From Escherichia phage dhaeg: a stretch of 64,000 bases of DNA. Positions 1 through 64,000 of this stretch are shown here, piece after piece. The position numbers and the translations under genes were made by a program. The notes below the pieces were generated by a model that was not told the DNA's origin, ran no database searches, and was given only the letters and a program-made list of their open reading frames with translations. Positions within the stretch are counted from its first letter, which is position 1; the number at the start of each line of letters is the position of its first letter. The stretch lies in the sequence record MN850609.1, one strand, 5' to 3'.

Positions 1-30
1 TGCTTCGGCGATCAGTTGTTCTTTAAGCAT
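1..30 (-). CDS. 22: prohead scaffold/core protein gp22, N-terminal fragment (gene continues beyond window start)
   Basis: Reverse-strand ATG at 30-28 followed by codons for MLKEQLIAEA, matching recalled T4 gp22 N-terminus; position downstream of gene 21. Confidence 0.6.
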   Translation of the reverse strand, partial: MLKEQLIAEA

Positions 31-57
31 TTTGTAGTCCTGTTGTTTAGATAATAA

Positions 58-65
58 TATTTATA
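58..65 (-). promoter_or_regulatory. T4-type late promoter (TATAAATA) for gene 22
   Basis: Plus-strand tatttata = TATAAATA on minus strand, about 28 nt upstream of the gene 22 ATG; overlaps gene 21 stop. Confidence 0.6.
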
Positions 66-696
66 ACGCTTTTTTCATGGCCTCTGCGAGAGCCATAAAG
101 GCGTCATCGGCACTGGTATCGGTATCTACCGTTTGTGATTCTGTAATTTGTTTAGGAGTTACATAAGCATCAGGAGCAGATGGACCCCATACTGCATCAA
201 CACCGACGGTTAATTTATAACCTTCGTTTACACGCTTATATCCTTTATTGGTTTCAGTTAAAGAACCTAGACCACGAGAACTAACACCAGGCACCCAACC
301 GGCTCTAATATTAGCAGCTAGTTTATCACCAGGACCATGGTCGCCTTCAATAATACGAGCACGTCCATAAACGTCATTACCTTTCCACCACATATCTTCA
401 ATAATAATAGCGGCTTGCATAGGGTCGACGTTAGCACGAGGCGGATGATTTAATTCTCCTAAAGCTTGTTTAGTAGCAACCTGTTCTGCCATATAATCAG
501 CAACAGCTTTTTCCAAAATAGGTTTTGGATAAAGGCGTTTATTACGGTTAACCACTTCGGCTTGCATGAATATGCCTTCTATATAAAGGCCCGGGGCAAG
601 TCCAGAATCTTTTCCATCATGAGATTCCAACATCGGAACCCCATCGATAATTTCACCTGGTTGTCCCCAATGTTCGATGAGCAATTCAGGTTTCAT
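61..696 (-). CDS. 21: prohead core protease gp21
   Basis: 211 aa; near-colinear with recalled T4 gp21 (LLIE.WGQPGEIIDGVPMLESHDGKD...AEAMKKAL). Confidence 0.9.
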   Translation of the reverse strand: MKPELLIEHWGQPGEIIDGVPMLESHDGKDSGLAPGLYIEGIFMQAEVVNRNKRLYPKPILEKAVADYMAEQVATKQALGELNHPPRANVDPMQAAIIIEDMWWKGNDVYGRARIIEGDHGPGDKLAANIRAGWVPGVSSRGLGSLTETNKGYKRVNEGYKLTVGVDAVWGPSAPDAYVTPKQITESQTVDTDTSADDAFMALAEAMKKAL

Positions 697-1124
697 TAGT
701 TAAGTCCAAAGGCTTTACGTTTAGAACGAGCTTTCTTACGCTTACGTTCAGCACGTACTTGAGTAGACGGGTTAGCACGTTTGGTTTTAGACGCTTTGCG
801 AGCAATCTGACGGCGTTTTGCTTTAGACAACCCAGTCGTTTGATAAGCGTTGCGTTGACGGGTTTTAATATCTTTAGTACGAGTAAGCTCACCTTTAGAA
901 GAGACGTGCTTAACGATAAATTCGTTAAGAGCCATATTTTCATTCAAAGAGGCAATGGCGATAGCTGTATCGATATCACCATCAGCAATCATGTTCTCTA
1001 CAAGATTATTTATATCGCTTTTCTCGAGGGCTTCAGAAAGAGTAGCAAAACGTCCCTGTGCTTCTGGAATTTTGGCCTCTACGCTTTCTAGAGTTAATTC
1101 GTAATCATCAGGGATAAGGAACAT
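696..1124 (-). CDS. 68: prohead core protein gp68
   Basis: 142 aa, basic C-terminus; T4 synteny between 67 and 21. Confidence 0.8.
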
Positions 1125-1402
1125 TATTCGTCGTCCTCGTCTTCATCATCATCGCCGTCATCACCTTCATCCGCATCGTCAGATTCTTTTTTGTCTTTCT
1201 TATCTGCTTTATCGGATTTTTCGTCTTTATCTTCGTCTTCGTCATCTTCGTCGGCTTCTTCGCCTTCAATCATAACGGAGCGAGCAATTTCTGCTTTACG
1301 GGCTTCAATCAAAGCGGCTACTCGAGATTCGATAAGCGGGGCTGCTGCTTTACGAACTGCTACGAGGTCGTTTGATTTAATAGCTTCGATTAAATCTTCC
1401 AT
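1124..1402 (-). CDS. 67: prohead core protein gp67 (acidic tail)
   Basis: 92 aa with poly-D/E C-terminal half; T4 synteny after gene 20. Confidence 0.8.
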
Positions 1403-2976
1403 TAGAAATCCTCTTCTTCTTCATCTGGGTTTTGGAAACGAGCCTCTTTAGACTCTTCTTCAATTTGCTTAGCTTCTTGATTAATTTCTTCGTCAGTCAT
1501 CTGAAGGAAATCTTTCATAGCCGTTTGATGTGAAATATACTTACCAATAAATGGTTCAGCCATCGTTAGCATATTGATTCTGCGTTCCATGATTTCCGCA
1601 TCTTTCATTTCACTGAAATAGCTATCACGATTGAACGTAACTTTAATATTATTTATTTCCTTTTCCCACTCATCTTCTGTAATAATCTTTTTAAGAATGA
1701 GGTTTGTTTTTAACGGGTCTAGGAAAATTTCTTCAAATTTGTTTTGTAGCTGGCGAATCCATTTAGCAAATTTCAACTCATCACGAGTGATTGCTGTACC
1801 GGCATCAAACATAACGCCTGAATTAGATTCACTAGGGATACGTGACTCTGGAATACGCAGTGCACGATAAAGTGCTGTGCGGAAATAAAGAACATCATCC
1901 ATATCACTCATACCAGTAGCACCTGGCATTGTATCAACTTCTGTTACCGCTTTACCGTCACGACGTTGCAACCAATAGTCTTCAGTCATAGACATATTAT
2001 GTTGTTGGTTTTTAATTTTACCTGTCGAAGCATCATACACCACACGGTTTTTCATCGTGTTCATGATATGTTGCATTTGTGCTGCAGCCTTACGTGAAGG
2101 CATATTACCTGTATCGATATAAAACACACGACGGTCAGGAGCACGTGTAATACGGTAGATGACCATTGCGTCTTCCATCAATTTAAGCTGGTTTGCAGGC
2201 TTAATAGCACGTTGCAAATAGCCAATGATGTTTTTACCGCAACAATCTAATAATCCGGAATGTGCATAAACTACGGCAGCACGAGGAATTTTAACTTTAG
2301 TCCCGGCTGAATAAATGCGTCCATCAGCGCAATAACTTTCATGGCCTGTGTCGTAAACGAAAAACTCGCGATACCCGTCTACAATTTTAACGCCGTCTTC
2401 CATACGTGTAACGATTTCACGAATATATTGGACTTGGCGCGGGTCTAAGCGTCGAAGCTCTTGTACGCCATCTTTCATTTTTTTAGGGTTTATAATTTTA
2501 TGAAAGAATATTCTCGAGTCTACATACCAACGTTGGAAATGGTCAGTGCCTTTACGTTGGAAATTTAAAAGGTTTAAAACTTCACTAAATTCAGCCAAAA
2601 TTTTATCTTTAATTGATTGACTAAATTCCGTGCCGTCTAAATTCAATGCAACTACTTCTTTATCATCCTCGTAGACAATAGCGTCAGACACAATTTCTTG
2701 AACGGCATTGTCGACTTCATAGTTGTTCATCAAATTACGGTAGGTATCAATGAGTTCCCTGGTGTTTTTAACTTCAGGCTCATTACTACCAAACATTTGT
2801 TGCATAAGAGCATTATAAGGAATATTTTGCTCTTGGGTTTCAATTTCGCGAGCGCCATCATCAAGCTTAGGTGCAGTGACAGACTCTAAATTGTTATTTA
2901 ATTGTTGTTTATATTCTTTTTCGTCTTCATTAGCCCATGGCTTAAGAAAACTTAATATTGTATTAAAGTTTGCCAT
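1402..2976 (-). CDS. 20: portal vertex protein gp20
   Basis: 524 aa, same length as T4 gp20; synteny. Confidence 0.95.
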
Positions 2977-3024
2977 TAGAGTCTCCGATGAATGGGATAA
3001 GGAGCCGAAGCTCCTTTATAATTC

Positions 3025-3032
3025 TATTTATA
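3025..3032 (-). promoter_or_regulatory. late promoter (TATAAATA) for gene 20
   Basis: tatttata on plus strand about 50 nt upstream of gene 20 start; followed by hairpin GGAGCCGAAGCUCC (3001-3014) in the 5' leader. Confidence 0.6.
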
Positions 3033-3033
3033 C

Positions 3034-3537
3034 TCATTCCCACCAATCGATAGCGAACGTAGATTCGAAAGTTTCTACCTCGTTGTTTGAATCCCAATCC
3101 ATCTGGACTTCACCAACGTTAGTAGGCCATAAGCCATAAATTGTAACTTCTTTAGTCACAGTCTTACCATCACGGTGGAACTGTCGAACAATTGCTTGTT
3201 TCTTATATTCTGCAGGTGCAGCACCGGTAATTTCATTGGTCATACCGTGGCAGAGGTTTTGCCAATCGACAATTGCCTGACGGGTGTCATGGGCATCATC
3301 GTTATAAATGGTAATAGTCCAATCATCAAACGTACGGTCGCCAGCTACGTTAATTTTACGGTTCATGTAGCCAACCGGTACTTTTTCTACAATGCCTGCC
3401 GGCATAGGTGCTGCTTTACATTTAAAGCTAAAGTTTTTACCAAGAAATGGAATTTCCACTTCGAAAAGGTTAGGGCGTGCAAAGTCACCTGACTCAAACG
3501 CACGAGTGATATCTGTCAACTCCATGGGATGCCTCAT
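3034..3537 (-). CDS. 19: tail tube protein gp19
   Basis: 167 aa; T4 gp19-like sequence and synteny. Confidence 0.95.
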   Translation of the reverse strand: MRHPMELTDITRAFESGDFARPNLFEVEIPFLGKNFSFKCKAAPMPAGIVEKVPVGYMNRKINVAGDRTFDDWTITIYNDDAHDTRQAIVDWQNLCHGMTNEITGAAPAEYKKQAIVRQFHRDGKTVTKEVTIYGLWPTNVGEVQMDWDSNNEVETFESTFAIDWWE

Positions 3538-3577
3538 AAGTCAGTTCCTGGCCACACCAGGAACGTTCTGATTAATT

Positions 3578-3585
3578 TATTTATA
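3578..3585 (-). promoter_or_regulatory. late promoter (TATAAATA) for gene 19
   Basis: tatttata on plus strand about 40 nt upstream of gene 19 ATG; 8-bp hairpin 3544-3564 lies between promoter and RBS. Confidence 0.6.
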
Positions 3586-3710
3586 ACAGTTGATAAATCA
3601 TATTCCTGATAGTTAATCAATCCCAGGCGCAATTCTACGTGATGTACGCTGTAACCAAACCCATGGTATAATGGTTTTAGGTTCTTTATATTACAGCCTG
3701 GGATAATAGA

Positions 3711-5693
3711 TTATACTAAAGGTCCAATCAATTCATCAAAATCAGCACCAGTGCTCGTTGCAACGAAGTTCAACGTGATGTAGTTAATAGAACGAGAAGG
3801 TTTTACGTATATATTAGCAATAAACTCGTTACGGTCGATAACCGCAGGGGTGTTCACTGTAGTATCACAAACCACACGTCCTTCATAAATCCCACCAAGT
3901 GCCTTAATACCATCTAAGTACTGAGAAACTTCCATACGGAAGCTTGAACGAGTGAAGTTATCGTTCAATTCAAACAGTTTATATTTAGAGGCATCACCGA
4001 TATTTTTCTTAAGCATGTTGAACAGACGGCGAACGTTAATGTGGTCCATCGGAGATGGAACTTTAGTTGCAGTCTTATCACCAAACAATACGAAACCATC
4101 ACCACCAGCAAAACCAACAACTGGGTTAATAGCTTCCTGGTACATGCGGTCGCGTTGTGCTTGGCGTGGTTCAATTGCCAATTTCAGAACGTTAAGAATC
4201 TGACCACGGTTATAACCAGCAGGAGACATCCAAGGCTGAGACACATCATCAGTACGTGCACACAAACCAGCCATATCAGCAGCCAGTGGTACCCAACGGT
4301 TTACGTCATTATATTTGTCATACTGATATTTATAGTTACCATCAATAGCAGCATAAGTGGTACTGATGTTCATGTTGTTGGCATCGAAATTACCAGCACC
4401 GGTACGCCAGTCAATAAGGTTATCTACTGCACGAGTCAGTGGAACGTTAACCAACAGTCCTTTAGGAGGAGAAATAAATGCTAAGCAATCCTGACGTTCA
4501 TCAGCAATACTCACAACGTGTTTCTGAACAGTAGAAGCCACTTCGTCGCCTTCACCAGCAACAGCACCGGCAATAAGCAGGTTAATATGGAGTGCTTCAC
4601 GATCGGCAAACAAATCCCAACCTTGCATCAAATCGCCTGCAGTAACTTTATCGTTAGCAGAAACACCGCCCATCAGATTAATGATACCGCTGAAGCCTTT
4701 AGGCCAGTTCAAAGAGGTAGCAAAAATATAGTTGGAAGTACCTTTAGCGAAATAGTCGTCAAGATAAATGTTATTACCGTAAACGTCTTTTTCACCTTCT
4801 TTGGTAGAAAGTACGACAGATTCTACGATAGCGCCATCGCGACGAACAATAATTGCGTATTGGTCATCTGTTTGCGGTCCGTAATTAAATACTGCCTTGG
4901 CAATAGAAGCACGGGTACCACCGCCAGGATAAATATCCAGCATTTTAGAAGAACCAGCATCATAAGCGGCTTTGGAAACGATTTCTACTTCCAGAGTAGA
5001 ACCAATTTCACCGGGATAAAGAGCCACTACGCCTGGCATAGCAAATTTCTTAAGAGAAGCTTGGAATTCAAGAGAAGTAATAGCTTCTTCACTATTCTCT
5101 GCTTCAGTCAAAAGAATACCGGAATCCGTAACAATTTTACCTACGGTAATAGTACCAGAAACACCGGAAGATGCAGAAGTAACTTCAGCGGTCCAAGCTG
5201 GGCCAAGGGTAGGATACTGGTTTAAAGAACGTGCATAAGCAATAATTTTTGCTGACGGAATAAACACGGAAAGAATTTTACCGTCTGTATCTACAGAAGT
5301 CACACGACCTTCAGATTCGACTACAGTTTGGTTATATTTAATATTGATTTTATCGCCTACTGCATAGTTGGAACCGGCCGTAGTAATAGTGGTCTCAATG
5401 TTACCAGCGATAGGAGATGCGTTTTTAGCAAATTCGCGACTAACAACACGAACTGTGCGAAGGTCATTACCATACTGGAGGAAGTTCATACCAGACATAA
5501 AGTAATCTGCTACTTCGTTATTAGGACCTCCAAATAAATCAACCAGTTCAACTTCATTAGTAATCTGAGTTACCTGGAAAGCAGGGCCCCACTGGAATTT
5601 ACCTACCAGCGCTGCACGACCCGTTGCGTTACGAACGACAGTACTCTGTACGGACGTTTCTTTGAGCTCAATGCCCGGTGATAATAAAGCCAT
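3711..5693 (-). CDS. 18: tail sheath protein gp18
   Basis: 660 aa; MALLSPGIELKETSVQSTVV... closely matches recalled T4 gp18 along its length. Confidence 0.95.
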   Translation of the reverse strand: MALLSPGIELKETSVQSTVVRNATGRAALVGKFQWGPAFQVTQITNEVELVDLFGGPNNEVADYFMSGMNFLQYGNDLRTVRVVSREFAKNASPIAGNIETTITTAGSNYAVGDKINIKYNQTVVESEGRVTSVDTDGKILSVFIPSAKIIAYARSLNQYPTLGPAWTAEVTSASSGVSGTITVGKIVTDSGILLTEAENSEEAITSLEFQASLKKFAMPGVVALYPGEIGSTLEVEIVSKAAYDAGSSKMLDIYPGGGTRASIAKAVFNYGPQTDDQYAIIVRRDGAIVESVVLSTKEGEKDVYGNNIYLDDYFAKGTSNYIFATSLNWPKGFSGIINLMGGVSANDKVTAGDLMQGWDLFADREALHINLLIAGAVAGEGDEVASTVQKHVVSIADERQDCLAFISPPKGLLVNVPLTRAVDNLIDWRTGAGNFDANNMNISTTYAAIDGNYKYQYDKYNDVNRWVPLAADMAGLCARTDDVSQPWMSPAGYNRGQILNVLKLAIEPRQAQRDRMYQEAINPVVGFAGGDGFVLFGDKTATKVPSPMDHINVRRLFNMLKKNIGDASKYKLFELNDNFTRSSFRMEVSQYLDGIKALGGIYEGRVVCDTTVNTPAVIDRNEFIANIYVKPSRSINYITLNFVATSTGADFDELIGPLV

Positions 5694-5722
5694 TTTGAAT
5701 CCTCTTGGTTATGCTTTATTGT

Positions 5723-8032
<2,310 letters not shown>

Positions 8033-8036
<4 letters not shown>

Positions 8037-8899
8037 GGGTTTCTCCTTGGTGCTGGAGGCTCTGGTTCAACAGGCACCGGAATATCTTGTGAATACGTTT
8101 GAATGGACTTACCATCCCATTCTTTTTCTTCTACGCCTCTAGGAACTACTTCGCTATCAACCGATTCAAAATTACCTTCAGGAGCGAGTTCTTTAGAGTT
8201 GGCAAAGAAATCAAGATAAATGGTTTTGATTTCGCCTTCCATTTCTTTAACAGGAGGATATAGCCATCCGTTAACCTCAAACATCATAGACCATTCTAAG
8301 CGACGACGTGAAGTGGTATCACCTTCTAATTGTTCGTCCATTGCTATAGATTGGAACACAATACGAATATCACGGTCAAATTTAATTTCGTTTGTATAGA
8401 GTTCGGTAATTGTTGTATTAAAGTGAGGTTGGAAATACGGCATAATTTGTTCCACAATCTGGAACATATCATCTTGAGTTCTAGTGTAAATACCCAGTTC
8501 AAAAATCATTTTTACTGGAGTAGGAGAATATTGGCTGACTCGTTTCCGAGGGTCTCCATTCTCAAATTGAATTTGTGTTCTATTTTGAAGAGCCGTTTTG
8601 TATTGTGAGTTATAAAGCATGTCAACCATTTGGAGGTTCATACGTGGAAGAACAGTTTCCACTTTAGCTTTTTGTTCAGCCCTTTCTTTTGGGGACATAT
8701 TAGGATTTGGGATATTTTGAACTGCGGTCCACTTACCTAAATTAGCCATAAATCTTTCTTTAGAAGCATACGTAATAGGAACCTTAATAAATTTAAGCCC
8801 TGTATCTTCTCTTTGACGTGCTACTTGAACATGGGAAAATAAATCACCCATCAAAACAATATAGCGACGTAGCGAACTATTATACCAATGTCCAAACAT
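8033..8899 (-). CDS. 15: tail sheath stabiliser / tail terminator gp15
   Basis: ORF-track start 8902 is TTG; adjacent ATG at 8899 has AGGAGG 5 nt upstream; synteny. Confidence 0.85.
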
Positions 8900-8909
8900 C
8901 AAACCTCCT

Positions 8910-8931
8910 AAAATGGCGCATAGTGCGCCAT
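8910..8931 (-). terminator. rho-independent terminator downstream of gene 14
   Basis: Minus strand AUGGCGCA-cua-UGCGCCAU followed by UUUU. Confidence 0.5.
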
Positions 8932-8938
8932 GTATTAT

Positions 8939-9712
8939 TTAATCATCTAAAAAAGCATCATCAAATGCTGTAGGAGGAGCATCTTCTCCTCTACCATTAA
9001 TCACCACATAAGGATGTACGAATTCCGCTGCTTCAGCATTAATCTCATTAACCTCTTCATATTGGATATCAGAGATATCAGCCAACCCGTCGATATTTTT
9101 AACAGGCATTAAATCAAGCTCACTGAATTCAGGAATATTAATACCTTCATTTCTCTGTAATTCAGGACGAAGTTCTTCACCATTATAAATGAACTTGGTA
9201 GCAGTAATACGACGCTGGACGTTTGTACCAACTTGATAGAACGGGTCGTAAGGTTGAACCCAATTAATTTCAAATAGACTGTTGTCCATAGGGAAATAAA
9301 TCAAGTCACCTGAAACAGGTTCAGTACCATTGCATTGATGTTTAAAAAGGTTAGGGTTAATTGTGATTGTTACTTCATCATTAACCATCATACCGAACTT
9401 ACTGAAATAAGTATTGTCACCGGAATAACCTTCAAAGGAATCTAAATAACCTGCAAACTTCCAGGCTTTAGTAAATTTGTTCTGAAGGTCTTCGCCAAAT
9501 AGCTGGTCTGGTTTAACATATTCACGTGGTATATAATAAAGCTCGATACCACGCATTTGAATAGACTCAGCAACTAAAGCATCAGCCAATGTTTGGGTGT
9601 TCTCATGGCGATAAAAGTTGACGAATGGGTTCATTATTTCAGTTTCGTTCGTGTTAGCATAGCCAGTATTATCTTCTAGCTTAGCGAATAAACTCGAATC
9701 GAAAGTAGCCAT
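8939..9712 (-). CDS. 14: neck protein gp14
   Basis: 257 aa; synteny and size match T4 gp14. Confidence 0.85.
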
Positions 9713-9714
9713 AA

Positions 9715-10647
9715 TTATCCAATTAAAATAGGTGTTGGTGGGTCGAGCAAATCTAATTCTTCACGAAGACGTTCTTTTTCTAAACGAGCCTCTTCAATCA
9801 ATCGAATACCATCTACAGTGGTTCCACCTGCAAGTTGCATGCCTTGGTGTTTGGCTAGAATATTGCCATTGACTTCTTTAACCAATGCAGTGGCATAATC
9901 TTTAACCCAACGGTTATTATATGCACCGTCCTGAAGGCCGAGGTCCTCGCCTACGCGCATACCGGAAATACGACGAGATGGGTTATCCCAAATAGCACCT
10001 GGGCTCCATTCGTTTTCACCACAGGCCGAAGCATAACCATAGCCTACGGTATTTCCAACCATAGAATCAACCCCATTAAAAGAACGAGTATAAACTTCGA
10101 TTACAATAAAATCGCCTTTAACAAAGTTACCCATTACCTTCAATTGTTCAGTGGCATCGTTATACCAATAATCTGGTAGTGGAACCAAAAGGTCCTGCAT
10201 CATAGAACGATATTGCATTAGCTGCGTAAAATAACCAAGGTCGGCGCCGAAGGCATTAGGTCCGAAACTGTTACATGAAGACCCAAGCCCACCATTAATA
10301 CCAGCTAAGCCTAATACAAAATCTGTAAACCAGGGATAAGTTGCTTGCCCATCCATAGATGTTAAAGAACCAACGTTAGTTCTCAAAATTTGTGTTACTG
10401 CAAATATATTACGTCCTTTAAGGTCGAATACACCATTACGGAATTTTTCTTCATCGTCGTGGCCGATATAAAAAGCCTGATATCCTTTGTTATACCCGTT
10501 ATAATGGTATTCACCGTAGAGCTCTAGAGCACGCTGGATGCAATCATATACTTGGTCTGTAGTTACTTCAATATTTGTAATCGGTGCACCCAGGCGGCGC
10601 AGAATAGCGTCCTTGAGTTGCTTAGGGTTGAATGATTCGCTTGCCAT
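9715..10647 (-). CDS. 13: neck protein gp13
   Basis: 310 aa; synteny and size match T4 gp13. Confidence 0.85.
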
Positions 10648-10668
10648 ATTTTATTCCTCTAATAACCG

Positions 10669-10676
10669 TATTTATA
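10669..10676 (-). promoter_or_regulatory. late promoter (TATAAATA) for gene 13
   Basis: tatttata on plus strand about 22 nt upstream of gene 13 ATG. Confidence 0.6.
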
Positions 10677-10679
10677 GCA

Positions 10680-10702
10680 AAAAAGGGCCGAAGCCCTTTT
10701 TA
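10680..10702 (-). terminator. rho-independent (potentially bidirectional) terminator after wac
   Basis: AAAAA-GGGC-CGAA-GCCC-TTTTT; A-tract and T-tract flank the GC stem. Confidence 0.6.
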
Positions 10703-12772
10703 TTATGGTGCTGAGTTTAAAGTCACAAAATCAGACAATAATACCCATGCGTTATCAACCAGAACGTACGGGAGTCCGTCTGCAGCAGGAGCCACCGGCG
10801 GACGTTTAGCTAATTCTGTTTCTAAGGCTGTAATTTTACCTTCGGCGGTGGTTAAACGGGTTCCTAAATCGGCAACTTTATCCGATTCAACCTTAACTGC
10901 GGCTAAATCGGACTGAAGGGTAGTTATTTTACCTTCAGCTGTTGTTACACGAGTTGTTAAAGGAGCTATTTTAGCGGTATCTAATTTAATATCAGTAATT
11001 TCGCCTTCATTAGCTGCTACTCGCCCGGTTAAAGTAACGATATCACCTTTATTCTTGGTTATATCGGCTTTAATAGGGGTTAATTGTGATTCTATAGAAC
11101 TCACATCTAAAGCCAAAGCCGTAACATCAGAATCGGTTGTATCCGTCTTGGTTTCCAATGCGGTTATTTTGCCATTAATAGTTACGTCACTTTCTTCCAA
11201 AGCAGTAATACGATTATCTTGCTCAGTGTCTTTGGATTTTAACAAAACAACATCGGCTTTAATTTCTCCTACTGAAGTGTTTAAAGCACCAGTTCTGGTA
11301 TCAAGAGAAGAAATGGAGGCGTCATTAGTATCGACTCTAGCCGTTAAGGCTGATACCTTACCATCAGTAACCAATAAAGAAGCTTTTACTGCATCGATTT
11401 CTGTAGTACCATCAAGGATTTCCGTCCATGCCGAATCCTTACGTCCATACAATTTACCATCAGTAGGTGCTTCACCCAATTTAGTAGGCATCTGAGCTTC
11501 AAGGCCTTTAACCGAGTTTATTAATCCTCGTTCTTCTACGGTACTACCGTTAGGGTTGGTTCCTTCAATTTGGTTGGTGATTTTAAGAATAGAACCTTTG
11601 ATGCCTGTTTGGTTATTACCAATTTCGGCCTGCAAATCCTGAATAGTAGAGGCTGAAGTATTGCCTTGAGTTGTAAGGTCGTTCAAACGTTTATTGATTG
11701 TTCCTGCTGCCGGACTCACATCCGCACCGATTTTACGGTCTATATCAGAAACCTGGAAACGAAGCCCTTCAGATGAACTAGCACCAACTATGGTTTTTAA
11801 CTCATTAACATCAGTACGCAAGCCGCCCAATCTGCCGTTAATAGACGTAGGGGTATCGGCAGTACCGATGGCAGTTTCTACTGCAGTAACCCTAGGGACC
11901 AATCCATTATTAACAGTGTTTTCTAAAGTAGACGTTTTAGTTTCTAATGTAGTTACTCTGGTATCAATAGAGCCCTTATTAAAGCCTATACTGGTTTTGA
12001 TAGAATCTATCGATTCATTAAAGTTTACGGCTGCCGTTTCGAGAGCTGAAATTCTAGTATAAGCAGGTTGTTTACCTACCGTATCAATATGTGGACCAAG
12101 TTCTTCACGAATTTCGTTAAGTTTAAGCCCAAGTTGACCTACATCAGAATCTTCATAATTCTTTTCAAGGGTATCTATACGTTGCGAATGGTCGACAATA
12201 GCACTGGTATTATCCATAATACGACGTTTCATACCGGTGGCTTCAGAAGTTTCACCGGGAGGAAGCGGCTGGCTGTTTATATCTTGGTTTGCATAATGGC
12301 CAATTTCTGATTTAAGAAGATTTATATTTTCTCTAACAGTGAGATACGGGCCATCTAAAGACGGGTCATAATAACCGACATCTTCTTCTAAAAAATTAAA
12401 ATTAACTGTTAAGTCGCCTAAGTCCTTTTTAGTCTCGGAAGCCTTTTCATCTACAGCCAATATATCGACACGGTTCTTTTCAATTTGCTGAATAACAGCC
12501 GTATCAGTAGAAATATCAAGGGCTTCATTAATCAAATTAACGTTATCCACAAGCTCGTTAATTTTGTCTTTAGAAGCTATGCTGTTTTCTTCTAATCTAA
12601 CTACGTTAGTTTGTACTCCTAAAGCAGGGGCATTCAAATTACCGTCGTGACCGTATTTAGTCGTGGCTCCTTCAATACATTCGCCATTGCGTATCCAACG
12701 GATACGCTCTTGGGATGCATCAGGTACACCATCGACAAACGGAAGTTCTTTAATACTCAGTTTGTCAATCAT
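10703..12772 (-). CDS. wac: fibritin (whisker/collar fibre), extended coiled-coil form
   Basis: 689 aa; N-terminus LPFVDG...RIRWIRNGE and C-terminal foldon-like ...YVLVDNAWVLLSDF resemble T4 fibritin; about 200 aa longer than T4. Confidence 0.85.
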   Translation of the reverse strand: MIDKLSIKELPFVDGVPDASQERIRWIRNGECIEGATTKYGHDGNLNAPALGVQTNVVRLEENSIASKDKINELVDNVNLINEALDISTDTAVIQQIEKNRVDILAVDEKASETKKDLGDLTVNFNFLEEDVGYYDPSLDGPYLTVRENINLLKSEIGHYANQDINSQPLPPGETSEATGMKRRIMDNTSAIVDHSQRIDTLEKNYEDSDVGQLGLKLNEIREELGPHIDTVGKQPAYTRISALETAAVNFNESIDSIKTSIGFNKGSIDTRVTTLETKTSTLENTVNNGLVPRVTAVETAIGTADTPTSINGRLGGLRTDVNELKTIVGASSSEGLRFQVSDIDRKIGADVSPAAGTINKRLNDLTTQGNTSASTIQDLQAEIGNNQTGIKGSILKITNQIEGTNPNGSTVEERGLINSVKGLEAQMPTKLGEAPTDGKLYGRKDSAWTEILDGTTEIDAVKASLLVTDGKVSALTARVDTNDASISSLDTRTGALNTSVGEIKADVVLLKSKDTEQDNRITALEESDVTINGKITALETKTDTTDSDVTALALDVSSIESQLTPIKADITKNKGDIVTLTGRVAANEGEITDIKLDTAKIAPLTTRVTTAEGKITTLQSDLAAVKVESDKVADLGTRLTTAEGKITALETELAKRPPVAPAADGLPYVLVDNAWVLLSDFVTLNSAP

Positions 12773-12781
12773 TTTATTTCC

Positions 12782-14314
12782 TTAAGCAACTTTAATAATG
12801 AATAGGATGGACATAGTCCAAGGACGGTTTTCGTTACCAATTAACCCTTCACTGTTTAGGGTAGTTCTTGAATCTCGTGAACCGGAACCGTCAATTTCGT
12901 ATCCTTCGTTTGTAAAGTAAGAACGGTTATCCCAGTCTAATCCTTTACGAGTACCGGCAAAGTTGGAACGAACAGTGTTACCAAAAGCACCTGCGTTATC
13001 ATGTTCACCAAAACCACCTGCATGTTTATGGAACCGAAGTTGTTGAGCTTGTACTGTACCGTGTCCATATGAACCACAACCTACACCTAATTTTGGTTTG
13101 CCTTTGGCGTCGTTACCTTTGGCGTCTCTAATTCTAACGTTGGCGTCCCATTCTTTTAATCCACCGTCATTAGTTTGGTTTGCACCTCTAGGATATAATC
13201 CACGGAAGTCAGGACGAGCACCAGTTGAGCCCCATTTACTACCAACTACGTTTCGGAATCCTTGCTCACCAGAGTTACCACCATCACAAACGGCCCAACC
13301 TGCAGGGATATTGTTAATTTGGCCTCCCCACATAACGATAGTACCAATAGGAACAGAATCTTTTAATTGGTCGACAGTAACAACATCACGCCCATTACGA
13401 CGTAAAGTACCATTAACGTTTAAAGTACCATTAATAGTACCACCGGTGGTAGAAATAACGTTAGCATTATATGCCAATGCTGTACTTCCATCGCCAGAAC
13501 CCACGGTAGTTGTGGTTTTAAGAAGGCCTATTCTACCGGTATTACCCGTTCTTGACAAAAGGGTTTGAGGCGTAATAGCTTTATTTGCATCAATTCCGGC
13601 CGAAACTTCAGCTCCAGTGGCTAATTGAACCAGTCCACGTCGAGAAGTATTAGAAGTTAAAGAAATAAGCCCTGATGGAGAAATTGCGACGCCATTAGTC
13701 AATGTGCCATTTGCCACTTCGGCATTTGTCGCGATTCTAACAATACCTTCAGTAGTTTGTGTTGCACTTGCATAAGTTGGTAAGGCCGATGTAGCGGCTC
13801 CAATTGCCTGTGCGGTTTTAAGAGGCGTCATAGCCGTAGTATCATCTGTACCCGCTAAAGCCGCTGGCAAGGTTGAAATCTTGAGTACACCTGTAGTGTT
13901 CTCTGTGGCTAAACGATTGGTGAATGTATAATCTATAGTAGCCTTCAAAGATGATGCTACGATTGCAGCCTGGGTCTCTGTCCCAGCGATGGCCTCATCA
14001 TTAGTAGCATAACGTGTGATACCTACATAGGTTTCAGTTGCTTGAGTAGGAATGTCCAAGCGGCCTTTTAAAGTAGCCGGGGTCACAGCAGAGAAAGTAT
14101 CAGTGCCATCAATAACTTCTTGTTGGGTGGCTAATCTAATAATACCCTGTTCTGTTTCGGATGCGGCCGGAATATTACCTGTAACACCTATAGCAGAAAT
14201 GGATGATAAGGCGTCTTGGACGTTGGTAATACTAGGGTCAAAATTCGACCCGGTAGGGTCGAATGTTTTAAATTCCGATTTATCACTTATATGTTTTAGT
14301 GTATTTGTAGACAT
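12782..14314 (-). CDS. 12: short tail fibre gp12
   Basis: 510 aa; N-terminus ...KFDPT.SNF.P.ITNVQ... resembles T4 gp12; synteny. Confidence 0.9.
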   Translation of the reverse strand: MSTNTLKHISDKSEFKTFDPTGSNFDPSITNVQDALSSISAIGVTGNIPAASETEQGIIRLATQQEVIDGTDTFSAVTPATLKGRLDIPTQATETYVGITRYATNDEAIAGTETQAAIVASSLKATIDYTFTNRLATENTTGVLKISTLPAALAGTDDTTAMTPLKTAQAIGAATSALPTYASATQTTEGIVRIATNAEVANGTLTNGVAISPSGLISLTSNTSRRGLVQLATGAEVSAGIDANKAITPQTLLSRTGNTGRIGLLKTTTTVGSGDGSTALAYNANVISTTGGTINGTLNVNGTLRRNGRDVVTVDQLKDSVPIGTIVMWGGQINNIPAGWAVCDGGNSGEQGFRNVVGSKWGSTGARPDFRGLYPRGANQTNDGGLKEWDANVRIRDAKGNDAKGKPKLGVGCGSYGHGTVQAQQLRFHKHAGGFGEHDNAGAFGNTVRSNFAGTRKGLDWDNRSYFTNEGYEIDGSGSRDSRTTLNSEGLIGNENRPWTMSILFIIKVA

Positions 14315-14979
14315 TAACTTACTCGCTTATAGTGATATAAAGTTGTAGTTCCATTTATAGTTCCACCGGTCATAGATTCTGTAGTAGAACCTAAATATTC
14401 CCAGTATCCATAACCTGCACGAGGCTCTTGGACTATAGTTTGGGAAATGGTACATCCAGCCTGTTTAAATGGCTCAAAAATATGGTTTTGGTAGTCGTTA
14501 TATTTAATGTTTAAAGTAGATTGGTCCAGAGGGTCGATAGAGGTTTCTGCTAAAATATAACTATTAGCAATAGCGCTTATAAAAACATCGTTAACTTTAG
14601 AAGCAACCAGAACCGAAGAATCACCCACAATAACTTCAACAGGCAAACCAAATACCTTAATTATAACCGTATCGCCTAATTCGCCACCAGAAGAAATGGA
14701 GCCAGAGAAAGTTAATTTATCAGATTGTTGGATAAAGCCAGGCGCTCTGTTTTCGGTAGTAGTTACCACCGCATTAACAGGAAGTTCTGCGCGGAAAGCA
14801 ATATCATCAATAGCACTTTGGACTGTAGGGTAATAAACGCCTTTTCGGGTTTGGTTTGCCGATGGACCACCAATAGGGCGTTGACCTGCCACTGCGGCAG
14901 GTTGATTAGTTGTAAAAGAAAATTCTAAAAAGTCGGCAAGGCGGGATTTTAACCCGCTTTTCATTTCTGTTAAAGTCAT
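14314..14979 (-). CDS. 11: baseplate wedge protein gp11
   Basis: 221 aa; synteny and size. Confidence 0.85.
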   Translation of the reverse strand: MTLTEMKSGLKSRLADFLEFSFTTNQPAAVAGQRPIGGPSANQTRKGVYYPTVQSAIDDIAFRAELPVNAVVTTTENRAPGFIQQSDKLTFSGSISSGGELGDTVIIKVFGLPVEVIVGDSSVLVASKVNDVFISAIANSYILAETSIDPLDQSTLNIKYNDYQNHIFEPFKQAGCTISQTIVQEPRAGYGYWEYLGSTTESMTGGTINGTTTLYHYKRVS

Positions 14980-16790
14980 TACGCAATCCTCACCCAGCGA
15001 TAAACGGTTGTATATGGAGGCAATGTATTAATTGGAATAGGCGTTGTAGATTGCTGCTTGTTTATTGTAGCTTTATCTTCACGATATTTGGTATAAGCAG
15101 GACCTTGTGCATCCGGGTCTACCAAACATCCACCGATAACAATAGGGCCATTATCATCAGCAACTAATACCTTGTCATCTGTATTAAGTTCAGGAACATT
15201 TTCATATTTAATCGAAATATTATGAGAACCACCTGTTCCACCTGCGGTAGATTTAGGAATACCAGAAGAATCCAAATCGTTATTGTTCGCATTGAACAAT
15301 GAATCTGCATCCGGCGACCAACCTACAAGGAAACTATCAGATAAACGTTTCCAACTACCCATACCCATATAAGTTGCAGGGTTATTAGGGTTCACCGTGT
15401 TCTCGTAAATTGTCCCTATTGGATGGAACAAATCGAACATCACTGCAGCCGTATTAATAGAAACTTCGGATTCTGCAACAGGTTCAAAGTTAGGAGAAAA
15501 TGGATTATCCACATCAGTAATACGAACCTGGCCGGTTAAAGACACCGAAGGACCTTGAGAAATGTAGATATCATTTGTAGTATCCAAAATCTCATCAATA
15601 GTCATGGTAGTACCAATATCATTATTATACCAAATTACGGTAAGGATATCACCATGTTCTAATTTACGTCCAAATTCGAATGATTCGATTTTATCGTCAT
15701 CTGCAATATTCAAAATATAATCAGATTTAGATTGTGTCCATACACCACCCGAATCAGCACAAAGAGCTGCATCATCAGTATCAACACCTTCACAATAGAA
15801 AGCAGGGAACCCTGCAGTACCAGCTTGGTGCAATAAAGTACTGTTAAGCATTACCTGGCAAGCATTAGGGTTAATAGGGCTTGTAGGAGAAACATTTAAT
15901 TCCACCGCGGTAATAGTCTGTATGGTAGAAAGGTCTAATACTACTTTAGAACCGTTAACTGTGGTTTCATGGGTAAGGGTTTTATCTAAAATAGTAATAT
16001 CACGACGATTATAAGAACTACGCCATTGGGCCAATCCATCGTTATAGGATTTAATGATTACTGTATCACCGGCTTCACATGGATATTTCAAACGGATATC
16101 TTTACCGTTCAATTCAACCAATTCGCCTGGGTTAGCGCCTGGGCTACCGAACTCTGAAGTGGCTTCATCAAATATATCATCTACACCATAAAACAAGGTG
16201 TTACCACGTTGAATTACGCTAAGACTAGAAATATTATAGGTTAATCCTGGGAAAATATCCAAGAAATCGGTTTGGCCTTCAGTAGCAATAAACTGTTTGG
16301 TTGCTACAGTAGCGAGGTCGTTATTTGGAATACGGTTAACTTGCTTGTTCTCAACATATTCCCAGCGACCCGGAGCACAATAGACAAGTTCAAGGTCAGC
16401 AAAGTTACGGGCTATTTCAACCTGTACAGCAGAGCCTTTAATCGTATCACCTGGAGCAGGTATAATTGTTACAGGGTTAGCTTGCCAAGAAGAATAAACG
16501 TCACGCAAACGAATTACAAAGTTATATTCTGAAGGGGTACCTTTAGGAAGTTGAACGTTAATCCTTCCACCCTGGGTATTCAACGTATAGCTATGACCCA
16601 TAACAGCATTAAGTAAAGGACCATCTGCAGTAGAATATTGTTTCCAGGCACCAGCAGCGTGAGGATTATCTCCATCACCTAATTGATAGTATAACTCGTT
16701 AAAGTTATTATTGATTTTTAGACCACCTGCGCGCAGGTAATCTCCGGAGCCATCATCAACGGCCTGGCCTATTTTTAATTCTTGTTTCAT
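14979..16790 (-). CDS. 10: baseplate wedge protein gp10
   Basis: 603 aa; synteny and size. Confidence 0.9.
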   Translation of the reverse strand: MKQELKIGQAVDDGSGDYLRAGGLKINNNFNELYYQLGDGDNPHAAGAWKQYSTADGPLLNAVMGHSYTLNTQGGRINVQLPKGTPSEYNFVIRLRDVYSSWQANPVTIIPAPGDTIKGSAVQVEIARNFADLELVYCAPGRWEYVENKQVNRIPNNDLATVATKQFIATEGQTDFLDIFPGLTYNISSLSVIQRGNTLFYGVDDIFDEATSEFGSPGANPGELVELNGKDIRLKYPCEAGDTVIIKSYNDGLAQWRSSYNRRDITILDKTLTHETTVNGSKVVLDLSTIQTITAVELNVSPTSPINPNACQVMLNSTLLHQAGTAGFPAFYCEGVDTDDAALCADSGGVWTQSKSDYILNIADDDKIESFEFGRKLEHGDILTVIWYNNDIGTTMTIDEILDTTNDIYISQGPSVSLTGQVRITDVDNPFSPNFEPVAESEVSINTAAVMFDLFHPIGTIYENTVNPNNPATYMGMGSWKRLSDSFLVGWSPDADSLFNANNNDLDSSGIPKSTAGGTGGSHNISIKYENVPELNTDDKVLVADDNGPIVIGGCLVDPDAQGPAYTKYREDKATINKQQSTTPIPINTLPPYTTVYRWVRIA

Positions 16791-17650
16791 TATAATGGAA
16801 CTCCAATAGTTTGGGTATCTACGACTTTAATTGCTAATCTCATAGGGGTTTCAGATGATGCCGTAGCCACTATATAGTTAGAGGTATCAAATTTAAAATC
16901 GAGTTTGTAAATTTCGTCTTCATCAGTGGTCTGTCCACGACGGATAACAGCATATTCGGTGGAATATATTTTTTTAGCTTGGTTATCCATAAACAAAAGA
17001 TATTCAGAAGCTTTATAAATGGTTTCATTAGCATTTACTGCGGTAACTAAAAGCTTGACCAAAGAATATTGACCTGAAAAAACCACCGGTATATCTCTAG
17101 GTACGTTAGAAATGTTATATGTTCTATTTAACGGCACTCGTTTATCACCAAACATGCTCTCAATAGAATAATCCCATACAGCTATACCGTTGATGTCACT
17201 TACACACCATAATAGAACTCTAGTATAAGGAGTTACTATTCTTAGGGTTGATGTAGGATGGTTTAAAAACGAATCCAATATACGGATTTCAAGATAGTTG
17301 GTAGCTGAAATACTTCCATTAGAGTTAATTATTTCAATACCTTCACCTACGGCTCCTTTTACCGTGGTTAACACTATAGAACCTGTAGAAGCATCAATAT
17401 CAACCAAAGAACCAAGGTCAACAGAACTTGCTTGGTCGGTATCGCCAAATTTTTGATAGTATCCAGTGGCATGTAATTTCTGACCGGTAGTTTCGCCTGT
17501 AAGAGCGGTTTTACGTTGGTCACCAAAGGTATTATAGATGTTGTTTAAGTCGGTGTTTAGTTTAACACCACCGTCATAAAGAATGTCGCCGGTGCTAGCA
17601 TTACCAATTTCACCAACGTCAATTAGTAATTTACCAGTTTGCTTAATCAT
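16790..17650 (-). CDS. 9: baseplate wedge / long tail fibre attachment protein gp9
   Basis: 286 aa; synteny and size. Confidence 0.85.
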   Translation of the reverse strand: MIKQTGKLLIDVGEIGNASTGDILYDGGVKLNTDLNNIYNTFGDQRKTALTGETTGQKLHATGYYQKFGDTDQASSVDLGSLVDIDASTGSIVLTTVKGAVGEGIEIINSNGSISATNYLEIRILDSFLNHPTSTLRIVTPYTRVLLWCVSDINGIAVWDYSIESMFGDKRVPLNRTYNISNVPRDIPVVFSGQYSLVKLLVTAVNANETIYKASEYLLFMDNQAKKIYSTEYAVIRRGQTTDEDEIYKLDFKFDTSNYIVATASSETPMRLAIKVVDTQTIGVPL

Positions 17651-17676
17651 AGGTATGCCTCATTATTGATATAATG

Positions 17677-17684
17677 TATTTATA
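17677..17684 (-). promoter_or_regulatory. late promoter (TATAAATA) for gene 9
   Basis: tatttata on plus strand 27 nt upstream of gene 9 ATG, preceded by hairpin GGGCCGCAAGGCCC after gene 8. Confidence 0.6.
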
Positions 17685-17711
17685 CCCCCGAAAGGGCCTT
17701 GCGGCCCTTTA

Positions 17712-18719
17712 TTAGAATTCGAAGATAATGTTAATTTCTTCGGTTTGGTCCATGGAACGAATAACCGGAGGACGGTTTTCCATATAAATCATTTCACCGG
17801 AGTGGCGGGAGAGGTCTATAACGTCATAGTACTCTTTTTCGGCTTTAATGATCGGGTCTGATGGGTGGGCTTTAGCTTCCAATGGGTTGGAAATTATTGA
17901 AAGTTGTCTAAATCCTTTATTCCCTGGCAAACTAAATTCAGGGAAATAAACTGAATCTAAGAATGCTTTAAAACGAATAGTATTGCCTTTAATACGATAA
18001 ATCAATCCGTAATCGTCTTGTTGCCAAGTGAGGTTATTCTCGTATCCCCAACGTTCAGGGTCTTCAGCAATTTCTTCCGGCCATGGAACTACAATATATT
18101 CATTGGTACAACGGTTGATACTTACATCAGGTGGAATCTCATAAAGATATTCCCAAAGATACCCATCGCCGGTATCAACCATACCTTCGGTATCGCCTTG
18201 TCCTGCTGGAGCTTTAACTGAAGGGACGTTTGCGGTCCATTTACCACCAAGTTTAATACACTCGGTTTTATTATCAAGAGATAAAATAGAGCATGCTCCG
18301 GATTCAGGAACATCCACACAACGATAAACCATCCAACCTGCACCAACATCAGTACGGTTTTGCGGCTGGCTATTCGCCACTACAATTTCACCAATCTGGA
18401 ATGTGAAAGGATTAGGATAAGAGGTATCGCCCCAGTCTTTGCGAGGAACAACACAATCCAACATACTCTTATAAACCTTAACACAACCCATCATGTTTGT
18501 CCAGACGTCCTCTACGCCCTCAGAATCATCTACAGGATACGGTGGAGCAAAGCCTGGGTCGTTTTCGTTAGGAGCCCATGGTTGGGCTCTCCCGAAAGAT
18601 ACATACATCGTGTTCTGGTCTTCACCATCACCGATTGTTCTGTAAAAGTTGTACATCTTTTCCGTTCTAAATTTAGAAGTAACAATAGAACGATATATTA
18701 CTGTTGAATTAATCATCAA
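17712..18719 (-). CDS. 8: baseplate wedge protein gp8
   Basis: 335 aa; synteny and size. Confidence 0.9.
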   Translation of the reverse strand: MMINSTVIYRSIVTSKFRTEKMYNFYRTIGDGEDQNTMYVSFGRAQPWAPNENDPGFAPPYPVDDSEGVEDVWTNMMGCVKVYKSMLDCVVPRKDWGDTSYPNPFTFQIGEIVVANSQPQNRTDVGAGWMVYRCVDVPESGACSILSLDNKTECIKLGGKWTANVPSVKAPAGQGDTEGMVDTGDGYLWEYLYEIPPDVSINRCTNEYIVVPWPEEIAEDPERWGYENNLTWQQDDYGLIYRIKGNTIRFKAFLDSVYFPEFSLPGNKGFRQLSIISNPLEAKAHPSDPIIKAEKEYYDVIDLSRHSGEMIYMENRPPVIRSMDQTEEINIIFEF

Positions 18720-21700
18720 TTTTTACCTGAGTTGGGTCTTGCGGGTCTCTAGGGTTTCCTATATCAGCTTTAAGTCTGTCATCAACTAAAGCACGCCATT
18801 TTGAAAATGTTACTGCACTTTGGTCAAATAAAGGACTATGCTTTTTAATACGTTCATGAGGTAATTGGCCTTGGAATACAGAGAAATCATTTTCTGCGTC
18901 ATAATCAGCAGGAATATCAAACGGTTCACCTGCTTTAGGTCCAACGTTATAAACCGGGAGCCCTGTTCTAGGGTCTCGTTCTATATTACCATCAAATCCG
19001 ATTACAGCAACTCTATCATACCATTCAGATGGAAGACCTGAGTCCCACTTATAGTTCTTAAGTATATTAATAATGGTTTCCGTGTGCTTTAATGTCAAAC
19101 CGACGTTAACAAACATAGAAAGCAACGTAATCCCTATAAAACCAAATCCTACAGGGTGGACAAATCTCAATACATCATTACGATATCGAGAAGTAGGGAG
19201 GTTGGATTTAATAGTCATAACATAATAAGAACGGTTGCGGTTAATATAATCGATATTGTTACTTAACAATTCTTTACCGCGTACACCCTGCACTATCATA
19301 CCTTTAAATGATGTGCGTTCAGATTTAATCTCTTGACCCACTATAAAACGACCTAAAAGATTATGAATGGTTAAACGCCATTGCAATTTACCATCTTTAT
19401 AATTTCGTTCTATATAAGTAACATTACTTCTTCCTGTAGGGGTATAAATTGTTTGGCCGACAATATCTTCACTGATGTTATCGGATTCTACAATGATATC
19501 ATATTCAATAGAGTTCTTAGACTCTATATCAATTTCGACATCTTCGTTATAAAGCAATTTAAACAGGAACTTATAAGAAGCCTCGGTACCTTTTGTAGAC
19601 CAGAAATCCGATTGACGAGCCTGGAAGAAACGAACCACTTCGTCGCGCTTTTCTTTAGACAGGTAGATATTACGTTTATAGATTTCGGACCACAAATATT
19701 CCCACGAGTCTTCTTCACGAGGATATTGGTTACGAATAAGATTTAATAGGTTATTATAATGAGTGCCAGAGCCATCACTAATAAACTGAAGATAATATTC
19801 GCAGAATTTTTCAAAGTTAGAATCTTGAAGCAAATAACTATCAGGGACCATTTTAACCAATAAAGGACGCAAATCAGGGTCTTGTTCACCTGTTTCTTCT
19901 TTAGGGGTCCATGGGATTTCATGCTCTTGGTTTTGGAGCTCTGCGGTAAACATTATTTCTTTAGGCTTCCAAATTATTCTAACTTCATCTCGAACTCGAT
20001 AATCGAACTCGAAATATCCTACCAATTCACCTGATGATTTGTGAATCATAATACCTGAAGAATATTTTTTAAATCCGCTGAATTCAATGTTAGGGCATGT
20101 TACGGTACAAAAGCCTTTATCCCAAATTTCACGGATAATACGCTCTGGAGAAGAACCACTGTTTAAATCAATAATTTTCTGATATAATGCATCGTTATAA
20201 ACTACCATCGCATGATTACTTGTGGTAATCCAAGAGCGGGTTCCATCGCGTCTAGACCAACTAAAGAATGGTTCGGCGTAATAAGCCATTCGGCCAGGTT
20301 TGAATTCTTTAAAATCTGATTTACTGTTGGCTCTAAAGCTCATCATCAGATAATGTTTATCATGAATCCACTGCTCATCCTTAACGTATTTTACGGCAGA
20401 AGCCACGATAGGGTATTCTAAAGGCAATTCGTTGTCAACTTCCACCTCGTATTTGAAGTTACTTGAGCTAAAGAATATTTCTTCACCGTCTGTAGACATG
20501 CTGGTATAACCATGCTCAATACGACGTCTCTCTTCTTCAGTATTACCAAATACTCTGGTCCATGTATCAGTTTCAGCATCCAACCAATAAACGCCTTTAG
20601 ATTCAGAATCAACCACGTTTTCTTCTTTAGTAGGGTCCATTCTTTCTTCTTTAACTTCACCCGTAATTAAGGCAAAAGTATTTCCTTGAATAGAGTCCAA
20701 TTTATAACAAACTGCTTTAGGGTTGCCGGTTATGGTCGAATATCCACTTTCAAATATTTTTTCACCATAAGTAGGAGAACCTGGGTCGGTATCAATAGGC
20801 GCATCGGTGGTTTTTGCTTTATAAACTCTGTCTCTAGCAGCCACGTAAATAAAATCATCCGAAGCACACATTGCCTCTGCTATAGTAGAAATAGCTAATG
20901 GTAAACGGGCATAAGAACCAAAAATTTCAATTTCAAAATCAAGGTCGATATCACTACCAATTTTAGCAAATGTCACGTCTTGTGAGCTAAAACGTACATC
21001 GTCAGCAGACCATCTGATATCGCTCGATTTACGTCCGTAAAATATACGGTCATAACCTAAAACATAAGTTGTGGTGTCCGTTTGGTAATGGGCCGTACGT
21101 GAAACCGGGTTACCTACTCGGTCATTAAACAAACGAATATAGTGCCAGTTTTGAGCTTTGTCATTAGATACCTTAGCAGTGTTCTGAAATCTTTCTAAAA
21201 GATAAAGTACACCACCAAGCTCCATTAAAATGGAACGATTAGGGTCCTTACATACGGCTTGAATACTTCCTTGAATCTCATGAAAGCGGTCAGCCTTTAA
21301 TACATAATTAGAAATTGAAGAAAGGTGAGAATACGATGGAGTCCAAGTAAAATCCTCTGTCATCATAGAAGCCATAATGGCATCACTATTAAAATCCACG
21401 TAATTCTGGTTATTTTTGGTAAATTTTTCTTCAATGAATTTATTGGATAAAGTGAATTCTCGCATATGCTCGAAGGTATATGCGTTGGTAGAAAATGTCT
21501 CGAATTCTTCTGTATAAACCCATTCAGATTGTTCAAATCCTTGAGCAGCTACAGCGACACGCATTTTATAAAACGAATTAGGAGAAATAAATCTTTCTTC
21601 GAACCAGTTATTGTTCGGGGTGTAACCTAAATTTCTCCAAAATAACTTATCATCGGGTATAGATTCACCCGCATCCTTGGTTTGGGCCAGTTCTACGAAA

Positions 21701-21801
21701 TAATAGAAATTGGCGCCTACGTCATCCCAAAGAATACTTACATGGTTAGCCGAGAGTTTATCAATTCTCAAACTAGTAACGGAAGGCGCTTGCACAGACA
21801 T
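18709..21801 (-). CDS. 7: baseplate wedge initiator gp7
   Basis: 1030 aa; synteny and size (T4 gp7 about 1032 aa). Confidence 0.9.
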   Translation of the reverse strand: MSVQAPSVTSLRIDKLSANHVSILWDDVGANFYYFVELAQTKDAGESIPDDKLFWRNLGYTPNNNWFEERFISPNSFYKMRVAVAAQGFEQSEWVYTEEFETFSTNAYTFEHMREFTLSNKFIEEKFTKNNQNYVDFNSDAIMASMMTEDFTWTPSYSHLSSISNYVLKADRFHEIQGSIQAVCKDPNRSILMELGGVLYLLERFQNTAKVSNDKAQNWHYIRLFNDRVGNPVSRTAHYQTDTTTYVLGYDRIFYGRKSSDIRWSADDVRFSSQDVTFAKIGSDIDLDFEIEIFGSYARLPLAISTIAEAMCASDDFIYVAARDRVYKAKTTDAPIDTDPGSPTYGEKIFESGYSTITGNPKAVCYKLDSIQGNTFALITGEVKEERMDPTKEENVVDSESKGVYWLDAETDTWTRVFGNTEEERRRIEHGYTSMSTDGEEIFFSSSNFKYEVEVDNELPLEYPIVASAVKYVKDEQWIHDKHYLMMSFRANSKSDFKEFKPGRMAYYAEPFFSWSRRDGTRSWITTSNHAMVVYNDALYQKIIDLNSGSSPERIIREIWDKGFCTVTCPNIEFSGFKKYSSGIMIHKSSGELVGYFEFDYRVRDEVRIIWKPKEIMFTAELQNQEHEIPWTPKEETGEQDPDLRPLLVKMVPDSYLLQDSNFEKFCEYYLQFISDGSGTHYNNLLNLIRNQYPREEDSWEYLWSEIYKRNIYLSKEKRDEVVRFFQARQSDFWSTKGTEASYKFLFKLLYNEDVEIDIESKNSIEYDIIVESDNISEDIVGQTIYTPTGRSNVTYIERNYKDGKLQWRLTIHNLLGRFIVGQEIKSERTSFKGMIVQGVRGKELLSNNIDYINRNRSYYVMTIKSNLPTSRYRNDVLRFVHPVGFGFIGITLLSMFVNVGLTLKHTETIINILKNYKWDSGLPSEWYDRVAVIGFDGNIERDPRTGLPVYNVGPKAGEPFDIPADYDAENDFSVFQGQLPHERIKKHSPLFDQSAVTFSKWRALVDDRLKADIGNPRDPQDPTQVKIDD

Positions 21802-21829
21802 TAAATCTCCTCAAAGCCTCCTAAGAGGC

Positions 21830-23788
21830 TTATATTGTAATAGGTTCTAATTCAATGGTCGTGTATTGAGGGCGGAGGTCATCTTCAAATACGATTAATG
21901 AACCATCTTTTGTAAAGATGTTATCTTGGTCAGGTCCCGCATAAAGTTCTATAGATTGAACTTCAAAACGGTCGGACGTTAAACCAATAGCCGCGATGTC
22001 CCAGAAAATGAAATCTGAATAATAATCGATTTCACCTATAACGTAATAAACGGATTGGTCTGCAGGAGCAGGCATTTTATCAAAGTCATTTCCTGTATAT
22101 GGTTTAATATATTGGTTTTCAATTACATCTCCTGGACGGAAAGGCCCAATAACCATTTTACCATCACCACGTTCGTCTTTATCTGTAGCGGCAATTCGTA
22201 CATTATATGCCGGGTGGTCTTCAGAAACGTTAGTAGGGACAAACTCAAATTCACTAGAAACCACAGAACGGTTAGTGTATTGATTATAGTATTTAATACC
22301 TGACTCAGGAGTTTTGAAAAAGTTCAATACCTCACGAACCATTGTTATGGTAGCAGAGGAGCCTAAAATACTATGGTCAGCATTATCAATATAAGTCAGC
22401 ATTTTTGACTTAGCGAATCCGTGGTTAAAAATTTCTACTTCGTTAATATAATAACGGTCTATCTGAGAAAGAATTTGGGCCGATAACCACTGTTCAGATT
22501 CCTGTAATTTATTCAAGGCATACGATACCTTAATTTTATGCTTTAAGAACAAATAATCGGGAGAAATAACAGAAGCGGTAATAGGGGCTAAGTTAAATTC
22601 TTTTAGATAGTCTTGGATATCTTCACGTTGGACCGCGGTCAAATATAGCCCTGATTTAGGTTTAATGGTGACAAAAGCATAACCGGGTTTATTTGGGTCT
22701 GTAAAGGTTTGTACTGCTTGCACGATAGAACCAAAACGTTCGGATACGAATGTATCGTAGTCGGTTCCTGTTACAGCACGCATCTGGGCTTCACGCTTAA
22801 CTACAGCCAATTCACGGATTCGTTCAATATCTTCAGGGTCGCCACCACCATCAGCACCCACATAATCAGGGTCGTCGTTATAGTTTTCAGTAATTTTTTC
22901 TACAGTAATATAAGCCAAGGAGTCAGCATAACTGAAGTCCACCGCACCGTTAGCAACTTCACCATCTGTACGAAGATATTCGATGACGATAGTAGAATCT
23001 TTAACAGGTTTTAGGCCGCCGATATAATTAGCTTCCAATACTCCACCCGCAACAGATTTCTCGGCTTCACCCTCACCAAAGAAGAATTCTGTATTACCAT
23101 CTACGGTTTCACGCATATAATAAATTGTTGAAGTACTGCCAGCGTGGACCATTGATTTATTGGTCCAGTTAATCCATTCTGAGCCATCAACGTAAAGTCT
23201 AACTTCTTGTCTATCAATATCAGGGTCACGAATAAGAATAGGAGTTTTAGGGTCATATTTAAGTTCAGTACGAATAATACGTCCCTGGGCCAAAGAAACA
23301 ATAGGCCAATACTGATTATTAACGTCTCGCACTGCGATAACGTTATCAGTTGTCACAAAAGAATATGGGTCTGCTGATGTATCACGTGCATAAGCCAAGA
23401 ATTTGGTACCTCTAGGGATACGAATATTCTTTTCATTAAGGGCTTGCGTGCATGTGAGCATTACCGTAGTTTTAGCTGCAGACTTAGAACTAGGGAGATA
23501 TCCATTGTCTTGTGCAGCTTGGACAACAGAAGAACGAAGGTTTGCTGTTCCTATAAAAGATTCGTATAAAGCTGTGTTAGCAAATTGCTGCATATAAAGG
23601 GTATTATAAGCAAGCATATCAATAAGGATATTCATTCGAGAACCAACGAAATCATAATCCTTAAATTCGTCCTGGCTGGAAAGCCAGTCTATAATATTCT
23701 TTTTAATTTCTTCAAACGTAGCTCCCACAAATACTTTTGGGATAGCGTTAACGGTTCTTGTTAATTGGTAATTCGTAGGAGTAGCCAT
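21830..23788 (-). CDS. 6: baseplate wedge protein gp6
   Basis: 652 aa; synteny and size. Confidence 0.9.
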   Translation of the reverse strand: MATPTNYQLTRTVNAIPKVFVGATFEEIKKNIIDWLSSQDEFKDYDFVGSRMNILIDMLAYNTLYMQQFANTALYESFIGTANLRSSVVQAAQDNGYLPSSKSAAKTTVMLTCTQALNEKNIRIPRGTKFLAYARDTSADPYSFVTTDNVIAVRDVNNQYWPIVSLAQGRIIRTELKYDPKTPILIRDPDIDRQEVRLYVDGSEWINWTNKSMVHAGSTSTIYYMRETVDGNTEFFFGEGEAEKSVAGGVLEANYIGGLKPVKDSTIVIEYLRTDGEVANGAVDFSYADSLAYITVEKITENYNDDPDYVGADGGGDPEDIERIRELAVVKREAQMRAVTGTDYDTFVSERFGSIVQAVQTFTDPNKPGYAFVTIKPKSGLYLTAVQREDIQDYLKEFNLAPITASVISPDYLFLKHKIKVSYALNKLQESEQWLSAQILSQIDRYYINEVEIFNHGFAKSKMLTYIDNADHSILGSSATITMVREVLNFFKTPESGIKYYNQYTNRSVVSSEFEFVPTNVSEDHPAYNVRIAATDKDERGDGKMVIGPFRPGDVIENQYIKPYTGNDFDKMPAPADQSVYYVIGEIDYYSDFIFWDIAAIGLTSDRFEVQSIELYAGPDQDNIFTKDGSLIVFEDDLRPQYTTIELEPITI

Positions 23789-23796
23789 TTTAATTC

Positions 23797-24090
23797 CTAT
23801 TTTATGAATACTTTAGATGAGGCTTGTGCGACTGTATCACCGCACGAAATAGGGTCTGCCATCTGGACAGCCTTTTTGCCTGTAACATATACCTTTGATG
23901 TTCTAGGTTGGGTTACCCCACCGTGGGTTTCATATGGTTTTTTAATTTCTGTATGAGGAGTTATTGGGTCCCCATCGACTAATACAGGAATGCCGCCTGT
24001 AAATACTTTACCCTGGGTGGCATTTATTACTGTAGGAGGCCATGCTTCATGACCTGCGGTTACGCATTGGTTATAACTTAAGCCCGACAT
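23797..24090 (-). CDS. 5.4: PAAR-repeat tail-spike tip protein gp5.4
   Basis: 97 aa; MSGLSYN...[19 protein letters not shown]...DPISCGD...SSKVFIK matches recalled T4 gp5.4. Confidence 0.85.
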
Positions 24091-24611
24091 TATGGCCTCG
24101 CATATACATATTCTCTGAGTTGATTAGCCCATTTGCTCCAATTACCCACTATAACCTTGGTATAAACCTTAGTAAGGGTTTTTCTTACTGGTGCTGGAGG
24201 AGGGTCGGTTTCGCTACCGGCTCTAGAATTACTTCCTCCTGAGCTCCCTGTATCACCTCCTGATGACTCTTCCTGAAAGTCATAGATTAATGTGACAGTA
24301 TAGGAAAAAGTCTTCTGAAGATTACCAGGGGCTTTCCAGAGGTATAATTGAGTGCTCTTGTCCTCTGGTAAATCTTTCCATGAACCTGCTGTTTTAAATT
24401 CATCACCTAATCGATATTTTAACGCATCTTCAGAGAATCCAAATACCGATTCATAGGTTCCGTATAAACGAGCCCCATCGACAATAATGCCTTCTGTTGG
24501 CTCATATTCTGTTATATTTATTTCAACTAATGTTTCGTTTGTTTCTAATTGAGCGGTAAACGTAACATCGATTGAGGCTCCTTCCATGGAGTCTCCTAAA
24601 TCAGTGCTCAT
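24090..24611 (-). CDS. hypothetical protein, gene 5.1-like position
   Basis: ORF-track start at 24671 is TTG and overlaps gene 5; first ATG outside gene 5 is at 24611; Gly/Ser-rich linker; start uncertain. Confidence 0.5.
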
Positions 24612-24621
24612 AGGTAAAATA

Positions 24622-26364
24622 TTAGCCAATGTCAATCCTCGAACCATCAATAGTATATTGACCGGATGCAATAGAACTCATAGTCGACATAGTTTCAGAC
24701 CAATTACCAGCAACGGTCATATCAACGTTTCCGTTTACCGACCATTTAACGTTTCCATTTACTGTATAATCATGGTTGCCTTCAACTAATGTTTTTGCAT
24801 CACCTTTAACAGTTATATCAGCATTGCCTTCAACAATAACCGTAACATTTCCTTTAACAATAAGGGTTCCGTCGCCTTCTACCGTTTTGGTTTCGTTACC
24901 ACGAATATGGATGCTTTCAGAACCGTCAGTTTGACGTCGAACGTTTGCCATATTATAATAGGTTTCATCACCACCTATATTGACTTTATTATTACCGCCA
25001 ACATAAGTATTAGAATCGCCTTGGGTCATATAATATCCGTCGGCTACGGTCTTAGAAGTTTTACGTCCATCAGGAGCAACTTCTTCATAACTACCTGTAG
25101 GGTGAATTAATCGGTAACGTTCTTGCCCTGGTGTGTTATCGAATTCTTGGATATGCCCACCTTCAGTTTGCATGGTTTGGACATATGGATATTCGCCTTT
25201 ATAACTGGAATCCGGCTCTTTAAAAAGAATCCTTGTATCTTCTGGAGTCCATGGGTCGGCTGGGTCTGAATTTGTAGGGGCTGCAAAGGTTTGAATCATC
25301 CTATAAGAACGGCCATTAAATTCTCTTTCTTTAGGGGCCATAATACCGTATGATTCCATATTACCGGTAAGGATAATCATTGATACCCTTGAGGCACGTC
25401 CCTTAGTTTGGTTAAACCATACTGAATTACGAGCTTCCTCAAATGCCTTTTTATAATCGCCTATTAACATAGCACTGAGCATACCACGGAATTTAGCAAG
25501 TCCACCTAAACCCATTTGGAAAGCCATGTTTTCAAGAGCCATTTGTCTTGAACGGTTTTCTTTATTGTAAACCGGACCTACAACACTATGCCTACCTATA
25601 TCGTTTTGAACTTTTTTAAGGTCTTCCTGGAATAACTTAGAAGCCTCGTCCATTGATATTGCACCTGGATTACCTTTAACTTCTCGACCTATTTGATTAG
25701 ATAATATTTTGTTTATCTGGGTCATATCTCTAATAGGTTGTGGAGTAATAAGGTGGCCTATACCAATAGTAGGGTATCCTTCGGTGTCCCAATATACCTT
25801 CAGTCTAAGCCCTTCATCACGATGAAGCATGTTTTCTATTGTGAAATTAGGATTATCATCAGGCTTAACTTGGCTTAAATCCAAACCGTCAGGATTAATA
25901 CCTACATCAGTGTTTGCATCTTGTATTACGTTAGAAGTGGCATCATATCCAACTTCACCACCTCGGTTTAGTGCAGCGGCATCATTACCTAAATAAAGCG
26001 GATACTGCCCTGTAGGGTCACTAAAACCTTCGTTTGGATTTGCCTTTTGTTTTGATGCTGAACCGTACGTACCAAGGACAAGCCCGTTTAATTTCCACTT
26101 ATCAAGAAAATGGCCATAAACTTGTGTACCAGGGACCATACCAGTCATAGCGGTTTGGATACCGGAAACAGAGGCAGAAGATGTAGGCATTAATACCGAC
26201 ATCCATGGTAAATCTTCCGTACGAAGGCCTTTTACAGGGCCCTGTACTTTTTCATACGGGTGCATACCCCATACGCGTACGCGTACACGACCTTGTTGGA
26301 GTGGGTCCATTCGGTCTTCAACTACACCGACGAACCAACTTACGTTATCAGACATGTTAATCAT
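24622..26364 (-). CDS. 5: baseplate hub / tail lysozyme gp5
   Basis: 580 aa; central lysozyme segment YWDTEGYPTIGIGHLI; synteny. Confidence 0.95.
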   Translation of the reverse strand: MINMSDNVSWFVGVVEDRMDPLQQGRVRVRVWGMHPYEKVQGPVKGLRTEDLPWMSVLMPTSSASVSGIQTAMTGMVPGTQVYGHFLDKWKLNGLVLGTYGSASKQKANPNEGFSDPTGQYPLYLGNDAAALNRGGEVGYDATSNVIQDANTDVGINPDGLDLSQVKPDDNPNFTIENMLHRDEGLRLKVYWDTEGYPTIGIGHLITPQPIRDMTQINKILSNQIGREVKGNPGAISMDEASKLFQEDLKKVQNDIGRHSVVGPVYNKENRSRQMALENMAFQMGLGGLAKFRGMLSAMLIGDYKKAFEEARNSVWFNQTKGRASRVSMIILTGNMESYGIMAPKEREFNGRSYRMIQTFAAPTNSDPADPWTPEDTRILFKEPDSSYKGEYPYVQTMQTEGGHIQEFDNTPGQERYRLIHPTGSYEEVAPDGRKTSKTVADGYYMTQGDSNTYVGGNNKVNIGGDETYYNMANVRRQTDGSESIHIRGNETKTVEGDGTLIVKGNVTVIVEGNADITVKGDAKTLVEGNHDYTVNGNVKWSVNGNVDMTVAGNWSETMSTMSSIASGQYTIDGSRIDIG

Positions 26365-26966
26365 TAGAGGGCTTTCTCCATTTCACGAATAAGGGCAGAA
26401 ATAAAAGACTCAATATCATTAGGGTCAATAATCTTTATTTCGCGCTTATATTCATTTTTACGAATGGCATCCTCGTAAATATCTACTGCGGCTAATGGAC
26501 CTTCGTATTGAGGATAACGTTTTTCTGTATCGCCTTTATCATACCAAGTATACGGATTTTCCGGTGTGTTGACAAGATTCCAGAATTTCTCACCTTTTTC
26601 GTTTACATGGTAAAGGACCTGGTTTCCGCCGTCGGTAGAATATCTTTGGATTGCCGCTTGATATGCTGCTTCTTGCCCGGTAATCCATCCATAATAAGGG
26701 TCATATATATTGTTGCACATAAGTAGAACCCAATATAATTGGACATTGCCATAAAGAAGATGGGCCAATTCTTCTGGACGAGGGGCCCCATTGATATAAT
26801 AAGTCTTTAGTGTATAATTTTTAGCCACTTTATCAAAATATTCTTTATAATTTCTAAATATATCAGTCATCGGCACGCTCAATACATCGGCATTTGTTAA
26901 TGAGCCCGAATCCGGCTTGACTGTTTTTGATTCGTAATCGATAGGATCGAAAAATGAGAAGAGCAT
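26364..26966 (-). CDS. 53: baseplate wedge protein gp53
   Basis: 200 aa; MLFSFFDPIDYE...TDIFRNYKEYF...YDPYYGWIT.QEAAYQA matches recalled T4 gp53. Confidence 0.9.
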   Translation of the reverse strand: MLFSFFDPIDYESKTVKPDSGSLTNADVLSVPMTDIFRNYKEYFDKVAKNYTLKTYYINGAPRPEELAHLLYGNVQLYWVLLMCNNIYDPYYGWITGQEAAYQAAIQRYSTDGGNQVLYHVNEKGEKFWNLVNTPENPYTWYDKGDTEKRYPQYEGPLAAVDIYEDAIRKNEYKREIKIIDPNDIESFISALIREMEKAL

Positions 26967-26978
26967 AGGGCCTCCGAG

Positions 26979-26986
26979 TATAAATA
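26979..26986 (+). promoter_or_regulatory. late promoter (TATAAATA) for gene 4
   Basis: tataaata 27 nt upstream of gene 4 ATG in the 46-bp divergent intergenic region. Confidence 0.6.
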
Positions 26987-26993
26987 ATATTAA

Positions 26994-27001
26994 TATTTAT
27001 A
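26994..27001 (-). promoter_or_regulatory. late promoter (TATAAATA) for gene 53
   Basis: tatttata on plus strand about 28 nt upstream of gene 53 ATG; back-to-back with the gene 4 promoter. Confidence 0.6.
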
Positions 27002-27012
27002 AGGAGGCAACT

Positions 27013-27462
27013 ATGGCTTACTCAGGGAAATTTAAACCTACAAACTTACAAAAATATAAAGGTGACTGGAAGAAAATCCAATATCGTTCCTCTTGGGAAG
27101 CATGGCTAATGAGATGGCTTGATAATCATCCTAATGTAGTCCAATGGAATTCAGAAGAGGTTGTGATTCCATATTTTTGTAATGCTGAAGGAAAGAAACG
27201 TCGATATTATATGGACTTCTGGGTTAAGTTTGATAATGGTCAACAATTCTTTTTTGAAGTCAAACCTTTTAAAGAGACCCACCCTCCAGCGATTCCGGTA
27301 AAAATGACCACTGCCGCTAAAAAGAGATATATTAACGAACATTATACTTGGTCTGTGAATAGTGACAAGTGGAAAGCCGCTAAAGCTACCGCAGATAAAA
27401 TGGGTATCAACTTTAGATTGATTACCGAACATTCACTGAAAAAATTAGGATGGAAAGGATGA
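27013..27462 (+). CDS. 4: head completion protein gp4
   Basis: 149 aa; MAYSGKF...YRS.WE...[14 protein letters not shown]...TTAAKKR...DKWKAA matches recalled T4 gp4. Confidence 0.9.
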
Positions 27463-28286
27463 GTATATTTTCCTACATCAATGAGGCCACTGAAACCACA
27501 AAAGGTTCTAAGCCTACTCGTTCAGAGCAACAATGGATAGCTTTAGGTGTTGAATATGCCAAAGCTAAGGCCAAAGGTGTCTCGTCTAAGAAATTCGCTG
27601 AAGATAAAGGCATTAAGTATTCTAGCTTTACATCTGCGATGTCTCGATACTCGAGTCGAATTAAAACTGCCGTACAGGTCGAAAAACTTCAGAAGAAACC
27701 TGGCAATAAATTGACCAAAGCCGAACGTCAATTAATTTTGGTGAATAGTTTTAGAAAGAGTATTCGTGATAAGATTGCTAACGAAGGCGCTGCTGTAAAC
27801 AATAAATCAGCTAAATGGTTTACAGAAACATTAAAGAAAGGAATTCGTGGACACCAGGTATCTAAACCATCTCCTGGTAAGCTTTATGCTTATATCTATG
27901 ATGCTAAACACAAGGACACATTACCCTACTGGGACAAATATCCTTTAATCATTTATCTTGGGCTCGGTAAGCATAATCTGATGTATGGGTTGAACTTACA
28001 CTATATTCCGCCTAAAGCACGCCAACAATTTCTAGAAGAATTGCTGAAGCAATACGCGAGTACGCCTACCATTACGAACTCGACCAAATTAAAAATTGAT
28101 TGGAGTAAGGTAAAAGGATTTGCTGGTGCTGACGCGATGATTAAGGCTTATATCCCTGGAAATATCAAGGGACCTTTAGTAGAGATAAAACCTTCTGATT
28201 GGGCTAATGTCGTAATGATGCCTCTCCAGCAGTTCATGTCTAAAGGTAAGCGTTACTCAGCTCAGAAAGTATGGAAGAACGCATAA
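27459..28286 (+). CDS. 2: DNA end protector protein gp2
   Basis: Synteny (4-2-3-1) and size; start at ATG 27459 overlapping gene 4 stop (alternative ATG 27450). Confidence 0.7.
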
Positions 28287-28368
28287 TCTATTATCCCAGC
28301 CAGTTATTGAATGGAACAGACCTAGGACCATTATACACTGTCTGGGACTTAAGCAATATAGGAATCCT

Positions 28369-28959
28369 ATGAACGGTTTATTTAACCAAACTAACACTAC
28401 CAACTTTATCTTAGAGGTTAGTGACTCAGGAATGACGCAGTCATTCAAATTGAACGTACAAGATGTAACACTACCGGGTATCCATATTCCTATCTCAGAC
28501 GTCCCCGGATCGACCCAGGGCATACATCGTGCTAAGCTGCCAGGTTCTACAGTAGAATTCGATCCCTTGATTGTAAACTTTCTTGTAGACCGTGAGTTGA
28601 AATCATGGATGGACGTTTATAAATGGATGCTATCATTAAACAACTATGTAACACATGAATCCGAAGCCTGGCATCCTAAAGGCTTGCCTGAAGCGATTAC
28701 CCTCCATATCCTTGATAACAACAAACAGAAAATCGTAATGAGCATTCATTACTACGGCGGTTGGCCATCCGACTTATCGGAAATCCAATACTCGTATAAA
28801 GAAGATTCTGACCCTGCTATAATCGCTACGGCAACATTCAACTTCAAGTCGTTTGCTGTAGAAATAGATGGTACAATAGTTACAGGTCGTCCACAAATTG
28901 ATTCGTATGCCGAACAACGTGTGGCTCGTATGTCTATGCATCCATCTATGAGAAAATAA
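28369..28959 (+). CDS. 3: tail completion / tail tube terminator protein gp3
   Basis: 196 aa; synteny between gene 2 and gene 1. Confidence 0.7.
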   Translation: MNGLFNQTNTTNFILEVSDSGMTQSFKLNVQDVTLPGIHIPISDVPGSTQGIHRAKLPGSTVEFDPLIVNFLVDRELKSWMDVYKWMLSLNNYVTHESEAWHPKGLPEAITLHILDNNKQKIVMSIHYYGGWPSDLSEIQYSYKEDSDPAIIATATFNFKSFAVEIDGTIVTGRPQIDSYAEQRVARMSMHPSMRK

Positions 28960-29712
28960 TGAAACTAATATCAATTGTAGGAATCAAACGTAGCGGTAAG
29001 GATACCGTTGCTAACTATGTAATTGAGAATACGGATTCCGTAAAATTCCAACTCGCTGGTCCTATTAAAAAGTATCTGGCTGAAGCTTATGAATACATAT
29101 CTGATGACCCTGTATTTGACCGTAGCTATATGCCTAAATTAGATTTTAATTGTTTTGAAGGTATCGGTTATGACCGTGAAGAAATAATTCCTTTAAAACC
29201 GTATGATGTGGTTGATATTTTTGAACATGCTATTGTTAAGCTGAATAATATCCTTCCTATTCCAGGAATTGATGTTCGTATCGCATATCATTATGGTCTT
29301 ACCCCGGTCCAGTATCTGTCTGAAGAAACAAAAGACCAGCTATTTGAAGTAATAAATAAAAATAACAATTGGTCAGTACGTCGTCTCATGCAGACCCTTG
29401 GGACTGATATTATTGTTAACCAATTTGATAAGATGTATTGGGTTAAGTTGTTCGCTTTAGACTATTTTGATAAAATATACTCTGATGCGAAATACTATGT
29501 CGTACCTGATGTTCGTCAAACACACGAAATTGATTCACTCAGAGCGATGGGTGCTACGATTATTCATGTAGTTCGCGCTGAAACCGGTCAAGTACAAGAC
29601 TCGCACATCACTGAAGCGGGTCTACCAATTTTACCTGGTGACGTTGTTATTGAAAATAACGGCACTCTTTCTGAACTATACACTACTATTGATAAATTAT
29701 TAGGAAATAAAA

Positions 29713-29720
<8 letters not shown>
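28959..29720 (+). CDS. 1: deoxynucleoside monophosphate kinase gp1
   Basis: 253 aa; MKLI...G.KRSGKDT ... WSVRRLMQ.LGTD ... YWVKLFALDY ... PD.RQ.HE ... AMGAT.IHVVR matches recalled T4 gp1. Confidence 0.95.
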
Positions 29721-30604
<884 letters not shown>

Positions 30605-30613
30605 TTTAAAAAT

Positions 30614-30644
30614 GTTTTACAAAGGGCTTTAGTGATGATACTAT
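30614..30644 (+). promoter_or_regulatory. sigma70-type early promoter cassette
   Basis: gTTTACA ... 17 bp ... TACTAT, followed by conserved gacctatcaa-like leader. Confidence 0.55.
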
Positions 30645-30682
30645 AGGCCTATCAAAAACAAACTAACCAAATGGAAATCAAA

Positions 30683-30961
30683 ATGAAAACTTATCAAGAA
30701 TTTAGTAAATCCCAAAAAGTGGCTCCTATCACTGAAGCCAGTGTTATGAGTGAAGTTATAGCCCTAAACAAAGGCCGTGAAGGTAAACCGGTTATCGGTC
30801 TTAATGGTGATGAACTTAAAGGTACTGTTTATCTGGGCGACGGTTACCATGCTAAAAAAGACGGTGGGAGCATTGTTATTTCCCCGGCTCAAGAATCTTC
30901 TGTAATGAAAACCGTTTACATCGCCACCAAGCACTTTGATATTTTGAAAAAAGCACTTTAA
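30683..30961 (+). CDS. internal-protein-like protein with capsid-targeting-sequence-like N-terminus
   Basis: N-terminus MKTYQEF... with ITE-A cleavage-like site; start chosen at second ATG. Confidence 0.55.
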   Translation: MKTYQEFSKSQKVAPITEASVMSEVIALNKGREGKPVIGLNGDELKGTVYLGDGYHAKKDGGSIVISPAQESSVMKTVYIATKHFDILKKAL

Positions 30962-30963
30962 AG

Positions 30964-30995
30964 TTATTTACAACGGGCTCTAGTGATGATACTAT
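30964..30995 (+). promoter_or_regulatory. sigma70-type early promoter cassette
   Basis: TTTACA-17-TACTAT followed by conserved ...cctatcaaaacaaatgagtga..ggagaataaaATG leader. Confidence 0.55.
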
Positions 30996-31031
30996 AGCCC
31001 TATCAAAACAAATGAGTGATTGGAGAATAAA

Positions 31032-31217
31032 ATGAAACGTTGTGAATTAATTAGAAATGTTACTGCACTGGCCGCCGTTACTGCTTTTGGCTTTAGTATG
31101 TTTGCAGGATTCATGTTGGATTTGCTTACAACTTCCGAGAATATAATCTCTTTAGTAGTGGCATTCTTAATTGGTTCAATCTCTTTCGTTATGGATAAAA
31201 TCTCTAAAGGTGAGTAA
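31032..31217 (+). CDS. small membrane protein
   Basis: 61 aa, two hydrophobic helices; start after ggagaataaa RBS. Confidence 0.5.
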   Translation: MKRCELIRNVTALAAVTAFGFSMFAGFMLDLLTTSENIISLVVAFLIGSISFVMDKISKGE

Positions 31218-31218
31218 A

Positions 31219-31599
31219 ATGTATAAAGTGTATGCGGATTATCAAGCAAATCCATCTGAAAAACCAGATTGCCAAATTGGGTGGGCGCATGACACCCTGC
31301 TTGAAGCGGTAAATGAAGCACAGAAATTAGGATATAGTTATGTAGATATTGTTCAACCGGGTGGAACAGTTATTACTCTTGAAGAATTCAAGAATATCAA
31401 AACAAACTTTTTGCTCTTTGCCGGTGATAACTATTATCCTCGTGGCGGTTATGCTGACTTAATCGCAAAGGCCGCGACTGAAGATGAACTGCGCGATATC
31501 ATTAAAGAAAACGAGAATAAGCCTTGTTACGGTTCCAATCGTTTTGACTGGTGGCAGATTGTCAATGCCAATACCCACACTATTGTAGACGAGGGTTAA
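31219..31599 (+). CDS. hypothetical protein
   Basis: 126 aa ORF, ATG after gtgagtaaa RBS-like sequence; tightly packed. Confidence 0.5.
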   Translation: MYKVYADYQANPSEKPDCQIGWAHDTLLEAVNEAQKLGYSYVDIVQPGGTVITLEEFKNIKTNFLLFAGDNYYPRGGYADLIAKAATEDELRDIIKENENKPCYGSNRFDWWQIVNANTHTIVDEG

Positions 31600-31884
31600 A
31601 TGTTATACGTTAAGGTTACTAATCCAGAGAATGGCTATAAATCCGATCAGGTTGCAGCCGAGTTGTTGATTCGAAATTACGGCAAAGATGCCGTGCTTGA
31701 TGTTCAACAGGTTAATATTGGCCGTAGTTCAAGCGATGTTAAACTCAAAGTTAACAGCCATCGCTATAATTCTGTTAACTTTACTTTTTATACCGCAACT
31801 GAAAATGGATTGGTCGAATACGACATCTTTAAAAACCCTTTGAAGATTGCTTCTATTAAACTTGACTATATTAATATGCTTTAA
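31600..31884 (+). CDS. hypothetical protein
   Basis: 94 aa ORF starting at the stop of the preceding gene. Confidence 0.5.
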   Translation: MLYVKVTNPENGYKSDQVAAELLIRNYGKDAVLDVQQVNIGRSSSDVKLKVNSHRYNSVNFTFYTATENGLVEYDIFKNPLKIASIKLDYINML

Positions 31885-31969
31885 GAATTATGTGATATTA
31901 TTACTCTATCATTAATACCCTCTATTACCAAAGGTTCTTCCCTCAAAGAGCCTTTCATAATAGAATTAA

Positions 31970-32043
31970 GGCCCTGTAGCTGGACGGTCAAGCGAGCGAC
32001 TCATAATCGCTGGATGGTGGTTCGATTCCACCCAGGGCCACCA
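31970..32043 (+). tRNA. tRNA with CAU anticodon (Met or lysidine-type Ile)
   Basis: Hand-folded cloverleaf: acceptor GGCCCUG/CAGGGCC, anticodon stem AGCGA/UCGCU with loop CUCAUAA, T-arm GGUGG-UUCGAUU-CCACC, encoded CCA. Confidence 0.75.
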
Positions 32044-32047
32044 ATTT

Positions 32048-32122
32048 GGATGTGTAGCTCAGTGGTAGAGCAGTTGACTGTTAATCAATTGGTCCATGGT
32101 TCGAATCCATGCATGTCCGCCA
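32048..32122 (+). tRNA. tRNA-Asn (GUU)
   Basis: Acceptor GGAUGUG/CAUGUCC (two G-U pairs), D-arm GCUC-AGUGGUA-GAGC, anticodon loop CUGUUAA, T-arm CAUGG-UUCGAAU-CCAUG, encoded CCA. Confidence 0.75.
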
Positions 32123-32126
32123 AATA

Positions 32127-32202
32127 CGAGGCATAGCTCAGAAGGAAGAGCAAGGACCTTCTAAGTCCTGGGTCGTAGGTTCGATCCCTACTGTCTCGAC
32201 CA
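32127..32202 (+). tRNA. tRNA-Arg (UCU)
   Basis: Acceptor CGAGGCA/UGUCUCG, D-arm GCUC-AGAAGGAA-GAGC, anticodon stem AGGAC/GUCCU with loop CUUCUAA, T-arm GUAGG-UUCGAUC-CCUAC, encoded CCA. Confidence 0.8.
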
Positions 32203-32372
32203 AACAAGAAACCGGGTCGCTACCGGTAAGTCGTCGGACTGAAGTTCCCTGAATAAGACCCGACTTTAAGGCGTACATGAGTTCCTCTTAAAGTCCCTTA
32301 TCTCACAGCTGAAACGGCGCACCGAACACTTGCCTAGCAGGTGGAACCCCGACAAGGTTACCCTAGGTTAAA
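32203..32372 (+). ncRNA. structured non-coding RNA region downstream of tRNA-Arg (candidate small stable RNA)
   Basis: About 170 nt without a convincing ORF between the last tRNA and a terminator; stems such as CGGGUC...GACCCG; T4 has small stable RNAs in this position. Confidence 0.35.
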
Positions 32373-32400
32373 GGCCCTTCCGAAAGGTTGGGCCTTTTTT
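32373..32400 (+). terminator. rho-independent terminator ending the tRNA/RNA transcription unit
   Basis: GGCCCuuCC-GAAA-GGuuGGGCC followed by TTTTTT. Confidence 0.6.
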
Positions 32401-32401
32401 G

Positions 32402-32409
32402 TATAAATA
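32402..32409 (+). promoter_or_regulatory. late promoter (TATAAATA)
   Basis: Exact TATAAATA 28 nt upstream of the ATG at 32438. Confidence 0.6.
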
Positions 32410-32437
32410 GATAAGTTAATTAACACAGGAAACAATA

Positions 32438-33061
32438 ATGAAAACTTACAATGAATTTTTGAACGAAAGCGTTCTGACTGAAGCCAGCGTGCGCATGACT
32501 AAAGATATGTGGCAAGCTGCTTATGATAAAATTTCCGGGACTAAAACCACTACCGAGTTCTTTAAAAACGTTTATGATATGTATGGTTTTGATACTAGTA
32601 ACCAGAAAGAATATTACAAAGCTTCCAAAGCTTTTAAAGATATCGTAGCCGGTGGCGCTACTAAACCTGCTAAACCAGCTAAAGCTCCTGTTGCTAAACC
32701 TGCAGCCCCAACCAAAGTTGCACCACCTAAACCTGCGGCAGCACCTAAAGCAGAGCCTGTAAAAGAAGCTCCTAAACCTAAAATCAAGTTCGACACCAGC
32801 ACTATTGTTAAAAAATATAACCAACTGGCTTCTTTGGTTTCTGAAATAGAATCCGAAACTAAACACCTTGTTCGTGAATTCAATGTTCTTCGTAACGGTC
32901 AACACATTAACAACCTGGACACACCAGACCTTTATCGTCTCTATCTGACGGTTGAAGGCCTTAAGTACACCCAGCCTATGCGCGAAGAAATTGACAACAA
33001 ACTTCGTCAAGCACGCCGACTGGCCGGTGACGCAGCTCAGTTCGAAAAGACTCGTAAATAA
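32438..33061 (+). CDS. internal-protein-like protein with capsid-targeting-sequence-like N-terminus and Pro/Ala/Lys-rich linker
   Basis: 207 aa; N-terminus MKTYNEFLNES...LTEA; low-complexity KPAKPAKAPVAKPAAPTKVAPPKPAAAPKAEP linker; late promoter upstream. Confidence 0.6.
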   Translation: MKTYNEFLNESVLTEASVRMTKDMWQAAYDKISGTKTTTEFFKNVYDMYGFDTSNQKEYYKASKAFKDIVAGGATKPAKPAKAPVAKPAAPTKVAPPKPAAAPKAEPVKEAPKPKIKFDTSTIVKKYNQLASLVSEIESETKHLVREFNVLRNGQHINNLDTPDLYRLYLTVEGLKYTQPMREEIDNKLRQARRLAGDAAQFEKTRK

Positions 33062-33064
33062 TGA

Positions 33065-33086
33065 AAGGAGACTTCGGTCTCCTTTT
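33065..33086 (+). terminator. rho-independent terminator
   Basis: GGAGAC-UUCG-GUCUCC followed by UUUU. Confidence 0.6.
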
Positions 33087-33120
33087 AGGGGGTTTAAACT
33101 AAAAATAATTTCACAAAGTT

Positions 33121-33149
33121 GTTTACACCTCCTTTAAACGTGATACTAT
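33121..33149 (+). promoter_or_regulatory. sigma70-type early promoter cassette
   Basis: GTTTACA-16-TACTAT plus conserved leader; -35-proximal CCTCCTT can pair with downstream AAGGAG RBS. Confidence 0.55.
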
Positions 33150-33184
33150 AGACCTATCAAAACAACAGAGTGAAGGAGAGTAAA

Positions 33185-33448
33185 ATGGATAATTATGGTG
33201 AATTGTTTAATTTCTTTATGAAATGCGTTCCTGAAGAATTTGGTGCTACTGTTAACGATATTAAGGTTATAGGTGATGACCATCCCATATTTGAAACCTA
33301 CGCAGTAATGGGTAATGACGATGGACAGTGGTATACCGTAAAGGTTGTGGTTAATATGTTTGCTGCCGAAGGGTACGTCAAATTGTCTACCAAAGTTTAT
33401 CACGATAACGATTTTGATGCGGAAGATTATTTCAATAATATGAAATAA
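33185..33448 (+). CDS. hypothetical protein
   Basis: 87 aa; ATG after ggagagtaaa RBS (ORF-track start at 33170 is GTG inside the leader). Confidence 0.5.
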   Translation: MDNYGELFNFFMKCVPEEFGATVNDIKVIGDDHPIFETYAVMGNDDGQWYTVKVVVNMFAAEGYVKLSTKVYHDNDFDAEDYFNNMK

Positions 33449-33450
33449 TT

Positions 33451-33486
33451 GTTTACACGGGCTCATGATTGAGATATTATGAGCCC
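33451..33486 (+). promoter_or_regulatory. early promoter with promoter-spanning stem-loop
   Basis: GTTTACA then inverted repeat GGGCTCAT...ATGAGCCC enclosing a TATTAT -10-like hexamer. Confidence 0.5.
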
Positions 33487-33505
33487 GTAATTTGAGGAGA
33501 GCATA

Positions 33506-33904
33506 ATGAATATCGAAGATAAAGAAATGCAAGAGTTGTATAATTCATTAACGCCTGAACAACAAAAAGCTGCCAAAGAATTAGAGAAAGCTCTTACTTT
33601 CAGCTTGGCAAAAACTGATTGGGCCGCCATGTATGAAGAAAAAAGGAGATCGGAAATTGAAGCTGTCGAGAGAAATGAATGGATTGTAGAAACCAAGATT
33701 TCTGATGGTGGTTGCTCTGTTGAGGTGTCAGCTGTGGTTAAAGGTACTCATGGTGAAAAATCACTAGGTTGGCATAATGAGGCAAACAAATATATTGTTC
33801 TCTCAACGTCAAAAACTTATGGTCAAAGGGTTCCTGTATCCAAAGCTATTATTAAGCAAGCTCAATGGGAAGCCAATGAAATTTGCCTAGCAAAAATGAA
33901 ATAA
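33506..33904 (+). CDS. hypothetical protein
   Basis: 132 aa ORF with GAGGAG RBS. Confidence 0.55.
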
Positions 33905-33907
33905 AAT

Positions 33908-33943
33908 GTTTACAACCCTCAGAGGACAGGGTATAATGTCCTC
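33908..33943 (+). promoter_or_regulatory. early promoter with promoter-spanning stem-loop (consensus TTTACA-17-TATAAT)
   Basis: gTTTACA ... TATAAT with stem AGGACA...TGTCCT flanking the -10. Confidence 0.6.
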
Positions 33944-33980
33944 ATGGATTACAAAATATCAACCGACTGAAGGAAATACT

Positions 33981-34574
33981 ATGAACACTTTAAAGAAAAT
34001 CGTTGAATTCATCCGTTCTAAACTGGGTACCGCAATGACTCAGAACCTGTCAATCGAAGACCAGTATACTAAAGCTGCTTCTACCCTGATTGATAAAATT
34101 ACTGAACTCCAGACTGCTCATGTTAAGTCTGTGAATGAAGAAAAACGTATTCGCGAGTTAGCGAATGAAAAAGACCAACTCGCCGCTTCAAAAGAGCGTG
34201 AAATTCGTAAACTGATTAAAGAAGGCGCCGATGTCCAGGTGCATGCTAAACTTGGCCTCCTTTATCGTCGTACAGCTAATCAACTTCGTAAGAAAGCAGA
34301 CGATTATATCGAAATGCGTAATGAAATTAAACTGAAGGTCAAGGAACTTGATGACTCTCGTCAAGAACTGGCTGTTAAGCTCGAGTACATCCGTGAAACT
34401 CGTAATATGGCTGCCCTTGGTATTGCTACTGCCGATGATGTGGTTGAAATCGCTGCACTGACTAAGATTGATATTGAAGATACCCTGCTGCGTGTAGAAA
34501 CGTTTAAAGGCCCACAAGTTGGAATGGATACGACTTCAGCCGATATCGAAGACTACATTAATTCACTTAAGTAA
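33981..34574 (+). CDS. coiled-coil protein (weak PspA/IM30-like impression, unverified)
   Basis: 197 aa, predominantly heptad-like charged helices; start at ATG 33981 after GAAGGAAA; ORF-track start 33906 reads through the promoter. Confidence 0.5.
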
Positions 34575-34581
34575 TATTACC

Positions 34582-34604
34582 GGGAGACTTCGGTCTCCCT
34601 ATTT
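34582..34604 (+). terminator. hairpin, possible weak terminator
   Basis: GGGAGAC-UUCG-GUCUCCC followed by UAUUU (poor U-tract). Confidence 0.35.
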
Positions 34605-34622
34605 GGAGGAGAGGAGAATATT

Positions 34623-35177
34623 ATGAGTTTATATGATAACCTTATATCAAATATTGATTGGTTTAAAAATAGTGGTCTTTCCCATGAAACCAATTCAGTT
34701 CTTTATAGAATTCGCCAAGACCTAGGCTATTCAAACGATTTCTTAAGCAGAACATCTAGCCGTGGCGATACTACCAAATTACCTTTTATTTTTGCTTTAG
34801 CTGAAGACCTTTCTTTTGAAGATGCTTTGGAAATTATTGACGTAAATCTGGCTATTCAACGAGTGGAATTCGCTGGACTACGTTATTCAGTATATTCTTT
34901 AAATGAGAGCAATGATTGCGTGCTTCTTAATATGGCAGACGATGATTACCATTTAGTATGCTATGTGGCTTTAGAAAATGGTGATGTATTTGGAATGGTC
35001 GACCGCCGCCCAACTTATACTGATATTAAAAATTATGATAAAGATGAGCTTCTTGATTTGGCGGCTGAGTACACATTAGAGAGTCGTAAACGGAAACGTA
35101 AGCTTAATCGTTTTATTGCTGAATGTCGTGAATATGCTAAAGGGGTTCAAAATGCGAACGTTATATCTGCCAAGTAA
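34623..35177 (+). CDS. hypothetical protein with C-terminal K-x-N-x-L-x-x-F-I-x-E-C-R module
   Basis: 184 aa; ends ...KRKLNRFIAECREYAKG... Confidence 0.5.
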   Translation: MSLYDNLISNIDWFKNSGLSHETNSVLYRIRQDLGYSNDFLSRTSSRGDTTKLPFIFALAEDLSFEDALEIIDVNLAIQRVEFAGLRYSVYSLNESNDCVLLNMADDDYHLVCYVALENGDVFGMVDRRPTYTDIKNYDKDELLDLAAEYTLESRKRKRKLNRFIAECREYAKGVQNANVISAK

Positions 35178-35511
35178 ACCAGAAAAATTTGTATACGCAG
35201 ACAAGATTGATAAAGACCTTATGCCTCCATTTGGGGCTCTGTCCATGTGCATCGTTGGAATTATAATGATGGTTGTTTGTGGAGATATGAATATCATCAG
35301 TGTTGGAGTCGCCTGGACGCTAGTAATTACAGCTCCTTTTATTACAGTCCTGTGTATGGTATTGATAAATGTGTGGCATCAAAATCATATGAATAAAGGA
35401 TATCGTGGGCGAGTTAAAGAGTGGGAACAAAAATGTGTTTCCCTACAAGAAGAGCACAAAATTAAATGTGCCGAAGAATTTATTAAGGAGGTTCGTAATG
35501 GAACGGCCTAA
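35152..35511 (+). CDS. membrane protein with C-terminal F-I-K-E tail
   Basis: Start at ATG 35152 after AAGGGG; two hydrophobic helices; ends ...EEFIKEVRNGTA. Confidence 0.45.
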   Translation: MRTLYLPSKPEKFVYADKIDKDLMPPFGALSMCIVGIIMMVVCGDMNIISVGVAWTLVITAPFITVLCMVLINVWHQNHMNKGYRGRVKEWEQKCVSLQEEHKIKCAEEFIKEVRNGTA

Positions 35512-35851
35512 TCTTGCATCACATGTTTATCAATTGGCTGAATATGATATTGGTGCCAATTTATTATTAGGGATTGCCACCGGTATGCTTGGCGGCTTGG
35601 TTGGTCTGGTAATGACCACGGTTATGGCTGCAATCGAGGGAGTCATGCCCATTGAGATGGGTTTCTATATGATAATCGCTCCGGCTGTCGTGGCTTATTT
35701 TATCCCTCTAGTGTATGATATTTGCCATACAAATGCTTTGAATGCTCCCATCCGTAAGAGATATGCTTTAGAGATGGCTAATTATAATGAGTATGTAAAA
35801 CAAACCAAACGTAATGACCTTGAAACCTTTATTAAGGAATGTAAATCATGA
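35499..35851 (+). CDS. membrane protein with C-terminal F-I-K-E-C tail
   Basis: Start at ATG 35499 after AAGGAGG; hydrophobic helices; ends ...RNDLETFIKECKS. Confidence 0.45.
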
Positions 35852-36138
35852 ATAAAATTGAAATTGAAATCCCTGAATACAACGACGAGAAATCTGCAGA
35901 AAAAGCTATCTATGCTCTTCTGAATAAAGTAGATATCATCGAATCCAAATGTGAAGCTATTGCCGATAAGTACGGTATTCAATTCGGAACAGGTGATTAT
36001 GGCTCAGGACGTACATACTATCCGGTCGGTTATGAATGCTCCCAGTGGTTTAAAGATGAAATTGAAAACAATGGCGGTGAAGTTGAAAATGGCGTCGTTA
36101 CAGTTGGTGCCTGGGTCTCCTCTTCGGCAATGTGCTAA
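35848..36138 (+). CDS. small protein, paralog 1 of tandem family with C-terminal WVSSSxxC tail
   Basis: 96 aa; ends ...GAWVSSSAMC; ATG overlaps upstream stop. Confidence 0.6.
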   Translation: MNKIEIEIPEYNDEKSAEKAIYALLNKVDIIESKCEAIADKYGIQFGTGDYGSGRTYYPVGYECSQWFKDEIENNGGEVENGVVTVGAWVSSSAMC

Positions 36139-36147
36139 GGAAAAGCT

Positions 36148-36429
36148 ATGATGAATGATAATCATAACCATCCAGAGCTTCTGGCCGCAGTAAAAGAAAT
36201 TCATGAAGCTATTCGTCGTGCCGAGGAAATTGCAGATAAATATGAGACTCATTTTAATATATACCCTGCTCGCGGTATGGGCGGTGACTATTATTCTCCT
36301 GGCGCCTTGAAAGCTGACCTTGCCCATTGGGAAGAAGATGGTCATCCTGAATGGGCTATTGTTAATACTCATGACTATACAACTGACCTCGCAACTGGCG
36401 GTTGGGTGTCCTCTTCTTCTGAATGTTAA
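36148..36429 (+). CDS. small protein, paralog 2 of tandem family with C-terminal WVSSSxxC tail
   Basis: 93 aa; ends ...GGWVSSSSEC; AAGGAAA RBS. Confidence 0.6.
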   Translation: MMNDNHNHPELLAAVKEIHEAIRRAEEIADKYETHFNIYPARGMGGDYYSPGALKADLAHWEEDGHPEWAIVNTHDYTTDLATGGWVSSSSEC

Positions 36430-36438
36430 GGAAATATT

Positions 36439-36636
36439 ATGTCTCGTGAATTAGATTGTGCAATCCGAACTGCCGCGGCGGCAATTGAAAACGTTATTCA
36501 AATTTGTAAAGAAGAACGCGAAGAAGCTGATATCTATATTGATGGTGCTCGTGACTTAGAACGACATATAACGCTTTATAACGGTTGTATTACTATTAGT
36601 GGTACCTCTTGGGTGTCCTCTTCTTACGAATGCTAA
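36439..36636 (+). CDS. small protein, paralog 3 of tandem family with C-terminal WVSSSxxC tail
   Basis: 65 aa; ends ...TSWVSSSYEC; AAGGAAA RBS. Confidence 0.6.
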   Translation: MSRELDCAIRTAAAAIENVIQICKEEREEADIYIDGARDLERHITLYNGCITISGTSWVSSSYEC

Positions 36637-36645
36637 GGTAATAAA

Positions 36646-36858
36646 ATGACTATTGATGAAATTGAAAAACAAATCCGTGAATTAGTACGTAAAGGCCAGT
36701 CCGTGGCTGATGAAACAGGTGAAGAATTTTATGTTTCTGGACGCGGTCAATACATTTCTCCAAAGAATCCAGAATATGATGATTACGAATGGGTCCGTGA
36801 TGACTACGGTATCCCAGAAGGTGAAGGTTTCTGGTTTAGCTCCTCTATGTCTTGCTAA
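36646..36858 (+). CDS. small protein, paralog 4 of tandem family with C-terminal WFSSSxxC tail
   Basis: 70 aa; ends ...GFWFSSSMSC; AAGG RBS. Confidence 0.6.
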   Translation: MTIDEIEKQIRELVRKGQSVADETGEEFYVSGRGQYISPKNPEYDDYEWVRDDYGIPEGEGFWFSSSMSC

Positions 36859-36868
36859 GGAATAAAAA

Positions 36869-37093
36869 ATGTCTAATATTAATGAATTGGAAAAAGCAGC
36901 TCTTGAACTGGCTGCGCTGTATAAGAAAGTAAAAGATATGGCTTCTGCCCAGGATTTTGGTGTTGAGCTAGATGATTACGACGGTGAAGTTCGTCTTGAA
37001 GATTGGCTGAATAGCTCTTGTTATGGTGAAGAAGCTGGTCGTACCTTCGTTGCTCGCTCCGATGGTAAAATCTGGTACCCGAGCTCATGCTAA
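36869..37093 (+). CDS. small protein, paralog 5 of tandem family (degenerate W-Y-P-S-S-C tail)
   Basis: 74 aa; ends ...GKIWYPSSC; AAGGAA RBS. Confidence 0.55.
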   Translation: MSNINELEKAALELAALYKKVKDMASAQDFGVELDDYDGEVRLEDWLNSSCYGEEAGRTFVARSDGKIWYPSSC

Positions 37094-37314
37094 AATTAAA
37101 GAAAAGATACATTCGTAAAATAAATGGTCTTCGCGATTATGCCAAAGGTTGGCCGTTAAGTATTATTATGGCTGATAGACACCCACGTTATAATACCGAG
37201 TTGACCTATTATAAAAAGTATGATTCATATTGTCGGTCTAAAGCCGGTCGTTTAGATGGTTCTTATGAAGAATACTTTGGTAAAAAACCTACTCGTATTT
37301 CGTTAGGAAAATAA
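37087..37314 (+). CDS. hypothetical basic protein
   Basis: 75 aa, Lys/Arg/Tyr-rich; overlaps upstream stop. Confidence 0.45.
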   Translation: MLKLKKRYIRKINGLRDYAKGWPLSIIMADRHPRYNTELTYYKKYDSYCRSKAGRLDGSYEEYFGKKPTRISLGK

Positions 37315-37344
37315 TTTAGCCACACGGATGTGGTAGGAGGACTT

Positions 37345-37674
37345 ATGCACAAAGATTCAGTATTCAAATATCTTTTGAAAACAGATAAAGAATTCTATAT
37401 GAATGGGCAAGCTTTCTTGTTCGTCCGTGGTAAACGTGAGATGTTTTATAAATGCGACCTCTCAATGCACCATCATATGTATCATACCCACGGCGAGCCT
37501 ATACTAGGGTTCTCTGGTGACGAGACTAGACACATAGCTATGTACTATGACCATTTTAAGCTCAATGATTGTGGTGACAACGCTTTGGTCTGGAACCCAT
37601 CTTGGAGACGTTGGGATACAGTAGACAGCGATAAATTATTTTTAGAATATTGCAGAAGTGATGTACAACTCTAA
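37345..37674 (+). CDS. hypothetical His-rich protein
   Basis: 109 aa; ATG after TAGGAGGA RBS (ORF-track start 37330 is GTG); His cluster HHHMYHTHG. Confidence 0.5.
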   Translation: MHKDSVFKYLLKTDKEFYMNGQAFLFVRGKREMFYKCDLSMHHHMYHTHGEPILGFSGDETRHIAMYYDHFKLNDCGDNALVWNPSWRRWDTVDSDKLFLEYCRSDVQL

Positions 37675-37718
37675 AAACTTGTGTTACTATTACCTTACAC
37701 AAACATGAGGGGAACATT

Positions 37719-37958
37719 ATGTGGTATTATTCTCCACTGTCTGATAAGTCTGATGAGCCGGTACGCATTAGTCGTGCCAAGTTTAAAAAGATTTATGGCT
37801 TTGCCTATAAGAAGTCTGATTACGGTGTTCGTTTTGAAGATGCCCACTGTATCAACGACCCTTATGCAGAAGAAATCTCTAATGAGATAATTCCTATCAT
37901 TAAGAATAATTCTGATGATATGTGGGAATTGCATAACGATTACGTTGCTGAAATTTAA
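37719..37958 (+). CDS. hypothetical protein
   Basis: 79 aa ORF, GAGGGGAA RBS. Confidence 0.5.
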   Translation: MWYYSPLSDKSDEPVRISRAKFKKIYGFAYKKSDYGVRFEDAHCINDPYAEEISNEIIPIIKNNSDDMWELHNDYVAEI

Positions 37959-37979
37959 GTTTACTCTGAGGAAAATATT

Positions 37980-38147
37980 ATGTATAATGTTCTTATTGTT
38001 TTTGTTACTCACCCACAAGGTGGCGTAAGGCAGAATACTTCCCAAGTGGTCCAATTTTCTTCACTAGAGGCTGCTAATCTAGCCGCAACGCGTATTGAAG
38101 CAAAAAAATCTGAACTGGGTAAATATGAAGTAACTCGTCTTTATTAA
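37980..38147 (+). CDS. hypothetical small protein (55 aa)
   Basis: ORF below the 60-aa track cutoff; GAGGAAAATATT RBS; fills an otherwise empty gap. Confidence 0.4.
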   Translation: MYNVLIVFVTHPQGGVRQNTSQVVQFSSLEAANLAATRIEAKKSELGKYEVTRLY

Positions 38148-38160
38148 TGAGGAAAATATT

Positions 38161-39120
38161 ATGATGCTAGTTATTGGTTCTCGTGCACTGCACCACGCTG
38201 GTCTGATTGAAAGTAAGTATATCGAAAATTCTGATTGGGATTTTATTGCCGACCAGGGGTCATGGAATAATTTTAAAGCACAGATGTTTGGCGCCCATGT
38301 ACACGTAGACAACCCTGACGTCCAGGCTTTTAAATGCATGCACAACGGTAAAGAAACCTATTTTGAAGCTTATATCGTCCGCGCCTTGACTAACGTACGT
38401 GAAATTACCGGCGAACTCCAAGATGAGGATTTCACCTCAAGCTACCGCCTTCTGAATTATGCTAAAACACATATTAAGAAAGATCGGATGACGGGTTTCT
38501 ATTGGGCCACGCCTGATATCTGTCTGGCCATCAAAATGAGCCATCGTTATTTGAAGAACAACCCTTTCTTTTTGAAGACGATGTCCCACATCAAATACCT
38601 TCGTAATAAAGGTGTAACCTTGAATGAAGAGCTCCAAGAAATCATGCTGCAACGTCAGAAAGAAACGTTGAGCTATTCTCATCCTAAATTAGATGTAAAC
38701 AAATCATCGTTCTTTAATGATACCATCTATACATTAGACCACGACTCTATTCATGAAGCTGTGGCATTAGCCGGACGCCCAGCGTATACCTTTTATATGA
38801 AAGATGGTTCTGAAGTCATGACCTCTCGTGAGAAGTTTGAAGCTTTGCCTGAAGCTATTAAACTGGCAGGGGTTTATGAAGAAGCATGTGTACTTGCTCT
38901 AGAGCGTTCGCAGGTTCCTAATGACTTTAATATCCCAGCAGCCACAAGTTTCTATATGGCTCTTGAGAAAGTGTGCACCTCAATCACTTCAGGTTGGTTC
39001 CGTGAGTATGCCTGGGAAAACTACCAAGCTGTAGTGAATATGTATAGGACCCTAGGTGAAAGTGACTACATCAACCGGTTTAAGCGTAATCAACATTTAA
39101 TTCGTCCTTTCGAAAAATAA
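38161..39120 (+). CDS. nucleotidyltransferase-fold protein (Pol-beta superfamily-like)
   Basis: 319 aa; N-terminal h-G-S-x(n)-D-x-D pattern (IGSRALHHAGL...SDWDF) typical of minimal nucleotidyltransferases; helical C-terminal domain. Confidence 0.55.
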   Translation: MMLVIGSRALHHAGLIESKYIENSDWDFIADQGSWNNFKAQMFGAHVHVDNPDVQAFKCMHNGKETYFEAYIVRALTNVREITGELQDEDFTSSYRLLNYAKTHIKKDRMTGFYWATPDICLAIKMSHRYLKNNPFFLKTMSHIKYLRNKGVTLNEELQEIMLQRQKETLSYSHPKLDVNKSSFFNDTIYTLDHDSIHEAVALAGRPAYTFYMKDGSEVMTSREKFEALPEAIKLAGVYEEACVLALERSQVPNDFNIPAATSFYMALEKVCTSITSGWFREYAWENYQAVVNMYRTLGESDYINRFKRNQHLIRPFEK

Positions 39121-39132
39121 TTGCATAAAACA

Positions 39133-39166
39133 GTGTACAAGGTCTATAGGTGTGATACTATAGACC
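39133..39166 (+). promoter_or_regulatory. early promoter cassette with promoter-spanning stem
   Basis: TGTACA-16-TACTAT; inverted repeat GGTCTATAG...CTATAGACC spans the -10. Confidence 0.5.
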
Positions 39167-39198
39167 TATCAAAACAACAGAGTGAAATGGAGAATAAA

Positions 39199-39411
39199 AT
39201 GAAACTTTCTAACCAAGCAATCAACATGTTAAACGAAGTTCGTGCAGCTGGTGCTAAATGTCTGATGGTTAACACTCGTGACGGTGACCTTCGTCAAGCA
39301 TTTGGTGAATTGAAATCTGCTGACCTGGTTAAATGTTCGGTTGGTATCGGTAATGCACTTCGTGTATCCTTATCCCCTAAAGGTAAAATGTACTTTTTCA
39401 ACAAAAAGTAA
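39199..39411 (+). CDS. hypothetical protein
   Basis: 70 aa; ATG after conserved ggagaataaa RBS. Confidence 0.5.
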   Translation: MKLSNQAINMLNEVRAAGAKCLMVNTRDGDLRQAFGELKSADLVKCSVGIGNALRVSLSPKGKMYFFNKK

Positions 39412-39440
39412 TATACATTCTCGTAAGATATGTTATTATA
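39411..39440 (+). promoter_or_regulatory. possible early promoter (weak -35)
   Basis: TATTAT -10-like hexamer followed by conserved agacctatcaaaacaaatgagtga leader shared with other cassettes. Confidence 0.4.
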
Positions 39441-39476
39441 GACCTATCAAAACAAATGAGTGAATTGGAGAATAAA

Positions 39477-39707
39477 ATGAAAGCCATCATGAGTGTTTTA
39501 GCCCTGAGCTTGGTTGCTTTAGCTGCAGTTCCTTTTATTGTTGATGTTGGAGACGAAACACAAGTTGAATCCTCAATCGTTGTCAGTAAAGATGGTACAT
39601 CGGTTAAGATCGGTAATAATCTCCATATGAATCCTAATGGTACTTTAGGTGTTCAGCTCGGTAACACATGTGTAAGCACAACTGGTAAAGTTAATACTTG
39701 CTTCTGA
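39477..39707 (+). CDS. small secreted protein (signal peptide)
   Basis: 76 aa; N-terminal MKAIMSVLALSLVALAAVPF hydrophobic signal-like segment. Confidence 0.5.
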   Translation: MKAIMSVLALSLVALAAVPFIVDVGDETQVESSIVVSKDGTSVKIGNNLHMNPNGTLGVQLGNTCVSTTGKVNTCF

Positions 39708-39717
39708 GGAAAATATT

Positions 39718-40404
39718 ATGAACAGCCCAAAAACTTTTAATTCTCAAGCTCGTGCAGTAGGCGGTTTCGCTGGTAAAATTTCTAACGATAAAATCAAAAA
39801 CGAAACTATGTTCTTCAACAGCTCATTGGCTTTCGCTTTTGATAATGGTGGCCCTATTACTCGTAGCTTTATAATGAGTCTGCCGGATGATTGGAACACC
39901 GACCAGGTTGTATTTGATTCTCGGGTTCATATGCTGATGCCTGGTTGGTATCCTGCTATCCCAGGTTATCACCATGATGATGTACCACGCCCGGATATTC
40001 CGGTTGGTCAACACTTTATTACTGCAGGGCAACCTGATTATGATAACCCTCGATACCATTCTGAACATATTCTTGGTCTTGTTAACGCTGATGTGTGTCC
40101 TACTTATTTTGCAACCGGAACTGCACAATTTAGCCAGATTCCTGATGGCGAACTTATCTATCGCCAGTGGCATAAAGAAGTTCTGGAAAAAATTGAGTCT
40201 AATGAATTAACCAAGTGGGATGCTCCTGACCGTACATTGCTCCAGTTTGATTGGCAGACATGGCATACAGGTTCCCGTGCAGTAAGTAACGGATGGCGCT
40301 GGTTTGGTCGTGTGTCTCGTAATACCGACCGTGTTAAAAAGATTACAAATGAAATCCGCGTTAATGCTCAAGTATATCTGGAATTCCCTATGGAGGGCTG
40401 GTAA
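39718..40404 (+). CDS. hypothetical protein
   Basis: 228 aa ORF, GAGGAAAATATT RBS. Confidence 0.55.
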   Translation: MNSPKTFNSQARAVGGFAGKISNDKIKNETMFFNSSLAFAFDNGGPITRSFIMSLPDDWNTDQVVFDSRVHMLMPGWYPAIPGYHHDDVPRPDIPVGQHFITAGQPDYDNPRYHSEHILGLVNADVCPTYFATGTAQFSQIPDGELIYRQWHKEVLEKIESNELTKWDAPDRTLLQFDWQTWHTGSRAVSNGWRWFGRVSRNTDRVKKITNEIRVNAQVYLEFPMEGW

Positions 40405-40991
40405 TGGCCCTTTATGAACCTGGTTGCATGGGTGTTGATGTAAACTTCATCCGTCGGTCTGAAAATGCCGGAATCATTATCCCAAATGGTGAGAATATGA
40501 TTATTAAAAAGTCCTGGCGAAATATTGATGATGCTGATGAAGGAATTTCAGCCAGTACAGTAGATTGGTCAGGATGTACTGCTGAAATGAAACAACTTTT
40601 AATTGAGGAATATAAAATGGGCTATATCGTAAATGGTTGGCAACCGGAACCCCATAAAGAACAGACGCCAGACCCATTGATTTGTTATAGCAAAAAATAC
40701 GGCTTCCGTACATGGAGTGATGAATACGACAAATTGGTGAGTTCTAGGTTCTATGTTTGGATGGGGATATTATTTTTCCCACTCCTAGGGTTTTTCCTGA
40801 CAACGGATAATGACCTGCCTATTACGCTATTTGCTTCAGCGATGTCTGCGGCTATCTTAGGACTTATCGCATCATTTTTATGGACTGCAGTTATTGAAGT
40901 ACCTTTTCGTATTTCTAAAGTTAAAAAGGTATATGACGATATCACTAAGAAAAATACATTAAACTCTTTTATTGAGGAATGCCGTAAATGA
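40404..40991 (+). CDS. membrane protein with C-terminal F-I-E-E-C-R-K tail
   Basis: 195 aa; two hydrophobic helices near C-terminus; ends ...KKNTLNSFIEECRK. Confidence 0.55.
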   Translation: MALYEPGCMGVDVNFIRRSENAGIIIPNGENMIIKKSWRNIDDADEGISASTVDWSGCTAEMKQLLIEEYKMGYIVNGWQPEPHKEQTPDPLICYSKKYGFRTWSDEYDKLVSSRFYVWMGILFFPLLGFFLTTDNDLPITLFASAMSAAILGLIASFLWTAVIEVPFRISKVKKVYDDITKKNTLNSFIEECRK

Positions 40992-41224
40992 GTATTGCGA
41001 TTTATATTAAATCTGAGTCATGCGATTCTTATCTGTATTCCTATGACACTGGAACATCAGAAGAGAAAATCAAAGAAGATTTAGAAAGCGACTTGGATAT
41101 GTTCCGACCTATTTCTGATTATATGGTCCAAATATCTGATAGTGAAAGTCCGTCATTAGAAAATAGACTTGAAATTTTAATGAGCGACATTTTTAACCAA
41201 TCATGGAAACGAGACGATGAGTAA
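40988..41224 (+). CDS. hypothetical acidic protein
   Basis: 78 aa; ATGA overlap with upstream gene. Confidence 0.5.
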   Translation: MSIAIYIKSESCDSYLYSYDTGTSEEKIKEDLESDLDMFRPISDYMVQISDSESPSLENRLEILMSDIFNQSWKRDDE

Positions 41225-41666
41225 AAAAGTTAAAGAACTATCCGCCGGTATTTTGTTTATGACCGCCGATAAAGAATTGGTTATGGGTCGTGTAACAGGT
41301 TCTCGTAATCCAGAGAATATGCGTCATAAATGGGACATCCCTAAAGGTCATGTCGAACCGGGTGAAGAGCCTATTCAAGCAGCAATGCGTGAAACTGAAG
41401 AAGAGATTGGATTCACTGCATACGATCCTGCGTTCCTGAAAGACCTAGGTGAGTTCAAATATTCTAGCAATAAGAATCTACACCTGTTCTTATATACTGT
41501 GCCTGTCGAACACGAGCAGTTCAAGAATTGCAAATGTACAGCTTACCACACGTTCCCTGATGGTCGTACGATTCCTGAATTTGATGCCTTCGCCTTGATT
41601 AAACGCCCGCAATGGGAATACGTCATGGGCCCGTCGATGTTTAAGGTTTTAGATTCGCTCTTTTGA
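41217..41666 (+). CDS. nudE: Nudix hydrolase
   Basis: 149 aa; Nudix box GHVEPGEEPIQAAMRETEEEIG; position immediately upstream of e as in T4. Confidence 0.85.
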   Translation: MSKKVKELSAGILFMTADKELVMGRVTGSRNPENMRHKWDIPKGHVEPGEEPIQAAMRETEEEIGFTAYDPAFLKDLGEFKYSSNKNLHLFLYTVPVEHEQFKNCKCTAYHTFPDGRTIPEFDAFALIKRPQWEYVMGPSMFKVLDSLF

Positions 41667-41674
41667 TATAAATA
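41667..41674 (+). promoter_or_regulatory. late promoter (TATAAATA) for gene e
   Basis: Exact TATAAATA 22 nt upstream of e ATG, overlapping the 5' arm of an RBS-sequestering hairpin. Confidence 0.7.
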
Positions 41675-41694
41675 CCTCCTATAATCAGGAGGTA
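41673..41694 (+). promoter_or_regulatory. RBS-sequestering hairpin in the e leader
   Basis: TACCTCCT-ataatc-AGGAGGTA; 3' arm is the Shine-Dalgarno for e. Confidence 0.7.
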
Positions 41695-41696
41695 TT

Positions 41697-42185
41697 ATGG
41701 ATATTTTTGATATGTTACGTCAAGACGAAGGTCTTGATTTAAATCTTTATAAAGACACCGAAGGTTATTGGACTATTGGTATAGGCCAATTGATTACTAA
41801 GAACCCATCTAAAGATGTTGCTCGCGCTGAACTTGATAAGCTTATGGGTCGAGTTTGTAATGGTCGTATTACTATGGCTGAAGCCGAACAACTCTTTAAT
41901 CGTTCAGTAGAAAATGCCCGTAGAGCTATAACGCGCAATCCTAAATTGAAACCGGTTTATGATGTGCTAGACGAAGTTCGTCGTTGCGCATTGATTAATA
42001 TGGTCTTCCAAATGGGTGAAGCTGGTGTAGCGGGATTTACCAACTCTCTGCGTATGCTCCAACAAAAACGTTGGGATGACGCCGCAGTTAACCTGGCGCA
42101 GTCTCGTTGGTACAAGCAAACCCCTAATCGTGCCAAGCGTGTTATCGCCACCTTTAAAACAGGTACTTGGGCCGCTTATAGATAA
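41697..42185 (+). CDS. e: endolysin (T4 lysozyme)
   Basis: 162 aa; ...[26 protein letters not shown] ... [52 protein letters not shown] matches recalled T4 lysozyme. Confidence 0.95.
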
Positions 42186-42190
42186 AAGCA

Positions 42191-42219
42191 GTTTACATCT
42201 CCGGTAGGCATGATACTAT
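42191..42219 (+). promoter_or_regulatory. early promoter cassette for denV
   Basis: GTTTACA-16-TACTAT plus gacctatcaactacaggagatta leader; near-identical copy at 44321. Confidence 0.6.
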
Positions 42220-42245
42220 AGACCTATCAACTACAGGAGATTAAA

Positions 42246-42662
42246 ATGACTCGTATCAACCTTACCTTAGTATCTGAATTGGCTGACCAACACTTAATGG
42301 CTGAATATCGTGAATTGCCACGTGTTTTCGGTGCAGTTCGAAAGCATGTTGCTAACGGTAAACGTGTTCGTGATTTTAAAATCAGCCCTACTTTTATCCT
42401 TGGTACAGGCCATGTCACATTCTTTTATGATAAGCTTGAATTTTTACGTAAGCGTCAAATCGAGCTTATAGCCGAATGTTTAAAACGTGGCTTTAATATC
42501 AAGGATACTACGGTCCAGGACATTAGTGATATTCCTCAGGAATTCCGTGGTGATTATGTTCTTCACGAAGCTTCTATCGCTATTTCACAAGCCCGTTTGG
42601 ATGAAAAAATTGCACAACGTCCTACCTGGTACAAACATTATGGTAAGGCGATTTATGCATAA
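42246..42662 (+). CDS. denV: endonuclease V (pyrimidine dimer DNA glycosylase)
   Basis: 138 aa; almost identical to recalled T4 DenV ([50 protein letters not shown]...). Confidence 0.97.
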
Positions 42663-42800
42663 GGGAGCAACCTGGACCTCACAATTCTGTGAGGGACTCC
42701 CGCCAACCTGTAATAAGGTCGAGCCCAAGTGCGGTAATGGGTAAATGCAGAAAGGGACGAATTAATGTGCCAAGGAACGGCCCACAACTAAGAGACAACT

Positions 42801-43328
42801 ATGAAATTTTTAACCCCCATTTATCTAACCTTAATGCACGCCTTCGCTGAACGCGCCATTGAACGTTTAGACTCAGACCAATATACCTGGTATGAACCTA
42901 CTTCAAGAATGCAAGAGTTTGGTACTCTTCGACTTGACGGTGGGCGTCAAACAGGTAAAACAAGTGCCATTGCCCAGTTCGCAGCTGATTGGGTTTCCAA
43001 GGGTAATGATGTGATTGTTATGTCAAGTTCTTCGCACCGGTCACGCGAAATTTGTAATGTAATAAAAAGGGTTTCTAAGGCCCAACCACACCTTCAAGTA
43101 GAAGGTCCTGGGTTTGTTGTATATGATACCGTACGTTCATTTTTAGACGAAGATAACTTCCATAAGTATCGTGGTCTATCAGTTACTCGATTATTGATTA
43201 TTATCGAAGAGCCAATGCGCCTTCCAGCGATGGATAAGTTCTATGAAGCTTACCAGGTAATGATGAATAAATTTATGTGCCAGGGTTCTAAACCTCTGCC
43301 GCTGTTCTTTGTGATAGGAATGCAATGA
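42801..43328 (+). CDS. small P-loop NTPase-like protein
   Basis: 175 aa; Walker A-like GGRQTGKTS and Walker B-like LLIIIEEP. Confidence 0.55.
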   Translation: MKFLTPIYLTLMHAFAERAIERLDSDQYTWYEPTSRMQEFGTLRLDGGRQTGKTSAIAQFAADWVSKGNDVIVMSSSSHRSREICNVIKRVSKAQPHLQVEGPGFVVYDTVRSFLDEDNFHKYRGLSVTRLLIIIEEPMRLPAMDKFYEAYQVMMNKFMCQGSKPLPLFFVIGMQ

Positions 43329-43621
43329 TGACTGATGAAGAGCTTTTTGAGTTCTGTTATTTCTCACGTAAGGTTCGAAGAGAGGACCTTACTACAAATT
43401 TCGAATATGCTTATTTCTATCCATTAGAATATGTATTCATGTCAGGGCCCTTTAAGGGCTCTCGTTTTAGATGTCATGCCCCAAGCATCCGATTAATGAA
43501 ACAGGTTCCTTACTTCACTCTCGAGTTCATCTCTGGGCCGTGTAAGGGTATTATTACTCGCAGTCTCTTGACGTATGACCAAGAGATTCATATGATTTCT
43601 GACTGGAAAAAATATGTCTAA
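43325..43621 (+). CDS. hypothetical protein with internal SGP[FC]KG repeat
   Basis: 98 aa; ATGA overlap with upstream gene. Confidence 0.45.
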   Translation: MMTDEELFEFCYFSRKVRREDLTTNFEYAYFYPLEYVFMSGPFKGSRFRCHAPSIRLMKQVPYFTLEFISGPCKGIITRSLLTYDQEIHMISDWKKYV

Positions 43622-43832
43622 ATTGACAATTGAAGGCTCTGATGAAGCTCTGAAGAGATTTGTTGAATGGTTTAATGGGCCGGGTGAACAAGACTTTCTG
43701 GAAGTCTGGGACGGCGGCCAATGGAATGGTAAAGAAATTGTTTACCCAACTACTTATATCTCCGTGCAAGGTTGGACTGAAGGCCTTCGTTTGGTGGAAT
43801 ATGATATCGCAACTGGCGAGGAAGTGAAATGA
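43614..43832 (+). CDS. hypothetical protein
   Basis: 72 aa; overlapping start. Confidence 0.45.
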   Translation: MSKLTIEGSDEALKRFVEWFNGPGEQDFLEVWDGGQWNGKEIVYPTTYISVQGWTEGLRLVEYDIATGEEVK

Positions 43833-44107
43833 TTGAAGACATCAAAGGTTACAAGCCACATACCGACGATAAAATAGGTAAAGTGAATGCCATTAAAGAT
43901 GCTGAAGTTCGATTGGGCTTAATCTTTAAAGCATTAGAAGAAGAATATGTTGAAGCCTTTACATGCTCCGGTGTTGATAAAATGAGTGATGAAGAATTCG
44001 ACCTTACTCATGAACGCCTCGCCCAGATTCGTACGGCAATCGAACGCTTGAAAGAAGCATCCATGTGGGCCTGTCGTTCCGTTTTCCAACCGGAAGAGAA
44101 ATACTAA
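43829..44107 (+). CDS. hypothetical protein
   Basis: 92 aa; ATGA overlap. Confidence 0.45.
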   Translation: MIEDIKGYKPHTDDKIGKVNAIKDAEVRLGLIFKALEEEYVEAFTCSGVDKMSDEEFDLTHERLAQIRTAIERLKEASMWACRSVFQPEEKY

Positions 44108-44316
44108 TGAAAATCGAAAGTTTGCAAGAATTCCAACGTATCATCAGTGAAGCCTGTACTGGCTACCACAAATACTTGCTTGACGACCAAATGGCTTGTA
44201 TTGAAGAAGGTGAATTGCAGTACGCAGCCCAGCGCCTTGAACAGGTGAAAGAGTTTTATCCGGTGCTGGTAGAAATTTGTTCTGCTGTCGGAAAACTTAC
44301 CCCATTCCAAGAATAA
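44107..44316 (+). CDS. hypothetical protein
   Basis: 69 aa from ATG 44107 (ORF-track start 44065 is an alternative start). Confidence 0.45.
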   Translation: MKIESLQEFQRIISEACTGYHKYLLDDQMACIEEGELQYAAQRLEQVKEFYPVLVEICSAVGKLTPFQE

Positions 44317-44320
44317 AGCA

Positions 44321-44349
44321 GTTTACATCTCCTGTAGACGTGGTACTAT
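44321..44349 (+). promoter_or_regulatory. early promoter cassette for regB (direct repeat of the denV cassette)
   Basis: GTTTACA-16-TACTAT; about 60-bp near-identical repeat of 42185-42245. Confidence 0.6.
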
Positions 44350-44377
44350 AGACCTATCAACTACAGGAGATTACAAA

Positions 44378-44836
44378 ATGTCAGAAATTAATTCAGAAGT
44401 ATTCATCCGCCGCAACAAATTACGTCGTCAGTTCGAAACCGAATTTCGTGAACTTAACGCGTCCATCAAAAAAGCCGCCATTAAGAGCGGTGTCCCAGCT
44501 TTCTTTATTAAGTACTCTAATCACTTGTTGGACCGTGCTATCCAACGTGAAATTGACGAAAAATATGTTTTCTCTTTGTTCAAGAAGCTCCATAATCATG
44601 TTAAAGAAATCCATGAATTTTTAATCCAGGAGCCTCTTCCTGACATAGAATCTGAAATTGTCCCAGGTAAAGTGTATCGTCCACTGCGTCTCGAGATTAC
44701 CGATAAAACCTTATGGTTGGGTATGACCGTAGATCGTAAACATCCTGATAAAGGATATTCATTAAAATGTCGTATGGCATTTGTTAATTCTAAACGTTTA
44801 GAAGGTAAAACCAGCACGAAAGTAATCTATCTTTAA
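44378..44836 (+). CDS. regB: site-specific RNA endonuclease RegB
   Basis: 152 aa; EVFIRRNKLRR.FE.EFR ... HLLDRAIQREIDE.YVF ... RLEITD..LWLG matches recalled T4 RegB. Confidence 0.9.
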   Translation: MSEINSEVFIRRNKLRRQFETEFRELNASIKKAAIKSGVPAFFIKYSNHLLDRAIQREIDEKYVFSLFKKLHNHVKEIHEFLIQEPLPDIESEIVPGKVYRPLRLEITDKTLWLGMTVDRKHPDKGYSLKCRMAFVNSKRLEGKTSTKVIYL

Positions 44837-44848
44837 TAATGAGGTCTC

Positions 44849-45388
44849 ATGAAAAAAGTATTAGCCACTTTACTATTGACAGTTAGTATGTCTGCCTATA
44901 GCGTAGAGCCTACTTTCAGTAATGAACAACTCGATAATTTACATTATGCGTATGCTTTCGGTGAACAATACCAAAAGTCGGGAAAGTTCAAAGAAAACCC
45001 TAATCAAAAAGGATTAGGATATATAATGGCCGGATTATTATGGCAGGAATCATCTGCTGGAATTAATCAAGGTTTAAATAAAGATAAGCACCATGCTTAT
45101 GGCATGTTCCAAAATTACTTGCCTACGTTAAGAAGTCGTGTTCAACAGGTAGGTTGGAAGATGTCAGACAAAGAAATAATTCGCATGGTCCAAAAACGAC
45201 AGAACAGTGCCTCTTGGGCCTACATTGAGCTGTCTTATTGGATTGATGTTCACAAAGGTGACCTGAGAAAAGCGATTGCTTCTTATAATGCGGGCTGGAA
45301 TGTCAAAGCAGGCAGTAAATATGCTTCCGAAGTTCTAGAAAAGGCCAATTACCTAAAATCTAAAAAGATGTTTGAGGCGGTATATTAA
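44849..45388 (+). CDS. secreted lytic transglycosylase-like (SLT domain) protein
   Basis: 179 aa; N-terminal signal peptide; SLT-like motifs LLWQESSAG, GMFQ, SYNAG. Confidence 0.6.
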   Translation: MKKVLATLLLTVSMSAYSVEPTFSNEQLDNLHYAYAFGEQYQKSGKFKENPNQKGLGYIMAGLLWQESSAGINQGLNKDKHHAYGMFQNYLPTLRSRVQQVGWKMSDKEIIRMVQKRQNSASWAYIELSYWIDVHKGDLRKAIASYNAGWNVKAGSKYASEVLEKANYLKSKKMFEAVY

Positions 45389-45745
45389 ATGATTAAACAG
45401 ATGACTATAGCGCTTATGTTGATTGCTCCGGGAGTATTAGCATCACAGGTTGATGATACAAATAATTCAATTGTCGAGTATGCCACCCGTACAGCAAAAG
45501 ATTATTGTCATCCGAGTAATACTGAATGTGTTATTGAATTCAGTTCAAAAATAACAGCTGCTTTTAAAGATGGACAGAACGACGTCGAGCATCGCCGAAT
45601 GAAAGAGAAAACTCTTTCTAAAAGATACGAGCAACGTCTAAACGTTACTGAATGTGTTCCGTCTGATAAAAAGTACAAAGAAATGTGCGCGTCTATGGTA
45701 GACAGACTCGTTGACTCTTACAACCGAGGGCTAAACTCTAAATGA
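45389..45745 (+). CDS. small secreted protein (signal peptide, Cys-containing)
   Basis: 118 aa; N-terminal MIKQMTIALMLIAPGVLAS. Confidence 0.5.
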   Translation: MIKQMTIALMLIAPGVLASQVDDTNNSIVEYATRTAKDYCHPSNTECVIEFSSKITAAFKDGQNDVEHRRMKEKTLSKRYEQRLNVTECVPSDKKYKEMCASMVDRLVDSYNRGLNSK

Positions 45746-46221
45746 TTATTGATTATATTAAGGGCGATATCGTCGCCCTGTTTCTTCAAGGTAATATTAT
45801 TGCACACGGGTGCAACTGTTTTCATACTATGGGTTCAGGTGTGGCTGGTCAATTAGCAAAGGCCTATCCTAAAATATTAGAAATTGATAAGACCACTACT
45901 GAATATGGTTCTCGTGATAAATTGGGTGATATGTCTATTGTTTTTAAACATAAGCCTAATGGATTTGCAATGTGCTATAATTTATACACCCAATACGAAC
46001 CAGGCCCTAATCTTGATTACGGTGCTTTAGTAAACTGTATGATAGAATTAAATCTACAAGCAAATGACCTTTTGTTTAAACCAAGAATTTATATTCCTCG
46101 CATTGGTTGTGGTATTGCTGGTGGTGATTGGGACAAGGTTTCTAAATTAATCGACATGTTTACTCCTGATATTGATTTAATAGTGGTGGATTATGAAAGC
46201 ACATTACCCACATCCGTTTGA
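45742..46221 (+). CDS. macro domain protein (ADP-ribose binding/hydrolase fold)
   Basis: 159 aa; KGDI..., AHGCNC...MGSGVAGQL and IPRIGCGIAGG align to the canonical macro-domain Gly-rich motifs. Confidence 0.7.
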   Translation: MIIDYIKGDIVALFLQGNIIAHGCNCFHTMGSGVAGQLAKAYPKILEIDKTTTEYGSRDKLGDMSIVFKHKPNGFAMCYNLYTQYEPGPNLDYGALVNCMIELNLQANDLLFKPRIYIPRIGCGIAGGDWDKVSKLIDMFTPDIDLIVVDYESTLPTSV

Positions 46222-46405
46222 CCCTAAAAATAAAGCTGAAATTATTCGGCGCTGGACTGAAACTCGAGTAACCAAATGCCCTATAAAAAGTCAGCATAAC
46301 ACCGATAAATGGTATATTGGTGAATATGTTGAATATACTTTTATAGATAAAAATAAACGTAAACAGCATGTAGAAGAATATTGCTTAAAGGTACAATGGT
46401 TATGA
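46193..46405 (+). CDS. hypothetical protein (overlaps 3' end of macro-domain gene)
   Basis: 70 aa; ATG with GGTGGA RBS; 29-nt out-of-frame overlap. Confidence 0.35.
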   Translation: MKAHYPHPFDPKNKAEIIRRWTETRVTKCPIKSQHNTDKWYIGEYVEYTFIDKNKRKQHVEEYCLKVQWL

Positions 46406-46608
46406 GCCAAGCCCGAATTCTTAAAACAGCCAAATGTGAAAAATGCGAATGGCCGGTAATCGCAGCTTTATGCAACGATGAAATGAATTGCGAATATGAT
46501 TACTGGTGGTACTGTTCTAATAAAGGATGTTCTAATCATAAAGGTGAAGGTTTTCATTCTGGTTATTGCGAACATCCTAAATTTGTGCGATATGGTGAAC
46601 CTAAATGA
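46402..46608 (+). CDS. Cys-rich small protein (putative zinc-binding)
   Basis: Start at ATGA overlap 46402 (ORF-track 46381 is TTG); CEKCEW...C...C...C...GYCEHP. Confidence 0.45.
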   Translation: MSQARILKTAKCEKCEWPVIAALCNDEMNCEYDYWWYCSNKGCSNHKGEGFHSGYCEHPKFVRYGEPK

Positions 46609-46790
46609 GTTTGAGTAAAGAACAGAAAGACAAATTGTTTGAGCTTATCCATGAGCTTTTGGATGAACATGCCGAAGCAAACGCTTTTTACGATGAATAT
46701 GGCCCGATAGATGCCGACCATCAGGAAGAATTTGCTAATCGATTTGATGAGAAAGAAAACGAATTAATTGCTTATGTGAATAGTCTTTAA
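46605..46790 (+). CDS. hypothetical acidic protein
   Basis: 61 aa; ATGA overlap. Confidence 0.45.
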   Translation: MSLSKEQKDKLFELIHELLDEHAEANAFYDEYGPIDADHQEEFANRFDEKENELIAYVNSL

Positions 46791-46799
46791 GAAGGTAAT

Positions 46800-47372
46800 A
46801 TGGCTCAACTTTATTTTCACTATGCGGCAATGAACTCAGGTAAGACAGCTTCATTGCTAACGGCGGCTCATAACTACAAAGAACGTGGTATGGGCGTGCT
46901 CCTTTTAAAGCCTGCGATAGACAATAGAGAATCAAGCCATACCATTTCGTCTCGTATAGGGATTAGTCAAGAGGCTAATGCAGTGACTCCGGATATGGAC
47001 CTATACGAGTTCTATCGTTGGGCTGAATCTCAAAAAGATATCCACTGTGTGTTTGTGGATGAAGCACAGTTCTTAGAACCTGCACAGATAAAACAACTGG
47101 CAAAGATAGTAGACAATTATAATGTTCCAGTTATGTGTTATGGACTAAGAACTGATTTTCAGGGTAAACTGTTTCCTGGTTCTGCCGAATTACTCGCTAC
47201 GGCAGATAAACTCGTTGAGTACAAAGGTGTGTGCCATTGTGGCCGTAAAGCTACTATGACTGCTAGGGTCCAAGATGGTATCGCAATTAAGGACGGAGCC
47301 CAAGTTTCTATAGGTGGCAACGATTCTTACGTGTCATTGTGCAGGAAGCACTGGATAGAAATAACGAGTTGA
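46800..47372 (+). CDS. tk: thymidine kinase
   Basis: 190 aa; ...YAAMN.GK.ASLL.AAHNYKERGM.VL.LKPAID.R ... IHCVFVDEAQFL ... VCHCG.KA.MTAR ... SLCRKHW matches recalled T4 Tk. Confidence 0.95.
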   Translation: MAQLYFHYAAMNSGKTASLLTAAHNYKERGMGVLLLKPAIDNRESSHTISSRIGISQEANAVTPDMDLYEFYRWAESQKDIHCVFVDEAQFLEPAQIKQLAKIVDNYNVPVMCYGLRTDFQGKLFPGSAELLATADKLVEYKGVCHCGRKATMTARVQDGIAIKDGAQVSIGGNDSYVSLCRKHWIEITS

Positions 47373-47379
47373 GGGTACT

Positions 47380-47658
47380 ATGGACCTAAATTCAAAGATT
47401 TTAATTCTAGCGTTCGCTGTGGCCATCTCTTATATTGTTCTTTCGCCCATCATGGATGATGTGGCTTACAAAAGAGAGATAGAAGTTGTAGCAGCGACGT
47501 ATAATGCTAATAATAAAGAATGTCCTAATAAAAATGGAATGGATTTAATTAAAGCGCATTATATGCTTTCCATTACCTCGCCTATACAGAGGAATTGGGT
47601 TGAATATAATTTTAACGACGTGTTCTATTCTTATTGTCGTAAGCTTAAAAAGCTATAA
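47380..47658 (+). CDS. hypothetical protein with N-terminal hydrophobic segment
   Basis: 92 aa ORF directly after tk. Confidence 0.5.
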   Translation: MDLNSKILILAFAVAISYIVLSPIMDDVAYKREIEVVAATYNANNKECPNKNGMDLIKAHYMLSITSPIQRNWVEYNFNDVFYSYCRKLKKL

Positions 47659-47661
47659 ATA
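47654..47661 (+). promoter_or_regulatory. late promoter (TATAAATA) upstream of rI
   Basis: Exact TATAAATA about 90 nt upstream of rI ATG, overlapping the end of the preceding ORF. Confidence 0.5.
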
Positions 47662-47751
47662 GTAATACTAACCGTAGAGCTTTAGCTTTTGGTAATCGCT
47701 ATCGGTTAAGGCCGAAAGGCAAATTCGTATAAAATAACAAAGGACTTTTGT

Positions 47752-48045
47752 ATGGGTATTTTCCGTACAGTGGCTTGTATCCTTATGATTGGATGTTTAA
47801 GCCCGACATCTTCACTAGCAAACAAATCCGACCCTAAATTGATGGATGCCTTTGCTAGTAGTGCGATGCCAGTTTATGCGCAAATGAGTAAACCTAGTGT
47901 AAAGGCTTCCGAAGACTACTGGGCTTATGTAACTGCTTCTTGGAAAATTTCAAATTGCAATACAATAGAGTCTTGCTCGATTGAAGGTCGGGCTATCGGA
48001 GAACGATACGCTAAACTAATGAAGGTAGATGATGAAATTCAATGA
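47752..48045 (+). CDS. rI: lysis inhibition regulator (antiholin) RI
   Basis: 97 aa as in T4 RI; N-terminal signal-anchor; conserved pattern DP..D.F.S...Y....SV..SE...V....K..C....C..G....YA..M recalled from T4 RI; position near tk. Confidence 0.75.
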   Translation: MGIFRTVACILMIGCLSPTSSLANKSDPKLMDAFASSAMPVYAQMSKPSVKASEDYWAYVTASWKISNCNTIESCSIEGRAIGERYAKLMKVDDEIQ

Positions 48046-48415
48046 TTTCGTACTTAGTCGAGGGACTGAAGTAGATTCTTATATTGGCTGGCTGTTGGTT
48101 TCTTTAGCCTATTTTAAGTCAGCCCATTTGGAAACCAAAAGCTATGCAAGACACAAAGCATATGACTTCTATTATACAGAAGTTCAAGGACCACTAGACC
48201 AGTTCAGTGAACAGTATTTAGGATTTAGTGGCAAAGAATATAAAGCATCACTACCGTCTGCTTCAGAACTGCCTAAAGACCCCATAGATTTTCTTGATGA
48301 ACTTATTAAAGCGTCTGATAAAATCTACAAAAATCTTCCTAAGGCCATCCAATCGACTTTGGACGACATCACTGGTGTCTTTTACCAGACTAAGTATTTG
48401 TTAACGTTAGAATAA
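48029..48415 (+). CDS. hypothetical protein (rI.-1 position)
   Basis: 128 aa; overlaps rI stop. Confidence 0.5.
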   Translation: MMKFNDFVLSRGTEVDSYIGWLLVSLAYFKSAHLETKSYARHKAYDFYYTEVQGPLDQFSEQYLGFSGKEYKASLPSASELPKDPIDFLDELIKASDKIYKNLPKAIQSTLDDITGVFYQTKYLLTLE

Positions 48416-48417
48416 TC

Positions 48418-48446
48418 AAAGGTCTCACTTCGGTGGGACCTTTTTT
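48418..48446 (+). terminator. rho-independent terminator
   Basis: GGUCUCAC-UUCG-GUGGGACC followed by UUUUUU. Confidence 0.65.
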
Positions 48447-48455
48447 CGTTTTAGT

Positions 48456-48484
48456 GTTTACATCCTCTAGGAACGTGATACTAT
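48456..48484 (+). promoter_or_regulatory. early promoter cassette
   Basis: GTTTACA-16-TACTAT plus gacctatcaactaatgaggag leader; -35-proximal ATCCTC can pair with the GAGGAG RBS. Confidence 0.6.
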
Positions 48485-48512
48485 AGACCTATCAACTAAT
48501 GAGGAGAATAAA

Positions 48513-48743
48513 ATGAAAACCATCACCAACCTGAAAGTTATCGATATCGCTAAAGCTTCTAAAGCACTTAAAGTTAAAGCTGAAGATTTTGAAAACGCTA
48601 CCTTTGCTATTATCGAACAAAACGGTAAAGTAACTGGTTTAGAAGTTTATGAAGCTACTAAGTTCCAATCACAGCCTAAAATGGTTATTGGTACTAAATC
48701 TGTAGCTATCGAAAAAGCTTTGGCATTATTCGAAAAAATTTAA
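48513..48743 (+). CDS. hypothetical protein
   Basis: 76 aa ORF with GAGGAG RBS. Confidence 0.5.
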   Translation: MKTITNLKVIDIAKASKALKVKAEDFENATFAIIEQNGKVTGLEVYEATKFQSQPKMVIGTKSVAIEKALALFEKI

Positions 48744-48756
48744 TGAGGAAAATATT

Positions 48757-48939
48757 ATGTTAACTACCGAACAGATTGAGAAAATTATCAAACTCGCCCA
48801 GCACATTGAAAACGCATCCAATGACCTGGCTGTTGAATATTGTGAAGGTTATTCGTATTCCGGAATAGAGCAGTGTAAACGAGATTTGGCTAACTCTAAA
48901 GCAGCCTTGGTTGAGTATCTTAATGGGTTGAAAGCATAG
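48757..48939 (+). CDS. hypothetical protein
   Basis: 60 aa ORF, GAGGAAAATATT RBS. Confidence 0.45.
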   Translation: MLTTEQIEKIIKLAQHIENASNDLAVEYCEGYSYSGIEQCKRDLANSKAALVEYLNGLKA

Positions 48940-49196
48940 TGGCCGTTGGATTTGCTAAGGACGGGGCCGAACAGCTCGAAATGGAAGCGGTCGTACAGGC
49001 CGCTATAGTACACGCCCGTAAGCAAGTAGCAGTTGAACGTGAATCGGCTAAATATTGTTTTGATTGTGATGAAGAGATTCCTGAAGCACGACGTCAAGCT
49101 ATTAAGGGTGTGATATACTGTGTAGGTTGTCAGTCAATGCATGATGAAATTTTTAAACGTGAGCCACGTAACTGTTGGCATAGGAGCATGAGATGA
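48939..49196 (+). CDS. TraR/DksA-family C4 zinc-finger protein
   Basis: C-terminal CFDCDEEIPEARRQAIKGVIYCVGCQ matches TraR/DksA zinc finger; ORF-track start is GTG; alternative ATG at 48981 gives a 71-aa TraR-sized product. Confidence 0.55.
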   Translation: MAVGFAKDGAEQLEMEAVVQAAIVHARKQVAVERESAKYCFDCDEEIPEARRQAIKGVIYCVGCQSMHDEIFKREPRNCWHRSMR

Positions 49197-49287
49197 TTTA
49201 CTATCTTGAACCTTGGGCTTGGCTTACAATGCTTATTGGTCCAGTTTTAATAGGTTTATTCTTTTCACGGTTAGCGAGGAAACTGTA

Positions 49288-49497
49288 ATGTTATACGACC
49301 CGAGTGGTAATTCTGAAGATGGTGTTATTGTTTTGAAACCTGAAACATTAGCAGGTTCAGGTGATGATATGACTGTTGAAGTGGTAGAGTGGAATCTTAT
49401 TAAAGGCGGAATTGTCCTGGAACAAGATGACGAGGTCATTTATCTGGATGCAAGCCAAGTCGAAGAGCTTTATAGTATTTTAAAACATAACCGGTGA
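49288..49497 (+). CDS. hypothetical protein
   Basis: 69 aa from ATG 49288 after GAGGAAA (ORF-track start 49213 is TTG). Confidence 0.45.
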   Translation: MLYDPSGNSEDGVIVLKPETLAGSGDDMTVEVVEWNLIKGGIVLEQDDEVIYLDASQVEELYSILKHNR

Positions 49498-49500
49498 TTT

Positions 49501-49683
49501 ATGAAAACCAAAGAAAAGCACTTAAAGCTTGAAGAGCTTATCGAGGCCTATGCTGGTACAGTTGCCAGATTCGAAACAGCATTTTGTCACCATTACTCGG
49601 TTGATGATTGTACTAGGCTTTCTAAAGAAGAAGATAAAGCCCTTAAAGAATTGCTAAATTTTATTAAACAAAATGTGAAATGA
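49501..49683 (+). CDS. hypothetical protein
   Basis: 60 aa ORF. Confidence 0.45.
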   Translation: MKTKEKHLKLEELIEAYAGTVARFETAFCHHYSVDDCTRLSKEEDKALKELLNFIKQNVK

Positions 49684-49693
49684 GGAACGGAAA

Positions 49694-50254
49694 ATGATTA
49701 TTGAAACATCTGGGCTGTTTGGTGACCTGACTGCTGAAGTAGTTGATAATGCAATTGTGCTTTCACAAGAAGACGATAAAATCGTACTGACTATCCAAGA
49801 TATCAAGCCGCTTTATGATTTAAAGGTTTTGGACAAACACGAATATCTTAATGGCAGATTTAGAGGTGTATTTGATATTAATGATGGTTTATGGGCCCAG
49901 ATTTATAACCATGACAAAGGGTTTAATTTGGAAACAGACGGAGAATGTCTGAGCATTAGCGATTCTAGTAATTTCTTTAAATGTATTTTTAAACTGTTCC
50001 AGGAAGAATGCAAGCCGGAAGTTGAATGGAAAGTCCCTGGTCAAGATGCCGTAATTCGTTCTAGTGAAACATTTGAAGGTGATGAAGAAGAAATGGATTA
50101 TGATACCGAACTAACCGTGTATCAACACCAGGGCCGTGATTTGCTATCCTTGGTCCAAAGACACGACGGTGAAAATGAAGTTGTATTTACGAAGGACGAG
50201 CTAAAAGTTTTAGTATCTTATCTGAACTCTGTTATCCCAACTATGAACTCTTAA
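49694..50254 (+). CDS. hypothetical acidic protein
   Basis: 186 aa ORF with GAGGAA RBS. Confidence 0.5.
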   Translation: MIIETSGLFGDLTAEVVDNAIVLSQEDDKIVLTIQDIKPLYDLKVLDKHEYLNGRFRGVFDINDGLWAQIYNHDKGFNLETDGECLSISDSSNFFKCIFKLFQEECKPEVEWKVPGQDAVIRSSETFEGDEEEMDYDTELTVYQHQGRDLLSLVQRHDGENEVVFTKDELKVLVSYLNSVIPTMNS

Positions 50255-50263
50255 GGAAATATT

Positions 50264-50716
50264 ATGATTATCAATGAAAACTCTTGGCATGTTAAATTAC
50301 ATGACCGCTTTTATGCCAGTTATTCGCGTCCGCGATCATTATGCGCATACTTCTGGAAAATGGTTTGGGTGTGCTTTATGTGTTCTGTGCTTGCAGGTAG
50401 TACTATTTTCGGCTTAACTGTTGCAGGTGCCGGTATATTGGAGCAGTTCTTTGTATTGAGTACTCCTGTTGGTTTAAGTTTAGGTTTTATTTTAGGACTG
50501 ATTATAATAGCCCTTATTCTAGCGGTAGCTTTTGGTTTGGTGTATGGTCTAATGAATTTATGGGCCCGGTACGATTTACGTAAAGAAGAAAAAGAATGGG
50601 AACGCATTAAAGCTAAACGTGAAGGAAAGGAAATTAAAGAAAATGTTTTCATTCAATATATTAAAGCTCGTAAATCTAAGATGTGTCCGGTAATCCATTT
50701 TGAGGCTAAGAAATGA
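50264..50716 (+). CDS. membrane protein
   Basis: 150 aa; multiple hydrophobic helices. Confidence 0.5.
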   Translation: MIINENSWHVKLHDRFYASYSRPRSLCAYFWKMVWVCFMCSVLAGSTIFGLTVAGAGILEQFFVLSTPVGLSLGFILGLIIIALILAVAFGLVYGLMNLWARYDLRKEEKEWERIKAKREGKEIKENVFIQYIKARKSKMCPVIHFEAKK

Positions 50717-51723
50717 GAACAGTTATGAAAGGCTACTTCGGTAGCCACCTTTATGGAACAAGTACTCCGGAATCTGATGTCGATTTTAAAGAAATCTTTG
50801 TTCCACATCCGCGTGATATTCTGTTAGGTACGGCAATGAACCATACCAACCTGAACACGAATAACACTGCTTCCAAAAACACTAAAGATGATGTTGACCA
50901 TGAGCTTTACAGTCTGAAATATTTCTTTAAACTAGCTGCTGAAGGCGAAACCGTTGCTCTGGATATGCTCCACACTCCGCCTGAAATGGTGGTTAAATCT
51001 GATTTACCTGATGTATGGAAATTTATCCAAGATAACCGTTCGCGTTTCTATACAACCAACATGAAAGCCTATTTAGGGTACGTCCGTAAGCAAGCTTCTA
51101 AATATGGTGTTAAGGGTTCTCGACTGGCTGCTTTACGTGGTGTACTGGCAATTGTTAACCAGATTCCTGAACAGTGGGTTGATTATCAAGAAGATGGTTC
51201 TACTAAGCAACGACGTACTAAGGTAGAAGATATTAAGCACCGGCTCCCTGAAAATGAGTTCTGTGAATGGGTATTTCATAACCACGAGAAAACAGGTCCT
51301 CAAACGTTCTATACCGTCCTCGGTCGTAAATACCAAACTACTTTGTCATTAATCGAGCTCAAGCAATCTCTGAATAAACTTGATGCCGAATATGGTGAAC
51401 GTGCTCGTAAGGCCGAAGCCAATGAAGGTATTGACTGGAAAGCTCTGAGCCACGCTTATCGTGCTGGATATCAGTTGAAGGAAATCTATCAAACAGGCGA
51501 TTTGGTTTATCCACTTAAAAATGCTTCTATTATTAAAGCAATAAAAGCAGGTGATATGCCTTTTAAAGTGGTCCAAGGGCTGCTAGAAAACATTGTTGAT
51601 GAAGTTGAAGTCCTGGCTGTACAAGCTCATAAGAACGGTATACCTGAGAAGGTGGACATGAAGTTCTGGGACAAGTTCGTCGAAGAGGTGTATCTTGACA
51701 ACCACAACTCTTATTACCGCTAA
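50713..51723 (+). CDS. nucleotidyltransferase-fold protein (Pol-beta superfamily-like)
   Basis: 336 aa; N-terminal G-S-x(n)-D-x-D (FGSHLYGTSTPESDVDF) plus downstream acidic residue (VALDML); helical C-terminal domain. Confidence 0.55.
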   Translation: MRTVMKGYFGSHLYGTSTPESDVDFKEIFVPHPRDILLGTAMNHTNLNTNNTASKNTKDDVDHELYSLKYFFKLAAEGETVALDMLHTPPEMVVKSDLPDVWKFIQDNRSRFYTTNMKAYLGYVRKQASKYGVKGSRLAALRGVLAIVNQIPEQWVDYQEDGSTKQRRTKVEDIKHRLPENEFCEWVFHNHEKTGPQTFYTVLGRKYQTTLSLIELKQSLNKLDAEYGERARKAEANEGIDWKALSHAYRAGYQLKEIYQTGDLVYPLKNASIIKAIKAGDMPFKVVQGLLENIVDEVEVLAVQAHKNGIPEKVDMKFWDKFVEEVYLDNHNSYYR

Positions 51724-51918
51724 AGAAGAAATCAAGGTTTTCCTGTCATATGGAAGACCTCATAAAACCTGTCGTTGGTATCTTGAAGTAGTTTGTAGAG
51801 AAACCGGTAGACGAATCAATTTCAAGTACGTATGCAAGCCTACGTCTAAGCAGATAAGACGGTGTATTAACTGGGCTATCAATAATATCCGCTTCCATAA
51901 TTATTGGAGCGCAATTTA

Positions 51919-51941
51919 GGAACCTTCGGGTTCCTTTTTTT
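51919..51941 (+). terminator. rho-independent terminator
   Basis: GGAACC-UUCG-GGUUCC followed by UUUUUUU. Confidence 0.65.
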
Positions 51942-51960
51942 GGGTTCAGCACAAAAAAGT

Positions 51961-51989
51961 GTTTACAACCTAGTAGAGCATGTTATTAT
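51961..51989 (+). promoter_or_regulatory. early promoter cassette
   Basis: GTTTACA-16-TATTAT plus ggacctatcaa leader. Confidence 0.55.
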
Positions 51990-52026
51990 GGACCTATCAA
52001 ATCTACTGAGTGAAACGGAGAATATA

Positions 52027-53007
52027 ATGTTAACTATCAAAATCAACAAAGGTATCTATCGAGGTAATGAAATCTCTGGTACGTTCATGAGTTCAGGTAA
52101 AACCTGGTTCCCTAATAAAATTCATGAATCCGAAGCTCACCTCGGTGACGGCAAGGTATTTGTACAGATTGATGGTGTTGAACGTGGTGTGTGGGTGTTC
52201 AAATGTGACATCGAAATGGAAGGTGCTGAAGCTCCTGCAATGGTCACCGAATCCGCTGAAGAAATGAAACACCGCATCAACAAACGTTTTAAAGTAATGA
52301 ACATGATGACTAACGGAATCATCGATGGTAAAATTCGTTCCCTTATCATCTCTGGTGCCGCAGGTATTGGTAAAACATACTCTTTGGATAAAGCATTACA
52401 AAATGCCCATGAAAATGAAACTATCGAATATAAATCAATCAACGGAAAGATTAGTGGAATCGGTCTTTACGAGCAGCTTTGGAATAACCGCGGCCCTAAT
52501 AGTGTTCTTCTTATTGATGATGTTGATGTATTCTCTGACATGGATATCCTGAACCTTCTGAAAGCCGCATTGGATACTGGTGAAAAACGTAAGGTGTGTT
52601 GGAGCACTTCAAGTTCTTACCTCGACGATAAAAATATCGATAAAGAATTCGAATACGAAGGCACCATCGTGTTCATCACCAACGTTGATATTGACCGTGA
52701 ATTAGAGCGTGGAACTAAACTTGCTCCACACCTCCAGGCTTTAGTATCTCGTTCCGTTTATCTCGACTTGGGTGTTCACTCAAACGAAGAGATTATGGTT
52801 CGGGTTGAAGACGTTATCCTGTCCACTGATATGATGCAAAACCGAGGTCTGACCGATGCCGAGACTTATCAAGCTTTAGCATGGATGAAGGCTAATGTAT
52901 CTCGTCTTCGTAACGTATCATTACGTACAGCTCTTTATCTGGCGGACTTCATTGCCACCGATAAAAATGACTGGAGCGAAATCGCTGAAGTTACACTTCT
53001 GAAATAA
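52027..53007 (+). CDS. P-loop ATPase (AAA-like)
   Basis: 326 aa from ATG 52027 (ORF-track start 51904 reads through terminator and promoter); Walker A GAAGIGKT, Walker B VLLIDDVD. Confidence 0.6.
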   Translation: MLTIKINKGIYRGNEISGTFMSSGKTWFPNKIHESEAHLGDGKVFVQIDGVERGVWVFKCDIEMEGAEAPAMVTESAEEMKHRINKRFKVMNMMTNGIIDGKIRSLIISGAAGIGKTYSLDKALQNAHENETIEYKSINGKISGIGLYEQLWNNRGPNSVLLIDDVDVFSDMDILNLLKAALDTGEKRKVCWSTSSSYLDDKNIDKEFEYEGTIVFITNVDIDRELERGTKLAPHLQALVSRSVYLDLGVHSNEEIMVRVEDVILSTDMMQNRGLTDAETYQALAWMKANVSRLRNVSLRTALYLADFIATDKNDWSEIAEVTLLK

Positions 53008-53017
53008 AGGTGAAATT

Positions 53018-53359
53018 ATGTTCGAACAATTTAGTTATGACCTTATAAAAACAGAGTTGAAATACTCTAATGCCATGAAACAGTCTATTGAAGACTATGA
53101 TAATGAATTTAAACACCAATTCGCCGAGAAGGTTTACAAAACCGATTGTGAAGAAGGAGACTACAAGAGACTGGCCTTGGCCGCGAAGACCCAAGCCTTA
53201 ATAAATCTAGACCGTAAGCAGGTTAAGTTGGCAGGCGACTTCAGAGATGAACTCTGCGCCATCAGGAACGAATACCTTATTCGTATTAAACACCAACGGA
53301 AAGAGAACACCCAATCCGCATGGTTTAGTGGGCAAGCCGGTGAAAAAAGTTTTTATTAG
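53018..53359 (+). CDS. hypothetical protein
   Basis: 113 aa ORF. Confidence 0.5.
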   Translation: MFEQFSYDLIKTELKYSNAMKQSIEDYDNEFKHQFAEKVYKTDCEEGDYKRLALAAKTQALINLDRKQVKLAGDFRDELCAIRNEYLIRIKHQRKENTQSAWFSGQAGEKSFY

Positions 53360-53361
53360 TT

Positions 53362-53390
53362 GTTTACATCTCCAGTAGAAATGATACTAT
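53362..53390 (+). promoter_or_regulatory. early promoter cassette
   Basis: GTTTACA-16-TACTAT plus gacctatcaactaatggagg leader. Confidence 0.6.
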
Positions 53391-53416
53391 AGACCTATCA
53401 ACTAATGGAGGTTATC

Positions 53417-53941
53417 ATGAACGCTAAAGATATTTTTTCACTGATTAATTTTAACAATGGTAATTTCAAATCTGAAAAACAAAGCAAGTTCTTTAACGAC
53501 GTTGCTTGTGGTAATGAGATTACCGTATCTGGAGGAGAGATTTACAAAAGCCGTTGGAACTGGATTGTTATCATCGATTCAGTTGGTATTGTAGAGCTCT
53601 ATAAAAACACTAACAAAAAACGTACTCTTCACTGGAGTCGTGAAACCAATCAAGCTTATCAAGCCGAGCGTAATAAACGTTTAATGCCTACTGAATCTGA
53701 CCTGGCAAACGTTAAATCAGATATCGCTTATTTTGATAACTTGATTGCCGAACAACAAGCGGTTATTGATAAGTTTGACGAAATCAAAGCTTGTAAAGAG
53801 ATTCCTGAATTTATGCGGGAATCAGTAAACGAACAGTATGCCCTCACTTCAGGTCGTATCGAGCAGTACAAATCACAACGAGCTGAACGCCAAGCTCTGC
53901 TTCAGAAATTTGAAGAGCGTTTAAAGACGGTTCTCGCATAA
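53417..53941 (+). CDS. hypothetical protein with C-terminal coiled coil
   Basis: 174 aa from ATG 53417 after GGAGG. Confidence 0.5.
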   Translation: MNAKDIFSLINFNNGNFKSEKQSKFFNDVACGNEITVSGGEIYKSRWNWIVIIDSVGIVELYKNTNKKRTLHWSRETNQAYQAERNKRLMPTESDLANVKSDIAYFDNLIAEQQAVIDKFDEIKACKEIPEFMRESVNEQYALTSGRIEQYKSQRAERQALLQKFEERLKTVLA

Positions 53942-53942
53942 A

Positions 53943-53968
53943 CGCTTTATACCAAGGATGGTATAATG
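53943..53968 (+). promoter_or_regulatory. possible MotA-dependent middle promoter
   Basis: MotA-box-like CGCTTTA about 12 bp upstream of TATAAT. Confidence 0.4.
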
Positions 53969-54004
53969 GTTCTAGGTTCTTAATTACTTACTGAGGAAAT
54001 TATT

Positions 54005-54850
54005 ATGTCACAAGCAATTAATCAAATTCGTTCTGAAGTTAAAAAAGTTGTTAAATTTGGTCGTATTCCTAGTTCTAAAGAAGTGGTTGAAAAGGTCCTA
54101 TATATGATGTGGGACAAGTTCAATGTTTGTACTGTTAAAGATGACTTTATTAAAATCTTTGACAAGACTAAAGGTTCGTTTACGTTAGAAGACCGGGTCA
54201 TGAAAACTCTTCGTAAAACAGGTATGTTGTCTCGTGCTAATGCCAAAATTATTCTTAAAAATTATAACAAAGGCTACGACCTTTATGGTCGTTTAATCCC
54301 GGCGATGTCATTTGGTGAAGTTGTTCAAGACCTTCATGCCAACCAACGACGTTTACTGGCTCTTGGCGCTCGACTTGCAAAAGGTCTTGATAAACAAATG
54401 ACATTTAAGACTAACGGTTCAGGTGATTGGATTATCTTTAATATTGTTAACCACCCTGGAAATGAAAATGAGTATACCATTTCGACTTTTAGTGGTTGTC
54501 AATACGACAACTGGAAGTTCCATCTGCGCTTGGCCCTGTCTGAATTAGAACAACACGGTGTTCTTAGTTTTGGTGATGCTGAAACTGGAGTAGGTCAGCG
54601 TATTAAACTTTATAAAATTAAAGACCTGGCTGAAGAGCATTCAGAACAAGCTCCTAAAATGGAACCTGTACCAGTGCGCAGCAATGAGAAACATCAGGCC
54701 CAGATTGAGTATTTTAGCAATTTGCTTACTTGCTTGAATGTTACAATCCAACAACAAGATGATGAGATTTTCCGACTCTCTGGTCTTAATGCCAAAGCTA
54801 AGGCTGAACGCCAGAAATATATCGATATCCTAAATCTTCTTAAGGATTAA
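54005..54850 (+). CDS. hypothetical protein with C-terminal coiled coil
   Basis: 281 aa ORF, GAGGAAATTATT RBS. Confidence 0.5.
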   Translation: MSQAINQIRSEVKKVVKFGRIPSSKEVVEKVLYMMWDKFNVCTVKDDFIKIFDKTKGSFTLEDRVMKTLRKTGMLSRANAKIILKNYNKGYDLYGRLIPAMSFGEVVQDLHANQRRLLALGARLAKGLDKQMTFKTNGSGDWIIFNIVNHPGNENEYTISTFSGCQYDNWKFHLRLALSELEQHGVLSFGDAETGVGQRIKLYKIKDLAEEHSEQAPKMEPVPVRSNEKHQAQIEYFSNLLTCLNVTIQQQDDEIFRLSGLNAKAKAERQKYIDILNLLKD

Positions 54851-54934
54851 TTATGGAATGGCTCGCTGTTCTTGGTTATGTAATCGTAGCCACGGGTGTT
54901 CTGTGGCTAATTTTCTCAAACATTATAGGTTAAT

Positions 54935-55150
54935 ATGGAAATCTTAGGTTTTATTCTCCTTTACTTTGTGCTAGGATTTATGACGACCTTTATCATTCAT
55001 AAATCAGGTGATTGGAATCCGATCGAAATTGAATCAAGCTATGATGCAGTATTCATTACACTAGTATGGCCCCTACTTTGGGTTGTTTTGGTCATTATGA
55101 TGGTGTTTTGGCCTATCGCTAAATTCTATGAAAAATTATTTGGACTTTAA
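54935..55150 (+). CDS. small membrane protein
   Basis: 71 aa, two hydrophobic helices. Confidence 0.5.
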   Translation: MEILGFILLYFVLGFMTTFIIHKSGDWNPIEIESSYDAVFITLVWPLLWVVLVIMMVFWPIAKFYEKLFGL

Positions 55151-55151
55151 T

Positions 55152-56021
55152 ATGAACATTAAAACACGTAAAGAATACTCTATATACGACCATGACACAA
55201 CTCGTCGTATCGCTATTGACAGGTTAGCCGACTTTGGTCATATTTGTAATGGTAATTATACTTATGGCGTAGGTCGTAAAGGAACTTATATTTCTTCTTT
55301 GAACGATTATTGCCGTCGCCCAGCCCACCTGTTTGGTGCAACATTACGAGCTAATATCAAAGACCTCTTGGCTACTGCAGGACGTATTTCTACGGTTCCT
55401 GTTAATATCAAGAATATTAATTTTACGGCCCGTAACCTAGTCATTAATATTCTGTCTGACGGTATTCAAGTTCGTTTTCGCCCCACCTCAAAAGGTAATA
55501 AGGCCCTTCGTGAAGCATTCGAAACCTTATTCAGAGAAGCAATGACTCGTATTAAGGCCGTAGAATCATATAAAGTTACAACCGATGAATATGCTGATTG
55601 TTCCGGGCAAGCCGATGCAGTGTATATCAGAGTTAAACTAACTAGCGAATATCTTTTATCTTATGCCCCTTATCAACCCCAACAAAAGGACCCACAAATG
55701 GAACGTCGTATCTCTGCAGTATCATGTGACAGCGTAGGCCAGTATGCAGCCTATGACAAATTCAAAACCACCGCTGTGCCTAGTCCATTCAATTCCGAAC
55801 CGTATCATTGGAAAATTAAACCTGATAATTCTTTGGTTGTTACTAACCCTACGATGAAACCTATTGAGACCTATTATGCAGATAGCATTCAGGAATCAAT
55901 CCATCGTTTAAATGGTCAGATTGAAGATGAGAAAAAGAGCATTCAAGACGTTCTTAATCGCATCAAGAATATGGAAAACCAGCGTGACAAGCTTCGCGCG
56001 GCACTATTAGCTCTAAAATAA
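55152..56021 (+). CDS. hypothetical protein with C-terminal coiled coil
   Basis: Start at ATG 55152 just after upstream stop (alternative ATG 55128). Confidence 0.5.
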   Translation: MNIKTRKEYSIYDHDTTRRIAIDRLADFGHICNGNYTYGVGRKGTYISSLNDYCRRPAHLFGATLRANIKDLLATAGRISTVPVNIKNINFTARNLVINILSDGIQVRFRPTSKGNKALREAFETLFREAMTRIKAVESYKVTTDEYADCSGQADAVYIRVKLTSEYLLSYAPYQPQQKDPQMERRISAVSCDSVGQYAAYDKFKTTAVPSPFNSEPYHWKIKPDNSLVVTNPTMKPIETYYADSIQESIHRLNGQIEDEKKSIQDVLNRIKNMENQRDKLRAALLALK

Positions 56022-56022
56022 T

Positions 56023-56052
56023 GTTTACATCCAAGGACGGATGGAGTATAAT
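56023..56052 (+). promoter_or_regulatory. early promoter (TTTACA-17-TATAAT)
   Basis: Consensus spacing; stem AAGGAC...TCCTT flanks the -10. Confidence 0.55.
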
Positions 56053-56080
56053 CCTTTTATCAACTACTGAGGAGAATATC

Positions 56081-57091
56081 ATGACCCGTACTGAATACAT
56101 CAATGCCTTTACTACGTATATCACTGACAATACCCCTCCATTAACCCCATATGAGGTGATAGTTTCCAATATCAATAAATGGGTAGACCAAATTGATGAA
56201 GATTTGTCGCTGTATTTTAAATCTGAAATAGAAAAGATTGCAGGGCGTTTGTTTATCCCTGATATCATAGATACATTTAAAGGTTCTCGACTTCTTTCGC
56301 GGCTGGTTAATAAGGATATCCTTTCAGAGTTTGGCAAAGAGAAACACCCAGGTTCCAGCCACGTTGTTAGCTACCAATGGTTTGGTGATGTTTTAAAAAG
56401 CTATATCAAAATGAAAGGTATGGATCCTAGTGGTCTATTTCCACAGCGTTGGACTAGTGAATTTAAGGCTAACTCTGCATTAATTCTCAAAGCGGCCTCT
56501 AAAACCATAGTTTCTGGTGATTCCCGTACTATTCACCCTATGGCTAATTGCATGATTAAAACAAATAGTTATAAAGGAAAAGCAATTATTTCTGTTATTT
56601 GGTCACCTAATAGGAAACCTAAAGATGACGCGGAAGTTGTAAAGTATCAAGATATTGCTTACGACACCTTGAATATTATCGAACAAGCCTTAGCTTTTAT
56701 GGATACAGTAGAGAAATATGAGACTCAAGAAGTAAAACATTTCTATGGCTGGAAAGGATACGAGGTCTTAGTAAAAGTTCGCGAAATCAAATGCCATGTT
56801 CCAAAAACTGACGCTGAAATTTACCAAGAAAAATGTGAGGAAATTGTGAACACTGATAAAGAGCCTGCTACATTAGAAGACTTGATTAACGACTTGAATA
56901 GCCCTATCATGGCTCCTACACCAATTACTAAATCCAAGTTACCGGAAATCGTTGCCTTAGAAAAAGCGTATAAAGATGCCCTTGCTATTAACAAAAAACT
57001 GACTGGCCAATATACCGCTGCCAAGAAACTTTGGGAAGAGTCTACCAATCGTTTAGACCGTCTTGAACAAGCTCTGGAGCTGTTGAAATGA
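56081..57091 (+). CDS. hypothetical protein with C-terminal coiled coil
   Basis: 336 aa from ATG 56081 after GAGGAG (ORF-track start 56021 reads through the promoter). Confidence 0.5.
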   Translation: MTRTEYINAFTTYITDNTPPLTPYEVIVSNINKWVDQIDEDLSLYFKSEIEKIAGRLFIPDIIDTFKGSRLLSRLVNKDILSEFGKEKHPGSSHVVSYQWFGDVLKSYIKMKGMDPSGLFPQRWTSEFKANSALILKAASKTIVSGDSRTIHPMANCMIKTNSYKGKAIISVIWSPNRKPKDDAEVVKYQDIAYDTLNIIEQALAFMDTVEKYETQEVKHFYGWKGYEVLVKVREIKCHVPKTDAEIYQEKCEEIVNTDKEPATLEDLINDLNSPIMAPTPITKSKLPEIVALEKAYKDALAINKKLTGQYTAAKKLWEESTNRLDRLEQALELLK

Positions 57092-57309
57092 AATATCAAT
57101 TAGCCGATGATATCGACCAAACTATTCCTGATTGGAATCAAATTATTAAAATTGTCGAACGTCGTGAAAAAGCTTCTAAGAACGTTCCTAACTGTCCTGA
57201 GTGCGGAACTGAACAAGTCCAGTTGACTCAATGGCGTCATAATCCGCTTCAGTATAAATGCCGTCATTGTAAACACCGATTTGAGCGAGATGAAAATGGC
57301 AAAGCGTAA
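57088..57309 (+). CDS. zinc-ribbon protein
   Basis: 73 aa; CPECG...CRHC four-Cys pattern. Confidence 0.5.
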
Positions 57310-57532
57310 AGAATATGTAGAGGCCGCTGATAAGGCGGTCCGTGAACTTACTTTGGCTTATTATAAAGAGCACGGTAAATTTCCGGACAGTTATTCAGTA
57401 TTGAAATCTGCTTTAACTCGTTCGTATAATAATATACTATCTGATGTATATGATTTAAAATACGAACACCTCGAAAAATACGGAACAGAACTTGACCGTT
57501 CTGAAGCATTCAAACAAGTATTAGGAATTTAA
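57290..57532 (+). CDS. hypothetical protein
   Basis: ATG 57290 (or 57296); ORF-track start 57281 is TTG. Confidence 0.45.
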
Positions 57533-57533
57533 A

Positions 57534-57797
57534 ATGTTTAAAGTTTATGGTTACGATTCAAATATTCACCGTTGTGTTTTCTGTGATAATGCCAAACGTC
57601 TACTTGATGTTAAGAAACAACCTTACGAATTCATTAACGTGATGCCGGAAAAAGGTGTATTTGATGATAAGAAGATTGCTGAACTCTTGGCTGCTCTTGG
57701 TCGTGAATCTCAAGTAGGTTTGACCATGCCTCAGGTATTTGCTCCTGACGGAACTTCTATTGGTGGCTTTGACCAACTGCGAGCATATTTCAAATGA
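57534..57797 (+). CDS. nrdC: glutaredoxin/thioredoxin NrdC
   Basis: 87 aa; MFKVYGYDSNIH.C..CDNAKRLL.VKKQP.EFIN.MPEKGVFDD.KIAELL ... GLTMPQVFAPDG..IGGFDQLR.YFK matches recalled T4 NrdC. Confidence 0.9.
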   Translation: MFKVYGYDSNIHRCVFCDNAKRLLDVKKQPYEFINVMPEKGVFDDKKIAELLAALGRESQVGLTMPQVFAPDGTSIGGFDQLRAYFK

Positions 57798-57961
57798 TTG
57801 AATTATTGTTGGGTATTTTGTATCTTATCATCGGTATTGGTTATGCTAAGACCCTAGCTAAATTAGATGATTTCGGTGCAGGTGACTTTTGTTGGTGGCT
57901 GACGTCTATGATTTGTTGGCCTTTATTTCTGGTTGGTGCTTCATTCTGGAACTTTAAATGA
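57794..57961 (+). CDS. small hydrophobic membrane protein (55 aa)
   Basis: ORF below track cutoff; ATGA overlap with nrdC stop; two hydrophobic helices. Confidence 0.4.
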   Translation: MIELLLGILYLIIGIGYAKTLAKLDDFGAGDFCWWLTSMICWPLFLVGASFWNFK

Positions 57962-58266
57962 TTGGATTAAATGAACAGACCATTTTTCTAGGTGATGGTA
58001 CTGAAGACGACCTAGAATATAAACTATACGAATATATGGTTTGGTTGGCTAAAGCAGAAGGTATTGATTTTGTTGTGGCTAACCCGTATGGCGAGAATAC
58101 TGTTGTAATCGGTGGCACTGCTTATGAAGTCCAATGGCAATACGTTGGGCTAGAATCTGAAGAATTTGAAGAAGATGAGCATGGTGATTGGCATCCGGTT
58201 GGCCCTTGGTATTGGGAAAACGGCGAGCCTGATTTTGAAGTAAGTAGTTGGTGGTGTGACCGTTAA
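57958..58266 (+). CDS. hypothetical acidic protein
   Basis: 102 aa; ATGA overlap. Confidence 0.5.
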   Translation: MIGLNEQTIFLGDGTEDDLEYKLYEYMVWLAKAEGIDFVVANPYGENTVVIGGTAYEVQWQYVGLESEEFEEDEHGDWHPVGPWYWENGEPDFEVSSWWCDR

Positions 58267-58382
58267 GCCATGGTATGTCGCTCGGTGGGAAACTACCGAG
58301 CCAGAGGAACCGGTTTACAACGATTCCGAAATAGAGTATAATGAACCTTCAAACAATGATTTAATCGATATGGAGTTTGGAT

Positions 58383-58556
58383 ATGAGTACCAAAATTGAA
58401 GTTGGCCGTCACAAAGGCCGTCTGATTGAGCATTCGCTTTACGAGTTGTCGGATTCGGGTTCTTTACCTGACCTAGAATCCGATTTGATTAAAGCTGCTG
58501 CTGACTATATCCATTGGCTTGAAGCTCAACTTCGCTTTGCTGATAAGGCGTTCTGA
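58383..58556 (+). CDS. hypothetical small protein (57 aa)
   Basis: ORF below track cutoff, fills the gap before gene 49. Confidence 0.4.
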   Translation: MSTKIEVGRHKGRLIEHSLYELSDSGSLPDLESDLIKAAADYIHWLEAQLRFADKAF

Positions 58557-58632
58557 TGAAAACTTCTACTGTAATCTTGTGCTTATGGGGAATTTTTAAT
58601 TTGGGTATGCTTGTTTACTTGGTGGGTCAATT

Positions 58633-58809
58633 ATGAAAACTAAATTAGTCTATACTGAAAAGTTAAATGGTGACAAGGTCTGGAAACTTCTTATCAAAGG
58701 AAGTCCTACCGACCAGTTTATGGCCACCTGTATAGGGTTGTATACCCGTCCTACCAAAAAGATGATTCGTCAATTTAAACGGTTGCATCGCTCATTTTAT
58801 AATGTTTAA
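58633..58809 (+). CDS. hypothetical small protein (58 aa)
   Basis: ORF below track cutoff; preceded by a 26-codon hydrophobic mini-ORF at 58556-58636. Confidence 0.35.
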   Translation: MKTKLVYTEKLNGDKVWKLLIKGSPTDQFMATCIGLYTRPTKKMIRQFKRLHRSFYNV

Positions 58810-58844
58810 TAAATACCCTTATCTAATAATGGTAAGGGTTTATT

Positions 58845-59318
58845 ATGTTGCTGACTGGCAAATTATACAAAGAAGAAAAACAAAATCTTTATGATGCACA
58901 ACATGGTAAGTGTTTGATTTGTAAACGTGAATTAAACCCTGATGTTCAAAGTAACCACCTTGACCACGACCATGAATTGAATGGGCCAAAAGCCGGTAAG
59001 GTTCGTGGTTTACTATGTAATCTGTGCAATGCTGCAGAAGGACAAATGAAGCATAAGTTCAACCGTTCTGGTTTGAAAGGTCAAAACGTTGACTACCTCG
59101 AATGGTTAGAGAATTTGCTGGTCTATCTGAAAGCTGATTATACCGAAAATAATATCCATCCTAATTTCGTTCCTGATAAAACCAAAGAGTTCAGTAGATT
59201 AGGTAAGGAAGAAATGATTGCTGAAATGCTTTCACATGGAATGACTTATAATGAATCTGACACAAAGAAACAAATGGTCGATTCATTTAAAAAACAACTG
59301 AGGAAATCGCTTAAATGA
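58845..59318 (+). CDS. 49: endonuclease VII (Holliday junction resolvase)
   Basis: 157 aa; MLLTGKLYKEEKQ..YDAQ.GKCLIC.RELNPDVQ.NHLDHDHELNGPKAGKVRGLLCNLCNAAEGQMKHKFNRSGLKGQ matches recalled T4 gp49. Confidence 0.95.
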   Translation: MLLTGKLYKEEKQNLYDAQHGKCLICKRELNPDVQSNHLDHDHELNGPKAGKVRGLLCNLCNAAEGQMKHKFNRSGLKGQNVDYLEWLENLLVYLKADYTENNIHPNFVPDKTKEFSRLGKEEMIAEMLSHGMTYNESDTKKQMVDSFKKQLRKSLK

Positions 59319-59439
59319 TTAATTTTTATGGCTACACATTCTATGCTTTAGCCGAATCAGTGAATGATGCTGTACGTCTTATGGGTGTTGAGTATCCTGC
59401 TCAATGGTTATTTGTTGTAACTAACATGTGGGTTCTTTA

Positions 59440-59655
59440 ATGAATAAATTTCGTAATGCAGTTTCTGATATCTTGGCCAATATTACATTTGTCTTGTTTA
59501 TTGTGTGCCTTTTAATCCTAGTCATCCCATTTGGATTGCTGTTCGTTATTATTGGTGCGCTGAGTACTGAAAAGGGTCTCGAAGAGTCTGAGTTCGAAAA
59601 ACGAATCCAGTCTGTCCATAGTGTTATTTCTAAAATGATGAAGGTGAAAGAATGA
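59440..59655 (+). CDS. small membrane protein
   Basis: Start at ATG 59440; long hydrophobic segment. Confidence 0.45.
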   Translation: MNKFRNAVSDILANITFVLFIVCLLILVIPFGLLFVIIGALSTEKGLEESEFEKRIQSVHSVISKMMKVKE

Positions 59656-59948
59656 AACGTTTTGAAGAATATGTAGCTACTGATTGGGGTGCCTGGGACA
59701 AGTTCGGTCAAGAATGGTATTTCCATGATTGCGACCTTAACCCGGAATTCTTTAAAGATAAGGAAGATGACCTCAAGGACATCTATGCTCTATCAGAGAT
59801 TCACGGTATTAAACCTACTGTCTACTTCTCTTTTGATGATATGGGATTCCTTATCCAGATTTACGTCCCGTATGGAACTAATGAAGACGAAGTTATCAAA
59901 ACTTGGGACTACCAAGGAGTTATTTCCTGTGGACCAAAAGTTAACTAA
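59652..59948 (+). CDS. hypothetical protein
   Basis: 98 aa; ATGA overlap. Confidence 0.45.
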   Translation: MKRFEEYVATDWGAWDKFGQEWYFHDCDLNPEFFKDKEDDLKDIYALSEIHGIKPTVYFSFDDMGFLIQIYVPYGTNEDEVIKTWDYQGVISCGPKVN

Positions 59949-60246
59949 AATTGAGATTTACGGTATCCCTGAGACAGTCATGCGCTGTCCAGGGTGCATT
60001 GCAGTTCTATCGCTCCTAAATTCCCTTTCTATCCCACATACTTTCTATCCTGTGATTAACCAGACGCCGTCAGGCGCAGTATATGACAAGCCTCTTATAG
60101 TATCATTGGCCAAACGCGCCGGCTTCAAGAGCTTAGCTATACGCTATCCTGTCATCTTTGTTGATAATAAGAAAATAGAAAATATTCCTGCTTTTAAAGC
60201 ACTTTTGATTGAACTTGGTTATGACCGAGATTTAATTGAAGATTAG
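59929..60246 (+). CDS. glutaredoxin-like protein (CPGC motif)
   Basis: Proposed GTG start at 59929 with AAGGAG 9 nt upstream; N-terminus KIEIYGIPETVMRCPGC resembles a Grx/NrdH beta1-CxxC start. Confidence 0.5.
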   Translation: MDQKLTKIEIYGIPETVMRCPGCIAVLSLLNSLSIPHTFYPVINQTPSGAVYDKPLIVSLAKRAGFKSLAIRYPVIFVDNKKIENIPAFKALLIELGYDRDLIED

Positions 60247-60247
60247 T

Positions 60248-60276
60248 GTTTACTTCCTCTCCTCACGTGTTATAGT
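60248..60276 (+). promoter_or_regulatory. early promoter with long RBS-sequestering stem
   Basis: GTTTACT-16-TATAGT; CCTCTCCTCACGTGT pairs with downstream ACACATGAGGAGA containing the RBS. Confidence 0.55.
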
Positions 60277-60305
60277 CTATCCTATCAACACATGAGGAGA
60301 ACATT

Positions 60306-60482
60306 ATGACTATCCAAGATAAAGAAATTAAAGTCCACCAGTATTATTCAATCAACGGCAAAGCTGTTCTAGTAACTGAAATATCTAGCCTGGACGTGTG
60401 GTATACCATAATTGACCTTAATATTAAAATGATTTGTGACCGTGGTGTATTTTGTTCGATAGCTAAGGAAATTAAATTATGA
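60306..60482 (+). CDS. hypothetical small protein (58 aa)
   Basis: ORF below track cutoff, directly downstream of promoter and GAGGAGAA RBS. Confidence 0.4.
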   Translation: MTIQDKEIKVHQYYSINGKAVLVTEISSLDVWYTIIDLNIKMICDRGVFCSIAKEIKL

Positions 60483-60733
60483 GCCTGAAATTACATTCAA
60501 TGAAAAATGTCATCACCCTTAATCTGGATGATGAGCGCCTAATTTTTCTCACCGTCACTGATAAGAATATTGAAATTGCAAATGGTCCTAAGACTTATTG
60601 CTGCCCAGTGAAGAATTGGAAGCATGTAACCTTTTTGACCCTGGCCGACCGTCTGAAAGACCTTAAGTTGGATTTGGATATCAAAGATATCCAGTACATT
60701 AAAAATCTTATTGGATACAAACTGTTGAGGTAA
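60479..60733 (+). CDS. hypothetical protein
   Basis: 84 aa; ATGA overlap. Confidence 0.45.
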   Translation: MSLKLHSMKNVITLNLDDERLIFLTVTDKNIEIANGPKTYCCPVKNWKHVTFLTLADRLKDLKLDLDIKDIQYIKNLIGYKLLR

Positions 60734-60735
60734 CT

Positions 60736-61029
60736 ATGGGTAAAACTATCCGTCGTAAAGAATTGCCTGTAAAAGATTTTTATTATTCCGGACGCCGTAA
60801 AGCACCATACGGCGTAAGTCAGGAAAGAGTTGAAGAAAATATCTTCCGTTCTGACAAGTGGAAACGTATGCGTGGCGTTGATTCTGAAGTTAAGAATGAA
60901 ATGAACCGCCAACTTCGTAAAGAAGTAAGAAAACTGAAAAAAGATGTTTACAGCGACGATGAACCTGATTACAATACTTCTCATCGAGTTGCAAAACGTA
61001 AATCAAACGAATGCTATCGTTACAGCTGA
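60736..61029 (+). CDS. hypothetical basic protein
   Basis: 97 aa, Lys/Arg-rich. Confidence 0.45.
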   Translation: MGKTIRRKELPVKDFYYSGRRKAPYGVSQERVEENIFRSDKWKRMRGVDSEVKNEMNRQLRKEVRKLKKDVYSDDEPDYNTSHRVAKRKSNECYRYS

Positions 61030-61036
61030 GGAAAAT

Positions 61037-61168
61037 ATGAATATCAAACGTATGCTTTTTAAACAAGGATTATACACTTTAAATGTTGCTCCAAAAGGCG
61101 ATACGACTAAGTGGTCAGTAAATGACTGGATTGAATTTATTGATGAAAACGGTAACTGGAAAATTTAA
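61037..61168 (+). CDS. hypothetical small protein (43 aa)
   Basis: ATG 61037 after GAGGAAAATATG-type RBS; ORF-track 60944 start overlaps upstream gene. Confidence 0.35.
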   Translation: MNIKRMLFKQGLYTLNVAPKGDTTKWSVNDWIEFIDENGNWKI

Positions 61169-61369
61169 ATGAATCCTGAATCTAAATTATCACAACGAAT
61201 TGCTGAAGCCCGTCGTCAGTTCTTTGAAAATATGATAGCCCAAGGTATTGATGACGAAGTTTTTCTAAACTGGTTTTGGAATAACAAATATTCAAAATGC
61301 TCAGGAGCAATATTGATATCAGCCGCGATGATGTATGAAGGCTGGAAAGGCGCCAAAGCACAAAAATAG
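61169..61369 (+). CDS. hypothetical protein
   Basis: 66 aa ORF. Confidence 0.45.
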   Translation: MNPESKLSQRIAEARRQFFENMIAQGIDDEVFLNWFWNNKYSKCSGAILISAAMMYEGWKGAKAQK

Positions 61370-61398
61370 TTTACAAACTCTTGGGACCAGAGTATAAT
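61369..61398 (+). promoter_or_regulatory. early promoter (TTTACA-17-TATAAT) with promoter-spanning stem
   Basis: Stem GGGACC...GGTCCC flanks the -10. Confidence 0.55.
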
Positions 61399-61437
61399 GG
61401 TCCCACGGATTATAAATTTTAAACTGAGGAAATTATT

Positions 61438-61767
61438 ATGTCACAAGCTATTAAAAACGTACTGAACTCTTTCGCTTTCGATAAAGTTAACGAACTGATG
61501 AAAACCGGCTTTGTAACTCCTCAGGTTCTTGACCAATGGGTTGCTGAACTGTTACCAATCATGCACTCTAAAGACCAAAAAATTGGTAAGAACGGTATTC
61601 GTGAAATCCTGGTTCAATATATTCTCGACGAGTTTGATGTGGCCGCCTTTGGTGTCGAATCTAAAGCTTGGCAGCCGGGTGAAATCACAGACAAAACCAT
61701 CCGTCGTATGAAGAATCAACGTAAGAAAAAATTCGTTGACCTGAAAATTGTTAAGGCTGCTAAATGA
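61438..61767 (+). CDS. hypothetical protein
   Basis: 109 aa ORF, GAGGAAATTATT RBS. Confidence 0.5.
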   Translation: MSQAIKNVLNSFAFDKVNELMKTGFVTPQVLDQWVAELLPIMHSKDQKIGKNGIREILVQYILDEFDVAAFGVESKAWQPGEITDKTIRRMKNQRKKKFVDLKIVKAAK

Positions 61768-62012
61768 GTAATTTGCCTGAAGATGTATCGGTTATAATAG
61801 TCCTTAAAGCTTTAGCCGGTTTCCAACGTACCCCTATGATGAATAATAGCGAAACTATTATAAAAGCGGCTAATATGTTAAGTGGAAGTCATCGCGATTT
61901 CAGGATATTTCCTATAAGCTCTAAGACCACTTATATGAAAATGCCCGATCCTAAAATAGCTTGGGACGAAGGCATGACATTAAATGAATTTGAGGATTAT
62001 TTAAATGATTAA
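61764..62012 (+). CDS. hypothetical protein
   Basis: 82 aa; ATGA overlap. Confidence 0.45.
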   Translation: MSNLPEDVSVIIVLKALAGFQRTPMMNNSETIIKAANMLSGSHRDFRIFPISSKTTYMKMPDPKIAWDEGMTLNEFEDYLND

Positions 62013-62271
62013 AATAAAACTCTCTAATTACGATAAAAACTTGGAAATGATTGCTATGAAAGAAGAACTCCTGAATGATGTCCGCTTTACTGGTTATGCA
62101 GTTCAATTTAATAGTGATGGGGTTCTCCAGATTGAGGGTGACCACTTTATTATTGAATATGAATTTAAACAGTACTGGCTATACGCTAAAGATGAGGTCG
62201 GCGGTATTGATTACGTTGATGAGTTTGATAATCTTGATGATGCACTAGAAGGAGCCCGATTCCTACAATGA
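62005..62271 (+). CDS. hypothetical protein
   Basis: 88 aa; overlapping start. Confidence 0.45.
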   Translation: MIKIKLSNYDKNLEMIAMKEELLNDVRFTGYAVQFNSDGVLQIEGDHFIIEYEFKQYWLYAKDEVGGIDYVDEFDNLDDALEGARFLQ

Positions 62272-62531
62272 CGCCTGTATCCATAACATTAGCTTATGAA
62301 GGCTTAGGATTTTTCTTAATAGATAACTATATGAATGTTGAGTTTATTTGCGGAGAGACTTCTGAAGTGTGGAAGTCTCATATTTCCAAATACAACCAAT
62401 CCGAATATTTAGTCCTTTACCAACAATTCTGCCTTTATATTCAAAGCCAAGGATTTGAAGGAGCCCCTTCCTTCGAAGAGTTCAAAAAAATTCTTGAAAC
62501 AGTATTTCAGGCTTATTGCTTACTCCGTTGA
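62268..62531 (+). CDS. hypothetical protein
   Basis: 87 aa; ATGA overlap. Confidence 0.45.
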   Translation: MTPVSITLAYEGLGFFLIDNYMNVEFICGETSEVWKSHISKYNQSEYLVLYQQFCLYIQSQGFEGAPSFEEFKKILETVFQAYCLLR

Positions 62532-62559
62532 TGCTTTAAACGGGTCTTCAAATACTATG
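62530..62559 (+). promoter_or_regulatory. possible MotA-dependent middle promoter for gene 55
   Basis: MotA-box-like TGCTTTA about 14 bp upstream of TACTAT. Confidence 0.45.
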
Positions 62560-62597
62560 ATATAATAGACCTATGATTTGAGTTATCTGAGGTAACA

Positions 62598-63155
62598 ATG
62601 ACCGAAATTAAACTGACTAAAAATAACTATGTAAATAATAAGGAGCTTCTGAAAGCCATTACCCAGTGGAAAACAGAGCTCCGAGAAAATACCGATCCTA
62701 ATAAAATAGTTCGTCAGAACGATGTTATCGGCTTGGCTATTATGCTCATTGCTGAAGGCCTTTCTAAGCGTTTCAACTTCTCCGGGTATACCCAATCTTG
62801 GAAGCAAGAAATGATTGCTGATGGAATCGAAGCTTCTATTAAAGGCCTTCACAACTTCGACGAAACAAAATACGACAACCCACATGCATATATCACTATG
62901 GCTTGTTTTAATGCCTTTGTTCAGCGTATCAAGAAAGAACGTAAAGAAATGGCAAAGAAATACAGCTACTTCGTCCATAACGTTTATGACGCTAATGACG
63001 ACGACATGGTAGGTATCGCAGATGAAACTTTTATCCAGGATATTTACGACAAAATGACTCAGTATGAAACCTCTTTAGTTAAAGCGCCAGGGTCTGATAA
63101 GAGCGCCGAATCTAAAGTTGGTGAGCTGGATTTTTTATATGGAACTCAAGATTAA
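62598..63155 (+). CDS. 55: late-transcription sigma factor gp55
   Basis: 185 aa; ...[111 protein letters not shown] matches recalled T4 gp55. Confidence 0.95.
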
Positions 63156-63366
63156 CCTGGTAGGCCTTTTAGAAGAAGTAGATGGAGAGTATTCGGCAAT
63201 TCCTTATGTTCTTAAAATGTATCTTAAGGATATTGCCAAGCTTCCTATTGTAATAGACCCAAAACACCCTGATTCGGTAGAAATTAAAGCTGAAAAAGGA
63301 ACATTAACTTATAACTATCACGTTACCGACGAAGATTTTTATATAAAACTGAATTACAAGGATTAA
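63139..63366 (+). CDS. hypothetical protein
   Basis: 75 aa from ATG 63139 (ORF-track start 63118 is TTG inside gene 55). Confidence 0.4.
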
Positions 63367-63367
63367 T

Positions 63368-63679
63368 ATGCAAAGCACCGACATTTCTCAATTGACCGAA
63401 GAGCAAATTGAAGAAGCCCAGAAGCGTTTAGAAGAGAATAATGCTAAAGAAGCCGCTTCTCAAGCTGCCAAAATTCTTAAAAAGAATGCCCGTGAAATTA
63501 AGCGTCTTAATACACATGCTCAGGGCGCTGTTCTCGAAAACAATTTCGAAGCTTACAAATATGCTATAATTAAATTACGTGGTATTTACCGTCAACCAAC
63601 TACTGACGAAATCGTTAGAGTTATGTGGGAAACTACGCGTAAACAGATTTGGGAAATTATCAATGGCGCTAGTAAATAA
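63368..63679 (+). CDS. hypothetical protein
   Basis: 103 aa ORF. Confidence 0.45.
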   Translation: MQSTDISQLTEEQIEEAQKRLEENNAKEAASQAAKILKKNAREIKRLNTHAQGAVLENNFEAYKYAIIKLRGIYRQPTTDEIVRVMWETTRKQIWEIINGASK

Positions 63680-63866
63680 ACCCTTTAAACGGCTTCTTAT
63701 TGGAGCCGCCTTCAGACTTCGCTCATACGGTAATATTTGTATTAAGCAGACTGAAACCGAATATAAAATGGTTGGGCAATATTCCGATGAAATTTTTCGG
63801 ATTGAGCCTGTAGCCAAGGTTTGGGTGGATTCTCATCAACTTAAGAAATGGTGGAAACGATGGTAG
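63663..63866 (+). CDS. hypothetical basic protein
   Basis: 67 aa from ATG 63663, overlapping upstream gene end. Confidence 0.4.
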   Translation: MALVNKPFKRLLIGAAFRLRSYGNICIKQTETEYKMVGQYSDEIFRIEPVAKVWVDSHQLKKWWKRW

Positions 63867-64000
63867 GATTTTATGAAAGCGGATGTAACGAAGACGAACA
63901 TCCGGATTTTTAAGCTTATGAATGACGAATACGAAAAAGTTTAAGAGGTCGTATGAATGACGAATTCGATGGATTTTGATAAGATTAAATCTGACAAAAA

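Follow-up and report, generated by a model that had tools for sequence, protein, structure and literature searches.

The tk.4 (adfM) orthologue of Escherichia phage dhaeg: a stand-alone macrodomain and probable remover of DarT2-made ADP-ribose

The open reading frame at positions 45742-46221 of Escherichia phage dhaeg (sequence record MN850609.1) is the Dhakavirus orthologue of the T4 gene tk.4, now also called adfM (anti-DarT factor Macrodomain). The whole stretch of 64,000 nucleotides that was analysed is referred to here as the window. Taken together, the evidence is best explained by a protein that is probably made early, uses a glutamine-type active site, and removes the ADP-ribose attached by DarT2.

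The gene stands between regB and tk, where the earlier note had placed it, and both ends of this block were identified by Pfam. The genes are as follows:

44378-44836, regB (Pfam REGB_T4, 2e-69)
44849-45388, vs.1 (ORF match)
45389-45745, valyl-tRNA synthetase modifier Vs (ORF match)
45742-46221, + strand, tk.4/adfM orthologue, stand-alone 159-aa macrodomain protein, with an ATG start and the stop codon within the end coordinate
46193-46405, tk.3/DUF7202 (ORF match)
46381-46608, phage zinc-binding protein (ORF match)
46605-46790, tk.2/DUF7438 (ORF match)
46800-47372, thymidine kinase tk (Pfam TK, 5.5e-57)

The ATG of tk.4 overlaps the stop codon of vs (ATGA), and the 3'-most 29 nt of the gene run into tk.3, which starts at 46193. 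The three motifs quoted in the earlier note are all present in the 159-aa translation as written, with GDI at residues 8-10 (G8-D9-I10), HGCNC...MGSGVAGQL at residues 22-38 (H22, M30, L38), and IPRIGCGIAGG at residues 118-128 (I118, G128).

The assignment to the macrodomains, for which profile searches and structure prediction had been named as checks, was borne out by both. Pfam Macro (PF01661) matched the protein with 33.7 bits (E=4e-8) over 116 of 118 profile positions, the curated gathering threshold being 22 bits, and PHROG 335, labelled "phosphatase", matched with E=7e-71. The AlphaFold2 model, built from an 85-sequence alignment, reached a mean pLDDT of 94.2 and a pTM of 0.89; it has the three-layer alpha/beta/alpha macro fold, and disorder is confined to the final four residues. 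The macro loop residues N25, G31-S-G33, and G122-C-G124 are present and are invariant or almost so across the family. Because the top 18 Foldseek matches in the PDB were TARG1, Poa1p, Bt_1257, and DarG (E from 1e-9 to 1e-7), the model places the protein in the ALC1/TARG1-like class of macrodomains.

Orthology with T4 is supported by both sequence and position. The window protein and T4 Tk.4 (NP_049723) are 57% identical over 155 aa with no gaps (E=5e-69), and tblastn of T4 Tk.4 against the window gave one match, at 45742-46206. The gene order in the T4 reference genome is regB, vs.1, vs, tk.4, tk.3, tk.2, tk.1, tk, and the slot between vs and tk.3 is common to both phages. The supposition that T4 has no macrodomain at this position was therefore mistaken, and with it fell the idea of lineage-specific accessory cargo: relatives were found by tblastn in 2,773 of 50,697 phage records, 787 protein clusters were similar to the window protein (E<=1e-3), and homologues occurred in phage groups of Pseudomonas, Vibrio, Bacillus, and Cellulophaga hosts. 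Among 79 related viral loci that were retrieved, 18-24 have vs.1, vs, regB, or tk beside the gene, and outside T-even phages the gene context is unrelated. The window itself was 98.5, 96.3, and 95.5% identical to dhabil, JS98, and JS10, respectively, in the DNA search, which marks it as a JS98/JS10-type Dhakavirus; one further locus was 99% identical, and the GenBank records of JS10 and JS98 already label the gene tk.4. The idea that this tk.4 has diverged unusually far from its T4 counterpart was rejected, as the window is a Dhakavirus and the entire regB-tk block is equally low, with 41-71% identity to T4 overall and 97% for denV just upstream.

The role of the gene is known from genetics in T4. 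In a HIDEN-SEQ preprint, a T4 transposon library was grown on a DarTG2 host and tk.4 was the sole significant hit; a clean tk.4 knockout was sensitised to DarTG2, and the gene was renamed adfM (bioRxiv 10.1101/2025.11.20.689424). The evidence for T4 AdfM in that study is genetic, the enzymatic removal of ADP-ribose from DNA being what its authors inferred. T4 lacking both adfA and adfN (gene 30.3) is still resistant to DarTG2 (PMC11825919), and a further factor is therefore predicted, a gap that tk.4 fills; the published assays were run at sub-MIC chloramphenicol. An independently named AdfM, gp104 of phage PhiKZ, was found biochemically to take the ADP-ribose of DarT2 off thymidine; its active-site residues are N23 and K78 (Morgan et al., Cell Rep 2026, PMC13309987). 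It had been proposed from the dhaeg sequence that such a protein could reverse ADP-ribosylation of DNA or proteins or process ADP-ribose-derived signals; the DNA part of this proposal gains support from the genetics of the T4 orthologue, and the other parts return below among the less probable readings.

The active site was compared residue by residue with characterised macrodomains. Three segments carry it:

45805-45846, + strand, loop 1 or catalytic loop, H22-G-C-N25-C-F-H-T-M-G-S-G33-V-A35, with six residues invariant in 85 homologues
45979-45993, + strand, N80-L-Y-T-Q84 motif, with Q84 at the position of the catalytic lysine (TARG1 K84, DarG K80) and of SCO6735 Gln85
46096-46131, + strand, loop 2 or diphosphate-binding loop, P119-R-I-G122-C-G124-I-A-G-G-D-W130, matching the loop of Bt_1257/SCO6735

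Thirteen positions, H22, G23, N25, C26, G33, A35, N80, Y82, Q84, P119, G122, G124, and W130, are invariant in the 85 homologues. N80, Y82, and Q84 were again invariant in all 78 complete viral homologues of an independent set, the fetching of which used none of these three residues. An alignment of the family profile with PDB sequences set Q84 against TARG1 K84 and against the glutamine of "NMIGQ" in Bt_1257, and it also set A126 on TARG1 D125. Querying the PDB with Bt_1257 showed that SCO6735 has the identical segments "ANMIGQHG" and "PRIGCGLAGG", and loop 2 of the window protein differs from the PRIGCGLAGGxW of these two proteins solely by a conservative Ile/Leu exchange. With an offset of 20, which reproduces in the PDB sequence of SCO6735 all residue numbers of PMC9411070, residues H22, N25, Q84, G122, and G124 of the window protein correspond to H24, N27, Q85, G126, and G128 of SCO6735, respectively.

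SCO6735 and Bt_1257 form a subclass with Gln85 in place of the catalytic lysine, and SCO6735 efficiently hydrolyses ADPr-thymidine made by DarT (Hlousek-Kasun et al., PMC9411070). Mutating H24, N27, Q85, G126, or G128 impairs or abolishes this dT-ADPr hydrolysis: activity is lost in Q85A and strongly reduced in N27S and G128E, and the inactive H24Y is also misfolded (PMC9411070). The invariant Q84 of the window protein agrees with the glutamine that defines the subclass. Its second feature, an extended "mobile loop" after the glutamine that is about 5 residues longer than in DarG and TARG1, is absent from the window protein; at this loop Bt_1257 carries 6 residues more than the family profile, and the window protein reads YEPGPNLDY, the short form. 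Nor are K34 and K89, which position DNA in SCO6735, conserved in the window protein, which has S32 and, in the shortened loop, G88. To judge by the alignments, the short loop and the absent lysines count against the SCO6735-type assignment contained in the preferred explanation.

Under this explanation, the protein would act as an ADP-ribosylglycohydrolase that strips the ADP-ribose placed by DarT2 on thymidines of single-stranded phage DNA, and replication of the phage genome would be restored once the ADP-ribose is gone. The chemistry would be of the SCO6735/Bt_1257 type, in which the invariant N25 may hold the invariant Q84 and Q84 may position the distal ribose for water-mediated hydrolysis, unlike the catalytic lysine of DarG, TARG1, and PhiKZ AdfM. 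We infer that this 57%-identical allele has an activity and a substrate range like those of its T4 and SCO6735 homologues, and that this stand-alone ALC1-like macrodomain is produced early in infection, probably from a promoter upstream of regB. The following signals bear on its expression:

44322-44349, + strand, T4-type early-promoter-like site upstream of regB with the extended consensus, probable start of the transcription unit containing tk.4
48418-48443, + strand, strong intrinsic-terminator-like hairpin of 11 bp with a run of T, where the regB...tk...rI.-1 unit probably ends
45761-45779, + strand, conserved 8-bp hairpin AGGGCGAT-ATC-GTCGCCCT followed by GTTTCTTC, within codons 7-13 of tk.4, terminator-like

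The sites at 42192, 44322, and 48457 share the consensus AGCAGTTTACATC...TG.TACTATAGACCTATCAACTA..GGAG...ATG, and the window has eight sites with this extended consensus, all of them on the + strand and none on the - strand, a pattern that fits T4-type early promoters. A generic sigma-70 promoter scan of the window gave no enrichment, with 17 sites found and 19 expected. The 44322 site precedes the gene by 1.4 kb, a terminator scan found no strong terminator between 44322 and 48418, and the next early-promoter-like site after the hairpin at 48418-48443 is that at 48457. This arrangement suggests that tk.4 is probably transcribed early from the promoter upstream of regB; being made early would fit an enzyme that has to keep replicating DNA free of adducts. 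The hairpin at the 5' end of tk.4 (about -13 kcal/mol) is also present in T4, T2, and slur04, and all 8 of 8 pairs were retained in every locus that encodes KGDIVAL, with one compensatory change in a single locus. A U-rich tract follows directly 3' of this hairpin, and its stem is built from codons ending in G or C, which should be rare in such AT-rich genomes.

An activity on small ADP-ribose metabolites, as an ADP-ribose-1''-phosphate phosphatase or an O-acetyl-ADP-ribose deacetylase, is improbable as the main function. Its substrates could be by-products of RNA repair, products of sirtuin-type defence, or ADPr-derived immune signals. Database labels of "phosphatase" and "O-acetyl-ADP-ribose deacetylase" imply such a role, and the N-terminal half resembles Poa1p; by sequence this half appears about as similar to Poa1p as to the DNA-acting members, which counts against the preferred explanation. 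However, the "phosphatase" label is merely the SMART domain name A1pp, and both loop 2 and the glutamine motif match the DNA-acting SCO6735 and Bt_1257. The repair of tRNA in T4, by Pnk and Rnl, is moreover not known to pass through a 2'-phosphate or Appr>p intermediate. For T4 tk.4, the one phenotype found is confined to DarTG2 (bioRxiv 10.1101/2025.11.20.689424). Judging from the sequence, reactions on metabolites could take place as side reactions beside the activity on DNA.

Because Q84 and A126 align at the positions of the TARG1 dyad (K84/D125) and of the DarG lysine, these catalytic residues are absent, and a TARG1-like Lys/Asp mechanism was rejected. That tk.4 is a captured DarG macrodomain could be read from the preprint's comparison of structures. 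The window protein scored 28.3 bits against the DarG model NCBIfam NF048014, which has an equivalog cutoff of 250 bits, and 28.5 bits against PADLOC PDLC02990, while T4 Tk.4 scored 30-36 bits and PhiKZ AdfM 133-138 bits against the two models. With 28 bits against about 135 for PhiKZ AdfM, and with the Gln/Lys difference, DarG capture was rejected. The window protein covers only profile positions ~1-145 of these 329- and 338-position models; the C-terminal, DarT-binding half of DarG is lacking in the window protein, in T4 Tk.4, and in PhiKZ AdfM. No darT gene adjoins tk.4 in the window, its neighbours being vs and tk.3. For bacterial homologues, the possibility of one half of a toxin-antitoxin pair was rejected on one case, the 41%-identical homologue in Pelagimonas, which is a stand-alone chromosomal gene with unrelated neighbours, none of them DarT-like.

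Comparison of related loci further revealed an internal segment that behaves differently from the rest of the gene:

45868-45978, + strand, dip in identity, hypervariable and apparently recombinationally swapped module, residues ~43-79 (helix alpha2 and the beta3-beta4 hairpin)

In the sister Dhakavirus loci L011, L012, and L038, nucleotide identity to the window fell to 46-53% only at 45862-45981, compared with 83-98% for the rest of tk.4 and the flanks. About 120 nt (residues ~41-80) are thus replaced, leaving tk.4 77-78% identical, while the flanks of these three loci are 97-100% identical except for vs of L038 (69%, beside a local gap). Amino-acid identity for successive segments of the protein amounted to 95, 42, and 85%. 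Family-wide, the module is the least conserved segment, and pairs with 87-91% identity in the core share 30-35% in the module. In a Tequatrovirus-like locus, by contrast, tk.4 is 93% identical to that of the window and the flanking genes 46-73%, with nucleotide identity high only within the borders of tk.4. These sequence patterns indicate that entire tk.4 genes have been exchanged between genera and that residues ~43-79 are swappable internally; the gene is a recombination hotspot. Replacement of the module is supported by the alignments; the reuse of discrete module types across backbones was not shown, the only strong case being a frameshifted gene-call artefact. A speculative and rather doubtful reading is that T-even AdfM arose from SCO6735/Bt_1257-like, Gln-type "genome-protector" macrodomains and not by DarG capture, and that the swap of residues ~43-79 and the exchange between Dhakavirus and Tequatrovirus mark a specificity determinant. 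Such a determinant would tune the enzyme or a DarT2-binding surface to DarT2 variants, or would evade host factors that recognise AdfM.

It is quite improbable that the protein works mainly as a stoichiometric inhibitor, binding DarT2 or ADP-ribosylated DNA without catalytic turnover. Catalytically dead SCO6735 Q85A, DarG K80A, and TARG1 K84A still inhibit DarT in vitro, SCO6735 most strongly (PMC9411070), and the swappable surface module at residues ~43-79 fits a protein-protein interface evolving against a partner. Stoichiometric inhibition of DarT2 is therefore possible as a contribution. Against it as the main activity, every residue that SCO6735 needs for hydrolysis is invariant in homologues down to ~35% identity, which indicates selection for catalysis, and the window protein is without the C-terminal DarT-binding domain of DarG.

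Very unlikely, finally, is that the protein reverses or tunes the protein ADP-ribosylation and RNAylation by the phage's own Alt, ModA, and ModB, of which T-even phages encode all three as ADP-ribosyltransferases, or reverses RNA ADP-ribosylation by a host toxin (CmdT). Alt and Mod act on arginine, and the resulting linkage is known to be cleaved by ARH/DraG-type enzymes and not by macrodomains; homologues also spread far beyond T-even phages, where the gene context is another. That the protein undoes Alt/Mod modifications made by the phage itself is thus unlikely. ALC1-like macrodomains such as SCO6735 do also act on protein-ADPr (PMC9411070), but tk.4 is dispensable save on a DarTG2 host (bioRxiv 10.1101/2025.11.20.689424), and CmdTAC reportedly works against T-even phages despite their tk.4 (PMC11618068).

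The gene, and the role of its T4 orthologue in countering DarTG2, are already known. In the T4 reference genome, where it has been annotated from the first, tk.4 is labelled "phosphatase; contains A1pp phosphatase motif"; for its orthologues the match to A1pp was described in 2006 (Nolan et al. 2006, PMC1524935), and the link to DarTG2 followed in 2025 (bioRxiv 10.1101/2025.11.20.689424). The database term "phosphatase" is a misnomer taken over from the domain name, and tk.4 is core T-even equipment, nothing out of the ordinary in a T4-like phage. What is added here, the Gln-type active site and the mosaic module, amounts to modest candidate refinements. The recombination is unusually localised, to a gene-sized cassette and to a module of ~120 nt, as would be expected of a gene in an arms race, and could be used to map specificity.

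Compared with T4 Tk.4, the window protein is alike in slot, orientation, and length class (155 aa in T4, 159 aa in the window), in the invariant H/N/Q/G-x-G residues, and in the 5' hairpin. It differs in a 4-residue C-terminal extension, through which the gene overlaps tk.3 by 29 nt, and in residues ~43-79, which are of a different module type and strongly unlike those of T4; the target range could therefore differ. SCO6735 (5E3B) and Bt_1257 (2FG1/2AFC), ALC1-like macrodomains of the Gln type that act as hydrolases on ADPr-thymidine made by DarT, are ~28-30% identical to the window protein and are cellular, whereas the window protein is phage-encoded. DarG of DarTG2 (PDB 5M3I, 5M31, 7OMU) has the catalytic Lys80 where the window protein has Gln84, and human TARG1/OARD1 has the K84/D125 catalytic dyad that the window protein lacks. 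The likeness to yeast Poa1p, an Appr-1''-p phosphatase, is one of sequence and fold and lies mostly in the N-terminal half.

PhiKZ gp104 AdfM and the window protein are both phage-encoded stand-alone macrodomains countering DarTG2, the latter presumably so by orthology, and N23 of loop 1 in PhiKZ AdfM corresponds to N25 of the window protein. The PhiKZ protein is, however, Lys-type (K78); it is made late, and the phage nucleus imports it. Pairwise BLASTP between the two gave E=8e-4 over 33 residues. In a MAFFT alignment, K78 fell two columns off Q84, which at 22% identity is within alignment error; the equivalence of K78 and Q84 rests on the published correspondence of K78 with DarG K80 and TARG1 K84, together with the profile alignment to TARG1. 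By these comparisons, T-even AdfM and PhiKZ AdfM are distinct macrodomain lineages, Gln-type and Lys-type, respectively, and not orthologues, so that one name and one phenotype cover separate lineages. As the two lineages use different catalytic residues, the same counter-defence seems to have been recruited independently in T-even phages and in the PhiKZ lineage.

A sharp mosaic boundary lay at approximately 42246-42700 of the window. At the protein level, denV (42246-42659) was 97% identical to its T4 counterpart, and the adjoining block from vs.8 to rI.-1 reached 37-71%. The T4 genes vs.5, vs.6 (grcA-like), tk.1, rI, and rI.1 had no match in the window by tblastn (E ≤ 1e-3). Three open reading frames on the vs.8-to-rI.-1 side of the boundary were noted:

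43829-44107, + strand, vs.4 homologue, 67% identical to T4 Vs.4 (Pfam Acb2_Tad1_hairpin, 3.5e-16)
46381-46608, + strand, phage zinc-binding ORF between tk.3 and tk.2 (PF23895)
47752-48045, antiholin-family ORF in the rI slot (Pfam PF24205, 2e-25)

The zinc-binding ORF was a presence/absence polymorphism among the loci compared. It was carried by L007, L008, and the Tequatrovirus-like L023, and was missing from L009 and the sister Dhakavirus loci L011, L012, and L038, with 0% aligned identity at 46402-46581. The vs.4 homologue, located 1.6 kb upstream of adfM (tk.4), is a cyclic-nucleotide sponge of the Acb2 type (anti-CBASS), which places two counter-defence genes within one early region.

Sites resembling T4-type early promoters occurred eight times on the + strand and not at all on the - strand of the window:

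30616, 30967, 33122, 42192, 44322, 48457, 51962, and 53363, + strand, early-promoter-like sites (TTTAC[AT]...TG.TA[CT].AT)

The three sites inspected had the conserved leader TACTATAGACCTATCAACTA..GGAG in common. GGAG, the RegB cleavage motif, lies in the Shine-Dalgarno region of this leader, including the one upstream of regB itself.

Exchange was also observed at the level of tk.4 (45742-46221), which moves between phages as a whole-gene cassette. The tk.4 copies of the Tequatrovirus-like loci L023, L009, and L010 shared 89-93% identity with that of the window, against just 46-79% for the regB, vs.1, vs, and tk genes of these loci. Between the window and L023, the breakpoints coincided with the borders of the gene. 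An intragenic mosaic was found as well, in which a segment of approximately 120 nt (45862-45981, residues ~41-80) was swapped in L011, L012, and L038. Nucleotide identity to the window was 46-53% in this segment and 83-98% across the remaining tk.4 and flanking DNA, with almost all flanking genes 97-100% identical. The segment comprises helix alpha2 and the beta3-beta4 hairpin, and residues ~41-80 showed the lowest conservation of the protein family-wide.

The 5' part of tk.4 contains a conserved hairpin:

45761-45779, + strand, 8-bp hairpin AGGGCGAT-ATC-GTCGCCCT, then GTTTCTTC, within codons 7-13

Built from G/C-ending codons (GGC, GTC, and GCC), the hairpin was kept in T4, T2, slur04, and all loci encoding the N-terminal peptide KGDIVAL, and L018 carried a compensatory change (AAG..CTG to AAA..TTG). 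A few distant lineages formed the same stem from different residues, and the majority of distant homologues had no stem. Attenuation, transcript processing, and translational control are possible roles of the hairpin.

The product name "phosphatase", widespread on tk.4 homologues, is inherited from the A1pp domain name. The name AdfM is borne in the literature by two non-orthologous macrodomain proteins:

L004:12518-13006, PhiKZ gp104, DarG-like, Lys-type
L001:4923-5390, T4 tk.4, SCO6735-like, Gln-type

The allele group of the window ends in the C-terminal tail STLPTSV, giving a 29-nt overlap with the tk.3 start (46193-46221), and tail residues 156-159 had a pLDDT below 50. In contrast, T4 Tk.4 terminates four residues earlier and overlaps tk.3 by merely 4 nt.

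What the first reader, a model, noticed from the sequence alone, without database searches (positions are those of the whole stretch)
53417..57091. Four consecutive proteins with unrelated N-terminal domains but similar C-terminal coiled-coil tails
The ORFs at 53417, 54005, 55152 and 56081 each end in a heptad-rich helical tail of about 40 aa, for example DIAYFDNLIAEQQAVIDKFDEI and QIEYFSNLLTCLNVTIQQQDDEI, while their N-terminal domains differ. A shared coiled-coil module could be a common oligomerisation or docking handle. The region corresponds by position to the poorly characterised nrdC-proximal accessory block of T4-like phages.
Basis: seen in the sequence. Interest (0 to 1): 0.45.

Follow-up and report, generated by a model that had tools for sequence, protein, structure and literature searches.

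The report
Paralogous phage early proteins sharing coiled-coil tails
Three of the four genes are very diverged tandem copies of one T4-type early-gene family (NrdC.6, NrdC.5, NrdC.4) that inherited the same C-terminal coiled-coil helix, the fourth (NrdC.8) only resembles them generically, and the family probably supplies anti-defence proteins, so the finding is real but mostly ordinary.

Summary
The window is a Dhakavirus, a JS98-like T-even phage. The four ORFs are orthologues of T4 early genes nrdC.8, nrdC.6, nrdC.5 (Pfam DUF7235) and nrdC.4.

**Observation holds.** Their C-terminal 35 residues rank 1-4 of 105 putative genes in the window for heptad amphipathicity. AlphaFold2 gives single terminal helices of 48-50 residues for NrdC.4 and NrdC.6.

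**"Unrelated N-terminal domains" is wrong for three of the four:**
- With the tails removed, profile comparisons still link NrdC.4 to NrdC.5 (E 5e-4), NrdC.6 (E 7e-4) and T4 NrdC.3 (E 6e-12).
- The two models have the same order of secondary-structure elements.
- These three are diverged tandem paralogues, so the tail is shared by descent, not grafted on.
- NrdC.8 is a separate protein with a two-helix tail.

**Tail similarity.** Tail-to-tail sequence similarity does not exceed a heptad-preserving null (p 0.05-0.7).

**Tail constraint.** Within each family the tail is more constrained than the head (dN/dS 0.05-0.16 against 0.25-0.39).

**Likely function.** T4 nrdC.5 is published as overcoming Dsr1. 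The likeliest reading is a constant oligomerising stalk carrying fast-evolving anti-defence heads. Oligomerisation and function are inferred, not shown.

The parts
53417..53941 (+). ORF A, 174 aa, orthologue of T4 NrdC.8. Small N-terminal domain plus an ~80-aa two-helix C-terminal region (about nt 53693-53938). Not a member of the paralogue family.
   Evidence: 69% identity to T4 NrdC.8. phrog_2274 E 2.5e-102. hhalign to c3-c6 profiles gives E >= 0.04. Two helices with core 7/10 and 8/13.
54005..54850 (+). ORF B, 281 aa, orthologue of NrdC.6. N-terminal helical bundle, beta-beta-alpha-beta-beta unit, disordered linker, terminal helix.
   Evidence: phrog_2257 E 3e-126. Homologues carry PF26899. 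AF2 model pLDDT 78. Heads-only hhalign to NrdC.4 E 7.2e-4 over 198 columns.
54695..54847 (+). Coiled-coil tail of B (residues 231-281), ending ...YIDILNLLKD.
   Evidence: AF2 helix 231-280. Heptad core 11/16. IQQxDDEIFRL and ER...LLK are nearly invariant across the family.
54887..54909 (+). Terminator-like hairpin between B and the small membrane ORF.
   Evidence: 10-bp stem followed by a T run. Consensus match only.
54935..55150 (+). 71-aa hydrophobic ORF lying between B and C. Interrupts the array and has no coiled-coil tail.
   Evidence: ORF list. Conserved in Dhakavirus and Gaprivervirus loci. Heptad score 0.003.
55152..56021 (+). ORF C, 289 aa, NrdC.5 family (Pfam DUF7235). Distant orthologue of T4 NrdC.5, the published anti-Dsr1 gene.
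   Evidence: PF23882 397 bits against a cut-off of 30. T4 NrdC.5 matches the same family at 421 bits. 26% identity over 296 aa to T4 NrdC.5. hhalign to NrdC.4 gives E 8e-5 full length and 4.8e-4 heads only.
55860..56018 (+). Coiled-coil tail of C (residues 237-289), ending ...LRAALLALK.
   Evidence: Highest C-terminal heptad score of the window. Core 12/15, last residue in heptad position e.
56024..56052 (+). Sigma-70-like promoter (TTTACA-17-TATAAT, 11/12) in the C-D gap. Supports 56081 as the start of D.
   Evidence: consensus match only. The MTR(N/T)EYI start is invariant in homologues.
56081..57091 (+). ORF D, 336 aa, orthologue of NrdC.4 and paralogue of T4 NrdC.3. Same architecture as B, with two extra helices before the linker.
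   Evidence: 45% identity to T4 NrdC.4 and E 1e-8 to T4 NrdC.3. phrog_1435. AF2 model pLDDT 77.
56942..57088 (+). Coiled-coil tail of D (residues 288-336), ending ...LEQALELLK. The most conserved segment of the family.
   Evidence: AF2 helix 288-335. [23 protein letters not shown] is nearly invariant while the rest falls to 45% identity. Tail dN/dS 0.11-0.16 against 0.25-0.39 for the head.

Best explanation
**What it is.** The region is the Dhakavirus version of the T4 early block nrdC.8 - nrdC.6 - nrdC.5 - nrdC.4.
- NrdC.6, NrdC.5 (DUF7235) and NrdC.4, together with NrdC.3 in T4, are very diverged tandem paralogues of one family.
- Their common plan is an N-terminal helical bundle, a beta-beta-alpha-beta-beta unit, a disordered linker, and a ~50-residue amphipathic helix that runs to the C-terminus.
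- The shared tail is therefore inherited, not a module added to unrelated domains.
- NrdC.8 is a separate small protein whose two-helix tail resembles the others only as any coiled coil does.

**How it most likely works (inferred).**
- The terminal helix forms a parallel coiled coil that oligomerises each protein and is kept nearly constant.
- The heads evolve quickly and each binds a different host target.
- T4 NrdC.5 overcomes the Dsr1 defence, and the adjacent block holds an OLD inhibitor. The heads are therefore probably inhibitors of host defence or other host-takeover factors.

**Shown:** gene identity, paralogy, heptad tails, and stronger constraint on the tails.

**Inferred:** oligomerisation, and anti-defence function of the copies in this window.
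For: **Identity**
- 97.9% DNA identity to phages dhabil and CLB_P2, and JS98 annotation of the same genes.
- Orthology to T4 genes.
- C and T4 NrdC.5 both match Pfam DUF7235 and phrog_2351.

**Paralogy**
- BLASTP of D against T4 NrdC.3 gives E 1e-8.
- hhalign with tails removed: c3-c4 E 6e-12, c4-c5 E 4.8e-4 (156 columns), c4-c6 E 7.2e-4 (198 columns).
- Controls for those comparisons: reversed target E about 0.2; 25 block shuffles score 15-16 against 32-34 observed.
- The AF2 models of B and D have the same order of elements.
- Both models hit the same BFVD proteins (Sf25, PS2, P545). D also hits a 308-aa Yersinia phage protein, likely an NrdC.3-type protein by length, and the NrdC.6-family protein of Sf25.

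**Tails**
- Ranks 1-4 of 105 genes on the heptad score.
- One heptad frame, ending at position e after a final Leu at d in NrdC.3, NrdC.4 and NrdC.5, and one residue later in NrdC.6.
- Tail dN 0.15-0.30 and dN/dS 0.05-0.16, against head dN 0.42-0.56 and dN/dS 0.25-0.39 in the NrdC.4 comparisons and the Dhakavirus-Gaprivervirus NrdC.5 comparison. dS is saturated, so the constraint is on the protein.
- P0191 has a strongly diverged head and an almost identical NrdC.4 tail.
- Jiaodavirus and Tegunavirus keep ~300-aa relatives with a terminal coiled coil in the same block.

**Function**
- T4 nrdC.5 restores infection on Dsr1 cells (PMC9391042).
- Gp49.2 in the adjacent block inhibits OLD (PMC13096335).
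- Copy number varies from 1 to 4 between genera.
Against: - No structure was predicted for C or A, so C's architecture rests on profile alignments with 32-61% hhalign probability.
- The TM-scores of the BFVD matches are low (0.2-0.5), as expected for flexible multi-domain models, but this weakens the fold argument.
- Oligomerisation was not tested. The tails have only moderate pLDDT (65-78) as monomers.
- The anti-Dsr1 result is for T4 NrdC.5, which is only 26% identical to C. Nothing is known for NrdC.3, NrdC.4, NrdC.6 or NrdC.8.
- Head dN/dS is about 0.3, which is fast but not positive selection.
- The stronger constraint on the tail does not hold everywhere. In the window-to-T4 NrdC.5 comparison the tail is as diverged as the head. 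For NrdC.6, dS was not computable in any comparison, and against Gaprivervirus the tail is less conserved than the head. NrdC.8 head and tail are about equal.
- No PDB relative was found that could suggest an activity.
Confidence: 0.55

Rival explanations
1. The tails are a common docking handle: the proteins hetero-oligomerise with each other, or all dock by the tail onto one shared partner. That partner could be a phage or host protein, for instance the neighbouring conserved NrdC.10 ATPase.
For: - The tails are more constrained than the heads.
- The NrdC.4 tail is almost invariant across genera, and in P0191 despite a diverged head.
- All paralogue tails share heptad frame and end point.
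- The genes are adjacent and co-oriented.
Against: - Between paralogues the tails are no more alike than heptad-preserving shuffles. A single shared partner or mixed coiled coil would be expected to keep common surface residues.
- Each family conserves its own distinct tail sequence.
- Copy number differs between genera, from 1 to 4, so no fixed hetero-complex is required.
- Nothing was tested directly.
Confidence: 0.15
2. The terminal helix is not an oligomerisation element but part of the working surface. It might bind or insert into the target, for example Dsr1, or fold back on the head as a regulatory helix.
For: - Strong family-specific conservation of tail residues, including b, c and f positions.
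- Long disordered linkers would let the helix reach a partner.
Against: - The unbroken heptad seam over 6-8 heptads is typical of coiled coils.
- AF2 does not pack the helix against the head.
Confidence: 0.15
3. Pure coincidence. Four unrelated proteins each happen to end in a generic coiled coil.
For: - Tail-tail similarity is not above the heptad-preserving null.
- This does appear to be the case for A (NrdC.8) relative to the other three.
Against: - The four rank 1-4 of 105 genes.
- The heads of B, C and D are homologous.
- B and D have the same AF2 architecture.
Confidence: 0.05

Closest known systems
T4 NrdC.5 (Pfam DUF7235 / PF23882), the gene that lets T4 overcome the Dsr1 (SIR2) defence of E. 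coli ECOR17 (Srikant et al. 2022, PMC9391042)
   Same: ORF C matches the same Pfam and PHROG families over its full length. It occupies the same position between nrdC.6 and nrdC.4. It has the same terminal coiled coil in the same heptad frame.
   Different: Only 26% identity and 50 residues shorter at the N-terminus. Activity against Dsr1 was not tested for this copy.
T4 NrdC.4 / NrdC.3 (phrog_1435; PF26897 on homologues) and NrdC.6 (phrog_2257; PF26899)
   Same: D and B are full-length orthologues at 45% and 48% identity. They have the same gene order and the same tails.
   Different: Pfam keeps NrdC.4, NrdC.5 and NrdC.6 as three separate families, and PHROGs merges only NrdC.3 with NrdC.4. 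The evidence here joins all four into one diverged superfamily. Dhakavirus lacks NrdC.3.
T4 NrdC.8 (phrog_2274)
   Same: A is its orthologue at 69% identity.
   Different: It has no detectable relation to the NrdC.3-6 group. Its tail is a helix-break-helix, not a single coiled coil.
Tandem, fast-evolving accessory or anti-defence gene arrays of T-even phages (for example the dmd-tifA-adfA anti-TA island; Gp49.2 anti-OLD next to nrdC)
   Same: Early, non-essential, co-oriented genes. Copy number varies between genera. One member has a proven counter-defence role.
   Different: Those islands hold unrelated small proteins. Here the members are paralogues with a constant coiled-coil stalk.

Membership tests
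Pfam DUF7235 (PF23882), NrdC.5 family | Whole-protein score above the gathering cut-off (30 bits) | tested here: met
   ORF C scores 397.1 bits, E 8e-119, profile positions 9-307 of 307. T4 NrdC.5 scores 420.6 bits.
Pfam DUF7235 (PF23882), NrdC.5 family | Counter-defence activity against Dsr1, known for T4 NrdC.5 only | not testable with these tools
   Needs plaque assays on Dsr1-expressing cells. Literature only.
NrdC.4 / NrdC.3 family (phrog_1435; PF26897) | Full-length profile match and orthology to T4 NrdC.4 | tested here: met
   ORF D matches phrog_1435 at E 5.7e-143 over 1-336. 45% identity over the full length of T4 NrdC.4. All 38 homologues carry PF26897.
NrdC.6 family (phrog_2257; PF26899) | Full-length profile match and orthology to NrdC.6 | tested here: met
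   ORF B matches phrog_2257 at E 3.1e-126. Homologues carry PF26899. JS98 and VR7 annotate it as nrdC.6.
NrdC.8 family (phrog_2274) | Full-length profile match and orthology to T4 NrdC.8 | tested here: met
   ORF A matches phrog_2274 at E 2.5e-102. 69% identity to T4 NrdC.8.
Proposed NrdC.3-6 superfamily (paralogues) | Homology of the N-terminal parts once the tails are removed | tested here: met
   c3-c4 E 6e-12, c4-c5 E 4.8e-4, c4-c6 E 7.2e-4. Shuffled and reversed controls give E 0.007-0.24 and scores about half the observed. c5-c6 is not linked directly (E 0.13).
Proposed NrdC.3-6 superfamily (paralogues) | Same fold and domain order | tested here: inconclusive
   B and D have the same secondary-structure order and shared BFVD hits. 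TM-scores are low, no direct superposition was possible, and there are no models for C or A.
Proposed NrdC.3-6 superfamily (paralogues) | Membership of ORF A (NrdC.8) | tested here: not met
   hhalign E >= 0.04 to every family, with or without tails.
Coiled coil | Continuous heptad repeat with a hydrophobic a/d core in a long helix | tested here: met
   Core 11-12 of 14-16 in B, C and D. AF2 helices of 48-50 residues. Ranks 1-4 of 105 genes. A is weaker, with two helices at 7/10 and 8/13.
Coiled coil | Actual oligomer formation, homo or hetero | not testable with these tools
   No multimer prediction was available. Needs AF-multimer, SEC-MALS or two-hybrid.
   Against heptad-preserving column shuffles: c3-c5 14/300, c4-c5 24/300, c6-c8 25/300, others above 0.1. 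No DNA repeats. The NrdC.4 profile finds no other tail-bearing protein in 1.84 billion representatives.

The most novel reading that the evidence does not exclude
The NrdC.3-6 proteins are a constant-stalk, variable-head counter-defence platform. A conserved coiled-coil stalk would oligomerise, possibly also between paralogues. It would display rapidly diversifying heads, each neutralising a different bacterial defence system, with Dsr1 being the first known target. The array would then be a phage analogue of a diversified receptor family. It would also be a ready source of new anti-defence proteins across Straboviridae.
Probability: 0.25. Interest if true: 0.6.

Novelty: new member of a known kind. 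Interest (0 to 1): 0.3.

Why it matters
**If the reading is right**
- Three to four "hypothetical" early genes present in hundreds of T-even phages form one family, with a member already shown to defeat Dsr1.
- That makes NrdC.3, NrdC.4 and NrdC.6 obvious candidates for screens against other defence systems.
- It also suggests a simple experiment, tail deletion or tail swap, to learn how NrdC.5 works.

**Annotation problems it flags**
- Pfam splits NrdC.4, NrdC.5 and NrdC.6 into separate families, and PHROGs joins only NrdC.3 with NrdC.4.
- Many GenBank records call these proteins "thioredoxin" without any such domain.

**Limits**
- The genes themselves are known, the region is ordinary for a T-even phage, and the mechanism remains inferred.

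Tried and rejected
- **Single-sequence comparison of the tails.** Smith-Waterman with shuffles gave z 0.9-4.7, too weak to decide. It was replaced by profile comparisons.
They were replaced by my own profile-profile Smith-Waterman.
- **Gene conversion between tails** was rejected. There are no DNA repeats between them, and dS is saturated between genera.
- **RNA or DNA-level explanation of tail conservation** was rejected. There are no Rfam hits in 50000-59000, and synonymous sites are saturated.
- **Solved-structure relatives.** None by sequence. None significant by fold for B: best E 0.006, TM about 0.2, with weak H-NOX-like and designed-protein hits.
- **NCBIfam** found nothing.
- **Terminal Leu-Lys as a special motif** was rejected. 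10 of 105 genes in the window end in L[KN], optionally plus one further residue.
- **P0190 as proof of head swapping** was not accepted. Its DUF7235 tail half is fused to an unrelated N-terminus, but no sequenced phage carries that N-terminus and the contig is only 1.9 kb.
- **Slopekvirus KP15** has a different gene content after nrdC.11, so it was uninformative.
- **Profile search with NrdC.4 against 1.84 billion representatives** gave only 7 hits. The family cannot be widened by sequence alone.
Full report
**What the region is**

The 4.4 kb around the finding is 97.9% identical to Escherichia phages dhabil and CLB_P2, and 94% identical to JS98 and JS10. These belong to the genus Dhakavirus, a T-even group.

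In JS98 the same ORFs are annotated nrdC.8, nrdC.6, orf86 and nrdC.4. They lie between nrdC.11/nrdC.10 and nrdC.2/nrdC.1/nrdC. This matches the T4 map, which I fetched for comparison.

| ORF | Window coordinates | Length | Relation to T4 |
|---|---|---|---|
| A | 53417-53941 | 174 aa | 69% identical to NrdC.8 |
| B | 54005-54850 | 281 aa | 48% identical to NrdC.6 |
| C | 55152-56021 | 289 aa | 26% identical over 296 aa to NrdC.5 (E 2e-19) |
| D | 56081-57091 | 336 aa | 45% identical to NrdC.4; also E 1e-8 to NrdC.3 |

- C and T4 NrdC.5 both match Pfam DUF7235, at 397 and 421 bits against a cut-off of 30. Both also match phrog_2351.
- A 71-aa hydrophobic ORF (54935-55150) sits between B and C.
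- A promoter-like site at 56024-56052 lies inside the longer alternative reading of D.
- No Rfam family is present in the region.

I scored the last 35 residues of each of 105 putative genes of the window for heptad amphipathicity. C, D, A and B rank first to fourth. Four near-adjacent genes taking the top four places is not chance.

AlphaFold2 models give a single terminal helix in D (residues 288-335) and in B (231-280). Each helix is preceded by a low-confidence linker.

One heptad frame fits the whole tail in B, C and D. The same holds for T4 NrdC.3 and NrdC.5 and for a Yersinia phage relative, with 11-15 of 13-17 core positions hydrophobic. In all of these the chain ends at heptad position e, directly after a final Leu at d. 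NrdC.6 ends one residue later.

A differs. Its helical part is about 80 residues in two helices broken at EIPEF, with a poorer core.

**Are the tails alike beyond generic coiled coils?**

- I built family alignments from 17 related loci plus database homologues.
- I then compared the tail profiles pairwise.
- Against full column shuffles some pairs stand out: c3-c5 z 4.2, c4-c5 z 3.0, c6-c8 z 2.8.
- Against shuffles that keep each column's heptad position none is convincing. The best is 14/300, and most are above 0.1.
The T4 and Gaprivervirus orthologues read MYDNL/YYDGL against YFNKQ/LFTKQ.
- There is no DNA repeat between the tails.
- A profile of NrdC.4, tail included, found only seven proteins among 1.84 billion representatives. 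All were NrdC.4, fragments of it, or NrdC.3.
- A terminal L[KN], optionally with one further residue, is common in this genome (10 of 105 genes).

This null cannot distinguish an ancient common origin from convergence, so the decisive evidence has to come from the rest of the proteins.

**The N-terminal parts are related**

With the tails cut off, hhalign still aligns the families collinearly:

| Pair | E-value | Columns aligned |
|---|---|---|
| NrdC.3 - NrdC.4 | 6e-12 | 227 |
| NrdC.4 - NrdC.5 | 4.8e-4 | 156 |
| NrdC.4 - NrdC.6 | 7.2e-4 | 198 |

- Reversed targets give E about 0.2. Twenty-five block shuffles give scores of 15-16, against 32-34 observed.
- Unrelated neighbours (NrdC.9, NrdC.10, NrdC.11) give E of 0.04 or worse.
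- The full-length NrdC.4-NrdC.5 alignment (E 8e-5) carries the beta-beta-alpha-beta-beta unit and the tail in register. It includes the motif AL..M.TVEKY against AM..IKAVESY.

The two AF2 models have the same order of elements:
1. five or six N-terminal helices;
2. a loop;
3. two or three helices;
4. a beta hairpin, a helix and a second beta hairpin;
5. a disordered linker;
6. the long terminal helix.

D has two extra helices before the linker.

Foldseek against BFVD gave overlapping results for the two models:
- D hits a 308-aa Yersinia phage protein, likely an NrdC.3-type protein by length, at E 1e-6.
- D hits the NrdC.6-family protein of phage Sf25 at E 2e-3.
- D and B share hits in Serratia PS2 and Klebsiella P545.
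- B also hits ~300-340-aa proteins of Enterobacter, Pectobacterium, Acinetobacter and Citrobacter T4-like phages.
- TM-scores are low (0.2-0.5), as expected for flexible multi-domain models. I therefore treat the fold evidence as supporting rather than decisive.

A shows nothing to any family (E of 0.04 or worse).

**Comparative picture**

| Genus | Members present |
|---|---|
| Tequatrovirus | NrdC.3, NrdC.4, NrdC.5, NrdC.6, NrdC.8 |
| Dhakavirus and Gaprivervirus | NrdC.4, NrdC.5, NrdC.6, NrdC.8 |
| Mosigvirus G2285 | NrdC.3, NrdC.6, NrdC.8 |

- Jiaodavirus KpV477 has one 324-aa protein in the block, with a terminal coiled coil. It matches the NrdC.4 profile at E 3.6e-4.
- Tegunavirus phiR1-RT has a 292-aa protein ending LQESLRTLK. 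It matches the NrdC.6 profile at E 1.1e-3.
- Weak PHROG cross-hits (phrog_26858, phrog_33957) tie these proteins together further.
- The family is old, copy number varies, and the terminal coiled coil is the part that persists.

**Selection**

Between genera, synonymous sites are saturated in both heads and tails. Amino-acid conservation of the tails is therefore a protein-level constraint, not recent recombination or a nucleic-acid signal.

In the NrdC.4 comparisons and the Dhakavirus-Gaprivervirus NrdC.5 comparison:

| Region | dN | dN/dS |
|---|---|---|
| Tail | 0.15-0.30 | 0.05-0.16 |
| Head | 0.42-0.56 | 0.25-0.39 |

The pattern does not hold in every comparison:
- In the window-to-T4 NrdC.5 comparison the tail is as diverged as the head.
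- For NrdC.6, dS was not computable in any comparison. Against Gaprivervirus the tail is less conserved than the head.
- In NrdC.8 head and tail are about equal.

The last 23 residues of NrdC.4 are almost invariant while the rest falls to 45% identity. A distant NrdC.4 (P0191) has a strongly diverged head and a nearly identical tail.

**Function**

- No solved structure is related by sequence.
- None is related significantly by fold.
- NCBIfam gives nothing.
- The only experimental handle is in the literature. Expression of T4 nrdC.5 restores infection by a T4 deletion mutant on cells carrying the SIR2-domain defence gene dsr1 (PMC9391042).
- In the adjacent block, Gp49.2 inhibits the OLD defence (PMC13096335).

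Combined with early expression, non-essentiality, variable copy number and fast-evolving heads, the best-supported mechanism is as follows. The terminal helix forms a coiled coil that oligomerises each protein and is kept constant. The heads diversify to bind different host targets, probably defence proteins.

Oligomerisation, the oligomer type, and any activity of the copies in this window are inferences.

**Rivals**

- A common docking partner or hetero-oligomers (0.15). This fits the strong tail constraint. It does not fit the lack of shared tail residues between paralogues, nor the variable copy number.
- The helix as part of the target-binding surface (0.15).
- Coincidence (0.05). This holds only for A.

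**Verdict**

The interpretation needs correcting in two ways:
- B, C and D are diverged tandem paralogues that share the tail by descent.
- A is a separate protein whose tail similarity to the others is generic.

The genes are known T-even ORFs. What is new is modest:
- NrdC.3, NrdC.4, NrdC.5 and NrdC.6 join into one superfamily;
- the constant-stalk, variable-head reading;
- its link to a published anti-Dsr1 gene.

Interest 0.3.

Noticed in passing
L002 (T4 NC_000866), nrdC.6, record 52066-52893: The T4 reference nrdC.6 has a 1-nt deletion (GAGCTGAATATT to GAGCTGATATT) relative to other Tequatrovirus genomes. This replaces the coiled-coil tail by 16 unrelated residues. The conserved tail ISIQQYDDEIFRLSGLSSKAKSEREKLIKIVDLLKS is still readable in the +2 frame. 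It is either a sequencing error or a natural tail-less allele.
   Followed up: yes
P0190 (ENA metagenome contig, 1873 nt): A 336-aa protein joins the C-terminal half of DUF7235 plus its tail to an unrelated 186-aa N-terminus. No sequenced phage carries that N-terminus. It may be an assembly chimera or a real head swap.
   Followed up: partly
P0127 (Shigella phage Sf25, 378 aa): This NrdC.6 homologue contains an internal tandem duplication of about 83 residues (IRAHSTDYVNMGHH...QIEEL appears twice).
   Followed up: no
L007 (Escherichia phage vB_EcoM_005), NrdC.4 at 7941-8912 and NrdC.8 at 5606-6031: Both proteins have in-frame internal deletions inside their helical tails ([16 protein letters not shown] and EIPEFM---ERLKTVLA). 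The same phage also has a shortened NrdC.5.
   Followed up: no
window 53417-57091 and homologues in GenBank: Many records name the NrdC.4, NrdC.5 and NrdC.6 homologues 'thioredoxin', although Pfam finds no thioredoxin domain in them. The name seems to have spread from the 'nrdC.x' locus labels. One paper treats nrdC.8 as a nucleotide reductase for the same reason.
   Followed up: partly
window 50713-53007: Upstream lie two genes that are far more conserved than the paralogue array (77-82% identity to T4). One is an RlaP-like nucleotidyltransferase (NrdC.11, 50713-51723). The other is an AAA/STAND-like ATPase (NrdC.10, about 51988-53007), which also ends in ...AEVTLLK. Whether they work with the array is unknown.
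   Followed up: no
window 57088-57309: NrdC.2 is a small zinc-ribbon protein. Its ATG overlaps the stop codon of D (ATGA), suggesting translational coupling.
   Followed up: no
window 53018-53359: The 113-aa ORF (JS98 orf89, Pfam DUF7203) is a distant NrdC.9 homologue (28% identity, E 1e-5). It is helical but has no heptad tail.
   Followed up: no

Follow-up and report, generated by a model that had tools for sequence, protein, structure and literature searches.

No part of T4-like genomes is less well characterised than the small hydrophobic proteins, and a few of those already studied, Imm among them, govern the outcome of infection and the competition between phages. Gain and loss of genes in the hyperplastic regions of T4-type phages are documented (PMC2839356). 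A known relative of one of the genes investigated here is T4 gp55.8 (UniProt P07076, Y04H_BPT4; PF26812; PHROG 1930), whose RNA was classed as early while the protein has class NA in proteome data (PMC9697503, supplementary file 4). Our literature search for gp55.8, Y04H and nrdC.7 found nothing relevant. PHROGs 7899 and 6756 gather hypothetical proteins of small size from Dhakavirus, Gaprivervirus and T4-like phages related to them. In bacteria, small membrane proteins usually bind larger membrane proteins and are overlooked by annotation pipelines (PMC12648545).

Genomic Context of the Five Small ORFs

The 64,000-nucleotide stretch of phage DNA that was analysed (the window) is identified by its sequence as deriving from a Dhakavirus, a JS98-like relative of T4 and probably phage dhaeg. 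An earlier note had called attention to five very small hydrophobic ORFs, named here A to E. They lie in the early-gene context nrdC.6–nrdC–49–nrdH and are encoded by the same strand as the flanking early genes, with tight junctions, and all five were recovered at the positions and with the lengths proposed:

54853–54933, + strand: ORF A, 26-aa single-helix microprotein MEWLAVLGYVIVATGVLWLIFSNIIG, which occupies the entire gap between nrdC.6 and B
54935–55150, + strand: ORF B, 71 aa, membrane protein with a two-helix hairpin, PHROG 7899
57794–57961, + strand: ORF C, 55 aa, membrane protein with two helices, PHROG 6756; it occupies the variable slot between nrdC and 49.3 and has ATGA overlaps at both ends
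58556–58636, + strand: ORF D, 26-aa single-helix ORF MKTSTVILCLWGIFNLGMLVYLVGQL, in a 77-bp insert that separates the pin-like and DUF7279 genes
59440–59655, + strand: ORF E, 71 aa counted from its ATG, the T4 gp55.8 orthologue, composed of a basic N-terminal stretch, a long hydrophobic helix (residues ~14–41) and a charged C-terminal helix

The predicted transmembrane (TM) segments also stood, hydropathy, and for B and E also structure models, giving one or two hydrophobic helices per ORF. Hydropathy was expressed as the best 19-residue Kyte-Doolittle mean, which is 2.26 for A, 2.73 for B (two segments), 1.89 for C, 2.15 for D and 3.32 for E. For ORF C this 19-residue measure picks out the N-terminal segment only, and the second helix was read from the sequence. 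Hydrophobicity alone is weak evidence for a gene because the threshold is also reached by 6–7% of the wrong-frame short ORFs in the window. What places A, B, C and E above chance is their conservation with purifying selection: pN/pS is 0.14, 0.29, 0.17 and 0.18, respectively, compared to 0.23 for nrdC and 0.24 for gp49, and the ATG start is kept by all homologues examined for selection. These values identify A, B, C and E as protein-coding genes under purifying selection.

The description of the five ORFs as a cluster is modestly borne out by the density of small TM genes, as three with an assigned family (five when A and D are counted) lie within 4.8 kb and three in the remaining ~59 kb, but the five are mutually unrelated and occupy separate slots. 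Pairwise comparisons among A–E gave no significant similarity, identifying them as five unrelated genes and not a single system. Two particular relationships were also discarded. The Y..IG and WP motifs shared by B and C did not make them paralogues (hhalign probability of 22% over 16 columns), and the similarity of A to the first helix of B, of which it might have been a partial duplication, was no better than in shuffles at DNA and protein levels. The set is nothing unusual for the hyperplastic regions of T4-like phages; its modest novelty lies in ORF A and in the orphan ORF D. The lack of relationship among the five, the correspondence of E to T4 gene 55.8 and the uniqueness of D had not been recognised at first reading.

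Translational coupling of the five ORFs through ATGA overlaps had been proposed. This holds for C, D and E: such overlaps are found at the nrdC/C, C/49.3 and D/DUF7279 junctions and between E and its next gene, while overlaps of one nucleotide connect pin to D (TGATG) and a 41-aa ORF to E (TAATG). The junctions of A and B are without overlap (TAAttATG, TAAtATG and TAAtATG). No MotA-box motif and no late-promoter consensus was found on the + strand between 53 and 61.5 kb. The region shows no enrichment of matches to σ70-like promoters (30 versus 26.9 expected), so that its transcription units are inferred from T4.

Conserved Genes B and E

Each of the 84 matching Dhakavirus and Gaprivervirus records contains ORFs B and E. 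ORF B, with matches in 84 phage records, aligns to phrog_7899 (E = 2e-31, profile positions 1–71 of 71) and ORF C to phrog_6756 (E = 3.1e-30, positions 1–55 of 56). Both thus match small hypothetical proteins of T4-like phages end to end, whereas T4 itself has no equivalent at the positions of B and C. The AlphaFold model of B is a helical hairpin formed by helices 2–23 and 36–69 (pLDDT 78). Its distant relatives in T4-like phages share 25–36% identity and keep Y10, G14 and W45-P46.

ORF E aligns to T4 gp55.8 with 42% identity over 59 residues (BLASTP, E = 1e-16) and to phrog_1930 over its entire length (E = 1.2e-30, profile positions 1–71 of 71). The two proteins have similar lengths (71 aa for E, 70 aa in T4) and share a basic N-terminus, a long hydrophobic helix that contains a conserved IPF motif, and a subsequent EKGL...SEF motif, likewise conserved; their genes are also alike in their early-strand position shortly upstream of nrdH. 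These similarities identify E as the orthologue of gp55.8. The gene order differs between the two phages: T4 has nrdG, 55.8 and nrdH, while the window has gene 49, the 41-aa ORF (PHROG 3350), E, a 98-aa ORF and nrdH. The gene thus follows nrdG in T4 but is preceded here by the 41-aa ORF, and nrdD and nrdG are not located between gene 49 and 55.8. The Pfam family PF26812 (Phage_T4_Y04H) is recorded on 71-aa homologues of E, although the local Pfam search with E gave no match. The JS98 record names its homologue 55.8, and gp55.8 already carries the annotation of a predicted membrane protein. AlphaFold models E as one long helix spanning residues 2–70 (pLDDT 87). Two faint similarities, of E to PADLOC PycTM (E = 0.018) and of T4 gp55.8 to ETRAMP (E = 0.097), were judged to be composition-driven.

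ORF A, a 26-Residue Gene

The initiation codon of ORF A lies 6 nt downstream of the ribosome-binding site (RBS) AAGGA (54842–54846). In-frame matches were found in 26 phage records, with 80–100% identity. The flank was read for 17 copies, and in these A directly precedes a B-type gene. Its substitutions are codon-periodic in the A frame, with 7, 2 and 10 variable columns at codon positions 1, 2 and 3, and lead to conservative swaps among I, V, F, A and T. The alternative frame over the same segment has a pN/pS of 4.66, to be compared with the low value of the A frame given above, and the composition-controlled p is 0.003. These data identify ORF A as a conserved real gene that is nearly always missed by annotators. 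Only the records of DK-13 and RZ annotate it (2 of 26) and two others have the wrong frame annotated.

The remark that ORFs of this kind escape annotation is thus well supported, also by the absence of D from protein collections and by the JS98 record, which lacks the C homologue. The two 26-aa ORFs may escape gene callers on account of their length of only 81 nt. The present work corrects the annotation for JS98, CLB_P2 and UPEC01.

Module A is bounded by direct repeats and contains a potential RNA structure:

54847–54858, + strand: direct repeat of module A, left copy, ttaattATGGAA
54930–54940, + strand: direct repeat of module A, right copy, ttaatATGGAA
54887–54909, + strand: terminator-like hairpin within the coding sequence of ORF A, with no independent support

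Recombination between the left and right repeats would yield the exact nrdC.6/B junction found in QL01 and VR5. The hairpin raises the possibility that the module is not a protein-coding gene but an RNA element, acting as a hairpin or terminator in the gap that separates nrdC.6 from B. Its 10-bp stem is followed by ATTTTCT and is 92% paired over 12 distinct copies. However, no compensatory changes were found, the pairing counts are indistinguishable from those of shuffles, and the T-run as well as the outer pairs are lost in the Gaprivervirus copies. We find this proposal scarcely credible in view of the codon periodicity in the A frame and of its pN/pS of 0.14, and we treat A as a gene.

Cassette Exchange at the Slots of C and D

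ORFs A, C and D are present or absent among close relatives, in variable slots, and the nrdC/49.3 and pin/DUF7279 junctions are hot spots of cassette exchange. ORF C matched 72 records. An identical sequence occurs in RZ, MN01 and DK-13, which are Gaprivervirus phages, while C is lacking in dhabil and CLB_P2, the closest relatives, a distribution that points to horizontal exchange.

ORF D belongs to a 77-bp insert that is absent in dhabil and replaced in JS98 by an unrelated 100-aa gene. At least three other states of this slot were found (empty, with the 100-aa gene or with an 89-aa gene). The insert is bounded by a repeat of the downstream gene start:

58556–58564, + strand: 9-bp direct repeat of module D, left copy, ATGAAAACT, start of D
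58633–58641, + strand: 9-bp direct repeat of module D, right copy, ATGAAAACT, start of the DUF7279 gene

Searches of 50,697 phage records by tblastn and blastn gave no match to D, no exact or codon-degenerate DNA pattern was found in viral, metagenome and genome collections, and the protein collection has no exact-sequence match. The insert is also absent from the 14 contigs that carry the exact flanking genes. Neither A nor D has a family in PHROGs, Pfam, NCBIfam or PADLOC. The 100-aa JS98 gene, the 89-aa VR20 cassette gene and the neighbouring genes were rejected as sources from which D might have decayed (p = 0.38–0.91), as was the T4 pin region, where a 16-nt match on the reverse strand is at chance level.

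It has close to an even chance that D is a by-product of cassette exchange, a scar or newly acquired filler whose frame is open by chance, or only for handing ribosomes on from pin to DUF7279, and which codes a functionless peptide. This would account for an ORF confined to a single genome among all collections searched, in a hot-spot slot and next to a repeated start codon. In relatives without D the DUF7279 gene is coupled directly to pin by the same TGATG arrangement. With 47% T, the 77-bp insert is fairly prone to hydrophobic frames by its composition alone: when it was shuffled with its own composition, 20% of the sequences were open and 10% of the open ones were as hydrophobic as D. On the other hand, the joint probability of an open and equally hydrophobic frame in these composition-controlled shuffles is ~0.02. 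Codon usage of D (score of 0.14 per codon) is about that of the validated gene B and within the top 5% of open off-frame segments. Four of the other frames of the insert hold one to three stop codons each, and frame +1 starts on a stop codon but is open afterwards. D also has its own RBS, TAAGG (58544–58548), with the ATG correctly spaced 7 nt downstream, and the GGTGGG found within D (58621–58626) is a possible RBS of the DUF7279 gene. The coding evidence is suggestive only, while the RBS and the perfect coupling geometry indicate that D is probably translated.

Putative Function of the Small Membrane Proteins

The overall explanation that we consider likely is that A–E are five unrelated, independently inherited genes of inner-membrane proteins in an early stretch, B and E being conserved and A, C and D optional cassettes, with an accessory role. 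A, C and D would be gained and lost by recombination at short repeats at gene junctions. All five would be co-transcribed with the neighbouring early genes, as suggested by the early class of the T4 55.8 mRNA, and translated from their own RBS or by coupling to the upstream gene. The products are predicted to insert in the host inner membrane and may act there through helix-helix contacts with membrane proteins of the host or of the phage. They would be dispensable accessory factors, most plausibly serving competition or host adaptation; candidate roles are the exclusion of other phages, counter-defence, and tuning of a host transporter or of the membrane energy state. Our best guess from the sequences is thus a group of dispensable inner-membrane miniproteins made early and binding host or phage membrane proteins. 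A–E have no annotated function in PHROGs, Pfam and NCBIfam, and PADLOC gave no match to a defence or anti-defence family. These searches neither back nor contradict the role in host takeover or superinfection exclusion that the note had suggested.

The exclusion of other phages can be examined against T4 Imm (83 aa, two TM helices), a protein of superinfection immunity established as such according to the T4 record annotation, on which the analogy is built. A–E would then be superinfection-exclusion factors like Imm or HK97 gp15, altering the inner membrane in a way that blocks DNA entry of a second phage. Like the predicted products described here, Imm is small, early and located in the inner membrane; it comes from a T-even phage, and B and C have its small two-helix architecture. 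The early expression context, seen in the 55.8 data, and a presence/absence polymorphism typical of competition genes fit the same proposal. However, imm lies between genes 42 and 43 in T4 and no similarity of A–E to Imm was detected, the local alignment scores falling within the shuffle distribution (p = 0.24–0.82). The presence of B and E throughout the 84 matched records is explained equally well by a housekeeping accessory role. Exclusion by A–E is putative, and we regard it as an unlikely common function.

Membrane damage is another action conceivable for such peptides, in a manner similar to type I toxins (Ibs, ShoB, TisB) or to holins and antiholins, to shut off the host or time its lysis. 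A and D are indeed nearly all-hydrophobic single helices of 26 residues, and ShoB has about the same size. This assignment is quite improbable: A–E have no toxin or holin family match in Pfam and NCBIfam, their neighbours are genes of early nucleotide metabolism and recombination and not of lysis, and the late-promoter consensus is missing from the region. A depolarising peptide made early and constitutively would presumably also hurt the replication of the phage itself.

A doubtful, more far-reaching variant is that A and D represent an overlooked coding layer of phages, made of single-helix membrane microproteins of fewer than 30 residues that recombination at start-codon microrepeats would have slotted in among conserved genes. 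D might then be a very recent acquisition or have arisen de novo, and A might be a conserved partner subunit of B.

Comparison with Known Cassettes and Small Membrane Proteins

ORF A provides a clean case, backed by conservation, of a 26-residue gene that is absent or misframed in nearly all deposited records. The practical value of the work is an improved annotation and a shortlist of candidates for tagging and deletion, and not a new mechanism. The modular shuffling mediated by PeSLs (promoter-early stem-loops; PMC2839356, PMC4122927) resembles the situation described here in its outcome: in close relatives, dispensable small genes with no known function are gained, lost or exchanged at sites between conserved ones. 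It differs in its boundaries: modules A and D are delimited by start-codon repeats of 9–12 bp and not by a promoter and stem-loop, no promoter-like site flanks either of them, and the hairpin in A has no conserved T-run. Although phage-encoded and without a family match, A and D are similar in size to bacterial small membrane proteins such as YohP (27 aa; PMC12648545; insertion, PMC7549839) and, like them, comprise little beyond one TM helix.

Organization of the locus

Five small hydrophobic ORFs, termed here A to E, are encoded on the + strand, along which the early genes also run. Gene order was established from the ORF list of the window and three annotated relatives:

54005-54850, + strand, nrdC.6
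54853-54933, + strand, A (26 aa)
54935-55150, + strand, B (71 aa), followed by a 290-aa gene, nrdC.4, nrdC.2 and nrdC.1
57534-57797, + strand, nrdC, 3′ of nrdC.1
57794-57961, + strand, C (55 aa), followed by 49.3 and 49.1
58383-58556, + strand, short pin-like gene
58556-58636, + strand, D (26 aa)
58633-58809, + strand, DUF7279 gene
58845-59318, + strand, gene 49
59315-59440, + strand, 41-aa ORF (PHROG 3350)
59440-59655, + strand, E (71 aa), followed by a 98-aa ORF and nrdH

Over the 5.7 kb around A-E, sequence identity reaches 96.7% with CLB_P2 and dhabil, both Dhakavirus phages, and 93% with JS98. Only in phage dhaeg, one of the Danish wastewater phages (PMC7552041), are the B, C and E proteins all found as exact sequences.

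All five ORFs have the positions and lengths given in an earlier note. The ATGA overlaps through which it proposed translational coupling were found at nrdC/C, C/49.3, D/DUF7279 and E/next gene, but not for A and B, which are separated by gaps of one or two bases from their neighbours. The pin/D and 41-aa ORF/E junctions are one-base overlaps.

With just 57 codons, the pin-like gene aligns only with the last third of T4 PinA, at the C-terminus (Pfam positions 88-136 of 136; T4 pin has 161 aa); phage UGJNEcP3 carries a 140-aa pin-like version in the same position. The 41-aa ORF, which has an ATGA overlap with gene 49, is a very small conserved non-transmembrane gene (pN/pS 0.26), and its truncated homologue in JS98 was left unannotated. 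A stable RNA hairpin (58807-58845, core stem 58815-58839; −16.1 kcal/mol, z = −2.8) lies directly upstream of the gene 49 ATG, with a 3′ arm that reaches the start codon and covers the ribosome-binding site (RBS). It resembles the T4 gene 49 hairpin, which keeps the long form of gp49 from being translated on early transcripts.

Three other small genes with hydrophobic segments, from PHROG families without known function, are found in the window, as are three tRNA genes adjacent to one another:

31032-31217, small hydrophobic gene (61 aa, PHROG 1692)
31970-32202, tRNA genes Met-CAT, Asn-GTT and Arg-TCT
39456-39704, small hydrophobic gene (83 aa, PHROG 4189)
47380-47655, small hydrophobic gene (92 aa, PHROG 6298)

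Coding evidence for A, B, C and E

Hydropathy analysis bears out the hydrophobic character attributed to these ORFs, with at least one stretch in each of A-E that would suffice to span a membrane. AlphaFold predicts a hairpin of helices for B and one long helix for E. The second helix of C was read from the sequence, and a 19-residue hydropathy window flags its N-terminal segment only. Hydrophobicity by itself proves little about the existence of a gene because 6-7% of wrong-frame short ORFs inside long genes of this AT-rich genome reach the same threshold.

Substitution patterns were determined from 46 related IMG/VR loci, retrieved with gp49 as probe, and further GenBank records. The pN/pS values of A (0.14), B (0.29), C (0.17) and E (0.18) compare with 0.23 for nrdC, 0.24 for gp49 and 0.15 for the pin-like gene, and the ATG start is kept in all homologues. 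These patterns identify A, B, C and E as real protein-coding genes: all four are under purifying selection and encode one- or two-helix hydrophobic miniproteins.

The smallest of them, A, contains a terminator-like hairpin and might be taken for an RNA element rather than a coding gene, but covariation of this hairpin was not found and its T-run is not conserved. The codon periodicity of A favours coding: of the 19 variable columns in 12 distinct ungapped copies, 7, 2 and 10 fall on codon positions 1, 2 and 3, respectively. Among nine amino acid variants, eight carry only conservative I/V/F/A/T changes, the exception being W18R in IME281. An overlapping 29-codon frame annotated over A in CLB_P2 and UPEC01 has a pN/pS of 4.66 with radical changes and is therefore the wrong frame:

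54858-54947, mis-framed 29-aa ORF over A (859-948 of the CLB_P2 locus L003; 406-495 of the UPEC01 locus L053)

Identity of the small ORFs

The orthologue of T4 gp55.8 in this genome is E (42% identity, E = 1e-16), which matches PHROG 1930 and is already annotated as a predicted membrane protein in JS98 and other records; its homologues carry Pfam PF26812. The T4 55.8 mRNA was classed as early, and mass spectrometry gave no class for the gp55.8 protein (PMC9697503, supplement). B (PHROG 7899) occurs in 84 Dhakavirus and Gaprivervirus records and has relatives in more distant T4-like phages (25-36% identity) that keep Y10, G14 and W45-P46. C (PHROG 6756) is found in 72 records. In JS98 (EF469154; locus L002) an intact 53-aa C homologue at 3792-3953 is unannotated; it is overlapped by the annotated start of orf81 (3884-4138), whose likely start is 3950. 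A has no family match in PHROGs, Pfam, NCBIfam or PADLOC; of the 26 records that contain it in frame, only those of DK-13 and RZ annotate it. T4 lacks equivalents of A, B and C.

Of the five, E was known before, and B and C belong to catalogued families of hypothetical proteins; A is a conserved gene of 26 residues that nearly all annotations omit, and D is an orphan. The overall finding is sound but ordinary, useful for improving annotation and for supplying a few experimental candidates.

The orphan ORF D

D lies in a 77-bp insert flanked by the 9-bp repeat ATGAAAACT, with which D and the downstream gene both begin. The insert has no match at the protein or DNA level in 50,697 phage genomes, nor, by exact and codon-degenerate patterns, in IMG/VR, JGI metagenomes and GTDB genomes. 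It is missing from 14 contigs (Logan, ENA and NCBI) whose flanking proteins are exactly those of the window, and D is absent from a collection of 15 billion proteins. Sequence comparison ruled out that D is a remnant of the alternative cassettes (100-aa and 89-aa genes). D is preceded by a TAAGG RBS 7 nt upstream and contains a GGTGGG positioned to serve the downstream gene. Its codon usage is that of B, within the top 5% of open off-frame segments, and shuffling its own sequence (47% T) yields an open frame of the same hydrophobicity in only 2% of cases. This intrinsic evidence suggests coding but does not prove it: D could just as well be a scar left by recombination, with an open frame that does no more than keep translation coupled.

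Possible roles

The five peptides would be expressed early, along with the surrounding genes, insert into the inner membrane and bind larger host or phage membrane proteins, acting as dispensable accessory factors in competition or host adaptation. Judging from charge distribution, both ends of B are probably cytoplasmic, with an acidic loop in the periplasm, and the N-terminus of E probably lies inside; A and D are predicted to be little more than a single helix. Analogy suggests possible specific roles, among them superinfection exclusion as by Imm, membrane damage as by type I toxins, and lysis control, but none of them has sequence support. Sequence comparison found A-E unrelated to T4 Imm or NrdC.7, and no relationship was detected among the five.

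Cassette organization

Optional cassettes account for three of the five loci. The A module (82 bp) is flanked by the repeat ttaat(t)ATGGAA and present in 26 genomes, with a partial deletion in one locus. QL01, VR5 and IME341 lack it cleanly, with nrdC.6 directly next to B. Between nrdC and 49.3, the slot contains C alone, C with an RB69 orf092c-like gene, the latter alone (in dhabil and CLB_P2, the nearest Dhakavirus genomes), unrelated genes, or no gene (T4). The window shares its C allele, a 55-aa form with FGAGD, without any difference with the Gaprivervirus phages RZ, MN01 and DK-13, which indicates exchange of the C cassette between genera. D occupies the pin/DUF7279 slot in this window only. 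Nothing lies in that slot in dhabil and VR5; in JS98 and IME341 it is filled by a 100-aa gene, in VR20 and VR26 by an 89-aa gene. Shuffling of small non-essential genes is documented for the hyperplastic regions of T4-type phages (PMC2839356). Unlike in the promoter-early stem-loop (PeSL) cassettes of these phages, the module boundaries found here are start-codon microrepeats.

What the first reader, a model, noticed from the sequence alone, without database searches (positions are those of the whole stretch)
60248..60305. Early-promoter cassettes whose -35-proximal sequence is complementary to the downstream RBS
In several cassettes the sequence next to the -35 element can pair with the Shine-Dalgarno of the downstream gene: CCTCTCCTCACGTGT with ACACATGAGGAGA here, ATCTCC with GGAGAT at 42197/42234 and 44327/44366, ATCCTC with GAGGAG at 48463/48500, and CCTCCTT with AAGGAG at 33128/33168. 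Transcripts starting at the local promoter begin inside or after the 5' arm and leave the RBS free. Read-through transcripts from upstream would contain both arms and could sequester the RBS. The same logic is visible for gene e at 41667-41694. This would couple translation to promoter choice across many early genes.
Basis: partly seen in the sequence, partly recalled or inferred. Interest (0 to 1): 0.5.

Follow-up and report, generated by a model that had tools for sequence, protein, structure and literature searches.

The report
Early promoters hiding their gene's ribosome site
In this T4-like phage, several early promoters contain a short sequence that can pair with the ribosome-binding site of the gene just downstream, so only RNA started at that promoter should be translatable; the pairing is conserved, with changed sequences, across many T4 relatives, extending a trick already known for a few T4 late genes.

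Summary
The window is a JS98-like T4-type coliphage (Dhakavirus). The complementarity is real. Four early-promoter cassettes (denV 42191, regB 44321, nrdC.8-like 53362, gp55.6 60248) carry an 11-14 nt sequence just after the -35 that pairs with the downstream Shine-Dalgarno. Two cited cases (33121, 48456) are weak. This exceeds chance: 3 cassettes score >=8 against 0.04 expected, and 4 of 13 promoter-bearing genes against 0 of 66 others.

The pairing is selected. Three stem variants differ by compensatory changes. Mismatches are G.U 18 to A.C 2, which indicates sense-strand RNA. For regB (8 of 10 genera) and denV (T4 and five further lineages) a promoter-internal sequence pairs with the gene's own initiation region using different sequences.

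Because the 5' arm lies upstream of the start site, the hairpin can exist only in read-through RNA. Predicted cost of opening the SD is 8-15 kcal/mol there, against 2-4 in local transcripts, similar to gene e.

The rest carry classical PeSL hairpins around the -10. I rate it a new variant of a known kind: the T4 e/soc/49/I-TevI logic applied to early promoters inside PeSL-type cassettes.

The parts
60248..60276 (+). Early promoter of gp55.6: -35 GTTTAC at 60248-60253, 17-nt spacer, -10 TATAGT at 60271-60276. The stop codon of nrdH is at 60244-60246.
   Evidence: JS98 annotation
60258..60271 (+). 5' arm (anti-SD) TCTCCTCACGTGTT, inside the promoter spacer
60287..60300 (+). 3' arm AACACATGAGGAGA, containing the SD GAGGAG at 60294-60299. 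The ATG is at 60306.
42191..42245 (+). denV cassette: -35 at 42191, 5' arm 42197-42207 ATCTCCGGTAG, -10 at 42214-42219, 3' arm 42231-42241 CTACAGGAGAT, ATG at 42246
44321..44377 (+). regB cassette: -35 at 44321, 5' arm 44327-44337 ATCTCCTGTAG, -10 at 44344-44349, 3' arm 44361-44371 CTACAGGAGAT (11 bp, perfect), ATG at 44378
48456..48512 (+). Weak case: TCCTC 48463-48467 with GAGGA 48501-48505, plus TAG/CTA across a 2-nt bulge. An intrinsic terminator lies directly upstream at 48418-48443.
33121..33184 (+). Weak case: CTCCTTTA 33129-33136 with TGAAGGAG 33171-33178. A terminator-like hairpin lies upstream at about 33065-33087.
41667..41699 (+). Gene e: late promoter TATAAATA at 41667-41674 overlapping the 5' arm 41671-41680 AATACCTCCT; 3' arm 41687-41696 AGGAGGTATT; ATG at 41697. 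This is the known T4-type e hairpin.
   Evidence: review PMC3014915

Best explanation
These are T4-type early-gene cassettes, meaning a promoter, short leader, SD and ATG. In a subset of them, the promoter carries a sequence complementary to the translation initiation region of the gene it drives. That sequence usually sits in the spacer just after the -35. In some relatives it sits at the -10 and the bases just downstream of it.

RNA polymerase starting at this promoter begins about 7 nt after the -10. The local mRNA therefore lacks the 5' arm and has an open SD. RNA arriving from upstream promoters (early, middle or late) contains both arms. It folds into a hairpin with an 11-15 bp stem and a loop of about 15-25 nt that buries the SD, and sometimes the AUG. 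Ribosomes should then initiate poorly on it.

The outcome is translational insulation. denV, regB, the nrdC.8-like gene and gp55.6 would be made essentially only while their own early promoter fires, whatever is transcribed through them later or from upstream. An untranslated read-through segment may also become subject to Rho-dependent polarity.

Shown here: the complementarity, its excess over chance, its covariation, its G.U bias, its restriction to promoter-bearing genes, and the predicted energetics. Inferred: the transcription start position, the existence of read-through RNA, and the effect on translation.
For: 1. Anatomy and energies in the window.

2. Excess over chance: spacer shuffles. 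Cognate against non-cognate spacer/initiation-region duplexes average -7.5 against -5.8 kcal/mol, P about 5e-5. Promoter-bearing genes against other genes: 4 of 13 against 0 of 66.

3. Covariation within Dhakavirus. Three perfectly paired variants exist: ATCTCCTGTAG/CTACAGGAGAT, ATCTCCAGTAG/CTACTGGAGGT and ATCTCCATTAG/CTAATGGAGAT. On 24 cassettes, 70.8% of cells pair, against 63.7% in shuffles (0 of 500 reach it) and 31-52% when partners are slid.

4. The 55.6 stem. MX01 has A->G, giving G.U. VR5 has CAC->TGT, giving U.G, G.U and repair of the C.A mismatch.

5. Strand test. With G.U and A.C penalised equally, unique stems contain 18 G.U and 2 A.C. This is expected for sense-strand RNA, not for a DNA palindrome.

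6. Deep conservation with changed sequence.
- regB: T4 TTTTCCTCTTGACTG/CAGTTAAGAGGAGAA; Mosigvirus TTCTCCTCTAGTTG/CAACTAGAGGAGAA; Gelderlandvirus TTTCTCCTCTTTATG/CATAAAGAGGAGAAA; Winklervirus ATCCTCATTTG/CAAATGAGGAT; Mosugukvirus CCTCCTTTT/GAAAGGAGG. In Tegunavirus the spacer pairs with the AUG and codons 2-5. In Gaprivervirus the -10 region pairs with the SD-to-AUG stretch.
- regB statistics: cognate -17.5 against non-cognate -10.6 kcal/mol, P about 1e-5, 8 of 10 genera with z <= -2.5.
- denV: T4 carries nearly the same 10-bp stem as the window; five further lineages, sampled, use different sequences. Three of these five were scored against shuffles: two with z <= -2.6 and one, Sf23, not significant (z -0.5).

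7. The four strong cassettes have no intrinsic terminator upstream. The two weak cases and the cassette at 51961 do.

8. Precedent. T4 genes e, soc, 49 and I-TevI use the same logic with late promoters, with a 100-fold effect reported for e (PMC3014915).
Against: - No transcription start or translation data exist for these cassettes.
- Only about a third of the early promoters in the window use it. The others pair the same spacer position with the region just after the -10 and leave the SD open, so a function common to all these hairpins cannot be SD masking.
- Some recent variants carry uncompensated mismatches: window denV G.A, and the window and JS98 nrdC.8-like chimeric arms. Selection is therefore not absolute.
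- The stems enclose large loops.
- For 33121 and 48456 the predicted difference between long and short RNA is negligible.
- regB shows no such pairing in Klebsiella phage phi1_146055, and only a weak one in Jiaodavirus.
- Many of the Dhakavirus cassettes are paralogous copies, so they are not independent observations.
Confidence: 0.68

Rival explanations
1. The hairpins are simply the stem-loop part of PeSL cassettes. They would act as terminators or attenuators of upstream transcription, or as stabilising 3' structures for upstream mRNAs. Involvement of the SD would be incidental.
For: The PeSL papers propose this, and showed terminator activity for one RB49/phi1 stem-loop in a lacZ fusion (PMC2839356). 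Most other early promoters in the window and in T4 have spacer-to--10 hairpins that do not touch the SD. This suggests a role common to all these hairpins.
Against: - The SD-pairing stems are followed by A-rich sequence such as UUAAAAUG or AACAUUAUG, not by a U tract. The terminator scan does not call them.
- Across genera the 3' arm tracks the initiation region (SD, SD-to-AUG, or AUG plus first codons) rather than a fixed distance from the promoter.
- Separate canonical terminators exist where termination is evidently wanted.
Confidence: 0.12
2. The hairpin serves RNA decay rather than translation. It hides the GGAG of the SD from the RegB endoribonuclease, or from other RNases, in long polycistronic RNA. 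This would keep read-through transcripts intact for distal genes.
For: RegB cuts single-stranded GGAG followed by an A-rich stretch and is inhibited by secondary structure (PMC1702504). All these cassettes have GGAG-type SDs, several close to the consensus GGAGAAUAAAA. The phage encodes regB, and regB is itself behind one of the cassettes.
Against: In Tegunavirus regB, the longest uninterrupted part of the predicted pairing covers the AUG and the first codons. In Gaprivervirus regB and Winklervirus denV the 3' arm runs on through the SD-to-AUG spacer into the start codon. In these lineages the pairing therefore extends well beyond the GGAG. T4 denV is RegB-resistant because of its sequence and still has the stem. 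Masking the SD blocks translation in any case, so this is an added effect rather than an alternative.
Confidence: 0.08
3. The hairpin enforces translational coupling. On read-through RNA the SD would be opened only by ribosomes finishing the upstream ORF, whose stop codon lies 8-13 nt before the 5' arm.
For: Upstream stop codons abut or overlap the -35 in almost all cases.
Against: This rests on general knowledge of ribosome footprints. The leading edge of a terminating ribosome would reach at most the first few bases of the 5' arm and would not free GGAG. The short distance is also explained by genome compaction. The stop-to-arm spacing shows no particular conservation.
Confidence: 0.06
4. 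It is a DNA-level inverted repeat: a recombination or cruciform site of the mobile cassettes, or a palindrome perfected by quasipalindrome-templated mutation, with no RNA function.
For: The cassettes do recombine. The window's e-denV junction equals the left half of JS98 e-ipIII plus the right half of JS98 orf114-denV, with the crossover inside the 5' arm. Chimeric arms occur at the nrdC.8-like gene. PeSL-mediated shuffling is documented (PMC2839356, PMC4122927).
Against: The 18:2 excess of G.U over A.C is strand-specific and is not expected for DNA hairpins or templated repair. Loops of 15-25 nt disfavour cruciforms. The 3' arm is always the initiation region of the gene.
Confidence: 0.04
5. 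It is chance, or a by-product of two consensus motifs: a pyrimidine-rich promoter spacer and a purine-rich SD.
For: The core pairing CUCC/GGAG would arise from any CTCC-rich spacer. Non-cognate pairs still give about -5.8 kcal/mol.
Against: Spacers of the other early promoters are not CTCC-rich. The complementarity extends 5-9 nt beyond the SD core and covaries. The shuffle and non-cognate controls reject it.
Confidence: 0.02

Closest known systems
T4 promoter-inside-hairpin translational control of genes e, soc, 49 and I-TevI (also predicted or shown for I-TevII, I-TevIII, mobE and segB)
   Same: The SD and/or AUG is buried in a helix in long transcripts. A promoter placed so that transcription starts inside or after the 5' arm yields short, translatable mRNA. 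Translation is thereby tied to promoter choice. The window's own gene e (41667-41699) and gene 49 (58815-58839) show the classical form.
   Different: In the known cases the internal promoter is a late (gp55) promoter. The effect is to delay translation, or in the intron cases to protect splicing. Here the internal promoter is a sigma-70-type early promoter, the 5' arm sits in its -35/-10 spacer, and the effect would be to restrict translation to the early promoter's own transcripts. The 2010 review of T4 post-transcriptional control lists no early-promoter case.
PeSL (promoter-early stem-loop) cassettes of T4-like phages (Arbiol 2010; Comeau 2014)
   Same: These are repeated intergenic cassettes of about 60-100 bp, with an A/T-rich upstream part, a strong early promoter, a stem-loop, an SD and a start codon. 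They cluster in variable early regions and act as crossover points for gene gain and loss. The window shows such an indel relative to JS98.
   Different: The published stem-loops fall into five positions, all around the promoter: upstream of the -35, over the -35, between the boxes, over the -10, and just downstream of the -10. They are interpreted as terminators or attenuators and as recombination sites. Pairing of the spacer with the SD, and a translational role, are not described.
RegB autoregulation of regB and RegB inactivation of early mRNAs
   Same: It acts on the same GGAG Shine-Dalgarno sequences of the same early genes, including regB itself. It also serves to confine early-gene expression to the first minutes.
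   Different: RegB is a trans-acting nuclease that needs single-stranded GGAG. The feature here is a cis RNA structure that would make the site inaccessible in long transcripts.

Membership tests
T4-type promoter-inside-hairpin translational control (e/soc/49/I-TevI type) | The SD and/or start codon lies in a stable helix in transcripts from upstream promoters. | tested here: met
   Predicted only. Stems of 11-14 positions. The cost of opening the SD is 8.1-14.6 kcal/mol in read-through RNA for four cassettes, against 10.6 for gene e. Covariation supports the helix.
T4-type promoter-inside-hairpin translational control (e/soc/49/I-TevI type) | A promoter is positioned so that its transcripts start within or after the 5' arm. 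| tested here: met
   The 5' arm lies between the -35 and -10 (or over the -10) of GTTTAC-N17/18-TAnnnT promoters. The start site is inferred from promoter geometry and was not mapped.
T4-type promoter-inside-hairpin translational control (e/soc/49/I-TevI type) | The internal promoter is a late (gp55, TATAAATA) promoter, giving late-only translation. | tested here: not met
   The internal promoters are early, sigma-70 type. Only gene e in the window has TATAAATA. This is why I call it a variant rather than a member.
T4-type promoter-inside-hairpin translational control (e/soc/49/I-TevI type) | Long and short mRNAs are shown to be translated differently. | not testable with these tools
   Requires reporters, toeprinting or Ribo-seq.
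PeSL cassettes | A repeated intergenic cassette with a strong early promoter, an A/T-rich upstream part, an SD and an ATG. | tested here: met
   The pattern GTTTAC-N17-TACTATAGACCTATC matches 5 times in the window against 0 expected. There are 60 distinct copies in about 8 Dhakavirus genomes.
PeSL cassettes | The stem-loop occupies one of the five described positions around the promoter. | tested here: not met
   This holds for the SD-pairing subset: the 5' arm is in the spacer but the 3' arm is at the SD, 25-35 nt downstream. The other cassettes in the window, such as 33451, 33908, 39133 and 61369, do fit the described classes.
PeSL cassettes | Association with indels and gene shuffling between close relatives. 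| tested here: met
   The e-denV junction compared with JS98 e-ipIII-orf114-denV, with the crossover inside the cassette. A different cassette occupies the nrdH-55.6 junction in Gaprivervirus and VR20.
PeSL cassettes | Terminator or attenuator activity of the stem-loop. | not testable with these tools
   There is no U tract after the SD-pairing stems, and the consensus scan does not call them. Activity itself needs an assay.
Intrinsic (Rho-independent) terminator | A G+C-rich stem with a short loop, followed by a U tract. | tested here: not met
   Loops are 15-25 nt and the tails are A-rich. True terminators are called at 48418-48443 and 51918-51935 but not at the cassettes.
Any curated RNA family (Rfam 15) | A match at the gathering threshold. 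| tested here: not met
   Only three tRNAs, at 31970-32199, match in the whole window.

The most novel reading that the evidence does not exclude
T-even-type phages may use a general translational insulator built into their mobile early-gene cassettes. The promoter of a gene would carry the antisense of that gene's own ribosome-binding region, so the gene is translated only from self-initiated transcripts. It would stay silent on any early, middle or late read-through RNA. This would make each promoter-plus-gene module independent of context when it is shuffled. It would keep dose-sensitive proteins such as the RegB nuclease and endonuclease V strictly early. It would also work together with Rho polarity and with RegB cleavage of the open SD. 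The two arms co-evolve, and recombination between cassettes creates the mismatched chimeras seen here.
Probability: 0.45. Interest if true: 0.7.

Novelty: new variant of a known kind. Interest (0 to 1): 0.6.

Why it matters
If true, it adds a layer to the T4 gene-expression programme. For a defined set of early genes, promoter choice would decide not only when RNA is made but also whether it can be translated.

It would help explain how regB, which is already autoregulated by cleavage of its own SD, is confined to the first minutes even though transcription continues through it.

It would give a second, translational meaning to the stem-loops of PeSL cassettes, which so far are viewed as terminators and recombination sites. 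It would also explain why the cassettes can be shuffled without disturbing the dosage of the genes they carry.

It is directly testable in T4 itself, because T4 denV, regB and nrdC.8 show the same design.

Tried and rejected
- A 14-mer scan of IMG/VR with TATAGACCTATCAA mostly hit unrelated contigs. It was replaced by the 21-specified-base promoter pattern.
- The search for related loci with gp55.6 gave only 7 loci. Further relatives were fetched from the INPHARED records instead.
- I could not obtain Miller 2003 (T4 genome review), Repoila 1994 or Piesiniene 2004.
- I recall that Valerie et al. 1986 (NAR 14:8637) noted potential stem-loops preceding ipIII, ipII, denV and an ORF near regB in T4. 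I could not verify this; the search found nothing. Earlier mention of the structures, though not of this mechanism, is therefore possible.
- No T4 or JS98 genome-wide start-site data set turned up.
- Pfam gave nothing for the small downstream proteins.
- The idea that CTCC is simply part of the early-promoter consensus was rejected. The other 11 or so cassettes have unrelated spacers.
- The idea that the stems are intrinsic terminators was rejected, because they lack a U tract.
- The MAFFT/RNAalifold alignment of regB leaders is not structure-aware, because the registers differ between genera. I relied on the per-genus shuffle tests and the cognate/non-cognate matrix instead.

Full report
**Source and context**

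The window is about 97% identical to Escherichia phage JS98 and its relatives, which are T4-like phages of the genus Dhakavirus. From about 29 kb onward it is a + strand early region. By JS98 annotation it contains e, denV, vs.8 to regB, tk, the nrdC.x genes, 49, nrdH, 55.6 and others. The finding concerns the intergenic promoter cassettes of this region.

**Check of the observation**

At the given locus the layout is as follows:
- -35 GTTTAC at 60248-60253
- a 17-nt spacer
- -10 TATAGT at 60271-60276
- a 29-nt leader
- the gp55.6 ATG at 60306

The spacer sequence TCTCCTCACGTGTT (60258-60271) pairs with AACACATGAGGAGA (60287-60300), which contains the SD GAGGAG. That is 14 positions with a single C.A mismatch. 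The segment 60248-60320 folds at -21.6 kcal/mol, z -4.2, and none of 200 dinucleotide shuffles does as well.

- denV: ATCTCCGGTAG (42197-42207) with CTACAGGAGAT (42231-42241), one G.A mismatch.
- regB: ATCTCCTGTAG (44327-44337) with CTACAGGAGAT (44361-44371), 11 bp and perfect.

The cases at 48456 and 33121 are short or interrupted. The gene e hairpin, with the late promoter TATAAATA overlapping its 5' arm, is present at 41667-41696.

**Is it more than chance?**

- I scanned for T4-type early promoters followed by an SD and ATG, and found about 17 cassettes.
- Shuffling each spacer gives 0.49 cassettes with spacer-to-SD complementarity score >=6, against 5 observed. It gives 0.04 with score >=8, against 3 observed (P<0.0005).
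- Across 74 non-redundant cassettes from the window and relatives, cognate spacer/initiation-region duplexes average -7.5 kcal/mol and non-cognate ones -5.8 (permutation P about 5e-5). Orthologous redundancy inflates this figure.
- Among 79 crudely called + strand genes, 4 of 13 with their own early promoter have an upstream complement to the initiation region with score >=8. None of the 66 others does (Mann-Whitney P=1.6e-4).
- The anti-SD is not a promoter consensus. The other cassettes have unrelated spacers such as AACGGGCTC, AACCCTCAG and AGCGACGAT.

**What else is at these promoters**

Most of the remaining early promoters carry a different inverted repeat. Its 5' arm is at the same spacer position, but its 3' arm lies immediately after or over the -10. 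Examples are 33451 ACGGGCTCAT/ATGAGCCCGT, 33908 GAGGACA/TGTCCTC, 39133 AGGTCTATAG/CTATAGACCT and 61369 TGGGACCA/TGGTCCCA. These leave the SD open.

These are the PeSLs (promoter-early stem-loops) described by Arbiol et al. 2010 and Comeau et al. 2014. Those papers describe repeated promoter, stem-loop and SD cassettes in the variable early regions of T4-like phages. They propose that the stem-loops act as terminators or attenuators and as recombination sites. They list five stem-loop positions, all around the promoter, and none pairs with the SD.

The recombination aspect is visible here. JS98 has ipIII and orf114 between e and denV; the window does not. The window's junction is the left half of the JS98 e-ipIII cassette joined to the right half of the orf114-denV cassette, with the crossover inside the 5' arm.

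**Evidence that the SD pairing is selected as RNA**

(a) A pattern scan of IMG/VR returned 60 distinct GTTTAC-N17-TACTATAGACCTATC cassettes from about 8 Dhakavirus genomes. Three perfectly paired stem variants occur:
- ATCTCCTGTAG/CTACAGGAGAT (denV, regB)
- ATCTCCAGTAG/CTACTGGAGGT (nrdC.8-like, with one U.G)
- ATCTCCATTAG/CTAATGGAGAT (another gene)

They differ by compensatory changes at two positions. On an alignment of 24 family members, including members that do not use this stem, the counts are as follows:
- 70.8% of cells pair, against 63.7% in shuffles (0 of 500 reach it) and 31-52% when partners are slid.
- The covariation score is 0.272 against 0.186 (0 of 500 reach it).

(b) At the 55.6 cassette, MX01 has A->G in the 5' arm, turning A-U into G.U. 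VR5 has CAC->TGT, giving C-G to U.G, A-U to G.U and C.A to U-A. Every substitution keeps or improves pairing, but only in the sense RNA.

(c) A stem search that penalises G.U and A.C equally found 18 G.U and 2 A.C mismatches in unique stems of score >=6, counting both hairpin classes. By eye, roughly 14 against 2 of these are independent events. A DNA palindrome or an antisense RNA would not give this bias.

(d) T4 itself has the design:
- denV: TCTCCTGTAG/CTACAGGAGA
- regB: TTTTCCTCTTGACTG/CAGTTAAGAGGAGAA, 15 positions with two G.U
- nrdC.8: GTTCCTCTGTGGT/ACTACGGAGGAAC, with two G.U

(e) regB in other genera:
- Mosigvirus: TTCTCCTCTAGTTG/CAACTAGAGGAGAA
- Gelderlandvirus: TTTCTCCTCTTTATG/CATAAAGAGGAGAAA
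- Winklervirus: ATCCTCATTTG/CAAATGAGGAT
- Mosugukvirus: CCTCCTTTT/GAAAGGAGG
- Jiaodavirus: a weak TTTCCTT/AAGGAGA around a nested -10 hairpin
- Tegunavirus: the spacer GTTAGTTCA pairs with codons 2-5, and further pairs cover the AUG
- Gaprivervirus: the -10 and the bases after it (AGTTATGATTATC) pair with GATAATCATGACT, spanning the SD-to-AUG stretch and codon 2
- Klebsiella phage phi1_146055: only a -10 hairpin
- Krischvirus: no promoter at this position

Duplexes between the promoter-internal sequence and the local transcript average -17.5 kcal/mol for cognate pairs and -10.6 for non-cognate pairs (P about 1e-5). Eight of the ten genera have z <= -2.5 against shuffles. RNAalifold on an ordinary MAFFT alignment recovers the helix, with 10 of 12 pairs showing double changes.

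(f) denV shows the same pattern in five further lineages:
- Mosigvirus ATK47: TTCCTCCAAG/CTTGGAGGAA
- Winklervirus X20: ATGATGTCTTCC (the -10 and the bases after it) with GGAGGACATCAT
- Moonvirus CF1: TCTCCTGTG/CACAGGAGA
- LHE83-type Dhakavirus: TAGTGTTCTC/GAGAACACTA
- Tequatrovirus Sf23: nested stems

One search scored three of these five against shuffled controls. ATK47 (z -4.5) and CF1 (z -2.6) pass, and Sf23 does not (z -0.5). X20 was also scored, but on the wrong promoter register, so its z of -5.1 is not used here. LHE83 was not scored.

In every case the 5' arm is inside the gene's own promoter and the 3' arm is the gene's initiation region.

**Mechanism**

Because the 5' arm is upstream of about +1 of a sigma-70-type promoter, locally initiated mRNA cannot contain it. 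This is inferred from promoter geometry. [quoted passage not shown]

Read-through RNA contains both arms. The predicted cost of unpairing the SD is as follows:

| Gene | Read-through RNA (kcal/mol) | Local RNA (kcal/mol) |
|---|---|---|
| denV | 8.2 | 3.0 |
| regB | 10.6 | 4.2 |
| nrdC.8-like | 8.1 | 2.7 |
| 55.6 | 14.6 | 2.4 |
| gene e | 10.6 | 3.7 |

For T4 gene e, a 100-fold translational effect is documented. For 33121 and 48456 the difference is negligible.

Read-through is plausible for the four strong cases. The upstream ORF ends 2-8 nt before the -35, and no intrinsic terminator intervenes. The weak cases at 33121 and 48456, and the cassette at 51961, sit right behind canonical terminators (and the sequence).

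The most likely function is therefore translational insulation: these genes are translated only from their own early promoter's transcripts. For denV in the window, the RNA coming from upstream would include late e transcripts. The arrangement is thus the mirror image of the e hairpin.

Two further effects are plausible but untested. One is Rho polarity on the untranslated segment. The other is protection of the buried GGAG from RegB, which needs single-stranded GGAG plus an A-rich tail.

**Rivals**

- A terminator or attenuator role, the published PeSL view, fits the -10 hairpins. It does not fit the SD-pairing stems, which lack a U tract and track the initiation region.
- A role in RegB protection or RNA stability is compatible with the data. 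It is secondary, because a masked SD is untranslatable anyway, and because in several genera the 3' arm extends beyond the GGAG through the SD-to-AUG spacer, the start codon or the first codons.
- Translational coupling is unlikely on geometric grounds.
- A purely DNA-level palindrome is contradicted by the G.U bias.
- Chance is rejected by the controls.

**Comparison with what is known, and novelty**

The logic is that of T4 genes e, soc, 49 and I-TevI. All of those involve late promoters, and the comprehensive 2010 review lists no early-promoter case. The cassettes are PeSL-type elements, but the spacer-to-SD pairing and a translational role are not in the PeSL papers. No Rfam family matches.

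I recall, but could not verify, that the 1986 sequence paper on the T4 58-65 kb region mentioned potential stem-loops preceding denV and neighbouring ORFs. The structures may therefore have been seen before without this interpretation.

I rate this a new variant of a known kind. It is supported by unusually clear comparative evidence and is directly testable in T4.

**Caveats**

- All functional statements are inferences from sequence.
- The Dhakavirus cassettes are partly paralogous copies.
- The gene calls are crude.
- Only a subset of early genes is involved.
- Some recent variants carry uncompensated mismatches.

Noticed in passing
window 30966-31031, 33451-33505, 33908-33980, 39133-39200, 60946-61036, 61369-61437: Other early promoters carry an inverted repeat from the -35-proximal spacer to just after the -10. 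Examples are ACGGGCTCAT/ATGAGCCCGT, GAGGACA/TGTCCTC, AGGTCTATAG/CTATAGACCT and TGGGACCA/TGGTCCCA. This is the classical PeSL form. It leaves the SD open, also covaries with T4 (e.7: CG to TA on both arms) and also shows G.U bias. Its function in read-through RNA is unresolved.
   Followed up: partly
window 42186-42213, compared with L001 (JS98) 789-812 and 1905-1935: The window lacks ipIII and orf114, which JS98 has between e and denV. The junction is a chimera of the two JS98 cassettes, with the crossover inside the anti-SD arm (ATCTCC|GGTAGGC). The G at 42203, which causes the G.A mismatch, lies at that point.
   Followed up: yes
window 53368-53412, compared with L001 13177-13221 and IMG/VR loci L108, L144, L146, L158: Most relatives have a fully paired nrdC.8-like stem (CCAGTAG/CTACTGG). 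The window (CTAATGG) and JS98 (CCATTAG) each carry one arm of another stem variant. This gives reciprocal mismatches and looks like exchange between cassettes within the conserved loop.
   Followed up: partly
window 58815-58847: The initiation region of gene 49 (endonuclease VII) is buried in the hairpin ACCCTTA...TAAGGGT just before its ATG at 58845. This matches the known T4 gene 49 structure.
   Followed up: partly
window 48418-48443, 51918-51935, about 33065-33087: Canonical intrinsic terminators, several with UUCG-type loops, lie directly upstream of three early promoters. These are the ones with weak or no anti-SD stems. Terminators and anti-SD stems may be alternative ways of insulating a cassette.
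   Followed up: partly
window 31970-32199: There are three adjacent tRNA genes on the + strand. They are the only Rfam matches in the window.
   Followed up: no
window 42663-42800: A G+C-rich stretch of about 140 nt with no evident coding capacity lies after denV. JS98 has another promoter cassette and a small internal-head-protein gene at this position. The predicted fold is no better than shuffles (z 0.04). The following 175-aa ORF has no Pfam match.
   Followed up: partly
L129-L132 and L180-L183 (Gaprivervirus), nrdH-55.6 junction and other cassettes: Gaprivervirus uses a different cassette at the nrdH-55.6 junction. A terminator-like hairpin AAAGGGG-TGTACAAG-CCCCTTT overlaps the -35 (GTGTAC). 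The conserved +1 box TATCCCATCA can pair with the TGATGAGGA of the SD, so the local transcript may contain part of an anti-SD.
   Followed up: no
window 33121-33126 with 33180-33184; also the 42191 and 48456 cassettes: In the predicted folds the -35 hexamer GTTTAC extends the helix by pairing with the GUAAA/UAAAA stretch between the SD and the AUG. This may simply reflect the A-rich spacers of T4 initiation regions.
   Followed up: no
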